Shown here one piece after another: positions 1-64,000 of a stretch of 64,000 nt of DNA. The translations under genes and the position numbers were made by a program. The notes below the pieces were generated by a model, which was given only the letters and a program-made list of their open reading frames with translations, had not been told where the DNA came from and made no database searches. Position 1 is the first letter of the stretch. Each line of letters begins with the position of its first letter. The DNA comes from Octopus vulgaris (Eukaryota), in contig OX597824.1 of assembly GCA_951406725.2 (NCBI GenBank), forward strand, positions 43,896,001-43,960,000. The letters are read 5' to 3'.

Positions 1-629
1 GTGTTAATTGTGTTGTGATTGCATCATGTAGTGACTGTGCTTCATATTATTGTTTTGTAAACATTGTATTAGACAGTTTTTGTTATTGGTCAGGTGGTGA
101 TTGCATTTCATATGAAGTGTTATTTGTGTTACTGAGCCAAGTGGTAATCGCTGGTTCTCAATTTCTTTTGATTTCATGGCACACTGGAAATCAAGTAAAT
201 TAAATATTACTGGTACATTTTGATTAGAAAATTTAAAATCAAATTAAATGTTTTAATGTTAAAAATTCAGAAAACATGTAAAACTACTGCTTACTTTGTT
301 TTAGTAATTATACTTGTGTATGATTCATGATTATGGAGAAATAACAGACTTTGTCAATTGGCAGCATACTGTATGGGAGAAGACCTGCATTCTACCTGTT
401 CAAGCATAGCAAAATGGGTGGCTTAAATACTCTCATTGCACTCTTCTTTTGTCTTCAACCCTGCTCTTTTACCTGCACTGATCCTCTCTGCTTTTTCATC
501 TCCTTGGCACTCTCCCCTTTCTTTTTCTATTACACACTCCAGCCTCCTAATTTTCTCTCATATAACATGGGATTGCACTGACTCTCTCCCCACTCCATCA
601 TCCTCATCACTATCTCTCTCTCAGAGTGA

Positions 630-1990
630 AAGGTAGTATGGACAATGCTTGTATATGAAAAGCTATGATACTTGGTAGTGAAACAGAGGCAATGAATGTA
701 GAGGACATGTAATGACTAGAAAGTGATGAAGTTATCATGTTCTACTAGCTAGCTATTCATTGTCAGTGTGTGTGCACATAGGACAAAGTGCAAATGTGCT
801 GAGAATAAAACTGGTCATAAAAGTTACCAAATGTAGTATGCAAGAGAGAAGACTGTGCTGGCATGGTCATGTGATGCATATGGATAAGAACAGCCGCTTT
901 AAGAAGTACCAGCCATTAAATGTGGATGAAACTCATGGTAGGGGGAAATCCAGGAAGATGGAAATGAAATAGTGAAGTCTAACCTCAGGCCGTTGAGCCT
1001 CACAGGAGGAGATGACAAAGATCTGAAATGATTGATGATTTGCTGTGCTCAAGAAAACACATCTGCTGCAGCAAAAATGAGGTCCTAAAAGCACATATTT
1101 ACATCTGTAACCTTGCACCCAATCTATACCAGTCAAGCTTTCTCCACAATTCATCCATTGCTTCAACATACTTTTAATACAGCACTATTTACTCAGCCAC
1201 TATAATTATATAAGATTAGAACTACACACTTTTGTGCTACCAGTTCTGCCTCTCCTTGGAATCACTTTTCTTGTTACCTATCCCACGTTCTCATTGTCAT
1301 CCCTTACCACTCTATTTTCCACTGAACACCAACAGGCCTCTTCACTTTCATTTGTCACTCTCATTATATCCATCCTTACAAACCTCTGACCTTCATGTCT
1401 GTCACTATGCATCCCACTCTCTTACCCACATTTCACATCACCTCCATATTTCTCATCTGTCTACAGTCTTATTATACTGTGCTCACCATGTTCACCATTT
1501 TCTGCATTCACCTCAATCGCCATCTCTAACACTCTTGCAGTCCTACCCACCCAGCCCTCATTATTTTGTTGACCTGTTCTCTCTTACATCTACATGCTTT
1601 TTCCTTAAGGGTATACCCTGACACCTCATCCCCACCATTCTTTTTCCCTTTCCAGAGTAGCCATGTATCTTCTCTGCAGCAAGACATATGTTCCTATTCC
1701 TCTCATACTTTAGCTTCTCAACACCTGGCACAAAGCCTTCTCCTTCCATATTGCATCCCTACTCAACCAAGGCGTCATGTGAGTTACATAGTGACCTTAC
1801 TAGTGTAAGTACCACAAAAAAAGTATTCAGTACACTCTGTTAAGTGGCTGGCATTAAGAAGGGTATCCAGTCATAGAAACAATACTCAAAGCAGTTGTTG
1901 GAGCTCAACACAGTCCTCTGGCACATCAGATCCTCTTGAACCATCTAACCTATGCTTGCATGGAACAAGGACGTTAAATGAAGATTATGA
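630..1990 (+). mobile_element. Degenerate RTE LINE 3' fragment with pyrimidine-rich 3' region and GAT tail
   Basis: Encodes ERRLCWHGHVMHM...GRGKSRK (RTE C-terminus). The 3' end 'ggacgttaaatgaagattatgatg' is shared with the other RTE copies. Confidence 0.7.
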
Positions 1991-2226
1991 TGAGGAAGAT
2001 TAATTTTATTATGAGGGTAGTGAAATGGAAGAGTCAATGATGTAAATGATTAAAGGCTTTGTTGTTTTTAAGATACTACGTTTCACCATTTAGATACCAT
2101 ATTTCTGTTAAAATTCACTGTCTTTATTTCAATAAATTTATTTTTTTTAATAATGGAATACTTAGAAATATTCCCTCATCAATTACCCTTGTGTCAATAA
2201 AAGAAAAGATTATCATTATTATTATT

Positions 2227-5200
2227 GTTTCGATTCTCAGAGTGTTCAGTCTCTGATTGATTCTGTGAGAGCAGACAGCAGCCTGTTGTCAGAGGTCTCA
2301 TAGGGTCTCTTTCTGCATATTATAAGCTTTGATAATTAGTTGTTAATTATCAGGGAAGACATTCAACACCCAAGTACCAATCTCAAAATCCTATCTGTCC
2401 CCAACAGAGCAGTTTTGGGGCTTGCTCTGCTCTCATGTCAATTCTGATTTCTCTGACATTATCATTATTATTGTTTTACTTTTTGGAACGTTGATTCTTG
2501 TTTGTTCTGGTAGATTCTGTGAAAGCAGACAGCTGTCTGCCATCAGAGATCTCACAGGGTCTCTTTCCGCACATTATACTCTTTGATAATTGGTTGTTAA
2601 TTATTGTGGAAGACATTCAACACCCAAGTACCAATCTCAAAATCCTAGCTGTCCCAGCAGAGCAGTTTTTGGGGCTTGTCAATTCCAATTTCTCTGGCAT
2701 ATTTCTTGAACTTGGTTGTTAGTACTCCAATTGCCCCTACAACTGCTGCAATGACACTCTCCTTATAGTCCACATACTTGTAATTTCATCTTTTAGTAGT
2801 CTGTGTTTTTCAATCTTTTCTAGTTCTTTATCCTTTATGTGCACATCCCCAGGTATTGCAATATCTTTAATTTTGGTATGCTTTTTTCCTTTATCCATCA
2901 CAACAATATCTGGTCTCCAAGCATCTATTAGGGAGTCACATTGGATTGTAAAATCCCACAGTATGTTATATTCTTTATTCTCAGTGACACCTTCTGGTTC
3001 GTGTTTGTACCATTTCCATGCTCTGCTCAGGCCGTACTTTTCACATAGTCTCCAGTGGACAAACTTAGCCATGTTATCATGCCTCCTTTCGTAGTGCTTT
3101 TGGGTCAGCTTGCTACACTCGCTCACATTTCTGCTGCCAAACATCCTAGAAGGGAGCTATTCACTACTCTTATCTATTTGGAACTTGATGCAATTACAGT
3201 TCTATATTTAAGAGATGAAGAATTATGTACATTATTTACATTATTTCCATTTGACAGATATTTGTCCTCATCTTGTTTGTTGTTAACATAACGTTTTGGG
3301 TGATATTACCTCAAGCCTTCATCAGGATTGTCTACCCTATGTGAAAGGCCTCTGAAAAGATGCAAAGGATATGCAGCTCATATGACATCAAGACAGTATT
3401 CAAGAGTAATACAACACTTCACAAATATCTCCTTTGAGTAAAACCACCAATAGAAGAGAATATGACCAAAGACTGCATGTGCTCCATCCCATGCAGCTGT
3501 GGCAGGTTATACAAAGGCGAAACATGCCATCCCCTCAAAATAAGGCTAGATGAACATCGCAAATCTGTGATAAATTGGGTATAGCTGATCATGTATGGAA
3601 AAATGGAGACCACCTCCTCCTGTGGGATGAGGTTAAAATAATAGACACCGCTGGAAAATACAAAAACTAAAAGAAACAGCACATTTGCTAGGACACAACA
3701 ACCTCCTAAGCAGACTGACTGCAGATATGAGTAGCATATGGGAACCAGTATTAAGGAAAGATAGTAAAATATTAGATCTATAAGCCCTAAAATTCACTCC
3801 ATAATTGCCCACGGGCATATGGCATAGTGGTTAAGAGTGCAGCCTCTAACCCCAAGATTCCGACTTCGATTTCAAGTGGTGACCTGAATAATAATAATAA
3901 GAAGAAGAAGAAGAACAACAACAACAACAACATCGATAAGCACCTTAGGAATGAGAACCCAGGTTTGAAATTTCCCCAAGACACTTGATAAAGGCTGGAG
4001 GGTATATCAGCCAAAGCATTGCGTTAACAACAAACAAGATGAAGACAAATATCCGTCAAATCTAAATAATGTAAATAATTGATACAATTAGTTCTCAGTG
4101 CTTGTTCTTGCACACTGCCTCTTTTTAGATCACATTTGCTTAGCCATCTCCAAGTGTTGAATATGTCTTTTCCATTGATTTCTCTGAGGTATTGCCCATG
4201 CAGTGATTTCATTTTCCAGTTGTTTACTCTTTCTTCTTCATCTTGTTTCTTAAATTTTTGTTGGTGCATCATATTTTCAGAAGATATTGTATTGTTAATT
4301 CTAACAGTGGGAAGCAGGGATTCACTCTGTTGTTTCATGTACCATCCCCCACTGTTCTTCTTGTTGACTACACAGATCTTGCATCTTTCTCCTCTGTTCG
4401 TAGGCACATACAACCTGTCAGTATCATTTTGGGGGTGTAGTTCCTTGTTAATTGTCATTACTTTTCAGGTTTTTCCTATCCATTTCTTCAAGCTCATTCT
4501 TTGTCCACCCAATGACACCTGCGCCATGTCACATTAAGGAAACAGCCAGTGTGTTCCTTGCCCTGATCTTGTTTTTTCCATTGAGCTTACTTCCCATTAT
4601 TAATTTGGTTCTTCTGAGATATTCTCATCTAAAGTTTTCCTTCATTTCACCTTCCTTGATTTTGTCATATTCTAAAATTCCCAGATATTTATATCCATTA
4701 GTCTCAATATGCTTGATTTTCTCACCATTGGGTAGCTCTACTCTGTCAGATGACACTACTTTACCTCTTTGTATTATAAGCATACCACACTCTTTAATCC
4801 CAGATTCCATTCCATTATCCTTACTGAATATTTGCACTGTTAAAACTAGGTCATTTATTTCATGTTCAGTCTTCCCAAAGATCTTTAAGTCATCCATATA
4901 TAACAGATGATTTAATTTTCCTCCACTTTTCAAGATGTACCCTAATGTCACTTTCTGTAGTATCTATGTAAGGGGTATCTTACAAATCACAAACAGCAAT
5001 GGTGTTAGGCTATTTCCTTGAAATATGCCTTTCTTGATGTTATCCTTTGCCAAAATTTTTCAATATGAAGTTAACTCTGTATTCCAGTTTTCCATTGATC
5101 TCCTAACAAAATTTGATATGTTATCAGACACCTGTACCAGCTCAAGACTTTCTAAAATCCAGGAATGGAGGACCATGTCATACACTTTCTTATAATCGAT

Positions 5201-6010
5201 CTATGCTATGCCCAGATTAGTAAGTCTTTTCTTGCAGTCGTCCAGTACTATTTTGTCTGTCAGAAGTTGGTCTTTTGTCCCTTGGCTTTTCCCTCTGCAT
5301 CCCTTCGGTTCCACTAGCAGTTTGTCATTCATTTCCAGGAAGTTATATACATAATTAGATATTATTCCTGTCATTAGCTTCCACATCAGTAGCAAGCAAA
5401 TGATAGGCTGGTAATTATTCACTGCATTACCTTTACTGGAATCCTTTTGACAAAGAACTGTTTTACTGGGGTCAGCCACTTTGGGATTTGCACCCTGTTG
5501 TTGATCATTTTATCCATTTGTGTGGCTATTCTTCTGTGTAATGCTGGGAAATGTTTTACCCAATATCCTTGTACCCCATCTGGGCCTGGGTATTTCCAGT
5601 TTGGCAACTTTGTTGTCTGTTTGGTTACCATTTCAGTCATTGTTCTAATATTGCTCTGTTTCACTTCATATTTTTCCAATCTTAATTCCTTCAACCATTT
5701 AGCATCTTTGTTATGCTTTCTTCTATTATCCCAGATGTTACTCCAAAACCTTCTACTGTCTTCAGCATCTGGTCTCTCACTCCTGTTAACCTTTCAATAC
5801 AGCCATTGATAAATTCTTTTCTAGTCTTGTTGGAACAATCTGTTGATTTTATATTGTTTAATTCTTTGGCCATATCTCTTAATCTTTGTCGCTCTAGCCT
5901 TTGTTTCAACTTTTCAAGAACTACATTTAGCCCTTTTTTCTTTCTCCTATATCTATGTTCCAGTTCTTGATATTTTTCTTCCCTTTTGATTTCCCTTTTT
6001 CCCTTTCATG
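2227..6010 (-). mobile_element. R4/Dong-clade LINE (RT plus restriction-like endonuclease), decayed, with a duplicated 3' end and a Penelope insertion
   Basis: Motifs PGPDGVQGYW, GTKDQLL, HLLYMDDLK, YKYLGI, RRHDN..VHW and ILWDF.IQ.D...RPDIVV...DIAIP. The 3' end abuts (ATT)n. Confidence 0.88.
3197..4078 (+). mobile_element. Penelope-like element (GIY-YIG fragment) with inverted pLTRs, nested in the Dong LINE
   Basis: About 3440-3570 translates as KDCMCSIPCSCGRLYKGETCHPLKIRLDEHRK. 3222-3328 is the reverse complement of about 3984-4078. Flanking TSD-like 12-mers: TTGATGCAATTA (3185) and TTGATACAATTA (4079). Confidence 0.85.
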
Positions 6011-6016
6011 TTGATA

Positions 6017-6047
<31 letters not shown>

Positions 6048-6158
6048 TTTGCACTGGGGTTGATGTAATCAACTATCCCCCTACCTCAAATTTCAGGCCT
6101 TGTGCCTATAGTAGAAAGGATTATTATTATTATTATTATTATCATTATTATTATTACT

Positions 6159-6642
6159 GAGTGAGAGGGTAGGTGCATGCCATCAAAGTGACACTGGAGT
6201 ACAATCATACGAAGCCCAATATACCCATCATGACTGCCCGTCTGATAAAGGTACACCAGGCACATGCATCACAACCATATAAGCAACTCATGACCTTGCA
6301 GGTGGGGCTCAGTTAGAATTTTCTTCAGGTTGAGAAGCCCATCCCACTCAAAAGGTCCCTCAATAAGCTTTGTTTATTCAAACCCCACAGAATTCCACTC
6401 AACACATGGCTATGATGCTCCCCCACTACTTCTGCTCATGGTCAGAAATGCACATATTATCAGCCGCAATGGGACATGCTCAACTAGTTAAGGTCAAACA
6501 ACTGACAGGCAAATCTGTGGTATTGAGCAGAATATTTGCTGTAGCCCATCTTTTATACCAAGACAAAACAATGTTCATGATAAGACTTCCAATCAGTTAA
6601 AATTAGAAGCCACGAGAGCCAGAGCCTGGTATTGCATCAAGG

Positions 6643-6645
<3 letters not shown>
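6159..6645. repeat. Unclassified non-coding interspersed repeat flanked by (ATT)n; second copy at 9474-10040
   Basis: Two similar copies of about 500-570 bp, each bounded on both sides by ATT microsatellite. Confidence 0.75.
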
Positions 6646-6696
<51 letters not shown>

Positions 6697-6697
<1 letters not shown>

Positions 6698-8935
6698 TGA
6701 TGAAAACTCACAGCTTACTTTGCTGGGTATGATGGAAAGTGACTAAGCTCACACTTGCTTCAAGAACCCTGCAATACTGATTTTTGTAGGTGTTTTATCT
6801 TTATATTTGTACCAATCTGTTTGAGCCATGCTGGTTGTTGAGTGCTGATACTTCCAAGTGCACCAGTTACTATTGGTATCATGTCTACCCTCCTTGTTGA
6901 CCAAAACTTTCAATTTTCCACTTCAAATTGTCATAGTTCTTCAGTTTTCTTCTTTCTCTTTGATCCTATCCTAACCAGGACATGCTATGTTGGTGCTTTC
7001 TTTTTTATTAACCACAACAATGTCCATTTTCCGATGTCTGGTCAGGTAATCGCATTGAATCATAGCATCCCACAGAATTTTGCAATCTTCATTCTCAGTG
7101 ACTCCTTCTGGGGTTTGTTCATACCACGTCTTTGCTTTTTGTAGGCTGTGATTTCCACAGAGCTCTCAATGGATCATTTTTGCCACATTGTTATGTCACC
7201 TTTTGTAATTACATTGTGCCAATTTCAAGCATTTGCTAACAACGTGCCATACCGTTTCACTCCTCTAACCATATATTCTGCATTTGTTGCTTTTGGTAGT
7301 GTTGTCAATTTTGTTCATTATTATTATTATTATTTTTGATTTGCCTTAGGTTTTGTCTTATTCCTGGTAAGATTTATGTCAGTAGCAGATTACTAACTGT
7401 AACCTTAGGTATCCACAAGTTTTCAATGGTTTTTCAAGTGCTTAGAACCCTCCTGATAATCTTTCCTGTCCCTTACTATCTGTAGAAAGTTCTACTGGAC
7501 ATTCTTTTCCAATCTCCTTTGACCATTTGTCTATATCTTTACAGTTCCTAATGCACCATTTATTATAGGTACAATTACAGTTTTCATACTTCAAATTCTT
7601 GCAATTTCAAATCTTAAGGGATCGTTTTGTTTGTTTTTTTGTCTTTTTTCTTTTCTGGATCAAATAGTAAGCAACTTCACTCTTCCTTGTCTATTATTGC
7701 TATGTCTGGTCTATTATTTTCTAGCTTCTTGTCCATTTGAATAGGAAAGTCCCACAAAATCTTACGTTTCTCTGACTCCAGTGCTCTTTTGACCCAATAA
7801 TCAAACCATGTGTCTCCAGCTTCAAATACCCATTTCTGGTAAAACTTCTTCATCATGCTTCCATTTCTTATATTCTTCCTGTGCCAACTGGGGACATTCT
7901 GCAACAATGTGTGTCACTGTCTCATTCCAAGTTCTACAAACTACATTTTCCGGACACATTCTCCCCATATACATTTTTCCTCAAGTTGTTTGTTTATATC
8001 GCTTGATCATGGGCTATTACAATCAGACTCTTTGTTTCTTTTCTAATTAGCCTTTTTTTTTAACCAAGCTCAGGATTTTGTTCCACATTATTACTATTGT
8101 TGTTGCTGTTGTCGTTTTACTTCTCAGAGCACTCAGTTTTGTTTGCTCAGGTTGATTCTGCAAGAGCAGACAGCAGCCTGCTGTCAGATGTCTCACAGGG
8201 CCTCTTTCCGTACATTATAATCTTTGATAATTGGTTGTAAATTATCGTGGAAGACATTCAACACCCAAGTACCTATCTCAAAATCTTAGCTTCCCCCAAC
8301 AGAGCACTTTTTTGGGCTTGCTTTGCTCTCATGTCAATTCTGATTTCTCTGACATATTTCTTGAACTTGGTTGCTAGTGCTCCAATTGCCCCTACAACTA
8401 CTGCAATGACACTCTCCTTATAGTCCACATACTTGTAATTTCATCTTTTAATAGTCTGCACTTTTCCATCTTTTCTAGTTCTTTGTCATTTGTGTACACA
8501 TCCCCAGGTATTGCAATATCTTTAAGCTTGGTTTGCTTTTCTCCTTTATCCACCACAACAATATCTGGTCTCCAAGCATCAATTAGGGAGTTACATTGGA
8601 TTGTAAAATCCTACGGTATCTTATATTCCTTGTTCTCAATGACTCCTGGTTCATGTTTGTACCATTACTATGCAATGTCCTAGCTGTACTATTTACATAG
8701 ACTCCAGTGAATAAATTTAGCCACATTTTCGTGTTTCCTTTTGTATTGCTTTTGAGTCAGATTGCTACACTCACTCACAATATGTGAGATTGTTTCATTT
8801 CTGCTGCCACACATCCTACAAGGGGGCTATTCACTGCTCTTATCTATTTGGAACTTGATGTAATTAGTTCTCAGATCTTGTTCCTGGATGCTGCACATCA
8901 ATGCCTCATTGCATCTCTTTAGATCACTTTTTCTT
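6697..8935 (-). mobile_element. Three successive 5'-truncated R4/Dong LINE 3' ends (6697-7315, 7334-8085, 8110-8935)
   Basis: Each carries CCHC/RH(D)N and ILWD...RPDI restriction-like endonuclease motifs. Each 3' end abuts an ATT/GTT tract. Confidence 0.8.
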
Positions 8936-8941
8936 CTTTTT

Positions 8942-9104
8942 AGTAGTATTTTGCCTGTCACTACCTTCTGAGTTCAAATTCTGTTGAGGTCGACTTTGCC
9001 TTTGATCCTTTGGGGATTGATAAATTAAGTACCAGTGAAACACTGGGGTCAATGTAATTGACTAGCTCCTCCTCCAAAATTTCAGGCCTTGTACCTTTAG
9101 TAGA

Positions 9105-9155
<51 letters not shown>

Positions 9156-9170
9156 TATTATTATTATTAC

Positions 9171-9215
<45 letters not shown>

Positions 9216-9426
9216 GGTGGCGAGCTGGTAAAATTGTTAGCACTCCAGGCAAAATGCTAAACGGAATTTTGCCTGTCGCTACATTCTGAGTTCAAATTCC
9301 ACCAAGGTCGACTTTGCTTTTCATCCTTTCAGGGTCAATAAATGAAGTACCAGTCAAGTACTGGAGTCGATGTAATCGACTTACCCCCTCCCCAAAATTT
9401 CAGGCCTTGTGCCTACAGTAGAAAGG

Positions 9427-9468
<42 letters not shown>

Positions 9469-9470
9469 GC
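8942..9470 (+). mobile_element. Two tandem SINEs with long (ATT)n tails
   Basis: B-box-like GAGTTCAAATTC and a shared body 'ggtcgactttgcc..tcatcct..taagtaccagt' ending in 'gtagaaaggattattatt'. Related copies near 6045, 11130-11645, 14000-14160, 49680-49830 (-) and 55390-55600 (-). Confidence 0.75.
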
Positions 9471-10039
9471 TATTGAGTGAAAGAGCAGTGCATGCCATCA
9501 AAGTGACACTGGAGTACAATTATACAAAGCCCAATATATACCTATCATGACTACCCATCTGATATAGGTACACCAGGCACATGCATTACAACCATATGTG
9601 AGCTACATAGTGATCTCATATCAAGATAAACAGCACATGACCTTGCAGGTAGGGCCCAGTTAGAACTTTCTTCATGTTGAGTAGCCCATCCTACTCAAAA
9701 GGTCCCTGAAAAAGGGTTGTTTAAGAATGTTCAGCGAAACACCCATGTGGCAATTTTTGCGTTCATTTGGTGTCAGCACAGGACATCCAAAGATGAGATG
9801 GTCTCTTGTTTCATCAAACCCCAAAGAATTGCTCTCAACACATAGCTATGATGCTCCCCCACTACTTCTGCTCATGATCAGGGATGGGACATGCTCAACT
9901 AGTTAAGGTCAAACAACTGACAAGCAAATCAGTGGTATTGAGCAGAATATTTGCTGTAGCCCATCTTCTATACCAAGATAAAACAATGTATATGATAACA
10001 CTTCCAATCAGTTAAGATCAGAAGCCATGTACTGCATCA

Positions 10040-10091
<52 letters not shown>

Positions 10092-10097
10092 TACTAT

Positions 10098-10960
10098 TAA
10101 TCTGCATGTTTGTTACAGTCACTTGCCAAGATGCACCCAGCATCCTAGGGCAAGTGAAGGTTAAGAGATGTTACAGTATGACTAAACGCTTGGGGAGGGG
10201 AAGTGGCAGGGGCAGTAGCAAAATATCTTCATGTAACACGACGCAAACATTTAAATGGATAGGGTTTTTTAAAGGATGTAGGCAGGACTTGTCAGCACAA
10301 TCCTTTGGACTTCTTAGAGACATACTTCTGCTGGGATCTTATCTAGAATTTTCTGACACCCCTTTTTTATCATACCTAAGGCACCTACAATAACAAGAAC
10401 AGTTCTCACTTTATGATGCCACATCCTTTGTATTTCAATTTCCAGGTCCTTATATTTACTTAATTTGTCAAATTTCTCTACAGATATATTTTCATCAGTG
10501 GGAACACCTACATCTTTTAGTCTACAAGTATTTCCTTCACAGTCTTTAATAATTATGTCTGGTCAGTTAGCCATATCGTTCTGTCAGTGTTGACTGGAAT
10601 ATCCCAGAGGATAGTAACATTTTTTACCTTCAATGACTGGCTCAAGATGATGTTCATACCAGTAAGCAGGAGTGCTGATTTTGTAATGTTTACATATTTT
10701 CCAATGTAAATACTGCCCTACCTTTTCGTGGCAATTTTTGCATTCATTTTGTGTCAGCACAGGACATCTCAAGATGAGATGGTCTCTTGTTTCATCAAAT
10801 ATGTTGCAGAATTTGCATTAAGGGTCAGAACTGTTTTGAAGAACGTTAGCCTGGTAGTTTTTAGTGAGCAAGCTTTGATCTTGGGCCACCAATATGAAAC
10901 CTTCAGTCTCTGCTTTCAATCCTGAACTTCTCAGCCACTGATGGGTTTTTGCTTGGTCTT
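10098..10960 (-). mobile_element. R4/Dong LINE 3' fragment (different subfamily)
   Basis: Encodes CPVLTQNECKNCHEKVGQYLHWKIC...WYEH. Abuts (ATT)n at 10041-10097. Confidence 0.75.
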
Positions 10961-12157
10961 ATCATCATCGTTGTCGTTGTTGTTGTTGTTGTTATTTATC
11001 ATCTTTCAGTTCTGTTTCCATTTCTTGCTGAGTATCTTCCTAACACCTAGGGCAGAGAAATGCACTGTATACCAGATTGTTACCAGATTGTTCATTTACA
11101 AAGTCATATGATAGAAAAAATGGAGGCAGAATCATTAGATTATCAAACAAATATCTAGAGACATTTGTTTCAATTCAACATTTTGGGTTCAAATCTCACA
11201 GAGGTCAAATTTGTTGGTCATCCTTCCAGAATCAATAAAATAAAGTACTAGTTAAGCACTAGAATTGATTTCATCAAGTAACCACCTTCTCCACTAATTG
11301 TGGCCTTGTTCCTATGCTAGAAATGATAATAATTATTTGTTTTATACAAGAAGAGGATTGGCAAAAATCATTCAAGCATTCAATAGATGTCTTCTATTTC
11401 TTTCCAGTTCTTCGCACTATGAGTTCAAATTCTACTGGTCAACTTTGCCTTTCATCTTTCCAAGGATGTTATAATTGATTGTTTCCCTCCCATGAAATTT
11501 CTGATCTTGTGCCTGTCTTAGAAAAAGTGCAGTGGTTTGGCCAAATCTTTATAGCATTGGAAAATGCCTTGTGGTATTTGCTTCTGCACTTTATATTCTA
11601 AATTCAAATCCTGACAAGGTTAGTTTTGCCTTTCATCCTCTTAGAGTTTGGACACTACAGAGCCCATCCCTCCCCAGACTGAACTCATTTTTATAGCTGA
11701 GAATACTGGAGCAATGTGAAATAAAGTGCTTTGCTCAAGGACACAATGAATCACCTGGTCTAGAGATCGAAGCCACAATTTTATGGTCGTGAATCCAACA
11801 CCCTAAGCACTAAGCAGCATACCTCCACTAGTGGTACCCTTCACCAGACATTGTTGAGGTAGAGAGGATACAGAATTGTTTTGCTCAAGAATCACAATGC
11901 ATCACCCAGTCCAGGAATTGAAACTACAATCTTACAATCACGAGTCCAACAATCTAACACTAAGCCATGTACCTCCACAATAACTTTTATATAGTGAAGT
12001 ATGTTTGCCATTTAAATATAGCTAACCCCTAAGGGTGAATGCTACTGTAGCTTGTAGCCCCAGGAGGACACCTCCTCCAGCTGGCTATTGACACACATTC
12101 TGTGCCCTATCAGTATTTGCAAAGGGAAGCCATCCTTCCCGTCTTCAACCTATGATG

Positions 12158-12202
12158 CACACAGACTCGAGTTTCTGGGTATTGACCCATCATCAGCGTG
12201 TG
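12158..12202 (-). ncRNA. Minimal type I hammerhead ribozyme motif in a Penelope pLTR-like repeat (about 11990-12250)
   Basis: Minus strand reads CACACG-CTGATGA-TGGGT-CAAT-ACCCA-GAAA-CTCGAG-TC-TGTGTG. All core nucleotides, stems I-III and the GUC cleavage triplet are present. Confidence 0.85.
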
Positions 12203-13049
12203 ACAATCAAAGCTGTCAATGAAAAGTAGGCTTTCCTCTGCAAATATATATCCTTTTTCCAGTGATGTAAAGACACTGATATCGAAAAAGTGTAAACAAG
12301 CAATAATCTCACAGGGTTAAATTTGCCTATCATTCTACAAAGATTGATAAAATAAATACTGGCATGTATTTGAATTGGTTCAGTTGACTATTTCTTTTGT
12401 GTACAAATAGGTGGCTTAATCATTGACCAATGTAAGGAATTTTTGTTGGTGAGTTGCCAAAATGGTGAAGCATCAATATTTGCTTCACTTTTTCTGCTTG
12501 TGTAATTGTGAAGAATAGACTCATTAGAGATTTGGGTAGTACATTAGTAAGGCCAGCCATCATTTGTGAACAAATACGGTTTGGTAATATGTCTAATGCA
12601 CTGAACAGATCTTCTATCTAATTATTTCAAGTGTCTACATAGTTACAGACATAAGCATCCTCTCATCCTACCCCCTTCACCCTTGACGCAATGGAACACC
12701 AAGGGTATAACAGTTGAAAGGAGAGAGGGCTGCAACCAATTGGTACTCATTTACTGCTTCATAGACTAGAGCAATGTGAAATGAACTGACTTGCTCAAGG
12801 ACACAACATGCTACGAAGTCCAGGAACACACAACTTTGCAAACACACAACTTTACAATCATGAACTGAATACCTTATCCATTTGGTAATGTGCCTTCACA
12901 AGAAGAATCAAAATCAATACTGTACTGGTACTTTGTTTATCAACCCTGAAAGATGAAAAGCCAAGTTGACTGCAGAAGGATCTTAATTCAGAGCTCAGAG
13001 AACTAGAACAAATACTGGAAGGCATTCTGTTGAACCTCTTTACTTCAAA

Positions 13050-13885
13050 TATCTAGCCAAAAGTTCCTTGCTGCTTCAGCATATGACACATTCTCCTGAT
13101 GTTCATTTGTTAGTGAAATTTCCTGTCATTGTTTCTGAAGAGCCTGTTCTACTGATTATTGGCTTATTCTTTGTTGGCATGCAGTTTTTTGCATTACATG
13201 ATACTGCTTTAATTTTCCTTAACTCTTAACTACCAGTTATCCTCTGTGTCTTATGTTGTACTTTATTTGGCGCCTATTCCTCTATCTTTCTTTCACTTTT
13301 TTCTTTGCAGTCATTGCATTTATCCTTCCAGGATGTCCATTGAGTTATTCAACTTGATGCTCAAGTCTTCATTTTCCCCATGAGTCTTTGTCTTTTGCTC
13401 TTTTTTGACTTGTAACCCCAAGAATTTCTACAGCAACAGAAGCTGCACAAAATATGAAGCTGTTTGGACATGTTATATTTTCAACATAGACTTTCATTAA
13501 CAGCTTGTCCAGCTTCTTTGCTATTTTACATTGTTTTTCCCTTTCAATTCTCCTCAAATCTGCTAGTCACTTTCTTTCATTTGTCTGTGTCTCACTTAGC
13601 AGTTGTAGTAAGCTTCTTTCCTTCCATAAATAAAATCTGTTTTCGTGCTGGCTATTATTTCTTTCCTGAGGATTTGTTGGATTCTTTGCTATTTCTTGTT
13701 TGATTTCCTCATCTCCAACTTGGATAATCACTTGTCTTTTCACAATTAAATTTTTCTGTCTAGAAATCTTTGTTCTAGAACAGGAAACATCTTTTTCTAT
13801 TCATATTTTATACATTCTTTTCCTGCATCATATTTTGGCAGGCTCACTTCTGTAGTAACATTCTATCACAGTCCTATTGTGGGTT
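13050..13885 (-). mobile_element. N-terminal fragment of an R4/Dong LINE ORF
   Basis: CYYRSEP...RKRM and NS.IFCAA.VAVE.LG resemble the R4/Dong N-terminus; heavily decayed. Confidence 0.55.
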
Positions 13886-14489
13886 GATTTAATTGGTTAT
13901 GCCTTGCCCTCGAAATTTGGGCATTTATGCCAGACATTATTATCGGATGAATCTGTAGAATGTCACAAATGTTTTGTAATATTTAAACATATACCTTCAT
14001 AATCTAAATTCAAAGTGAAGTTGACTTTGTCTTTCATCTTCCTGAGATCAGTAAAATACCCACCAAGTACTGGGTTCAATTCCTGCAAGGTCAACTTTGC
14101 TTTCACCCTTCCAGAGTTAATAAATGTTCTGAGGTCTATGTAATTGATTATAATCTTCCTACAAAATATGTGGCCTGCGCTTGTAAATGCCTCATAAACC
14201 TGCTCAGTTGCAACTAACAACTGGATCTTCTAAATGTACCAGTGTAAACACAGAGCATCATATTGTATTTAGATAATTTGTTAGATCAGCCAAAAGAGAC
14301 AGTGTTGGATTTACATTTTCAATTGGCTATACAGAAAAATATGTGACTTACATGATCAAAATAAATAGGACTCATAGACAGGGACCCAGCCACTGGAAGA
14401 TGAATACATTATTCCCATTGCACTGTCAAAAGCATTTGGATAAGTGAATTAAGTGGTAATTGACTGGGACAATTGTCAACAATCAGTGG

Positions 14490-15180
14490 TGGGGCACTCT
14501 GAAGGATAGGATTTAATGAACAAGTAGTGATAGAAAAAAATAAATTAGAGGGGCAACTACTGAAAAAAAGGAGAGGTGATTAGGAAAGGCATTTTGCCCA
14601 ATGATTTAGTGGGGAGAACTGACCCCAAGCACTTCTTTGAAACTGAGTCACAAGAGTTACATTGTCAAACCTCAGACATGTACTCTTGGGCACAAGGGAA
14701 TGAAAGGTATTTGATTGGCCTGGGTAGAAGAGACAGATGTATTTGTAGCTTTCCAGTGGTACTTTGCCCAACTGTTCAGAATGTGTAATGGACTAGAGAT
14801 AGTGGATTTTAATGCCTATCTAAATGGCTCACCATGGTTCTTGGTGAAAGGTACAAAGTGCTGTGAAAAACCAACAACAGTGCTGAAATATATACATGGT
14901 GGTAAGTGGATGTGTGAAAGGCAAATAATCTGGTTTGAATGATCTTCTCTACCAACTTTATACATATAAACCAAACTTGTTCACTGCTGTTTTGGCATAT
15001 GTCTACAGGGAGCAGATCAGAGGAATTATTCTATGAGCTGGGGAGTGGTGGCACTACTAAGAAAGGATGTGATCAAGGAAATCATCATAATTTCTGTCTC
15101 ATAACTGTTGAAACTTGGCAGTTTATGATTTTTGCCAAAATACTAACAAAGATGTAAGTGATTGTCATCAGTAATATGTT
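14490..15180 (+). mobile_element. Highly decayed L1/Tx1-clade LINE RT fragment
   Basis: Frameshifted LLRKD...NFCLIT...IFAKILTK resembles LLxK..NxRPITLLN.D.KILAK. Confidence 0.5.
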
Positions 15181-15834
15181 TGGCATAGTACATCCTACAA
15201 CATATTGAGAACCTATACACAATAACTTCTGCCTCATGCAATACCTGCTTGCTTGACCTAGTAGTAACAGAAGCCAAATATTAAAAATTGTTTCCCCAAT
15301 ATTAAAAAGGGGGAACATTGAATAATATATTGCTTGTTATACTATATGTGCATAAAATACATGATCAACACTGGAATACATTTGATCATAGGTTTGCTTC
15401 ATCAGATCTGACCTAGAGTTAAACAACAACTTTTCTCTTCTGCAAAGTGGTTCTCAGAGTTTTTGATACGAACAATCAAAATGGACACAAACTTCCCAGA
15501 CTACTATAATTTTGATGATCACCATTACTTAAAATCAATGACTCCAAAAGCATTTGGATAAGTGAATTAAGTGGTAATTGACTGGGACAATTGTCAACAA
15601 TCCTTAATGTATAATTCTTCAAAATAGTTATCCAAAATGGTGAAAGTCATATTTCAGAGGTAATAACATTTTAACTTTAATACTAATGCACGAAAAATTT
15701 GGGCTTTTTACTCATGTCAAAATGGTGGCTTATTCATAGTTTTAAGATGAAGTCACTACGATCTTAGAATTTGTTAAAAAATTCTTTAATGGTTAATATG
15801 CCAAATGACTAAAAAGGGTAAAGCATAAAAACCT

Positions 15835-16160
15835 CCTTTGATCATGAATGACCATGGGATTGTACCTAGAAAGTTACCCTCCAAGGCACAAGTATGGATA
15901 AGGTTGTTTATGGAAGACCAGAAGTCACTAATGCATACGAGCCTCCCCTCTCCACACAACCAATGTTATTCAAGGGAAAAGCAAAGGCTGATACAGCTTG
16001 GCACCAGTGATGTTGCAACTCATTCCTACAGATGAGTGAACTGGAGCAAGATGAAATAAGTGTCTTGCTCAAGAACACAACACACAACCTGGTCCAGGAA
16101 TTGAACTCACTACCTCATGATTGTGAGCCCGATGCTCTAACCACTAAGTCATATGCCTTC
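15835..16160 (-). mobile_element. tRNA-derived SINE; related heads at 11680-11980 (x2), 12740-12900 and 35355-35730
   Basis: Minus-strand head has A-box TGACTTAGTGG and B-box GAGTTCAATTCC. Confidence 0.7.
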
Positions 16161-18320
16161 ATCAGATGACTAAGACAACATTAGATGTCTTTTCTATTTG
16201 AAAAACTGAATGACTTACAGGATAGTTAGTGGTTTGATTACTTTTTATTAACAATAAATGGAACCAGCCATACAAAAATATAGGAAACCCCTTCTATTGA
16301 ATTCCAGTAAATAGATGCGAGATGTTTGAGAAGTTAAAATAGTGCACCACCAAAGCCAAGTTCATTGTAAAGTGGTTGGGTTTAGGAAAGACATCTAGTT
16401 GAAACAAACCATGCCAAAACTGACAGTGGAGCTTGGCACAGTCCCCTGGCATACCAGCTCCTGTCAGACTGTCCAACCCATGCCAGCATGGAAGATGGAC
16501 ATTAAATGATAATGATGTGTGTGTGTGTGTGTGTGTCTATATATATATATATATCTGTAAATGTAATATGAGACAATTATTTGGTAGCCATGATAAAACT
16601 CCAAGTTTCAGATTATCATGGCTACCGAATAATTGTCTCATATTACATTTACAGATAAATTCCTCTATTTACATAATATCGAGGTCTCTTTCTTTCTTTT
16701 GTTGTTTTACCATTTTAATCAATATATATATATATATTATCATCATCATCATTGTTTAACGTCCGCTTTCCATGCTAGCATGGGTTGGACAATATATATA
16801 TATATATCTCATCATTATTTTCATTTAACATGTCTTCCACATTTGCATGAATTGGATGTTTCAAACAGGATCCAATGAGTTAGTGGACTGCATCAAGCTC
16901 CAATGTCTACTTTGACATGTCTTTTACTACTGGATGCCCTTCCCATCACCAACCACTTTAGAGTACTGAGTGCTTTTCTCATGACACCAGCACTAATGAA
17001 ATTACCATGTAACTTTCATGATTAAAGAGCCTTTTTGATTGAGTGGAAATATGGTAGAGAGGGAGGTGGCTTTATGATAGGTTTTGAGAGGTTAAAGTGT
17101 AAAAGACAGGACAGGAACAGGTTTCCTGCTGTAGAGGAAAGACATAACTTCACATTGCATAAGAATAAGTGAGCATAATTGAGGTGGAGCTGCAAAGGGC
17201 TATAAAGATGGTAGTAACAAGATATCAAAACAAGCAGGATAAAAGGTGAATAGAATAGAGAGTAGGGATAGATTGGGAAGAATGAGGGATGGTTATAGAT
17301 GGAGGTAAGAGTGTGAGATGAATGTAGAGAATGGTAAACAAGGGTGGTGTGGGTGATGAAAAATATGACTGGGAGAGCAGCAGAATAATAAGAATAATGT
17401 AGAAAAGATTACATAGGTCAAGCCAATTAGAGAACCTCTAATTATTTGATTTGCTAGTAATAACCTCCTTGAAGTCATATCTGATGTTAAAAAAGGGAAG
17501 GACACATCAGGTAATGAAGTATGGAGCACACAATGCCCAAAAAGAAATAAAATGGCCACAGCTGGAATGCCTTTTATCATAAGTGTGTTTGATGACAGCC
17601 AACTTCGAGCTAAACAACAGTAAATCAATCAACTAATACAACTGTTGAATTAACCATAAAAAAATTTACTTTCTGAACTAAAACTGTGAGTCAAGAGATA
17701 GAATGAGCTAGATAATCTGACACAATACTGGTTTTCTTCTTGTTATTGTTGAATATACCCTAGTTACTTGTGTGTGTGTGTCTCTCTCTCTCACCACTCA
17801 CACAGAAAAAAAGTAGCAAAAAAAATCAATTCAATGTCAGCAAGAAAAAAACACACATGTCCAGTTGTGCCTCCAGAATTAGCTTAGCTGTATAATTTAT
17901 TTTTGTCTGATTTAAATCAGAGAGTAATTAAGGGTTAGGGTTAGTAGGTTTGCAACTACTGATGTCTGTGCATCTTCAGGGATTGTGTGACTGAAATCAA
18001 AAGCAATGATATATTGTAATACATGTACAAATAACTGATTTTGAGGTCTTTCATTTTTCTGTAAGGGACATCAAGTGTAAAAACTCAAGGTAATCATACT
18101 GTTTACAGTTTTTATGATTTGTAGTGGGTTTGTGAATAATCACCTCAAAGTGACCAGATCACAGTCATATTTCATAATCTTGTCTGAACCAAAGACTAGA
18201 ATGTTCAAATTTGCAAATCTTTCTATGATTTACTAGTATGAGTGTATAATTTTAGAAAGGAAAAACGAAAGAAATTTTTTTTTTAAATAAAATCACACAA
18301 TTGCAAAATATGATATTGAA

Positions 18321-18326
18321 TTTATT
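18321..18326 (-). terminator. Candidate polyadenylation signal of MGME1
   Basis: AATAAA on the minus strand about 75 nt after the stop codon. Confidence 0.55.
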
Positions 18327-18401
18327 TACAAATTTCAGAACCAGGCTTATTGGCACCTGACTCTCACCACACTTTCTTCATAGTTAGGACAAATTCATCA
18401 T

Positions 18402-18548
18402 CTATTTAGTTTCTCCAAGTGAAATCCAGTACTGACATAGTCGAGATTGCCATTTCTTCCAATGGTGCTGGCATGATTTCTCATTCATTATGTGCACATC
18501 AGCAGGAGAGCCATTTGGATACACCACAATGATTATACCTTTCTTCAC
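18402..18548 (-). CDS. MGME1: MGME1 terminal coding exon
   Basis: Acceptor tttttcAG. Encodes VKKGIIIVVYPNGSPADVHIMNEKSCQHHWKKWQSRLCQYWISLGETK*, matching the MGME1 C-terminus (G.IVV.Y.DGSPA..H.M....C..YW.KW..RL). Total CDS is 1188 nt. Confidence 0.93.
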   Translation of the reverse strand: MKKGIIIVVYPNGSPADVHIMNEKSCQHHWKKWQSRLCQYWISLGETK

Positions 18549-19307
18549 CTGAAAAAAAAAGTATTATAGTTTTTAGATTACTAACAATTCAGAATGAATC
18601 AAAATCTTAGTTTAAGCTTCAAAGAGAAGCTGATGAAGGGCAGAGATCAATAAAAGGTGAAAGCTGACAATACTGACTTGCATAATACAAGCGTATGACA
18701 AAAGGCATGACTAAGTGGTTTAGAAGTTTATTTTGCAATCATGAAGTCTTGGGTCTGATCCCACTATATGGAATTAAACTCAAGACCTCTTGTGCAAGTA
18801 TTTTATCATAGTCTTGGGTTGACTTTTGAGCAAAATTAGATAGAGGGAAACTATATGGGGCCTTGTCAGATGGACTGTACCTGTAATTCAAAAGAGCAGA
18901 CAGGATGATTATGGCTGAAATGCTTTAAATATAAGTCTGCTCAGTCACAACTGACCCGAGGCTAAACAACAATACATTGTATGGGATAGCAATTATTCTA
19001 CTTCAACAATGTTTTACTTGTTTCTAGTTATCATCATGAAAACCATGAAGCATACAAAAATTTATCTGACAATATACCAAATGAGATATGTCTTATTGTC
19101 CATGTGTACACAATGAAATATTGTCTAAAAGAATATGTAACACAGTAAAGACAAATCTAAATGATTTGGGAATGACCAACAAATTCAGCATAAAATGTGA
19201 ATGTGGTAAGTCTATATCATGAATCATTTCACACTAAACAGGAGCTATTGAACAATAAATGCAGAGTGATTTGAACTGTTAAGTTATAAGCCAATATTCA
19301 TTTAGAT

Positions 19308-19673
19308 CAGTGGTTCTCAACCAGAGACCATATAAGATTTTGGTGGGGTCCCCACAGGAAAAAATAGTCAATCGGGAATCCACAGAAGTACTTTAAGGGT
19401 TCATCAAAAAATTTTGCTTTACTTGTATTTATTACAAGAAACAACTAGGTTTCTTTCTCTAATATTTTATATAGCTCAACATGTTTCAGGCCACTGAAAC
19501 ATGTTCTCTTTGAGAGTGTAATTTCAAACCTATTCAAGTGAATGTGTGAAAAACAAAATACAATTTTGAAAGTATCTATAAAACTAATTTTCAAACATTG
19601 AATGGCTATGGGGTCCACCAGAGTAAAATAGTAATCTAAGGGGTCCATAGGTAAAAATGGTTGAGAACCACTG
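19308..19673. mobile_element. hAT (Charlie/MER5-like) MITE; truncated relative near 39354
   Basis: Perfect 16-bp TIRs CAGTGGTTCTCAACCA / TGGTTGAGAACCACTG. 8-bp TSD-like ATTTAGAT / ACTTAGAC. Confidence 0.88.
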
Positions 19674-20199
19674 ACTTAGACAGCCCTAAACAAATTACCT
19701 ACAGCTTAAGCTATATATCTTCTTGAAAACATCATAACCAGTTAGCCATTGAGCTTTTATAAAAAAAAAAATTCATGCTACTAAATAAACTGCTACCATC
19801 TACAGTTGTTCTTTGTTATTTTTTGTATTGATGTATTGCATTCTAGCATTGCTAGTTTTATTGGAATATCACAAGTTGGTTTGGTTGGTCACTGGAAGTA
19901 TGTACATATACTAGCATTAAAAGGACAATAAAATTTTAACTCATACTATAGAGGACAATGCAAAAGTTCATACATATTTAAATCTTTCAAAAGCTAATTT
20001 ATGTCTGACATGTGTTAATTTCACATGTAATTGTATAAGATAGCAAATCACTTCAATATAGTTTCACTTGTTTCCACTCACATCACCGTGGGAACAATCA
20101 AGATTATAAAAATAAATCCAACAATAAACTAAATGAAGTATATCTAACTCAGTAACAAAATATATTCTTTAATAAATACTAAGATGTATTGTCATCATC

Positions 20200-20780
20200 A
20201 TCTCTATATCTATAAACAGCAAAATGTCTGTGTATCTGTGTGTCCTTTATACAAATCCACAGTTTTTCATATAAAACACTCGCATTTTCTATGGGCTTTC
20301 AAAACTGTCTGAGGGTGGTCGTGAAGATCTTTTCATTTCCCCAGTCAACCGAGAAAGTCATTAAGAAAGTTGACAAACCAACCCCTTATGCCCATAAGTT
20401 ATGGGCATATCCATTCAAAATTGCTAAAACATAGAAATTTGTATGCGGTGTGTGCATACAGCTAGATACACCAATAGACTTCCAGCTGTTTTTTGATTGG
20501 ACGGAGATAATTTTACCCTTGACAGTTGAATGCGCGTGCACATTTGCAGACAGTCTGTATGACTCAGTGCATTTATGTGTTTTGCGAAGACACGTCATCA
20601 TGTGTTTTGGCTTTCAAATGTGCATGCTTTTTTGATTTGAGAAATGCAGGGAATAATTAACGAGTTAGGATCTCCAAATCCACATTCTTCAATGGTCCTT
20701 AACCCAATGCAGTCGTCCTCCTCTGAAATAAACCTGCCATGCATGTCTCCACAGCGAATTTCCTCTACAGCCATGTCATT
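20200..20780 (+). mobile_element. Possible non-autonomous Helitron-like repeat
   Basis: Starts A|TCTCTATATCTATAAA, which resembles a Helitron 5' end. No clear CTRR/hairpin 3' end was found. Confidence 0.3.
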
Positions 20781-20869
20781 TAGAACCCCTAGGATGGGTT
20801 AGTGATAGATCGGGATTAGAAGCTGCCTATTAGAGGCTCCGAAGCCCCCCTCCATAAGGTCACTGATGA

Positions 20870-23500
20870 GGTTGAAGGCATGGGTATACTCCTTGTGGAG
20901 AAATGGACTGATAAGGTAATCAAGGTAGTCAGAGACTGTGACAGAATACTTAAGCTTAGACTAGTACTGCAACATGGATTAGCAACCATTATCTCGGCCA
21001 ACGCCCCTCAGCCAGGACTACCTGATGAACAGAAAGACTGGTTCTATGACACCCTCTTGCAGACTACCTCATCAAATGACAGGGACCTTCTGTTTGTGGC
21101 TGGTGACTTCAACGGGCTGGAGTTCTGTGATGCAGATGATCCTATGATCTGTAATACTAACTTAAGAAAACCTGCCAGTCACCTGTTCACTTACCAGTCT
21201 GGTGAGCACACTTGTCAAATTGAATACATTCTTGCCAGGAAATGAGAAAGATGGCTACTTATAAATGCCAAAACTTTCCCAGGTGAAGAATGCACCCCAC
21301 AACGTAGGATAGCAGTAATCGTCTTCAGGACCAGGACTAAATGGCTGCCCAAAGACAACCAGCATGGAAAAGAAGGGTCTGGAAGCTTAAGGATCCTCTT
21401 AATGGACAGAGATTTAGACACATATTACTTGAAGCTTTTGACAAAAAAGAGGAGGATATAGCATAACATAATGTGGAGGACAAATGGAGGTTCCTACAGG
21501 ACCTGTTGACGGCTACTGATCAGATTTGTGGCTGGTGCAAAGTCCCCTCTCACACTAAAGTAATGTAGTGGTGGAACAATGTAGGTGACAGGGCCATTAG
21601 GGAAAAGAAACAGGCATAGAAGGACAGGAAGAATGGTGATAGCAGGGAACTGTATCAGATTGCCAGAAGGAAAGCTAAGAGACAGGTTTACTTAGCCAGA
21701 AGGGAAGTAGATAAGAAAAAAATTTGCCAATGTTCTGCATCATGAGGACCAGAGACTTGAAGTGTTTTGTATTGCAAGACAGTGTGTGAGAGAGAATTGT
21801 GATGTCACAGGTGAGAAATGTGTCTGCATGGATGAGGGATCACTCGCATTTAATGATGCTGTAAAGAGAGAGAGACTTAGAGATGCCACTATGAAAGGTT
21901 GCTAAATGAAGAGAAAGAATGTGAGAAAGAGAGTCTGTGAAATTTTGACCCAACAGAGGAACCAGCAATTCAAACTGACAGTACCTTGGTAGATAAAGAA
22001 ATTTCTAGCCAAAGATAAACCTCTGTACTTGGTTTTCATTGACGTGGAGAAAGCCTTTGACAGGGTCCTCGATCCTTCATCTGGTGGTCAATGTGGAAAT
22101 TAGGGATAGATGAATGATTGGTGAGAGCTGTACAAGCCATGTACAGGGATGCTGTCAGTAAGGTGAGGGTTGACAATGAGTATAGTGAAGAATTCTGAGT
22201 AGAAGAAGGGGTTCACCAAGGATCAGTCCTCAACCCTCTCTTATTCATCATAGTCCTCCAATCAATAACAGAGGAATTCAAGACAGGCTTCCCCTGGGAG
22301 CTCCTATATGCTGGTGACCTTGTTCTAATAGCTGAATCTCTACCAGAAATAAAGAAGATTCAAGTGTGGAAGCAAGGTCAAGAATCAAAAGGCCTTAGAG
22401 TCAATCTAGCTAAAACCAAAGTCTTAGGAAGTAAGAAGGCAGACAAATCACAAATCCCTTCAGGTAGCTGGCCCTGATTGATCTGTAGAAAAGGCATAGG
22501 TAGAAACTCCATAAGATGTACCTAGCGTAAGCTATGGACATATAAGAGGTGCAACAATATCAAAGGAAAGTTAATTGGGAAGATAGTTTTTGTGTGTGGC
22601 AGATGCACAGGGGCAATAAACACCAAAGATGTACAGAAAACAGATTCCATCACAAGCAAGGGGAAAAAAACTAGAAGTAGTTGATAGCTTCCATTACCTA
22701 GGCGACCAAGTCAGTAGTGGGGGTGGATGCTCTGAGAGCATAGCTGCTAGAATAAGAATAACCTGGGCAAAGTTCAGAGAGCTCCTACTTCTGCTGGTAA
22801 CAAAGGACCTCTCGGTCAGAGTGAAAGATAGACTGTATGATGCAGGTGTGCAAACAGCCATGTTACATGGCAGTTGGCTATAAGAAGCATCAAATGTGGT
22901 GTGCAAGAGAGATGACTATGCTAGTATGGTCATGTGTTGCATATGGATGAGGACAACTGTGCGAAGAAGTGTTACACCATAACAGTGGAGGGAACCTGTG
23001 GAAGAGGTAGACCCAGGAAGACATGGGATGAGGTGGTGAAGCACAACCTTTGAACACTGGGCAATATGCTGTGCTTGAGAAGACCTGTTGAGTCGAGTGA
23101 AATCGTAGTCGTAGCCGATGCCAGTGCCACCTGACAGGCACCTGTGCCAGTGGGATGTAAAAAGTACCATTTGAGTGTAGCCAATGCCAGTGCTAGTGGC
23201 ACATAAAAAGCATCATTCGAGCATGGTCAATGCAAGTGCCATCTGACTGGCTTCCATGCCGGTGGCACGTAAAAAGCACCATTCAAGCATGGTTGATGCC
23301 AGTGTTGCCTGACTGGCCTCCAAGCCAGAGGCACATAAAAAGTATCCACTACACTCTCAGAGTGGTTGGTGTTAGGAAGAGCATCCAGCTGTAGAAACCT
23401 TGCCAGATCAGATTGGAGTCTGGTGCAGCCTCCTGGCTTGCCAGACCTCAGTCAAACTATCCTACCCATGCCAGCATGGGAAGCGAATGATATGATGATG
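20870..23500 (+). mobile_element. Decayed RTE LINE (APE endonuclease plus RT, internal deletions)
   Basis: Motifs VAGDFNG, EKAFDRV, GVHQGSVL.PLLF, PWELLYAGD and VDSFHYLG. Many stops. GAT tail followed by TA repeats. Confidence 0.9.
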
Positions 23501-24169
23501 AATGTGAAGTAGGATCCTCAACTACATGGAGGTGTAATATATATACATATACACACACACTTATATATATAGTCAATTCAAATAAACATTCAATTAAAAA
23601 AAATGAATAAGATTAAAGGACAAGGAATGTATTAGCTTGACACTCAGTGAAAAGATAAGAGAGAGAGAAACATATATATATGGATACACACATATATATA
23701 CATATATATATATGGATACACACACACACATATATATATACACAAATATATACATAGGTATATAAGGGAGTTAAGGACATGAAGACAAGGAAAGTCCCTG
23801 GTCTACCAGGAGTTACTGCCAAGATGCTTAAAATTTAGTGTATAGGTAGAAGTTCACGAGGTCTTGGTTCTCAGCTCCCTCTCATTCATCATTGCCTTCC
23901 AGGACATAACAGATGAATTTAAGACTAGCTACTCCTGGGAAATGCTGATGATCTTGCTCTCATAGTGGAATCTATAGCAAAAATAGAAAAGAAACTGCAG
24001 ACGTGGAAACACAACTTGGAATAATCTTTATATCCAGCTACACCAGCTTTGTGTTCGTCTTCGCATCCAGCCATACCAGCATTGTGTTCATCTTCATGCC
24101 CAACTATGCCAGCTTCAAAATCAGGTTTGTCACATCCATCTACACCAGCTTTGTTGAATTTATGATCAT

Positions 24170-25750
24170 CATTGCATTTGTTGTCATGTTCATCCATGCC
24201 AAACTCCTCTGCTTCAACATCATATGGTAAGTCCTCAATAGTTGATTCTATTTTGGATGATTCAGACTCCAAGAGCGATTATTTGCCCAGTAGGTCAGGT
24301 GATTCCAATTCTGCTAGCAATGACAAGTATCCATTACATCAAAGGGGCAGGAGGGCAGCAGTCCATGGCTTTGGCCAACAGAATATGCTACAGCATGCAA
24401 TTTTCTACAACAATGCAATTTCTCTGGTACTCCTTGTTTAAAGGCAGACCTTTGAAATCACAGTTTGCCATTGGAGGTATATGATGGATTTATGATGGAG
24501 GAAATGTTTGAATACATAGCTGAAGAAACCAATGACTATGCTGCGAAACATCCTCAGAATGCAAGACCTGGACATGACACTAATTGGTTTCCAAATACAG
24601 GTGATGAACTCAAAGTTTTCCATGCACTATTCATCCTCATGGGTATTGTGCAGAAACTGATGATCACTTCATATTGGAATAGGGATCCTGCAACTGCAAC
24701 ACCTTTCTTTGCAGAGTCAATGCCACATGATTAATTTTTAGCACTGCTAAAAAACTTTCATTTCAACTCTGGCAAGAACAATGGGGACAGGCTTCATAAA
24801 ATTCATCCTATTGCAGAAAATTTCAAATTGTTTGTATATCCATGCAGGACATTTCCACTGATGAAAGTCTATGGAAATTCAAACAGTACAATCCTAGCAA
24901 GTTTACAAGGTGTCAGTTGTCTGGTGTGGCTATACTTGGTACTATAAGATATACACTGGACATTCCAATACCCACAAATGTTGTCTTATCACTAAAAAAT
25001 GAGTTGTTGGACAAAGGATACAATATTTATAAGGACAACTGGTTTTCCACTCCCAACCTCTTTCTTCACCTGCTGTGGGACAGTGTGCATCTTCAGAAAA
25101 AACATACCACCTGAACTTCATGATTTGAAACTTTGCAAAGGCAAAACTGTGTGCTGTTCCACCAATAGTAACATTATAACATTGGTGTGGGGAGACAAGG
25201 AAAATGTTTGTTTGCAGTCCACCATGCATTCAACTGTTATGTCCAGCACTGACAAATGAGACAGGACTGGAAATCCAGTAATAAAATCAACTGTGTTGGC
25301 ATGGAATCACATGGTGTCAATCATTCCACTCAACTGGTATCAAAACACAAATTAAAATGCAAATTTGTAAAATGGTATAAGAAACTTTTCTATAACGTGG
25401 TGGACATAAAACTAGTACATTCGCTTTTGATATGGCAAATGCTTGGCAGTGTGGGAGATGGACTAACCTTTGGAGAGTTGCTTGTGAACAAAAACAATAG
25501 AATTTCAGATTTTCCACCAAACTGATCACAGGGGCATTCACACTCCAGTCCTTCTCCATGCCAATGGAGAAAAGGGACATGGATACTTCCCTACTTCAAT
25601 TCCATCAACCGAAAAAAAGAACACATCAAAACAATGTGCTGTGTGCAGCACACAGTCACCACAAGGAGACAAGATACATATGCATAGACTGTCATGTCCA
25701 TTATACATTTCACCCAGTTTTCAGATTTACAATACCAAAGTTAATTTTTG
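24170..25750 (+). mobile_element. Decayed piggyBac (PGBD4-like) transposase
   Basis: Motifs YIAEETNDYA, ISTDESLWKF, LLDKGYNIYKDNWFS, KWYKKLF and C-terminal KETRYICIDC. Confidence 0.85.
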
Positions 25751-26177
25751 ATGCTTTATTAAGCCAATATACACTATTTGATGCTGTTGAGTGATCTTAT
25801 TCCCACATATACCCGAATTGAACCCAGGACAAATCAAATCACCAGTCAATGACTATATACAAATTATATAAGAACTATTTGCTAGTATGCAACAACAATG
25901 CATACATAAGATTAAATTCAATTGTGAATAAAATGTAGTACTGGTGTTGTAAACATTATCAACCGTACATACTCAATGTATGTGTTTTGCTTATTTGCCG
26001 GTTCACTGCAGTTGGTAGGTAAGTAGGTAGACAGACAGATAGGCAAACAGATAGATAGATATAATAGCAGTTTGACTAACTCCACATTAATGTTTTGCGG
26101 GTGTGTAGGATGTATTCATGTTGTCATAAGTTCAGTCAACCTGTTATTAAATACATACAATTCCAATCAAATGTATA

Positions 26178-27373
26178 AAAGGTATCCCAAAATAAAGGCA
26201 ACCAAATATTGCTATATTTCAGCTCCAAGCATTGCAAAGCAATGGTAAAAGAAACATGACTATAATACTACTACGTTTATTTGATATGATCATCTGTTTC
26301 AAATCACAGCCTTAAGTCTAGGTGTGAATGCTTCACATGTGGCATGCAGCTGTTCTTGCAGAATTGAAGCCCATTATTGGAGCAGTTTTGCATTCAGAGT
26401 GTCAAGCAAAGCATGAGGAGTGCTCAGGACCTTCATTTCCAAAATGGGCCAAACAGAAAAATCCAATGGGCTGAGACTGGGGCTTCTTGAGGGCCATACA
26501 TCTTTACCTGTGAACAACAGAATATTTTTTCTGAATCCAGTGTTGTGTCTGTTTGGCACTGTAGGATGGTGCCAAGTCCTGTTGGAGGCTCCAAGGTGTG
26601 CCTGGAAAGTGCTCATTTGCCCATGGAAGCAGTTCAGCTTCCAGAATGTTGCTAATGTATATCTAGGTGTTAATTTTAACACCCAAGGGCACAAAAACGA
26701 GGAGAGACCTTCCAGTGACTGTCACAGTGCCCAAACCATAACTGACTGTGGATTTTGACATGATTTAAGAGTTCACCCTCGTCAATGATATATACACCCC
26801 AAAGTGGGTCATTCTGGTGGTTTACTGTCTGTTCAATACCAAATTTCTTTTCATCAGTGAACACCAGGTTGGGCAGCGTGCCTTCAGCAATCTGACACAG
26901 GATAAGATGACTTCTTGCCAGTCTCATTGCCTTAAAAACTTGTGTGAGCTCATGATGGTGGATAATTTTGTAGGGGTGCATCCTTAGATCCTCTTTCAGC
27001 ACTCGATACATTGATGTTTGACTTATTTTTGTTGTGGCAGCCAGTTTTCTGACAGAACAATGAGGATTTTGCAGTATCTTCTTTGATACTTTTGATAAGC
27101 TAAGAAGTCCACACACTTCTATTTTGGCCACATCCAGGTCAATCAGCAGTGCAACCAGTCTCTTGAAATTTCTTGAAAATTTTCCAGATTGTTGTTTGGT
27201 TAATTTTACACTTTTTTGCTATAGCTGTATTACTTTTGCCTCCTTTGTGGTGGGTTATGATTGTATTTCAGTCTATAGCTGTTATCTAATTTATAAATCT
27301 GAATGTATTTAACCTGAAACAAAAAGAAGACACATTAAGTTTTTATAATGATGAATAATTTTAGGAAACCCTG
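26178..27373 (-). mobile_element. Decayed Tc1/mariner element (maT/DD37D-like), about 1.2 kb
   Basis: HTH region SVRKLA...VLKEDL..HPYK, plus FTDEKKF and WPSRSPSLSPLDFSVW. Degenerate TIRs aaaggtatcccaaaat / attttaggaaaccctg. Confidence 0.85.
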
Positions 27374-27397
27374 TGTGCATGCATGTATGTATGTATA

Positions 27398-29522
27398 TCA
27401 TCATCATCATCATCATCATCGTTTAACGTCCGCTTTCCGCGCTAGCACGGGTTGGACGGTTTGACCGGGTCTGGGAAGCCAGGGGCCGCTCCAGGCTCCA
27501 GTCTGAATCTGGCAGAGTTTCTACGGCTGGATGCCCTTCCTAACGCCAACCACTCCGTGAGTGGATTGGGTGCTTTTTACGTGCCACCTGCACAGGGGCC
27601 GGAGGGTCCGGCATCGTCACGATCGGTTCGAGCATTTTAACGTGTCAGCGGCACGGGGGCAACGAGGTCCGGGGTACTTTGGGGATCGGGGTATTTTGGG
27701 GATCCAGGGTACTTTGGGGATCCGGGGTACTTTGGGGATCCGGGGTACTTAGAATGGGTAGGGGGTATGTGGAATTGCTGCAGAAAGCAGCCCGGGTCTT
27801 TGTAGTCACAGCATATCTCCAGAGATCTCGGTCCTTCGCCATTGCCTCAGTGAGGCCCAATGCTCTGAGGTCATGCTTGACCACCTCATCCCATGTCTTC
27901 CTGGGTCTACCTCTCCCCCTGATACCTTCAACTGTTTGGGAGTGGCACTTCTTCACACATCTCTCTTCATCCATCCGCAGCACATGACCATACCATCGCA
28001 AGCGTCGCTCTTGCACACCACATCTGATGCTTCTTATATCCAGCATTTCTCTCAGGATACTTACACTCTGTTTTGCGTGCACACTGACACTACACATCCA
28101 GCGGATCATGCTAGCTTCATTTCTTTCAAGTCTACGCATGTCTTCTGCAGTCACAGCCCATGTTTCATTACCGTGAAGCATGGCAGTTCGCACACATGCA
28201 TCATACAATCTACCTTTTGCTCTGAGGGAGAGGCCTTTTGTTGCCAGTAGGGGTAGGAGCTTTCTGAACTTTGCCCAGGCTATTCGTATTCTAGTGGTGA
28301 TACTCTCTGTGCATCCACCTCCGCTACTAACTTGGTCTCCCAGGTAGCGGAAACTATCAACTACTTCTAGTTTCTCTCCCTGGAGTGTGATGGAATCTGT
28401 TTTCTGAGTGTCTGTTGTGTCTATTGTCCCTGTGCATCTGCCGCACATGAAAGCTATCTTATCTGTTAATTTCCCTTTAATGTTGCTGCACCTCTTATGT
28501 GTCCATAACTTACATTGGGTGCATCTTATGGAGTTTCTACCTGTACCTTTCCTACAGGTTGAGCAGGGCCACCTACCCGAGGGGATGTGTGTTGAGTACC
28601 TCTTGCTGCTTACTAATACTTTGGTCTTTGCTACATTTATTCTAAGGCCCTTTGATTCCAACCCTTGCTTCCATACCCGAAATTTCTCTTCTAGTTCCGG
28701 TAGTGATTCTGCTATGAGAGCTAGGTCATCGGCATAGAGGAGCTCCCAGGGGCATCCCGTTTTGAATTCCTCTGTTATTGCCTGAAGGACTATGATGAAC
28801 AAAAGGGGACTGAGGGCTGAGCCCTGGTGCACACCTACTTCTACTCGGAATTCTTCACTATATTCGTTGCCAATCCTAACCTTGCTAACAGCCTCTCTGT
28901 ATAGAGCCTGTACAGCCCTTATTAGCCATTCTTCAATCTCCAGTTTCCGCATCGACCACCAGATAAGGGAACGGGGAACCCTGTCAAAGGCTTTCTCCAA
29001 GTCTACAAAAGCTATGTAGAGGGGTTTATCTTTAGCTAGGTACTTCTCCTGCAGTTGTCGGACCAGGAATATAGCATCAGTGGTGCTTCTACCTGGTACA
29101 AAACCGAACTGCATTTCATCTAAACAAATTCTCTCCCTAATGAGATTGGTTATGACCTTCTCTGAGACCTTCATCACCTGGTCCAACAGTTTGATACCTC
29201 TGTAGTTATTTCTATCTAGAGCATCACCCTTACCCTTGTAGCAGTTGACTATGGTACTGCTGCACCAGTCATTGGGTATGGCTCCATTGTGAACTACCTG
29301 GTTTACAATGCGGGTGACTATGGCATGGCCCACATAGCCAGCTGTTTTAAGCATCTCAGCAGTGATTCCTGATAGGCCAGGGGCTTTGCCTGGTTTCATA
29401 TCCTTAATTGCCTTATCTACAAGGGAGCTGTCTATTCGGGTAGCTGGTCCCTCTACTGGGTCAACATTTGGCAGGCTCTCCTCCTCCCATTCATTCTCCT
29501 CATTTAGCAGTCTTTCATAATG
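27398..29522 (-). mobile_element. Young 5'-truncated RTE LINE with an uninterrupted RT reading frame (27645-29522)
   Basis: About 625 stop-free codons including [49 protein letters not shown] and RRLRWYGHV. (GAT)n tail. Both ends sit in TA-rich microsatellite. Confidence 0.95.
27668..27750 (+). repeat. 18-bp G-rich minisatellite (TCCGGGGTACTTTGGGGA) x about 4.5
   Basis: Read directly from the sequence. Confidence 0.9.
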
Positions 29523-29533
29523 ATGTATGTATA

Positions 29534-29583
<50 letters not shown>

Positions 29584-29638
29584 TATATATATATATATAC
29601 ACATATATATACATATACATATATATATATACATATAC

Positions 29639-29677
<39 letters not shown>

Positions 29678-29812
29678 TATATACATATATATATACACAT
29701 ATATATATATACATATATATATACATATATATACATATATATATACATATATATATATATATACATATATATATACATATATATATATACATATATATAC
29801 ATATATATATAC

Positions 29813-29891
<79 letters not shown>

Positions 29892-29940
29892 GTGATCATA
29901 ATCATAATCATAATCATAATCATAATCATAATCATAATCA
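29523..29940. repeat. Compound (TA)n/(TACA)n microsatellite plus (CATAAT)n
   Basis: Read directly. It accounts for the IY/MY-repeat pseudo-ORFs. Confidence 0.95.
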
Positions 29941-30848
29941 AATCCAATCAAAACAAATCAAAATAGATGAACATCAATGGAATTTGTATCTTTGTGGTAC
30001 CAATGCCGGTGGCACACAAGAAAACCATCCGAACGTGGCGGTAGCCAGTACCACATCGTGCTGTGGGCACGTAACAAACACCATCCGATTGTGGCCGTTC
30101 GCCAGCCTCATCTGGCACCTGTGTTGGTGGCACATAAAAACACCATCCAAAGACCCGGCAAGACTAGTCAGGCCATAACCCGTGGCCCCTACCTGGGACG
30201 TAGTCAGTCTACCTGTGCATACCTTCCTTCTTATGACACTTGTGAAGACCTGTTGAGGCAAGTATGTGACACTTGTGAAGACCTGTTGAGGCAAGTGAAA
30301 ATCAAACCAAAGCAAAATAGATGAACATCAATGGAATTTGTATCCTTGTGGTACCAGTGCCGGTGGCACACAAGAAAACCATCCGAACGTGGCCGTAGCC
30401 AGTACCGCATCGACTGGCCTCCGTGCTGTGGGCACGTAACAAACACCATCCGATCGTGGCCGTTCGCCAGCCTCATCTGGCACTTGTGTCGGTGGCACAT
30501 AAAAACACCATCCGAGCGTGGCCGTCTGCCAGCCTCGTCTGGCACCTGTGTCGGTGGCACATAAAAAAAAACACCATCCGAGCGTGGCCGTCTGCCAGCC
30601 TCGTCTGGCACCTGTGTCGGTGGCACATAAAATCACCCACTACACTCTCGGAGTGGTTGGCGTTAGGAAGGGCATCCAGTTGTAGAAACACTGCCAGATC
30701 TGACTGGCCTGGTGCAGCCTTCGGGCTCCCCAGACTCCAGTTGAACCGTCCAACCCATGCTAGCATGGAAAGCGGACGTTAAATGAGGATGATGATGATG
30801 ATGATGATGATGATATATATACATATATATACATATACATACACATAC

Positions 30849-30889
<41 letters not shown>

Positions 30890-30950
30890 TATATAGACAT
30901 ATACATATATATATACATACATATATATATATATACATACATATATATAC

Positions 30951-30981
<31 letters not shown>

Positions 30982-31738
30982 CATATATACATACATATAC
31001 ATAGCGGTTGAGGGAACCTGTGGAAGAGGTGGTAAAGAACGACCTTTGCGCTTTAGGTCTCACCGAGGAAATGACCAGAGACCGAGACCTTTGAAAGTAT
31101 GCTGTGCACGAGATGACCCGGCAGGACACGTGAGGCCATAACCCATGGCCCCTACCTGGGACGTAGTCAGTCCACCTGTGCATACCTTCCTTCTTGGGAC
31201 ACATAACTCTACTTGTGAAGACCTGTTGAGGCAAGTGAAAATCAAATCAAATCAAATCAAAATCGATGAACATCAATGGAATTTGTAGTTATGTGGTACC
31301 AGTGCCGGTGGCACATAAGAAAACCATCCGAACGTGGCCGTAGCCAGTGCCGCATCGACTGGCCTCCGTGCTGGTGGCACGTAACAAACACCATCCGATC
31401 GTGGCCGTGCCAGCCTCGCCTGGCCTCCATGCCGTTGGCACGTAAAAAACACCATCCGAGCGTAGCCGTTCGCCAGCCTCGTCTGGCACCTGTGTCCGTG
31501 GCACATAAAAAACACCATCCGAGCGTGGCTGTTCGCCAGCCTCATCTGGCACCTGTGCCGGTGGCACATAAAAAGCACCCACTACACTCACGGAGTGGTT
31601 GGTGTTAGGAAGGGCATCCAGCTGTAGAAACACTGCCAGATCTGACTGGCCTGGTGCAGCCTTCGGGCTTCCCAGACCCCAGTTGAACCGTCCAACCCAT
31701 GCTAGCATGGAAAGCGGACGTTAAACGATGATGATGAT
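29941..31738 (+). mobile_element. Cluster of RTE 3'-end copies (about 29941-30130, 30150-30812, 31005-31738) with internal ~60-bp tandem repeats
   Basis: Repeated unit 'aaaacaccatccgagcgtggccgt..gccagcctcgtctggcacctgtgtcggtggcacat'. (GAT)n tails run into (TA)n. Confidence 0.85.
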
Positions 31739-31754
31739 ACATATATATACATAT

Positions 31755-31806
<52 letters not shown>

Positions 31807-32970
31807 GAATTAGAAAGTCCTTCATACAGTATTATATATTTGAAAAAATGAATAGAAATTACTTTTCTGATAATTTTTTCCACTTTAACAATTAGATGAT
31901 TATAAACATCTGTTTATTAAAGTGGGAAAATTATCAGAAAAACCCATTTCTATTCATTTTTTCAAGTGTGTGTGTGTATGTAAATATAAATATCTATGGC
32001 ACTCTTAGTAATAGTGGAAGGAGTGTGTACGCCCAGCTTCACAGATTGATGATATCTAGTGATTAAAAGAAAGATCAAATTGCAAAAAAAGGCCAAGGTC
32101 CAGGCCTCAAAGCTTCAAAACCAGCATGGCAGGTATGACATTGTAGAATATCTTCTCCTTCTGGTGTGTCAATATACTATAAAGAATCACTGAGGTCAAA
32201 TCTTCTGTGGTCCCATTTGTATATTAAGCAAACTGGTATAGTTCAATGATGGTAGGGATACTGAATTTTAAATTGGTCAAACCCAGTTCCTTGAAACACT
32301 TCATGTGATAATCTCATTCATTTTACATGCATTTTTCCATAATATCATGGGCTAGATGAAAATGTTAGTGAGGTATTGCATTACAACTAAATACTTTTCC
32401 TAATGCTAGCCATTTTCTGGTTTACAACTAAGGGACCTACATGGCTATGTAAGAATATTATCTCTCTGAAATTAAGTAGTAGCCACTTACAATTAAAAAG
32501 CTGACCGACCAGCCAACCCACCTCCCTCACTCTCTCTCTCTCTGTCTTTCTCTCTCATTCCTGAGCTGTGTTTTAATATGATATTTATATCACTGAGTCA
32601 TGTGAAGGATAGAAGTTTAAATGAACTTCAGTTAATGAGCCATATACTCCAAAAACCTTTCTGGTTATTATCAATCCCATGACCCTTAACTTGTCTGAAA
32701 TTCAACCAGTTCTTAACATATCATTTAGTTTTCTTATCCCTGGAAACAAGACAATCCAAAATAATATTCTATTTCAAGGCCAACAAACAGCTTTTTCAGT
32801 ATCAATAAGTTATTATTGTCCATCAAACTGAAGTACTTTACCAGTGACTGACAAATTCGAGGAGTATTCAATATTTCTTCTGTAAGAGATACTAAACATT
32901 CCTCCAAAAGTCAGACTTTTTTTACACAGAGATATGTGATTTCAATATGACTCTTTTCTAATTTTCTTAC

Positions 32971-33100
32971 CTGATCTTTAAGATTGCAAGCATTATAAGC
33001 ACCCATATAAGCAGCCAGTTGAATTGGGCTATCAAAGGTATTCTTCAGAAGTGGTTTTGGTTTTTGTGAAGTCTTCCAATCAATTAAATAGACTGCATCT
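32971..33100 (-). CDS. MGME1: MGME1 coding exon 3 (catalytic IDWKT motif)
   Basis: Acceptor ttttccAG, donor CAG|GTAAG, 130 nt. Encodes DAVYLIDWKTSQKPKPLLKNTFDSPIQLAAYMGAYN. Not in the ORF track; phases fit both neighbouring exons. Confidence 0.95.
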
Positions 33101-33299
33101 CTGGAAAAAAAAAAACTTACTTAAGTTGTAATATGTGTATGGTTGAATCCTACATCCCATTTGATTATAGGACACCTGACAAATTCAGCATGCAGATAAG
33201 AGTTCATCAAAGCTCAGTTCTTAGTCTTTTCCCGCTTATTATAGTGCTCCAAGCCATAACAGAAGTGTTTAAGCTTAGCTGCTTCCTATAAATGAATTT

Positions 33300-34240
33300 G
33301 TGAAAGATTTAGTGAAGAAATGCTAAACATAGAAAGAAAGCCTACAACCAAGAAGTCTCAAGTAAACTTTGCAAAAATGAAAGCATTTGTTTGTAGGAAA
33401 GATGATAGAATCCTTCTACTATAAAAGAAAAAGTCATGCTTACTATACAAAAAAGAATGGATGGAAATTCCATAGCACATCTAGTCTAAACTATGAATAC
33501 CCTAGAGGTGTAATGCAATTGCAAGCATGCTGGCAGAGAAAGTCGGTTTCAAATGAGGTTAAATGCACATGAAATAAAATCCACTAAATATCCTCTAAAT
33601 ACTTCAAAGATTCTATAGAAGTAATTGATAGCTTTTATTACTTAGGTGACCTAATGAGCAGTGGAGGTGGATGTTATGAAAACATAACAGCCAGAGTAAG
33701 AACAAAGAAGAGAAAGTTCAGAGAACTATTACTCTACAAGTAACAAAAGGCTTCACTTTCAGAGTAAAGAACAGATTATATGAGGATTGTGTATAAAGTG
33801 TAATTTATTTATACTAAAATGTAATGAAATGTGAGCCTTAATTGTGAAAGAGTTACAAAGGCCAGAAAGAAATGAAGAGTACATACATTGCTGGATTTGA
33901 AATGTTAACATGCATGAATGAGCACAAATAAGGCGAGTGAAAAGCTGGATATAAAAGGAATTTGATGTAATGTACAAGAGAGAAGACTGCATTGGTGCAG
34001 GTATGTAACATCTGTTGAGAATGTCAGTCGTATAAAGAATTGTTGAGAACTTGAAGTGGATGGAGCCTGTGAAAACAGAGAAGTGAAGAAGACATGTAAT
34101 GAATTGATGAAACCTGATCTTAAGAAGCACAAAGGAGAAGACAAAGAACTTTGACAAGTAACAATATGCAGTGCTTGAGAAAACCCACCTGTCCATGTTA
34201 GCATGGCAAAACAGACATTAAAAAAAGTGGGAGTGATGGA
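33300..34240 (+). mobile_element. Old RTE LINE fragment; further fragments at 39090-40030 (-), 40053-40332 (-) and 62005-62560 (-)
   Basis: Motifs IDSFYYLGD..S.GGGC, MLHGSET...RLERNE and [10 protein letters not shown]...DLEKAFD. Confidence 0.75.
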
Positions 34241-35173
34241 GGATGAGGTGTATAATATATCTGTATATGCCAATTATGTTCATGTAAAGCATCTGTCTAC
34301 TGCACTTCCCTCCCTTTATTATGCTCTTGTCTATCCCTCACACACTCACCTATTCTGTTCCACATTGCTGAGGTAATGAGATGGCAATGGATCTATCTAT
34401 ATACAATCTTTACACCACCATCTCTTATCAATGCTTCTCTTCCATCATGTCTGAGTAACAAGCAATGGCATTAGATCTGTCCATATCCAAAAATCTGATA
34501 CCCTCACCCTTCTTTACTTTTACTATTGTGCTCTCTCCATAGGTCAAGTTTTACAGACATCTTCCACCCTCATTTACAACCATCTATCCTAACTGCTACG
34601 TGCAGCATCACTTGCTCTCTCTTACCATCACCTAATTTCATTGCTCTTCTCCACTCTTTCTGTCACTTACATCACTCTCTCTCTTCCATTGCCTTGCCTC
34701 CCCCTTATCACACCCTCTTCCTCCATCACATCAATCATAGAGTTTTTTATTCATCTACTTACTAATAACCTACAAGTAGTTCCTTGTCATTCTCTCCTAT
34801 GAGTCATCTCCACTATCACCTTTTTGCCCTCTTGTTCCTACATTGTGTCTCCCATCATACTCATACTTTCTCTTGATTTACTCTCTCACTCCAGCTCTCT
34901 CTTTCTCTGTCATGTTCATCATGAATGGATAGAAGGGATGAAGAGAAAACTTTAGTGCTACACGGAACAAAGCAATCTATCTAGTGTAGGTGCCATGATA
35001 AAAGGTACACCCAGTACACACATTAAAAGGGTTGGTATTAAGGACATCCTGCCATCGAAACCATTGAAATGTACAAGCAAGATATGGTCTTCTGACCCAT
35101 TTAGGAGGGCAATCACAACAAATAAGAACCAACATGGATTATGGGAAACCATGGATTATTGGAAAGCAGACAT

Positions 35174-35284
35174 AAAATGATAATGACCTTATAAACACAC
35201 ACATGCACATAAATGATAATGACCTTATAAACACACACATGCACATAAATGATAATGACCTTATAAACACACACATGCACATAA
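35174..35284. repeat. 36-bp tandem repeat x3
   Basis: Unit ataaatgataatgaccttataaacacacacatgcac. Confidence 0.9.
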
Positions 35285-35303
35285 ACATACATGAATGCAA
35301 ACA

Positions 35304-35354
<51 letters not shown>

Positions 35355-35759
35355 TACGGCACTCCGTCGGTTACAAGGGTTCCAGTTGATCCAATCAATG
35401 GAACTGCCTGCTTGTGAAATTAACGTGTAAGTGGCCGAGCACTCCACAAACACGTGTACCCTTAATGTAGTTCTCAAGGAGATTCAGCAAGATACAGTGT
35501 GACAAAAGCTGCCCCTTTGAAATACAGGTACAACAGAAACAGAAAGAAAGAGTGAGAGAAAGTTGTGGTGAAAGAATATAGCAGGGTTTGCCATCACCCC
35601 CTGCCAGAGCCTTGTGGAGCTTTAAGTGTTTTCACTCAATAAACACTCACAACACCCGGTCTGGGAATCAAAACCACAATCCTATAACCGTGAGTCCGCT
35701 GCCCTAACCACTGGGTCATTGCACCTCCACTATATATATATATACACACACATACTTAC

Positions 35760-35973
35760 TTGTAACAACCAATGCAATCAATTACTCCATTGTATAAAAG
35801 AGACTGGTGGGTCACAAATGTCTCAACATACTTAGTGCTGTTTATCAGAGGTAAAATGCTTTGCAAGCTTTTCCAATAAGCAGCAAATTCATTGCTCACA
35901 TCTGATTCTGTAATAGTCTTCGTAAGAATGTTTTGGATGAAATTATGGAAATTAGCTCCATTGTCTTTTAAAT
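35760..35973 (-). CDS. MGME1: MGME1 coding exon 2
   Basis: Acceptor tctttcAG, donor AA|GTAAGT, 214 nt, phase 1 to 2. Encodes DLKDNGANFHNFIQ...VETFVTHQSLLYNGVIDCIGCYK, the first part of the PD-(D/E)XK nuclease core. Confidence 0.93.
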
Positions 35974-37716
35974 CTGAAAGACAAAACAAATGAAGAAAAA
36001 TGTTAGACATTAACATCACAATGAACTTTGTAGAAAACATTTATTTATTAGACTTTATTGAATCCAGATGTACAATGTGGTGTCTGGATTTTCAGCAGTC
36101 TTCCATCTTAAATGATCTCACCAGTTCTGTTAAACTAACATTCATTCTCTGTTAAGAAATGTGCCTCTTACATTCTATACACAAGATCACTCATAAAAAA
36201 ATAAGATACAAGCCACTACATAAAAAGGTTTGCAATTGACCAAGTGGATAGGTACTTGCCAACTGACTGAAGTTAATGTTTCATGAACTGACATACTATA
36301 TTCCAGATAAAAATGTAGATTTAAATATGCAGTCCATCTAAGTTTTAAATATGTGTGTAACCTGTAGGATGTTATATAATTAATGACTGTTTCCTTAACA
36401 TGCAGATGCATTTAAAAAAGCAAAACACATCTCTTAAAACTTAACTTTGGTAAATTTTAGACATTAGTAACAGAAGCAGCCTTTGTATCAAATATCAGTT
36501 TGCATTCAACTTAACTTGGACATGTTTTAAATACTGTAAGCTGTGGTAATCATCCTAATAAATCATCTTATATAGATGTTAAGTGCTAAAAGGCACAAAT
36601 TACATCAGCAGATAAAATTTTATCAGCACCAGTGGATGGGATTGTTGTACCACATGATTTTTGGTGTAATTTTTGCTCCCTCAGCAATAGGCACCCAAAC
36701 ACTGAACACCAGATCAAAATTCTGTCAAACTGACATAGTTTAACACTGACGAAGCAGTCAGTGATGTTGCAAAAAGCTGACAGGCTGTGTAGAAATTAGC
36801 TATTAGCAATTGAAGCAGCCTTTGTAATGAAAACTAATATGCACATCCAACTTAACTCGGACATGTTTTAAATGCTGTAAGCTTGGTAATCATCTGGCAA
36901 AATCATCTTGTATAAACATGATGTGCTAAAAAGTATAGCAGATAAAATTTCATCAGCAGCAGCAGCAGCCGAGAGTTGAATTATGTAATTTTAGTAATTT
37001 TTGCCTCCGCAGTAACAGATACCAAAATACTGAATGCCAGATCAAAATTTTATTTGAAATGAATCAGTTGGAGATAACATTCCCAAATGATCTTAGCACC
37101 TAAGTGAACTAATATACATACATATAATGAACTTTTCAGCTTAGAAATGCAACAAAAGGCCAGCATCTGTTTGCAACTCACACTTCATGTTGTTTGCTCA
37201 AAATCTTACCTACACAAGTAAAAATAAGTTAACATTTTCTCAATGAACTTGGAAAATGTAAAAGGACATCACACTAGTTTATCATCCTTCACATCACAAC
37301 ATGAAGACAAAGTTTTCAAGAATACTTAACAGGTTACAAACAACCACATAGACAGTAACATCTCCCTCTGACAGTGTCACCATAAGGACATTTGTGCATT
37401 GATCTCATTATCACGCTATTCTATTCAGTACCAATAATAGTAGAAAAAAAATTTATTTGAAGGAAGTAGAACTAAATTTAGACTTTGAAATCAAGTGTTA
37501 AATAAATCCCAGAAATTTGGATACTAGAAAAATGTTTAGAAAACTGAGTGGATTCTACTGCTTATGAGATATAGTAAATTAAACACAAACTTACAACTAA
37601 ATGATACATAGAGCCTTTGAATGTAGTGTTTCTAGTGGTTATATTATAAAACATCACATCAAAATATAAGCTGCAAAATAAAAATTATTTAAAAAGAAAA
37701 ATGTATTTCTACAAAC

Positions 37717-38413
37717 CTTGCTGATATTTTAAAAATTTCTTCTCACCAAGTTCTCTAATCATTTTTGCTTGCCATCTCTGTAAAATTATCTGGCTCTGCA
37801 GTGGTAGTGTTTGTTGTAGTATAGATGTCACAGATGGAACTTTATGATCAATTAATGTATCCAAAATATCTTTATAGTCTGTGTTGTCCAAAACAGTTTT
37901 TCCTGAGTCTACAATAAGCATCTTAGAAGATATGAACTGTGAAATTATGGCTCTCCAGTTATCAGGTAAAACTTTAGTACAAGAATCAGAAAAACTTTGA
38001 AGCTGATCTGTATCTTCCAAAAGAGATGTAATATTTTTCTCTGACTTTTTTGTTTTTTCTGAAAAGTTTTCACAAAGTAAATCCTTTTCTTGAAGAGCTT
38101 TTAAAAATGTGTTTTCAGTTAGATTATTCTTAGGGTATTTTGAAGAAGACTCTTTGGTACCAGTAAATGCAGGTTTTATAATACTCTTGGTAGATGTAAC
38201 AGGTTTATTATTCTTGATAGACTTCTTTGAAGAATTGAAACCTCCATAAGATTTCAGCAAAGGTCCATATAAACGGCGGTTCTCTTTATTTAGTTTAACA
38301 ATTGCCTGATATTCAGGTTTCACTGGTTTAGACAAACTTGTAGAACATAAGAAGAAATATCTGGTATTATATAATTTGATGATGTAAGTTCTTGCATAGT
38401 ATTTTGCCAGCAT
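37717..38413 (-). CDS. MGME1: MGME1 coding exon 1 (putative mitochondrial targeting N-terminus through the PSVT motif)
   Basis: Acceptor ttttccAG precedes 38428 and the ATG is at 38413. The N-terminus MLAKYYARTYIIKLYNTRYFF is basic and free of acidic residues. KVPSVTSILQQTL...LQRWQAKMIRELGE matches the MGME1 motif PSVTxxLQQT...ERW..MI.ELG. Donor is G|GTTTGT, phase 1. Confidence 0.92.
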
Positions 38414-41055
38414 ACTGCCAAATTGTAACTGGAAAATCAAATTAAATACAATTAAATTAAGTATCACTATAGTTAAGATCAAAATATGACAAATCATGCT
38501 ATGGTACCTCAATCACCCTGGTATTTCAACCATTCACAAAGCTTGTCCCAATGTTTTGACTGCTTGACTGCTAAACAGTACCCCTTGTATGCACAGGAGT
38601 GTTGTAACTCAGCAGTGTCATATATTTGTGTATAAATCGGAAAATATGGAAATGTGCAGGGTGGGTAGAGTGAGGCAACAAGGTGGGAGGCACTGATGCC
38701 AGATGTGAGAATGATAGCAGAGGTGTTAAAGATGAGATATGACAGACCTAAGGGAGAGAGCTTGGAGAGAAGGGAGAAATAACAGAAGGCACAGAAAAAT
38801 AGTGATTAGTAAAAAGTAATGTGGACAGGGATAATAATGAGAATGAGTTTAAAAGTGGTTCCAAGGGGAGAAGGAGGTAAGTGGAGAATAAAATCTGCAC
38901 TGTTCAGCTCTCAAACAATTACAGTAGCTGAGTAGTACCATAGTTAGAAGAGTGATGGGGGATAGGTGTTAGAATGGTGAAATGTGGGGGAATGCTTGAT
39001 ATAGGCAGATTGGGTGCATGAGCTAATATGTACAGGCATAACTATAATACTTTTAAAACCTCACTTTCACCCTGATGGATGAAGCACAGTAAATCACCAA
39101 TCATCTTGGTTCTTTATCATCTCTTCCCAAGAGGCTCAATAACCTGATGTCAGTCTTCACTATGTCATCCCACATCTTCCGGGGTGTCCTTCTTATATAT
39201 TGTAAAGTATAATGTTGTGTTATCAAAGTATATTATATATTGTAAAGTATAATGTGTTGAAGATAATTTTCCCTCTTTTCTCTTAAATCAACATGTTAAC
39301 ACTCCTCCAACATTTTGGTGACCCTGAAATGATACATAGTAAATATATAAATTAGTGGTTCTCAACTGGAGTCCATATAGGATTTTGTTGCTAAGGTTTA
39401 TCAGCAATAAATTGGTTATACTTCTACAAAATATTTCAACTATTTTTTTATACAATTTCTATTAATATTTAATTATAAAAATATAATGGGATTTTTTCAA
39501 ACATCGAATGGTTTAGAACCAGATATAAATCCTGCAAGTATTCTTTGCAAGTTCTATCCATATTTAACAATCAGCACTTCTTAATGCAATTGTTCTTAAC
39601 TATATGCATTACATGATCGTACCAATAAAGTCTTCTCACTTGCACACCAAATTTGATAACTTTTATGCCCAATCTTTCTCTCAACACATTTGCACTTTGT
39701 TGTACATGCACACTCAGCAGATCATGTTCATTTCTTTCTAGTCTTTGCATGTCTTCTGCATTTGCAGCACATGTTTCACTACCATGTAGCACTACTGTTC
39801 ATGCATAAACACCATACAAAATGTTTTTCACTTTGAGAAAGACATTTTGTTATCAATAGAGATAACAGCTCTTTAAACTTTCTCCAGCTAGTTCATATTG
39901 CAGCAACTATACTTTCAGAACATCTTCCCCTGCTAATTAGGAAACAGAAACTATGTACCTCTTGGGAGCCTTCTGAATATTTGAGAAAATCTATTTTTCA
40001 TGTCCTTAGTGTTTATTGCTCCATTTATCAATTGTAAACATTGTAATGCATAATCATCATCATTTAGCGTTCGCTTTCCATGCTAGCATGGGTTGGACGG
40101 TTCAACTGGGGTCTGTGAAGCCCAGTCTGATCTGGCAGTGTTTCTACGGCTGGATGCCCTTCCTAACGCCAACCACTCTGTGAGTGTAGTGGGTGTTTTT
40201 TACGTGCCACCCGCACAGGTGCCAGACAGAGCTGGCAAACGGCCATGGACGGATGGTGCTTTTACGTGCCACCGGCACGGGGGCCAGGCGAGGCTGGCAA
40301 CGGCCACGAACGGATGGTGCTTTTTACGTGCCATAATATTAAGTATTATCAACAAAGCGTGATCAAAAGAAACTTATCCTCTTTTCTCATAATTCAGCAT
40401 CATAATATATACTAAATAAACTCTGCAAGTAATTCTTACAAAGCAGTACTCATTCTAAGGAGACAATGATGATATGTAAAATGATAGAAAATAGTTAAAG
40501 ATAGAAGATTTGTAGTTTATGGAGGTGGGGGGTGAAAGAAAGGTGTTAAGGTCAATGCAATAAAGTAATAAAGTCACTGAGAAAAATAGTTCAATTTTTT
40601 TGTTTACTAATCATTCCAATTTTAGGTTTCAGCAAAAGCAGTTATCCTCTTTCACATCTTTATCTTTTTAAGTTTATCTCTACAAATTTTCTATAGAATT
40701 CACAGCCAGCACTGAAAGTTACAACGTTTTGTATATGAGAAACGTCGTAAATTTTATCTGTAGAGATAAACTCAAAAATGAAAACATCGCACTGCTAAGA
40801 CAAAAGGCATTGACTTGTAAACCTTGAATATACTTCGTAGTATATTATAGTTGCAAAACAAAATCTGTATATTTGCTAGCCATTAACATCTTTTATGTAT
40901 TGGATTCCTAGACACAACAAAATAAGTTCCTTTATTTCCACTGTTTTGATCAATGTTGTAACACAAATTTACTATTTTTAATAAAATAAGTAAAGTAAAA
41001 AGGTATGAAGAGTTTCAATAGCAGTGTTACGTTGTAATTAAGGGTTAGTATTTAG

Positions 41056-43403
41056 TAGGCCTCGAAACTGGTTTTATATCATGATCAGTAAACCTGAAAC
41101 GGATTTGCCAAAACCGATTTTAATGCTTGCTGCTTCTATTTCTTTTTTTTTTTTTTGCAAAACATTTCTCCATTTTTTCTTTTAGAAATATCGTTGAAAT
41201 TGAACTGTTGTCGGTCGCCTTTAGTTGAGAGTGCTGTAGGTTTATTTGAAACATATCACATATCAATTCTCACCTTCTCTCCCCTTGAACCTTAGATCAG
41301 TACCTTGTCATTTCCTTTGCTAACTCCTGGCTGACTCTTTGAATTTGGAGGTAACAGAGTTTATTCATAGCAAGTCAAGGGGATGCTGTTAGTCTTCAGT
41401 CAGATGATCTTTCCCATTGAGCATATGTAATAACCAGTTCCAGATTCATTTCAAGGAAGTAACACTAACTAAATTTTTTCTTAATTATTTTCATTAGCCC
41501 TAGCATGATAAAAAGAAAATCAACTATTTGGAATTTTTTTGACAGGAAAAGCAAAGATGAAATTCAATGCAATAAGTGTGATAAGATCACAAAGTCTTCT
41601 GGGGGATCTACTACATCTCTGATTCATCTCTGATTCTACGTCTCTGATTCATCAAATCAACATAAATCAAGATGCAAACCAGCCTCCTGTGAAAATGACA
41701 AGAACAATGGAACACTTTTTAACAAAGAAATCAATGGAAGAAGAAGTTTCAAAGTTAGCTGCTTTGAATGGATTCTCTTTCAATTCAATCGCCAAAAGCA
41801 ATTTTATACATAGAAATCTTCATAGTCAGAGAGGCAAATATGATAAATTACAACCAACATCTGCAAACGGAGTCTGGAATATGGTAATGAATTATTACAT
41901 AACCAAGAAAGAAGAACTTATTCTTTATTTTGAAAAAGAAGTAGTGCTGGGGATTCGCTACTCATTGACATTGGATGAATACACATCAATTCAAAATAAA
42001 CGATATATGACATAAATGTTCATGGGAAAGACAATCATTGGTCGTTGGGTCAGTAGTTAGACCTTAGGTCTAGAACCAAAGACGAAATATGGTTTGTTGT
42101 GACTAGCTTTTATAGAGACTAGGAGGCTCCAACGGGAAATTTAGAAGACTGTGTCACGGGACCTTATCAGAAGGCTGTGATTGGTTGGGTTGCACATGGG
42201 CGCGTAATAGAGCAAGAGACAAATTGCGCCAATACCAACCAATCAGAGTAGTGGACACAACAGGGTCCAAACAGCTGAAGGCTAGCTGTTATCTGCTACG
42301 TTCATATTTATGTTATATATGACAGAGAGAGAAAATTTCACTAAGCTTCCGCTATAAACACAATGCATTCAGTATTTTACCTGACAAACTTGTCCTAATT
42401 TTTGTGTTGAAAAGTCCAGTAATTGGAAAAGCTCTTTCCGACTGGACACTATAAAGTTTCTCAAGCTTTTCACTTCAGTTTGAAGTTGCTTCAAAATATT
42501 CGAATTCTTTAGAGATTTCAAATCCATCTGTTATTATCTTGGGCTCTTCATTTTCTTCTTTGTGCTTGTATATTCACACATGAGTTCATTACCTTCGTAA
42601 GTAGATGGGACAATGGTAACACTTGTTTTTAGGTTCCCTCCTATTTCATTTTCTTTGTATAATTCTGTTGTGTTCTCAACGTCATGTTCAGGAAATAATC
42701 TCCTTATATGTTCGTTCAGCATACTTCCTTAAACGTTGTTTCATTAAAAAAAGAAAACATCCAGAAATTGATTCACCTTTAAACTTCCTTGGGTTATGTA
42801 AATATCTCAAGAGAGTCAAGGTTTCGACATTTCTTCTCTTATTATATCTATGCATAAGTCTTTCATGAAGATTTAGAGCCAAAGGGTTGCCAACAATATT
42901 AAGTTTATTCAATAAAAATTCTTTTTATTTTCCTACTGGTACTTGCACTCATTTATCCATTTTCGCTTTTATTGTAAGCGACCGTGTGGTGTATTAAAAG
43001 AGTCATTCATTCGTCACCTCTCCTTTTGCACGGTCGTTCTACATTATCTTTAAAAGATTATTTTCGAAGGAAAGTGAATCATCAAGCAAGTCAAGAAACT
43101 TGACTGATTCTCAAAAATACGACTTGGAAAAACTTTGCATTCCTGATTAAATAAATATAATACCATTATTTTTTGTTACTGTTTGTACATAGATACAGAT
43201 ACAGGCACCATCAACATATTTGTGGATATCAGTCAACCAGTTGCTTTCTCTCTCTTTCTCTGTGTATGTATATAAACAAAATACAATACACGACAAACTT
43301 CTTCGTGACAGGGACACCATTCTAAATCCGCGAAAACCGGTTTTGAGAATTACTTATACTTAAACTCAGTTTTGAGAATTATCGTTTTTTTTTGCGAGCC
43401 CTA
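41056..43403 (+). mobile_element. hAT transposon (BED finger, Ac/hATm-like), internally rearranged
   Basis: TIRs TAGGCCTCGAAA / TTGCGAGCCCTA. Perfect 8-bp TSD GTATTTAG at 41048-41055 and 43404-43411. BED finger STIWNFF...CNKC...GGSTTSL and RYSLTLDEYTS on plus; SVQSERAF dimerization domain on minus. Confidence 0.92.
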
Positions 43404-44599
43404 GTATTTAGTAAAGAGTTCAAAAGTGAAAATATCAGTAGCGAAAATATATTAAAGTCAGACTAAGACTGCTATAGAAACGTTTTGTTTGTATCTCTCT
43501 TAGCCCAAGGTCATCTCTATTCGAGCAGACCTATGGATAGAATACCTTTCAACCATAATCAATGTCTTCTCCCCCAGACCACAAAGAAAATCAGTGTATC
43601 TAACAAAAACATTCTCGTATGTATCCATTTTAAAGCTGTAGCATGTGAAATGGAGATTTAGTTACTATTTCTAGTAGATCGAACGACACACGCTGAGGCT
43701 CGTCATCAATTAGATGAGTAAATGAAATTTGCAGCCGCCTTTAACCAAGTTCAACTTATTTACAGGTCATCTCACCAGAGCGCTCAGCTGCATATTCTCA
43801 CAAGTTTGGAGAGGGGGGGACTTCCAAAAATTAGGAGCATTGTTTCTCCTTACCTGGCTTCTAAATAATAAAGCAGTATAAGAATAAAACGCAAAAAGAC
43901 AGGATGATCATGACTGGAATTTCTTTTGATTATAGCTTTCTTGATCAGAAGTAACCGAGGGCCAAAAGCAGAGCTATCCAGTTTGACATACCTCATCTGT
44001 TTAGAACATTTCTGCACAATTACGAAAATTATCTAAAATCAAAACTAGCAAAAGGTTATTACAGATTTCTCTCTCATTCTAACTTTAATTTTCCCATCTA
44101 TTACTCTCATCTCAACTGAACATCCTCTAATCCTTCCTTATATAGATTATGACAGAAACTTTACCTACCAAGTTCCTAAAGTGGTGATGCCAATATAATG
44201 CATTTTATAATTCCAGACAAAAAGTAAACTAATATTTCCTGTTAACTAAGTTGAGACATGAAACAAAAGAGGTAACTTATTACTCAGAATCAGAGAAACA
44301 GTTATCTGTACAGGGGATAAAATAGTTTTAAAACAAGACACAATACAATAATGTAGTTTCATTTAGATCCGTTCCTAATTCCGTACAATACATATATTTT
44401 ATTTGAGTGATAATATTATCGAAGGTAGTATATTTTATTTTAGAATTCACATATAAATAATATGGGGATTTCCTATTTTACTTTCGTAAATTCGAATTTG
44501 TATTAACAACTCGATTAGCATCTCTCATAGACACCCTGCTACTCCTCGTTTTATTGGGAATCAGAACGAAAAAATTACAAATCAGCAGATAATCAACGA

Positions 44600-44945
44600 A
44601 AGGAATACAATTACGACTCTGACTCGACCTTTGTCAGATTCAGCGACTTGTATTGCTTGGTGTGCCCGCCGTGGATTGTTAAAGAACACAGTATCCGGTG
44701 TGCAACGTACAGTGTGAACTTATAAATATGAGAGACATTAACGACGGTAAAATTTGGTACTGCAACACGTGCAAAAATAAAGCTAGTATTCGTCAAAGTA
44801 GTTCGTTCGAAAACAGCCATCACAGTTTGTACAATATCATCCTTCTATCATATCGCTGGGCCTACGACTTCTCTCAGAATGACATTTCTCCTGAGATTCA
44901 GTGCAACAAGAATACTTGTGTTGATTGGTGCCATTTCTGTCGTGC
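44600..44945 (+). mobile_element. Merlin/IS1595-like transposase N-terminal fragment
   Basis: Encodes DGKIWYCNTCKNKASIRQSSSFENS..SL..IILLSYRW...TCVDWCHFCR. Confidence 0.75.
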
Positions 44946-45081
44946 GTTGATTTTACAAACTTGCAATAAATTTCTAATCATATTATTAAAGTAGTTAATA
45001 ATGGAAAACCAAATTCAAACTGTTTGATGAAACGATTTCAAAGAATACCTAAACGAAAATAAACGAAATAGATATTCTTAC

Positions 45082-45130
45082 GTTATCAAGGTTCCCGCCT
45101 TTTGCCGAACACCGGTTACTTCCGGTTATA
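45082..45130 (-). other. MGME1: Putative non-coding first exon of MGME1
   Basis: Strong donor AAC|GTAAGA at 45081 in a small CpG-containing patch next to the ZNF830 start. Coding exon 1 has an acceptor, so an upstream exon is expected. The 5' boundary is unknown. Confidence 0.5.
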
Positions 45131-45349
45131 TATTACATTAATCTTATCCGCCAATTGTTGTATCTATAATTATGCGGCTATATAGTTAATGAAACTTTTA
45201 AAATTTTCAAAATATTAATTTTCGAAAATACGTATGTTGGAATTGTTTTTTACATACGTGATTAAATATTTTTGTAATCAAAAACAAAATAGTCGAAACT
45301 ATTTACTAAACAAGTTACTAACTCTGGTTGAATTGTTATTGAAGATGGC
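45082..45349. promoter_or_regulatory. Putative bidirectional promoter MGME1/ZNF830
   Basis: Divergent genes. ETS/GABP-type ACTTCCGG at 45118-45125. YY1-type AAGATGGC at 45342-45349 overlaps the ZNF830 ATG. CpG is locally enriched. Confidence 0.6.
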
Positions 45350-45457
45350 AGCTTTCAAGAAGAAACCCGTCTCCAAGGATGATTTGCGTCGTTTAATGAA
45401 AGAAACAAAAATTACTGTTCGAAGCAAAGACAAAAAAGTTGATCATCCTCATGCAAA
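45345..45457 (+). CDS. ZNF830: ZNF830 (CCDC16) exon 1
   Basis: Good Kozak context aagATGG. Encodes MAAFKKKPVSKDDLRRLMKETK...KKVDHPHAK (LRRLMKE and I.SP.AKYN-like motifs). Followed by donor GTATCCTT. Confidence 0.9.
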
Positions 45458-45654
45458 GTATCCTTAACATCAATTGAATATTTCATATTCACACCATTTT
45501 AACTTTATAACATATTACTTCTGTTCCACGATAGTTACTACATTTAAGTATTTTATTTTTGATAAAACTTATTGAAGGTTATGTTTATAGTGTTCTAACA
45601 GCAACTTTATATTGTTACATTGAGGCCTGCTATATATGTGTGTGCGCGTGTGTA

Positions 45655-45812
45655 TCCGTCTTCCCTTCCTTGGATCTTTCCTTTTTCTGTGTTTCTGACG
45701 AAGAGCTCCGCTCGAAACGTTAAATCCTCCTTCTTTCTTTCCTTTCCTGAACGTCCAATAACACTATACTTGTTCCACGTCCTCGCGTTGTGTTTTCATT
45801 TTTGGATTAACT
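45655..45812 (+). mobile_element. Solo Penelope pLTR-like repeat with hammerhead-like core, flanked by TA repeats
   Basis: TTT-CTGACGA-A-GAGC-TCC-GCTC-GAAA-CG-TT-AAA at 45692-45724. Confidence 0.65.
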
Positions 45813-46793
45813 ATATATATATATATGTTAATGCGAGGGTACTAAGGCGAAATGTAGGTTAAAACTGAAATTTTATAATTGTACTTATATTTCGGCATAG
45901 AATATTAATATTGATAAAAATTTGAAAATACATAAGGCAAGATCTGGAATGACATGATACTGACAATACAACTTCCTAAAAATAAATATGATGCATGTAA
46001 CAATTTGTTGAGAAAAGAACTGCTCCTGTACTACTCCAAAAAGCTGGTATATGTGGAATGAAAAAAAAAAGATTGTTCACAGGAAACAATCTTTTGTTTT
46101 TTTAAACTGAAGAAAGCAATCTTAAAAGATTATACTTTCGATTCCATTATATGCTTGTAGTTACTTTCACGATATGATGGGCCATACATATGTGAAAACT
46201 GGTTTTACATCACAGAAATTTTGTACAATTTCTTCGTTAGGTTGTATGAACCAGGATACCATAGAGTATGTAAACGTAAGCAATTTATAACAGAAGTTAT
46301 AGCATGGTTAAAGTGGGAATTACTTCATTTTCTTTGAGTTTATTTTTTATTTTTATTTACAAAAGCAACAACTATTTTAAGATAATTTCATACTCTAAAT
46401 GTAACATGGAGAGAGGTTATAGTTTTTACTTTTACTTTCCACTTGATATTTATATATAATTTTAAAATGTATCATGTTAATAACAGCATTTGTCAGTTCA
46501 TTTCATCCTTGTCTTTTTCAAAAATGTTTGTGCTAGTACAATTAAAATTTGAAGGTTTTCTGTTATATTTACATCATTCAACGCATTACTCATTACTGGG
46601 CTGGAACCAAATTATGAATTTACAAGATAATTAAAAATGTGATATCCATTTCAACATACATGTGTGTAAGTCTCCTCCTTTCATTATACTGTACAGTTAC
46701 TCATCATCGTTTAACATCTGCTTTTCATGCTGGCATGGGTTGGACAGTTTGACTGAGAATTCACAGGGGTAGTTTTTGATTAATCATTTAAAA

Positions 46794-48215
46794 CAGGGGC
46801 TCCCAACATGGTCCATGTGGACCACAAGGTGGTCCACAGGAAAATTCAGATGGTCCTTGGAAAATTCTCTGTGGTCCATCTGAAGAATTTAACTTTTTCC
46901 ATACACACACGTCACACAAGCAAAATATGCCTCATCGCAGATGCGTAAGCACAGATGAGTGCACTCATTACCTATCGGACAATTAGCTATCCCATCATAC
47001 ACAGACAGGTACGGACGCGTACAATCAGATCCACATTTGCACGCATTAAAAACACACAAAAAATTGTGTTCTCGGCCAGCCAAGGTGATCAGGTTTTCTA
47101 CCTGACTTTTGAATTGAGGATTACTAACGAAACCTCAGTTCTTAAAGCTTAAACCAACATATCATATTATCTCTCCAGGTACATACATTTTTATGCAAGT
47201 GTTAGTCTAATTTTAATCTGTAGAAATTTTCTGTCAGTGCTATGGAATAACGTTCCCTTAATTCTCCATCCACCAACTCGGAAAAAAGATTCTGTAACAA
47301 TATCACGAAGATGTGGTTTTGTATCCAGTGTAGAAGATCCCTTTTTACCACAGTGTATTTTCTTCTCAAAAGTATTAACTAACGACTCAGTGAAACCCTT
47401 GAAATTGTTGTATCATCTACAAAAAATCCATCCTGGTTTATTTGGCAAGCCAAAGGAGTACTTTGAAGAAAACCATTGCATAAAAAATGTCTCATCTTCT
47501 TTACTCAAAAATTTCCTTGTCCATACTAACAACTGTTCTGGTCTGCAGGCATCCTAAACATTTCGTTCATGATAGCAAACAAGGGTCGCCCACATACCAT
47601 TGGCAAAGATCTGATTAGGCCCTCCATACTTCAAGCATATAAAGTTACTAATTTGCCGAACACTACATCAGTTTTAGCAAGTATTCCACTTTCAAACAAC
47701 ACTGTATCTTCCCGCATTTGTGAAATAGCCGAAGATGTCGAATCCACAGTTGTAGAAGGCTTGCGACACTACAGATTCTCATTGACAGTGGATGACAGCA
47801 CTTTTGAAAACAAATGTGCTTTGCTTGCTATGTGAAAGGTACCACAGTTTGTGAAAAACCTACTCTTTATGAAAACCATACTGAAAAACACGGGAGAGAC
47901 GATCTACAATGCAGTCATGGATTATCTTACGAAAAATGGTATTGATACCCTCAACCTCATATCAATATGCACTGATGGAGCACTGTCTATCATTGGCAAA
48001 TCCCAAGGTTTTGTTGCCAGATGGATAGAATTTAATCCCGTCTTCACAATTCATTGCGTTCTCCATCAAGAAGACCTGATAGCAAAAAGAACCAGAAATA
48101 ATATATTTTCTGAAGCCCTAGACTTAATTGCTTCTGCAGTAAAATAAATCAAAAGATCTGCTCATCAGGACAGAAATTCTTTGGAAACCACAAAGATCAT
48201 AACTTTCTGTAGTTC
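46794..48215 (+). mobile_element. hAT Buster/Charlie (ZBED5/SCAND3-like) transposon, 3'-truncated, inside the U12 intron
   Basis: TIR CAGGGGCTCCCAAC after ATTTAAAA. Motifs PQC..KVL.NDS.KP.KL..HL, PHTIG.DLI.P, PLSNNTV, ICTDGA and HCVLHQ. Confidence 0.9.
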
Positions 48216-50276
48216 ACAAACTTAAAAACTGTTGTGGTAGATAACGACTTACTTGGTGGGAAATATCAGTATGGGCTAGTGTGGTGGAGAAATAGGAATT
48301 GTTCAGAAATGAGGGAATGACGAGCAAGACATAGAAGTGATGCAAAGGGATATGTAGAGATTTGTAAGGGGTAGCTATGGTGAAAGAAATGAGATGGCAC
48401 AGGGAATGGTAACAGGTATGGCAGAGGAGTGGGAGAGTAACTGGAGGCATGTGTGAAGGTTGAGAATGAGGAATGAAGAATTATGTTTGGTAGATGTGTG
48501 TGTGTATTTAAGTTTATTTATATATATATAGAGAGAGAGAGAGAGAGCCTCATTAGATTGATTAAATTTATTAAAACTGAAGATATATATATATCTCATG
48601 TTTCATTATATATGTGGTAAAATTCATTATCATCATTTTAGCACATTTTTTTGCATGTATTGAATGTCTTCTGAAGCATTGTCTTGCCAGAGTCCTTTTG
48701 TGAAGTCGCCCTTCACAACTTCTTCCCATGTCTTTGGTCTATTTCTTCTGTCTTCTTTGCACTTGATTGTTTGAACCTTCTTTATTCACCCATACACATG
48801 TCCATACCAGATTCAACTAGATAATACTTTCCCAGTCTAACTAGCATTAAAAATAATAGATACTTGTATGCATACATCTTTGGTAAGGTAAACCACATAC
48901 TTCCCAAAGTTATTCATATTCACTAAGTCCTGATTTAAGGACATAGCTAATGTAAAAATTAATCTTCAGCATTATTTAAGATGACTAATGTAGTTTTATA
49001 TTACAGTGTAATATTTGGTGCTACGAGGAATTTTTTTTAGAGTTGGTATCACAATTTTCCACTGGCTGAAGATTGTTTCAGTACCATATGCTGCAAGCCA
49101 CCTCTTGGTCGAGATTGCCAATTACTCCAAAGTTAGACTATTTTTATGATGAAGTTAAAATCCCTTTATATGAATGAGATTTCAACAGACATCCACTTGT
49201 CTTTCATGTTTTAAAAACTAGCATAATATTGCAATAAATTAATAAAATTTTCATGCTTTTACTAAACACTTCCAACCCAGTTTATTTTTTAAATTAATTG
49301 AAACACATATATTGTATACTTGTTAGAAATATAGTTGCAGAAAAGCTTTAAAAAGGTACATATGAACTAGTAAGTTGTAATGCTCAAACATAATGTTTCT
49401 AACATATAGTTACTATTAAATGGTGTGTATGACTGATAAGACTAAATATCAAGAGAATTGATCTTCTGCAATTTCTTGATTGTTTTTTGCTTGTTAGTTT
49501 TGTATATATTAGTATTATTTATTGATTGATTAAAAATGGAAAACATTTTAAAATATTCATTACAATGATTTGGTTATTAGGGCAACATGAAAATATTGTT
49601 GTGACTTGGTGGTGGCGGGGTAATGAAGAGGGGATATTAGCTTTACTTGAGAGAGGTTAGGCTTACACAAATATTTATTTCAAATTTTGATACAAGGCCA
49701 GCAATTTTGGGGAAGGGGTAAGTCAATTAGATTGACCCCAGTGCTCAACTGGTACTTATTTTATTGACCCCCCCACAAAAGAATGAAAGGCGAAGTCAAC
49801 CTCAGCAAAATTTGAACACAGAACATGAAGACATGAAATTCTGCCTTAAACTCACAAATATTAACAAAGAATGAAAGCTGTTTTGAAAAATACAAACCTG
49901 TTAAAACTACAGTAGTATTACAAACCCATTCAAATTACAGTAGTAAGGAAACAATCTTCATGGGTTAAAACAGTTTTACCCTGACTTAAATATACACACG
50001 TATTTACAAAATATATTATTCTTAAAATGAAGTTCATTTTTGTAAAAGAGGAATAAAATAGATTGCATGGATTTTTAATGGTTCCAGAGAGATAGCAAGC
50101 ACAATCAACCCTAGCAGGATTTGAACTCAGAATGCAAACATTCATTTTGTTTCCTATAATATAGTTCATGTATTCTAAATTACGTGATTGGTTTCACATA
50201 GCAAGCAGTATTGTACTTCTTTTATATTGTTGGTGTACCATCACAAATATTCCTTGACAAATTTTTTTTACTCCAG

Positions 50277-50376
50277 ATACAACTGTTTGGGACAGTTAGT
50301 ATGTACTGTATGTAACACTGCACTAAAGAGCTCTCTTCTGTGGAATGCACATCTTCAGGGACGTCAACATAAAGAG
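50277..50376 (+). CDS. ZNF830: ZNF830 exon 2 (C2H2/matrin-type zinc finger)
   Basis: Encodes YNCLGQLVCTVCNTALKSSLLWNAHLQGRQHKE. Donor GAG|GTAC. Confidence 0.93.
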
Positions 50377-50928
50377 GTACAGACTGTTTTGTTTTTGAGT
50401 TACTGGAAAACTTGTTTGAGTTTCATTTGAATCCCTTATGTCATAAAGTGGGGGTACAGTCTTTGCATGACTTTTTATTGTTATTGTCTGACTGTGAGTT
50501 ATTGAAGTTAATTTTAATTATTGTTTTTCAGAGCTCTTAGGGAATTATAGGAATGTGTTTTTCATCTAAAGGCTGATCTCCCCTAGAATAAAATACCTCT
50601 CTTGATAACTAATTTTCTGTGGAAAGAATATTGTATTATCAAAGCTTTTGCATACTTTGTACAATGACCTTGTTTTTTTTTTATTATGAAATGCTCTTTA
50701 TCTGCTACATTTCTAATTGGGTCTTTTTTCATCAAAAATTAATCACTACAACAATTCTGAATTAATAGTCATCAAGATAATGATATTAATAATTATCTTG
50801 AGTGTATCTTAATACTTAATAGACTAATAGCAACTGTCCTGGGCAGCTTTGAAAATAGTTGTATAAATGGTGTTCAGAAAATTATATTTTTCTCTGGTAA
50901 AAATTATAAGTTAACAAATTAAAGGATA

Positions 50929-52061
50929 TTCTGTTGTGTCTGGAGAGAGTCATTTTCTTTTTGTGCCTTATTATGTAACACACTCACCGGTAAAATTTCA
51001 ACTTTTTTCTTATTTTTATTGTTCTAAAAATTTTCGTTGTGTCTTGCAACTTGTTCAGTAGTTTTGACTCTGTCCGTTATTTACACTGCGTATGGAGGTA
51101 TGGTATTTACCTTGTATATTTGCTATTTAGTATTGGAGAGGTTTCATTTATAAGGACATACTCCCGTATTTGTCTGAGTGTTGGGTCTTTTGGGTGCTTG
51201 GATAAGATGCGGATGTCAAGTTGACCCAAATTACCTCCATGGTGGTCTTTGGCATGTTGGTAGAGTATGGAGGACTGTTTTCTGTCATCATATTGTCTTA
51301 GATGTTTACACAGGTAGAGTAGAATAGCTAGTGGACTGTTAGGTAGATAAATGTATGTATGTGGGTGTGAGTGTGTGTGTGTATGCACTTTTTTTTTACC
51401 TGTACGTAAGCATATAGATATGAAAATAAACAGATCAATATACAGACGGATAGGTATATGGGCTATAAGAACAGACACATGGAGACACAGATCCACACAT
51501 ATAAAGATGCACATCCATACATACAAACATGGTACATAGTTGCATAACACACACACACAGACATGCACACACAAGGAGACAGAGGTGCATACGTATACAC
51601 ACACATGCTCATACACACGTACATAGAAAATACACAAACACAGACATGCACGCACATAAATATGCAGGATACGTACATACAGATGCACACACATATATAC
51701 ATATGCATACACACACATATATACATATATATATACATACACATGCAAACACACACATACATATATATATACATGCACGCATGTATAAGCACACACACAC
51801 ACACACACTGACCCACACACATGTGCACAAACAAACAAAAGGGAATGCAGTGTAAATAACGGACAAAACTATTGAAAAGGTTGCAAGATGCAACGAAAAT
51901 TTTAGGAAAATAAAAATAAGAAAAAAGTTGAAATTTTACCGGTAAGTGTGTTACATAATAAGGCACAAAAAGAAAATGACTCTTCCCAGACACAACAGAA
52001 TATGCTTCAACACACGAACTCATATAAAGAATCTTGCAAACCAAATCCAAAAACGAAATAT
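50929..52061 (-). mobile_element. Penelope-like element with ~160-bp inverted pLTRs and GIY-YIG C-terminal fragment
   Basis: Arms at 50926-51089 and 51847-52003. Encodes SILYQHAKDHHGG...LRQIREYVLINETSPILNSK. Perfect 12-bp TSD AATTAAAGGATA at 50917 and 52062. Confidence 0.85.
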
Positions 52062-52199
52062 AATTAAAGGATAATGATGCTTAAATGGCTGACAATGACA
52101 TCTGGATCTGATTTATCATCTTTTCTATCCAGCTGTGTAGAGTAAATTTTAACTCCATAAAAAGAGTTAAAGAGCAACATATTCACCATTGCTAACAGT

Positions 52200-52964
52200 A
52201 TGAATTTTTAAGCAGTAGTACTTTATGCTAGCAATGGTAAACATTTACAGCCTACCATCTGCAGTAGTCGCTTGACTAAGGATAACAGTCTGTCATTTCT
52301 CTATTGCATTGTTAAAGGTTATGAAAAATAGATACAGCTCATCTACTGAAAAAGAAAACAGCAGTAGTTATCAATAAATGAGAGATCAGTGCTAACACCA
52401 AAACCAAGATTTCATCTACAGAAGTCTTTGCTTCACATCTGGTGGAACATGGATGGTGTTGTCCATTATGAGATACTGAAACAAGGAATAATTATCACTG
52501 CAGATGTTTATTGCTAGTAACTTGACTGTGCAAATGAAGCATTATGTCAAAATTGGCCAGCTTTGATAAACAGAAAAGATGTTAATCTCCAGCTTAATTA
52601 TGCAAGGACTGACTATATAAATTTAGTAAAAGACTAGTTTGTTAGGATGGGAAGTTCTTCCACACACACCCATACTCACTAGCTTTTAATGTGTGCAGAT
52701 GATTTTTACTTGTTTTGATTGCTAGAGCATTCCATAGTTAGCAGAACATTCAGAAACAAAAAAAAAATTGAAAATGTCAAACATTTTTTCACCAAAAAAA
52801 TGGAACTTTTAAACTTAAGAATCAATTTTTTGCCTTCTTGTTGAGCTATTGTCATTGATAATGAAGTGTGTTATATTATTGATAAATAGTATTTAATTAA
52901 ACCTTACTGACATTTGTTTTTCCTTTCCTTATGAAAATACATAATTACTTCCTGAACACCCTAA
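52200..52964 (+). mobile_element. Decayed mariner element
   Basis: Encodes TPKP..H..K.LL.IWWNMDGVVHYEIL.QG..ITADVYC and LGWEVLPHTPYS. Mariner-type 3' TIR 'aattacttcctgaacaccctaa'. Confidence 0.85.
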
Positions 52965-53340
52965 TGTATTAAAATACGGAATCAGAGCATGAACTTAAAT
53001 ACAGTGGTTTCAACATTATTTTAGTTTCCATTTATAATCAATACTATTATGTTTATAATAGCATTTGGAAAAGGCATAGATATCAAAATCACCAGTAATC
53101 TTTCTCTTAAAATTTTCAGGTCTCTGATTCATGTATGAAATCATGTTCATTCCTCTATATTGAAGTAACCATGTACTTAGAAAAATTGTTCTTATTGAAA
53201 AACAATGCAAGACTTCTGGTTCTAAAATTGTAATTTCTTGCTACTGTTGCATTGTATCCTTCAACCAGAAATTTCCCTTTGTCTGTTAAGGGACTTCTTA
53301 TCTAATCAAAGATTTGTTTCCTTTTTCTTCTTCTTTATAG

Positions 53341-53446
53341 AACCTTGTTTCACAGAATGAAAAGCAGCAAGATTTGCAACAAATTAATCTTTTAAAAAGG
53401 AAGTTAGCTGAGACAAATGATGAACATGACAGCAAAAAACCTAAAG
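53341..53446 (+). CDS. ZNF830: ZNF830 exon 3
   Basis: Polypyrimidine tract plus TAG acceptor. Encodes NLVSQNEKQQDLQQINLLKRKLAETNDEHDSKKPK with a bipartite NLS-like KRK...KKPK. Donor G|GTTTTG is weak; phase 0 to 1. Confidence 0.8.
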
Positions 53447-54201
53447 GTTTTGCAATTTTCTATTAGTGTTTGTTAGAATACATCAATTAATTTTCAGTGC
53501 TAGATTTTTCTTGTTTTTTAGCACTTGTTTTGTCTCTTCAATGATGGATAGTAAAGAGTTATAGTTATCGTATGAAAATTCTATCTCTTTAAACATACCC
53601 AGAATTGAGAGCTTTCAAATTGGGTACCATGTTTACTATGAACAGAACTTAGAACACCTAACTTGGTGATTAATGAAAGAGGCAATAAATGATAGCTTCA
53701 GAAGTAGCTCTTAGATCCTACAATTTCAAGTGCCCAGGTTCTGTTAATTGAGTAAGTTGGCTAATTTTAATGTTAATGAACTTAGTAGATTCAGTAATTA
53801 TTCAATGTTTTGATAGTTCGTCAAACAGGTTATTAAATTTTAGATTAACATATTCATCAGAATCAGTGAAAGATGCAAGTTTATCTTTAAATTCAATCTG
53901 AAGTGATCAAAATTTTGATAATGCAATGTCTTTGTGAAGACATTGACTACCACTACAATAAGCCACTGTAGCAGTACCAAAAATCAATTTCCATTTGAAT
54001 ATTTGCCATGATGATGATATTGGGTTTCAACATACCTTTGCAAAATGTCCTATCATCTAACCATTAGGACATCATTTATCAACAGCAGGATGTTCTTTAC
54101 AGCCACAGAAAAAAACAAAAATTTTAGCCTGAAGTTAATTTCTCATCAACAGTAATATAAGGATTATGGTCATTTATAGTAAATGACATCCATAACATTA
54201 A

Positions 54202-54421
54202 CCCTGCAGCATTTAAACCAGCCAGGTCAGGCCAAAATAATCTACCTGTTGTATGTTGAAACCAGCTAGATCTGGCCTCTCACACCTACCCTACAATGTC
54301 ACTGTAAAACTAAGCACTCAATTCATTGAAATTTCAAAGCTTCAAGATAATGCATGATTAATTCAAAACAATGTGGATAAATAAACATTACATTTGACAG
54401 AATAATATGAATGCTAAAGAG
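54202..54421. mobile_element. TTAA-flanked (piggyBac-type) MITE
   Basis: TTAA|CCCTGCAGCATT ... AATGCTAAAGAG|TTAA. Confidence 0.7.
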
Positions 54422-57229
54422 TTAATAGTAGATTTTTCTACTGGAACTTTGTAAACAGCATCCTACATCATAAAGGTTTTCCTTGCTTTAAGACATGAGG
54501 CAAAGCTATAACAAACTGCTTTTCAGTTGGTTTCTCAGTTTAGTCCTTGGAAAAAAGTCTCTAATATCATCATTCACAAATGATTTATGAAATTTTCAAT
54601 ACTTTGATATTTTAATGTTCTTGTCTGGCTGTGTTAGCTTTCAAGCTAAATTTATGAAAGACTTCTGCAGAATTATCCTTTAACATAAGAATGTTGATTC
54701 TTAATGGTGACACTTGATTATAACTTCTGAACTGAGAAAAATTGTGGCTTTCCATGATGCCAAGGGATCCCACCATGGATAAGTTTTACATTGGAGAAGC
54801 TATTGTCTAACATTGTCAATTCCTCCACCATTTTCATAAGCGGTGAGCTTTCCTGTGCATGAAACTCTTGTGATCTCACATAATTCTGTTGTTAGTAATT
54901 GACACAATATAATACAGTTATACAATATCCAAAATTATGGTCATATACATTTATCTTTCATTTGTAGTACTATATACCAAATGACAGTCAGTTGGAATAA
55001 ATATTTTCTGGAATGTTTTAGACAAACATCACAATCTCTTTAGAAATACAACCCAATCCATGTTCTGCACCAAATTAAAGTGTGACACACTGGAAGGAAA
55101 GGAAAGAGTTATATATCTTCATTTAGATAACTTTTTTCTTTTAAGTTGTCAATTTTTTAATGTTCTCTTTCTTTGGGGGTTTTTATTGTTATTAAGTGAA
55201 AGTTATTTAATTGCTGATCAAATTTATTTTTATCCCACTCCTCAATCAACTGCAGCTCTCTGTTCTTCTATTTAGAGGTTCTTATATCACCTCTTTGGCA
55301 AGTACAGTGAAATGTATGCTTTGCTAAGGAGGTCCAGTAATATCAAAACATATCTGAAGTTGTCTCCCATACTTGCTAAAATTATTGGTTTCAAATTTTG
55401 GCACAAGGCCAGCAGTTTCAGGAGATGGGGTTAGTTGATTATATCATCTTTTTTCCAACTGCTACTTATATCAAACCTGAAAGGATGAAAGGCAAAATTG
55501 ACCTTGGCAGAATTTGTACTCAAAATGTAAAGACAGATGAAATACCACAAAGCAATTTTTTTAGCATGCTGACAATTCTGTCAGCTCGCTGCCTTAGTTG
55601 CTGAAATTATTAAAATAATATTAGTTACTGAGCTAGTGTTGGCTCTTCTTTGCTGCATAATTATTTTTAATTACTTAATTAAATATGTAGTGCTTATAGG
55701 ATTATATCAACTTTAGTTGGGAGTCAGTTCTTCACAATAGTAGATTTCTAATCTATTTAGATTCTAAAGTTAAGACTGGAAAGAAACGAGAAGAAATAAA
55801 AGATGATAATAAAGAGAATCCTAAGTTTTGAAAGGTAGATTTAGAGAAAGAATACCTAAATTTTTGATAAAGTTTGTTTTCTTACTTTTTCAATATATCT
55901 TTTTTTGTCTTGATTTTTAGCTTCAATTCTGAAGAATAGTTTGAAAACAAATTCCTCAAAGTAAGTTTCATATTTTGATAAAAGAATTGTTTTGCTGGAT
56001 AGTTTAAAAACAAAAACTGAATCAAATGTTAAAGTGGTTAAAATATTCTTATATTTGACATTATAAGCATCAGTTTCTTTCAAAAGATAGAAAATGGCTA
56101 ACATGACCCAAACCACATATCAGTCACTTACCAGGTGGCCATGCTACTAACTTCACAATGAAAGGGTTCCATTCTATTCCCAAATCTGATATAATTTGAT
56201 TCATAAGGATATTTTCATGCAAATGTCAATCAGGTCACCTTATGTTAGTCATTAATAGAATAGCCTATTCTACTAGCATTAATTAACTGCCAGATTCACT
56301 TGTGGAGTAAAACTAGTACAATTAAAATAACAGGAATAATTTTAAAACCCAACTTGAGGTGATGGAATGGTGTTGCCTTCTAATATATTTGATAATATTT
56401 TCACCCCATAAGTGATAGCTAAATATACAGTCCAAGCCCTGTCTGTAGGTGTGTTAATTCTTAACTGTCACAAATTGGTGCTTATAATGTTTTGAGATGA
56501 GGCAATAGCAAGAATGACTGCAGAGATGTTATTATTCATTTTGATTCTTTCATACTGGAATATAATGAGTCAGTCTGCAAAACAGCAACATTCTACATAT
56601 TTCATCTTAAACACTCACAGTGCCAGTGTGTTGAGTGCCAGCTCCTTCACTACAGTTTATGTTGATGCTAGACTTAGAAAAATTATCTAATGATGTTATT
56701 TCTCTTAAAATGGTACAGACAGGGTAGAAGTAGCTTGCCAAGCAAACCCAATTCTTAAAGTGGATTTGCTTGCCAGTTTTTTCAGTTTGTCTATTGTCAT
56801 CTGTGTTCAAGTGAATGTTCTAGAGTCTATACAGAATCATAAAGTTGTATATAATCTTAAGACCTGATAGGCATGGGACACTACTATGGTCCTGTTGTTT
56901 CTAATATTGTCATCTCTATGTGTGTTTGGTTGCAGAAATTCAGTTAAAAGTTTTTTTGACCAATTTTTCTGATACTTTAATGTTCTGTATATCCATTATT
57001 TACGGTTTAAAACGTAATTTCCCCCACGTGGGGAAATTAATATTGTCACACTGCTATTAATGCAAGCGTTAGCTTCCACTTCTGTCATATTAAGCTCTAT
57101 GAACTTATTTGTTTCAATACTTGTTAAATGTTCTATTTTCCATTAAATTCACTTCTAATTGCATGATTGATTTGTTTCTTGTCTACATTTTTCTGTGAAG
57201 TTTATCAAACAAGACAAGCTTCCCTATAG

Positions 57230-57358
57230 TTGATGAATCTGATGACTCAATGTCAGACAGTGATTCAGAAGCTGATCTATCTGAGACAAAAAATGTTTCC
57301 ATCCCTTCCGAAAAATCAACTGATGCCAACTCAGCCACAGCCTCATCACTTCCTAAAG
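57230..57358 (+). CDS. ZNF830: ZNF830 exon 4 (acidic/Ser-rich)
   Basis: Acceptor ttccctatAG gives the required phase 1. Encodes VDESDDSMSDSDSEADLS...SSLPK. Donor G|GTGAGA. Confidence 0.78.
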
Positions 57359-59049
57359 GTGAGAATTTAAACTATTATATTAATGTTCTCTGTCATTGCA
57401 TCAACTTTACTTTCCATTTTCCTAAGACTGATAAGCTATATACCTGTAGCTTATGCACAGGTAAATTCAGTTAATTCTATTCTCTTCTTAACCAAATGCA
57501 TCTGGTGTGTAGTTGGGAAAATATCAGGAGGGTACTCTGCCTAGTAGAAATAACAGACCAAATTTCCCTCAAACCATACTCCACCATCTTAAAAAGGAAA
57601 GGTGACATGTGTATCCAGGATATTGTAGCCTTGGATATTTTATAGATTGGGTAATCACAGCTAGAATGCCTTTAATCATAAGTCTGCTTGATCATGGCTA
57701 ACCTGGGACTAAGATAACGGCTTCATCATTAACTGCTCTGAGTGTGGTCAAATAACAATAAGATCTTGATAAAGCTGTATGCCAACTTTTTTCAATTCCT
57801 AACCTAAACTGTTTCACATACCTTATAAATGAAAGGTATGTAATGTCACCAGTTCTCATTTCACTTGCCTGGTCCAAGTTGTCATTTAATCCAAGCTCAA
57901 TCCTGATTTGCAGCTTTGATCCATCCTATTTCATTTTCAAGGACTACAACATCCAGTTTGACTTCCTCTTTCATGATAGTTGGATGTAAGTTCAGGGATA
58001 TTTGGCTACTATTTCTAGCAAGTTGAATACCTATATAGAGGTTTTCTTTTCAGTTCTTTCTTGGTTGTAGTTATTTAGCCCCAGGCCAATCCTAGCTGAG
58101 CAGACCTCTGATGAAAGTTTCACCCCCATGGCCATTCCTCTTTTTTTCCTAGCATAGAACTACATTATCCAAAATGGCTGAGGTTTGTTTGTTCTAAGAA
58201 AGGAGTGTGATCTGAGAAACAGTTTGCTGTTAATTTTAGCAGGTTATGCAAGCACTTAGAAGATCTATCATTGACTTATACCCACCCCAATAAAACTACA
58301 GGGCACTCTAACTGAAAAACAATTGGAATGTCACAGCTTGTTCTTACAAATAATGGTTTCATAGTTCATATCCTACATGGGCTAAGGTATCTGTTCATTT
58401 CTCTTTCAAATGGATAAAATAAAGAAAAATAATCACTTTATTTTACTACATCAAGCTTTCCATCAATTCACTCTCCTCGGTTTTCTTTTTTATATAGAAT
58501 AGTCTAGTAGCTCACATTTAATTACCATCTAGAAGAATGTACAGTATTGTATTCAGCCATCATTATCATTATTATTTCATCCAGTCTCTGTTCTACCCAT
58601 CTTCCATGAGTCTGACAAACCTATCTGTATTCAACTACGTCTGTACTAATGTGTGTTAATTGAATGAATATTTTACAGTTGTGTATTTCATAACACACTC
58701 ATCAACCACCACCACCACTACTACCTTCATTTAGTGTGTAACCTTGGTAGTATCTTTACTGTTACCATGACAACAGTGCAGCAGTTGTAAGAATGTTTCA
58801 CACAACAGGTCTGTTTGAATTAAAAGTCACAACTAGAAAAACTAATTTTCACTTTCAGTACATATTATACATAATGTATTCAAATCTACTACCACCATTT
58901 TCTTGTATCCTTATTTCAGTTTCCTTGACTGATGAAACAATTTCCATCCACTTCATAGTTATTAATTAGGAGTTAATACTTGAAAAGATTTTCAGTTAAA
59001 ACAACAACTAATTATGCAATTAATCTTTTTTTTCTTTACTACTTGTTGA

Positions 59050-59350
59050 ATCTGTAGGGTGAGGCTGAGCCCATGGCCCATGCAGGCTCATGCAGTTAAT
59101 GTCGCAGTTAAACTGTTACAAGTTAGGAAAAACAAAGATAGGGAAGAAACCCCACACCTTAGAGCCAGAGGCTGGAGTGTATCCATTAGTGATGAGTTGT
59201 CAAGTGACCTTTCTCTGGATATGGTCATAGCAGCTTTGTTCTAGATGCTGGTGCAGTACTCCCTTGTGGGCTTCATTTGAGCCTTGTTGAGTATCAGTAG
59301 TAAGGGACTGAGATATTTTCTGGCTCTTAAGAAAATGTCAGTCATTGGAA
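59050..59350 (-). mobile_element. CR1/Zenon-like LINE RT C-terminal fragment
   Basis: Encodes RARKYLSP..LILNKAQMKPTREYC.SI...LQPLALR.GVSSL. Confidence 0.65.
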
Positions 59351-59940
59351 TGTGGTTCTAACTATGCTTAGGGTGTATTGTATGTTTTCATGGAAAAATG
59401 GATAAAAGCAACAAAAATGAGAGCTCAACCATTTTACTGTGTAATGGAAATGATGCTTCCTGTTTTTCATTAACATTCCACAGAGACTTATGAGCACAAG
59501 ATGCAAAATGTTTTGAACTCACAATCTTTACAGTTGTAACCTCACAATCACTTTGTTTTTTGCTGATTAGTGCAACTTAGTAAATCCCTCGTTTGTTTCT
59601 TTTTTGTTTTTTCTATCAGAATAGGGGTTTTGTTTTAAAAGATGTGAAGGATCATCACTTCATTAGTAATTCATTTATAATCTTCTCCCTTCTAACTCAG
59701 TTTATTTTTCACAGAATTGTAACATAATGTTATACAATCCAGTTCTTCATTACTTTCACATGAGGTTAATAGTTTTGCAAATTTACATATTTGCATTAAG
59801 TTTTTTAAATATTAATTTATTTTATAGCTTAGTAGTTTTCCTGCTTCTGACTACTCATCACAACAGTTCACAATGAAAATGGATTTTATGATTAACAATT
59901 GAAATAGAAATTAAAATGCCTTCACTTCATCTTATTTCAG

Positions 59941-60062
59941 ACTTCTTCGATTCTGGATCGGCACCTGCTGAAAATAAAGATGAAGCTGGTAATGATTCTG
60001 AAAGTAAGATAGCTAATGTCTTGCCTGAAGGCTTTTTTGATGACCCTGTGATTGATGCTAAG
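59941..60062 (+). CDS. ZNF830: ZNF830 exon 5 (gene continues beyond window)
   Basis: Acceptor tatttcAG. Encodes DFFDSG...LPEGFFDDPVIDAK, the ZNF830 hallmark LPEGFFDDP. Donor AAG|GTAGGT. Confidence 0.93.
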
Positions 60063-60863
60063 GTAGGTTATATTTTCACTTGAACAGGTATTATATACAC
60101 TACCTGTTGCTACTTTATTGAATACCATAGTATTGACAGCTTATAAAATGTGTAAAGTATAAGATGCTTCTCAATCTTGGTGCGCTCTTTCTTGAAAGAC
60201 AGTAAAAAAAAACCTTGTTTTCACCTTACATTTGTAGTCCTCATTATCAGATCATTTTAAAGTTTGATGTATTTAGATCCTTATGCAACCCACTATTTCC
60301 CAGTAAAAACCACAATCCTTTCATTAAATTCTAAAATAATCAGTTATTAAAACTGGTTTCATAAAACTTTTTATATTTATTGAGTGTTTTGCACTCACTT
60401 AAATGGTTCTTTAATGGAGTTTTTTGTTTCAAAACTACTTGAATTACATGTCAGTCCAAGTATCATCTGAAATGTAAAGTTATTTAAATGTTGTTTCAAT
60501 ATCACCATATCAAAATAAATTATTTGCTAATACCATATTATATAGTTTACTAAATGCCCATTGTTATATTTATGACAAAATTTACCTAATTTCATTCAGT
60601 TTGTCCTTGTTATTTTATGGAATACTTGAACTGAAATAAACAAAAGTAAATATGCAATGAGTTTTTGAGTCATGAAGATGACTTTAGAAGAACAAATTGC
60701 TTTTAAAAGTTTCTTTTTTTAACTGACCGCAAGTTTGTTTATGCATATGGTCAATCTTGCATTTAATTTTCCTTCTAACTGCTGTTATATGAAGAAGTAC
60801 TATTGCTATGCATTGTTACCTTTGAAAATTACTTTGGCTAATAACTTCATTGTAAGATAAACT

Positions 60864-61650
60864 AGGCGCAGGAGTGGCTGTGTGGTAAGTAGCTTGCTAA
60901 CCAACCACATGGTTCCGGGTTCAGTCCCACTGCGTGGCATCTTGGGCAAGTGTCTTCTGCTATAGCCCCGGGCTGACCAATGCCTTGTGAGTGGATTTGG
61001 TAGACGGAAACTGAAAGAAGCCTGTCGTATATATGTATATGTATATATAAGTGTGTGTGTATATGTTTGTGTGTCTGTGTTTGTCCCCTAATATTGCTTG
61101 ACAACCGATGCTGGTGTGTTTACGTCCCCGTAACTTAGCGGTTCGGCAAAAGAGACCGATAGAATAAGTACTGGGCTTACAAAGAATAAGTCCCGGGGTC
61201 GATTTGCTCGACTAAAGGTGGTGCTCCAGCATGGCCGCAGTCAAATGACTGAAACAAGTAAAAGAGTAAAGAGAGTAGTGGTGGCTGTGTGGTAAGTAGC
61301 TTGCTTACAAACCACATGGTTCCGGGTTCAGTCCCACTGCGTGGCACCTTGGGCAAGGGTCTTCTACTATAGCCTCGGGCCGACCAAAGCCTTGTGAGTG
61401 GATTTGGTAGACGGAAACTGAAAGAAGCCCGTTGTATATATGTATATGTATATATATGTGTCCCCCCCTCCAACATCGCTTGACAACCGATGCTGGTGTG
61501 TTTACGTCCCTGTAACTTAGCGGTTCAGCAAAAGCAACCGATAGAATAAGTACTAGGCTTACAAAGAATAAGTCCTGGGGTCGATTTGCTCGACAAAAGG
61601 CAGTGCTCCAGCATGGCCACAGTCAAATGACTGAAACGAGTAAAAGAGTA
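60864..61650 (+). mobile_element. Two tandem young tRNA-derived SINEs (60864-61275, 61281-61650)
   Basis: A-box TGGCTGTGTGG, B-box GGTTCAGTCCC, central TA/TG microsatellite and (GTAAAAGA) tail. AGAGTAGTG flanks the second copy on both sides. Confidence 0.85.
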
Positions 61651-62912
61651 GTGCTACTTTTTCTCAAGTGTTTATCTACATCTGGCATAGGATTTTTTTT
61701 GTTAATATTTATTTTTCTAAACAGTATTTGATGTTTGGTTTAATATTCTTCATTGCATGTTAAGTTCTCAATTAACTCATAAACCTCTACCCCACATCAC
61801 AAACATACTCTACCCTCACCATTGTTGTTATGAAGTCTTCTTCCTTCACTAATATCCAGAGGGGCTCTATTTATTGTGCCATGTTTGTAGTTGAAAATAT
61901 ATTTAATGTTGTGTGGGTAACATGTTGCTAATCAGCTTGCTTCTTGTTGACATCCACAGTTTTTTTTATTCATTTCTTCTACTTAACCATAGAGAAAAAA
62001 ACAGATCATCATTTCACATCCATTTTCCATGCTGATATAGTTGGATGATTTGGCAGGAGCTGGCAAGGCCAGGAGCCACACCAGGTTCCATAGCCTGTTT
62101 TGGCATGGTTTCTACAGCTGGATGCCCTTCCTAACACCAACAACTTTACCGAGTATACTAGATAGTTTTTTACATGGTACCCTCATCAGTGCTTTTTATA
62201 TGCACCAACACCAGTGCTTTTTATGTGGTACCAGCATCAGTGTTTCTTACATGAAGCTATCACTGACAGAATCATCAAGAATTTTGCTGAGGACTGAGAC
62301 TTGGTGAATACCTACCTGTACTCTAAATTTGTCACTGTATTCATGGCTAATTCTTACCTTACTAATAGCACCCCTGTACATGGCCTGTATTACTTTTACA
62401 AGCCACTCACCTACACCTAGCTTCCTCAGAGCCCACCATGTCACACAGCTGAATCCGCTATCAAAGGCTTTCTCCAGATCAACAAATGCCAAGTACAACA
62501 GCTTATTCTTTGCTAAATACTTCTCTTGCAGTTGCCTGACTATGAAAATAGCATCAGTAGTAATGACTTGTAGGGACCACCATATTTTGCTATGCAACCA
62601 TAATATACTACAAAGTATAATACATGCTTTTATATGTCAATATTGTGTTCTATTGTGTTAGTAGTGCTATTACACCACTTGTTCAAGTTATCTCTATAGA
62701 TTTTCTATAAAAATTATAGCCAGCACTGATTTTATTACATTTCGTATCTGAGATGCTTAATGTAAACATTTTCTTAATCACTCATCTTTTCTTTGTTATT
62801 TGAACAATGTATTTCAATCTCTGTATGATGATAGTGATGAATCCCATATTCAAGGATTTATAGTGGTGAAGTGGATAAGGTGTCAGCTTTACAGTTAAAT
62901 ACTTATATATTT

Positions 62913-63303
62913 GTATTGTTTATGGTCACTTTAATGTGGCTATCCACTAAGAGATGACAATATTGCCATTTAACCCCGGGAAGACATCTCCTCCAGCTGG
63001 TTTATTCAGTGTGTTTCTCACACTCAATATTTATTGCAAGCGGGAGATAATTCCTGCCACCTTAGCTCTGAGAACCAGACCATGTGGTTTTAATCTGTAT
63101 TTGATCTGCTTGGTGACAGGCACTTATTCACCAGGCTTGGCAACAGTTTAACCTTGCTTGCAATATATAGAAAATACAGTGTCATACAATCACTGATTTT
63201 GTAACTAGGAATAAACCAGCTTAAGGAGATGTCTTCCTGGGATTAAATGGCAGTATCATTGTCTCTTAGAGAAGAGATACATTAAAGTGACCATAATCAA
63301 TAC
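62913..63303. repeat. Imperfect ~95-bp inverted repeat, related to the pLTR-like repeat at about 12000
   Basis: Arms at 62913-63007 and 63209-63303. 'gacatctcctccagctgg' is shared with 12068-12085. Confidence 0.7.
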
Positions 63304-64000
63304 TTTTGGGTTCATATACTGCTTCTATCTCGAACAGAGGTTTTCTAACGGACTAGTTTCCTAATTATATATTCATAATCTTTAATTGGTGCCATGATTT
63401 AGTTAAAGCATAGATTTAATTTGTTGTCCAATTTAACATCATTCCCTGGTCCTTGGGTACCCTTAGTGGAATTCAGAGTAAGTTCCTCACTTCTTTCCTC
63501 TAAAAAGTGAAGGGTTATGGGCACTGTCCTTTCCTATCTGACTAAGCTGTCACCCAAAATTGGCATCAGAAAAGTTATCTGCTATCTTCTGTAGACCACT
63601 ACAGAAGATAGCAGTAATGGTCTACCATGAAAACTGTCAGTTTCTGGCTCAGAATTTCTGGAACCACAGTTGACATTGGTTTATGCTTATTGTCTGATCC
63701 CCATATACTGCATTAATATTCATCACACTTTCTGTTGCGTTGTTGCCTTTATTGAACTCATAAGCAAAATATGCTAAATATGCTTTTTCATCACTTCCAT
63801 TATAGCTTTGAAAAAATAATTTTCAAAGCTATAATTATTGATATCGAACTGCACTCTTCAAAACTACCCATTGTCTTTGGGGCTCGACATTTTCCAGTGT
63901 GATAGATTTCTGTATCAATTTAAACTTCTCATACCCTAATTAATACAATATTAATGATATATTTTTTTACTCAATTCAAAGTATAATTTATGCCAGCCTA

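Follow-up and report, generated by a model that had tools for sequence, protein, structure and literature searches.

The window, a 64,000-nucleotide stretch of the Octopus vulgaris genome (GCA_951406725.2, contig OX597824.1, positions 43,896,001 to 43,960,000), carries on its plus strand exons 1-6 of ZNF830. The original prediction had named this gene, an assignment borne out by the domains and motifs of its product and by the identity of 308 of 321 residues between the assembled coding sequence and ZNF830 of O. bimaculoides (P0001). The coding part of exon 1 (45345..45457; ATG at 45345, 37 codons plus 2 nt) is placed by spliced contigs and by its match to residues 1-40 of P0001; the spliced contigs listed for runs X9, X13 and X18 start at 45347/45348 with no exon upstream, although contigs cannot mark a transcript start. 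Exon 2 (50277..50376) encodes the N-terminal matrin-type C2H2 zinc finger (PF12874, E=1.9e-7) and ends where contigs stop at 50376 and go on into exon 3 (53341..53446), which is supported by a protein match and whose start is the sequence found at the loose end at 50376 in X1. Exon 4 (55921..55960) is absent from the list of protein matches and restores the frame in the assembled coding sequence; exon 5 (57201..57358) matches ZNF830 at the protein level, and exon 6 (59941..60062) encodes the invariant PEGFF motif and matches PF23406. Exons 7-9 lie outside the window (L002:103-180, 5497-5573 and 9217-9382). The features that mark ZNF830 are present: the N-terminal finger, the PEGFF motif with the PF23406 coiled coil and a C-terminal WR motif. 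The product is 319 aa long and the gene is single-copy. A retrocopy or paralog was considered and rejected, as 8 of 8 protein matches, both matches to PF23406 and the one DNA match to exon 2 all fall at the ZNF830 locus. Searches of PDB sequences returned no ZNF830 chain.

The segment 45458..50276 is likely to be the first intron of ZNF830. It is 4,819 nt long, in phase 2, and interrupts the Lys38 codon of a conserved A-K-Y motif, with a donor AA|GTATCCTTAAC at 45458 and an acceptor CCAG|A at 50276. Its length, which had been read as the outcome of growth to 4.8 kb, is ordinary for this gene, in which introns 2-7 measure 1.2-5.3 kb and intron 8 about 3.6 kb. Introns of the U12 type are recognized by an RTATCCTT donor and a TCCTTRAC branch box close to the 3' splice site, without a distinct polypyrimidine tract. 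Intron 1 starts with the U12 5' splice site GTATCCTTAA (45458..45467), in which position +9 is an A where four orthologous U12 donors have a T, and carries the U12 branch box TTCCTTGAC at 50250..50258, whose predicted branch A (50257) is 19 nt upstream of the final base of the intron. The 3' splice-site region (50259..50276) combines a run of nine Ts between the branch box and the AG with the CCAG acceptor, and no further AG occurs in 50209-50275. Both signals are rare by chance: GTATCCT is found at four of the 3,526 plus-strand GT sites of the window and TCCTTRAY 6-40 nt upstream of 10 of its 3,721 AG sites, for a joint chance of about 3e-6 for a given intron. The donor and the branch box about 19 nt from the 3' splice site were thus found as the original prediction had described them, and by these signals intron 1 is classed as U12-type, of the GT-AG subtype.

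Genes for U12, U11 and U6atac were found in the octopus genome above the Rfam cut-offs and with intact pairing regions, and the branch box TTCCTTGAC is complementary to GUAAGGAA of the U12 encoded in this genome. Among the eight donors of ZNF830, that of intron 1 forms the best predicted duplexes with U11 (-5.6 kcal/mol) and U6atac (-5.4 kcal/mol), the other seven reaching at best -4.8 and -1.9 kcal/mol, respectively; by energy alone, 152 of the 3,526 GT sites of the window equal or beat it in U11 pairing. The energy of the branch box does not discriminate, the pyrimidine tract of intron 3 scoring -8.5 against its -7.2. The remaining seven introns start with non-U12 donors and are probably removed by the major spliceosome.

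The exon-exon joint 45457^50277, proposed as a check of the prediction, is present in contigs from all four runs aligned at strict settings (X1, X9, X13 and X18, from four studies and two coded organisms), flanked by GT..AG and at an unambiguous position; the RNA status of these runs is the tool's guess, none being recorded as RNA. Splicing at this joint yields ...HPHAK|YNCLGQLVC... in frame, which agrees with the predicted frame-restoring junction before the zinc finger. In an alignment at loose settings (X1, X5, X9 and X10), 15 of 75 joints were listed, all of them from repeats, and this alignment neither shows nor excludes 45457^50277. No other exon-exon joint was seen among the 15 of 16 joints listed at a 25% share, a threshold that rare isoforms would escape. 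Coverage of intron 1 is wide in the runs, but it is biased because the runs were themselves found with intron 1 sequence. Contigs cross the border between intron 1 and exon 2 in X1, X5 and X13; contig 24 of X5 extends from intron 1 across exon 2 and exits at the intron 2 donor, a contig not being one molecule. The border between exon 1 and intron 1 is crossed by no listed contig across six runs, which clean-up during assembly can explain. Intron 2 coverage falls from 4.5 and 1.93 to 0 and 0 in successive bins at loose settings and from 4.6 to 0, 0 and 0 at strict settings; we do not read the comparison of the two introns as a sign of retention, since intron 1 sequence was used to find the runs and the depth of contigs gives no ranking of the parts of a gene. 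In a single contig of X9 (contig 26; 404 nt at a depth of 5.48), position 50249 is linked back to 45459, intron base +2; such a back-joint from the branch region to base +2 is expected from an excised intron and could also be explained by skipping or re-priming of the reverse transcriptase.

A hAT (Buster-like) DNA transposon on the plus strand, decayed and with internal deletions, takes up about 30% of intron 1 (46794..48250, the end being approximate). It has 41 matches in the genome, its near-full copies being 83-86% identical, and its left end is common to L094 and L095; hAT elements have paired terminal repeats and an 8-bp target duplication, and a right terminal repeat was found neither near the window copy nor in these two loci. 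Atlas features score 0.90-0.94 to FAM200/ZBED5/SCAND3-like clusters, including the DUF4371 and FAM200-ZBED5 clusters, and ZBED5, FAM200 and SCAND3 are of Buster origin. Pfam scans gave no match to a hAT family. The Buster transposon first proposed here is present as a hAT Buster-like remnant rather than an intact element, and is likely a passenger.

Orthologous introns were sought in 80 metagenome loci. Once the 31 loci lacking a zinc-finger match and three others are set aside (L043 and L046, which begin inside exon 2, and L090, a false finger match), 46 are informative at the AK|Y codon: 26 are intronless, many of which may be transcripts, and 20 contain an intron. Both intron ends are visible in 14 loci, in every case at AK|Y and in phase 2. 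The U12 donor ATATCCTTTT occurs in four of these 14, as AT-AC introns in L050 (bee-like), L084 and L086 and as an AT-AA intron in L081; the other ten have U2 donors and comprise L074, bivalve-like by best match, and nine short loci, several of them near-duplicates. Introns of L087, L088 and L092 end in AC after CTTAAC. The A-K/R-Y motif itself is kept in 113 of the 117 homologs with a detectable finger (of 120) and is uninformative on intron state; a profile search with exon 2 mostly returned other matrin-type fingers.

A U12 intron in this gene has precedent. According to the part of Lin et al. 2010 (PMC2831892) drawn on here, the first intron of fly CG11839 and vertebrate CCDC16 (ZNF830) is of the U12 type, AT-AC in fly, with U12 orthologs in frog, lizard, chicken, zebrafish, platypus and lamprey and a U2 intron in plants; mammals and two fish lineages lost the intron through retroposition, making three vertebrate losses. 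The original statement that human ZNF830 is intronless agrees with this mammalian loss, and the U12 intron of ZNF830 is not novel, because both the intron and its mammalian loss appeared in print in 2010. A literature search for an octopus or mollusc report naming the intron found none; the survey in PMC10639083 covers Octopus sinensis and may list it in its database or supplements, and PMC3291851 does not mention ZNF830 under four gene names. The octopus intron extends a published case to a cephalopod, and its value is modest and evolutionary. New here is its GT-AG subtype. The fly intron and all four orthologous U12 introns recovered with both ends start with AT, and the bivalve-like locus has a U2 intron; for these reasons the octopus intron likely stands at an intermediate step of conversion, its GT-AG ends being probably derived from ancestral AT-AC on the known path to U2. 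This comparison comprises fly and four loci of loose affinity, octopus being its one genomic copy from cephalopods and gastropods, and we infer the order of events from the states themselves. A single codon thus holds AT-AC U12, AT-AA U12, GT-AG U12 (octopus) and GT-AG U2 introns (bivalve-like locus and others) or none, several lineages having lost the intron or turned it into a U2 one, and molluscan ZNF830 is a handy site at which to test the proposed switch-then-conversion path.

We consider it highly probable that this is an ancient ZNF830 intron at a conserved codon whose precise removal is most likely carried out by the U12 spliceosome, with the full protein likely dependent, in one direction, on minor-spliceosome activity, GT-AG ends likely derived from AT-AC, and the transposon a likely passenger. 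U11 would pair with donor positions +3..+8 and U12 with the branch box, through a G-U wobble and with A50257 bulged, after which U6atac would take the place of U11 at the donor. By reading-frame arithmetic, retention of intron 1 reads K-Y-P-stop and ends after 40 aa, two codons into the intron; the predicted peptide of about 40 aa without a zinc finger stands as arithmetic but not as a product, retained transcripts being more likely degraded (PMC8329584), and unspliced transcripts would either stay in the nucleus or be broken down. A hybrid intron, part-way to U2 and removed partly or mainly by the major spliceosome through its GT donor and T-run acceptor, is highly improbable. It would fit the GT-AG ends, the A at donor +9, a nine-T run and CCAG acceptor that could suit the major spliceosome, the presence of U2 introns at this codon in the bivalve-like locus and others, and the commoner conversion of GT-AG U12 introns reported in PMC2831892; the donor nevertheless keeps C at +5 and +6 with a full TCCTT, the branch box matches the whole consensus and sits at U12 distance, and both are rare by chance. 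Since intron 1 is most likely U12-spliced, full-length ZNF830 would depend one-way on the minor spliceosome, and to this extent the proposed dependence of a spliceosome component on that machinery holds. In fly, the spliced product of the ortholog goes up as U12 goes up (PMC6199344) and miso mutants have less of its protein (PMC12084885), whereas one study speaks against it, the change in the ortholog's expression in a U6atac mutant being not significant (PMC2952598).

Part of the intron signal in the runs might come from the excised intron, persisting as a stable lariat or circle of about 4.8 kb, and not from unspliced pre-mRNA, which we regard as unlikely. The back-joint of X9 favours it, the chance of ends so near both splice signals being about 3e-6, and the donor bin of this run is fully accounted for by the spliced contig and contig 26 (13.78 vs 13.8). 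It is nevertheless one contig in one of four strict-setting runs, the joint misses G+1 and falls 8 nt upstream of the predicted branch A, a cDNA that stops at the donor would re-prime best, of all sites in the intron, at the branch box (-11.8 kcal/mol, against -9.1 for the next), and 2'-5' link skipping and template switching are known artefacts (PMC5378181). Contigs moreover say nothing about level, and short unspliced paths can be removed when an assembly is cleaned up. A true feedback switch, in which ZNF830 or its complex would act on minor-intron splicing or lariat turnover, including that of its own intron, so that levels track and adjust spliceosome activity, is quite unlikely. Autoregulatory minor-intron switches of the Srsf10 or USSE type use tandem U11 sites, competing splice sites or an alternative exon. 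From 45345 to 50376 the plus strand holds a single RTATCC[TC], the donor itself, and no U2-like donor pattern occurs at 45345-45700; with no tandem U11 site, U2-like donor or alternative exon joint in our searches, the feedback link originally proposed was not upheld. In its favour are the place of human ZNF830/CCDC16 among the subunits of the intron-binding complex (PMC10208982), as the XAB2/Aquarius membership claimed at the outset had it, the fly responses to U12 and in miso mutants, the existence of autoregulated minor introns (Srsf10, in the portion of PMC7244321 used here), the wide intron 1 coverage and the intron 1-exon 2 border contigs of three runs. The fly and complex data nonetheless show one-way dependence only, the coverage comes from runs picked by intron sequence, and the intron is dispensable, given its three retroposition losses in vertebrates and the U2 introns of plants and of 10 of the 14 loci here. 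Very unlikely, too, is a transition-stage GT-AG intron acting as a sensor, whose slow removal would set the level of ZNF830 and whose stable 4.8-kb lariat would close a loop to lariat turnover; retroposition would have released mammals and fish from this loop, and conversion to U2 would have done so for bivalves. If the feedback or stable-lariat reading were true, the minor spliceosome would be tied to a complex driving catalytic activation.

Removal by the U12 spliceosome with one-way dependence, the reading we prefer, has parallels in known systems. Within the parts of the respective sources drawn on here, the mRNA of SF3A1, another spliceosomal protein, also needs the minor pathway, a cross-dependence stated by Lin et al. 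2010 (PMC2831892); SF3A1 is a U2 snRNP subunit whose intron is described as insect-specific, whereas the intron of ZNF830, a protein of the intron-binding complex, occurs more widely. Srsf10 (PMC7244321) and U11-48K/65K, regulated by U11 (cited in PMC8329584), are likewise splicing-factor genes with expression linked to the minor spliceosome; their autoregulation acts through competing sites or an alternative exon, neither of which was found here. Fly CG11839 shares with octopus the gene, the first-intron place and the U12 type, and differs in its AT-AC ends (PMC2831892); its codon is presumed to be the same, the bee-like locus L050 having its AT-AC intron at AK|Y. The closest likeness to the subtype change is the switch from AT-AC to GT-AG before U12-to-U2 conversion (Burge et al., via PMC2831892; fish syntaxin-6), in which AT-AC U12, GT-AG U12 and GT-AG U2 introns likewise occupy one position, to which the ZNF830 position adds an AT-AA U12 form (L081) and complete loss.

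The first intron of octopus ZNF830 (45458-50276, plus strand) is a real, spliced, U12-type intron. Read in the window, all on the plus strand, the start codon is the ATG at 45345, exon 1 ends ...GCA AA at 45457, the donor GTATCCTTAAC follows from 45458, the branch box TTCCTTGAC occupies 50250-50258 and the acceptor CCAG lies at 50276. The intron is 4,819 nt long and splits the Lys38 codon in phase 2; once it is spliced out, the matrin-type zinc finger (PF12874, E=1.9e-7) is entered in frame. Donor, branch box and a frame-restoring junction before the zinc finger, the elements of the original prediction, are all present. Single U12-like motifs are not uncommon across the 64 kb, but GTATCCT occurs at only 4 of 3,526 plus-strand GT sites and TCCTTRAY 6-40 nt upstream at 10 of 3,721 AG sites, so that the joint chance of the two is about 3e-6. 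The early stop foreseen upon intron retention, at some 40 aa, was recovered by conceptual translation (K-Y-P-stop, 40 aa).

Six of 24 listed sequencing runs, none of them on record as RNA, were used for contig comparison. The predicted donor and acceptor are used in all four runs compared under strict settings (four studies, two coded organisms), which carry the unambiguous GT..AG joint 45457^50277 at contig depths of 99.9, 57.4, 5.2 and 30.4; at a loose end in run X1, exon 2 runs on into exon 3 at 53341. The rest of the joints listed under strict settings (14 of 15) are short repeat-to-repeat joints and one back-joint, and repeat joints alone were listed under loose settings. Spliced contigs listed for runs X9, X13 and X18 start at 45347/45348, a position that in contigs cannot show the transcript start. 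The start codon context at 45341-45352, GAAGATGGCAGC, is similar to TISU/YY1, a motif found in genes with a short 5'UTR.

ZNF830 comprises nine exons, six within the window and three within the following 10 kb, whose assembled 960-nt reading frame encodes 319 aa, identical to Octopus bimaculoides ZNF830 at 308 of 321 positions. Nearly all named entries among the best 120 of 464 homologs are called ZNF830 or CCDC16, and the residues flanking intron 1, Ala37 and Tyr39, are invariant across 38 aligned proteins. The 2.8-Gb genome holds one copy of the gene, and no retrocopy was found in it. Introns 2-8 have non-U12 donors and span 1.2-5.3 kb, so the 4.8-kb size of intron 1 is ordinary for the gene. 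U12 donor-like motifs also occur at 58905-58930 in intron 5, adjoining a branch-box-like motif, and at 53254, 87 nt ahead of exon 3; across the window, motifs of this kind are about as frequent as chance would give. Some 7 kb upstream, exon-like minus-strand frames (35759-36040 and 37712-38512) belong to a gene pointing away from ZNF830, which looks like the mitochondrial exonuclease MGME1; Pfam gave no confirmation of this assignment.

The transposon proposed within intron 1 stands as a dispersed element, but its Buster identity is less secure. The segment from 46794 to about 48250 has 41 genome matches, near-full copies being 83-86% identical; its left end recurs in other copies, part of its interior is deleted and its frames are broken, and a right end was not found. 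Its language-model features match FAM200/ZBED5/SCAND3-like clusters (0.90-0.94), which are of Buster origin; Pfam scans yielded no hAT match. Directly upstream of the ATG exon lie two transposase-like fragments (41623-42015 and 44683-44994), with weak Pfam matches at most.

The octopus genome carries U12 (125 bits), U11 (five matches over cut-off) and U6atac. The intron 1 donor pairs with the genome's own U11 5' end at -5.6 kcal/mol and with its U6atac at -5.4, making it the top U11/U6atac partner among the eight ZNF830 donors; by U11 energy alone, 152 of 3,526 GT sites match its value. The branch box can pair with GUAAGGAA of U12, using a G-U wobble and leaving A50257 bulged, at an energy that does not stand out from pyrimidine tracts. 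At least 43 U6atac matches, from 46 scored, exceed the Rfam cut-off, and a DNA search gave 40 (81-100% identity); they are spread over many contigs (e.g. loci L009, L010 and L096-L106). Thirteen inspected copies have unrelated flanks, variable 5' ends and a T-run behind; several sit next to SINE-like sequence, and a clear target duplication was not found. These are probably retroposed copies. High snRNA copy numbers have been reported in giant squid (PMC6962438).

In X9, one contig of 404 nt (depth 5.48) connects 50249 back to 45459. Ends this near both splice signals have a chance of about 3e-6, which suggests an excised intron. From a clean lariat, a joint of 50257 to 45458 would be expected; here G+1 is missing and the junction falls 8 nt further upstream. 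Donor and branch box have TCCTT.AC in common, which makes the box the best site in the intron for re-priming by a cDNA that ended at the donor (-11.8 kcal/mol, against -9.1 for the next site). Since skipping and template switching are both documented at 2'-5' links (PMC5378181), the contig supports cleavage at the 45458 donor and neither maps the branch nor shows lariat stability.

Nothing supports the feedback loop that had been suggested: intron 1 has no second plus-strand RTATCC[TC] site, 45345-45700 holds no U2-like donor pattern, and no alternative exon joint is among those listed at a 25% share, which rare isoforms would escape. That the intron was lost and converted repeatedly shows the dependence on it to be dispensable. 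Human CCDC16/ZNF830 is an intron-binding complex subunit (PMC10208982). In flies, the spliced product of CG11839, the ZNF830 ortholog, goes up with U12 (PMC6199344), its protein is lower in miso mutants (PMC12084885), and its change in a U6atac mutant was reported as not significant (PMC2952598); of the known fly U12 introns, that of CG11839 has the donor that pairs most weakly with U11 (PMC7644725). Srsf10 is autoregulated through a minor intron (PMC7244321), transcripts that retain U12 introns are mostly degraded in the nucleus or by NMD (PMC8329584), and major-needs-minor dependence was spelled out for SF3A1 in the supplement of Lin et al. 2010 (PMC2831892).

Of 118 loci from a metagenome scan, 80 were retained; setting aside 31 without a zinc-finger match and three others (two truncated, one false match) left 46, of which 26 are intron-free at the codon position of intron 1, many possibly being transcripts, and 20 have an intron. 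The site is the same AK|Y codon, phase 2, in all 14 loci showing both ends. Four carry the donor ATATCCTTTT. Three of these introns, in L050 (bee-like by best match), L084 and L086, finish with AC; the fourth, in L081 (2018-2584), has a U12 donor, branch box and AT-AA ends, frame-inferred and with no transcript seen. The other ten have U2 donors: bivalve-like L074 (AA|GTAAAT, 287 nt) and nine introns of 46-55 nt, several of them near-duplicates. Another six loci show the 3' end alone: AC preceded by CTTAAC in three termite-like ones, AG in the other three. Coral-like L015 and fish-like L017 have unbroken ZNF830 frames with >1 kb of upstream sequence; L015, if genomic, could be another intron loss, outside vertebrates.

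The U12 intron of ZNF830 is already published. Lin et al. 2010 list intron 1 of Drosophila CG11839/CCDC16/ZNF830 as U12 AT-AC and report orthologous U12 introns in frog, lizard, chicken, zebrafish, platypus and lamprey and, in plants, a U2 intron; by their account retroposition removed the intron in mammals, where the loss had been anticipated, and in two fish lineages (PMC2831892). Our literature searches turned up no report that names the octopus intron, but O. sinensis is covered by the survey of PMC10639083, whose database may contain it. What octopus adds is small: a probable switch of subtype and one contig that looks like a lariat. Since none of the four recovered U12 orthologs is GT-AG and the fly intron is AT-AC, the simplest reading is that the octopus GT-AG intron switched subtype, an order drawn from few loci without a tree; such a switch has been proposed as a step ahead of conversion to U2 (PMC2831892).
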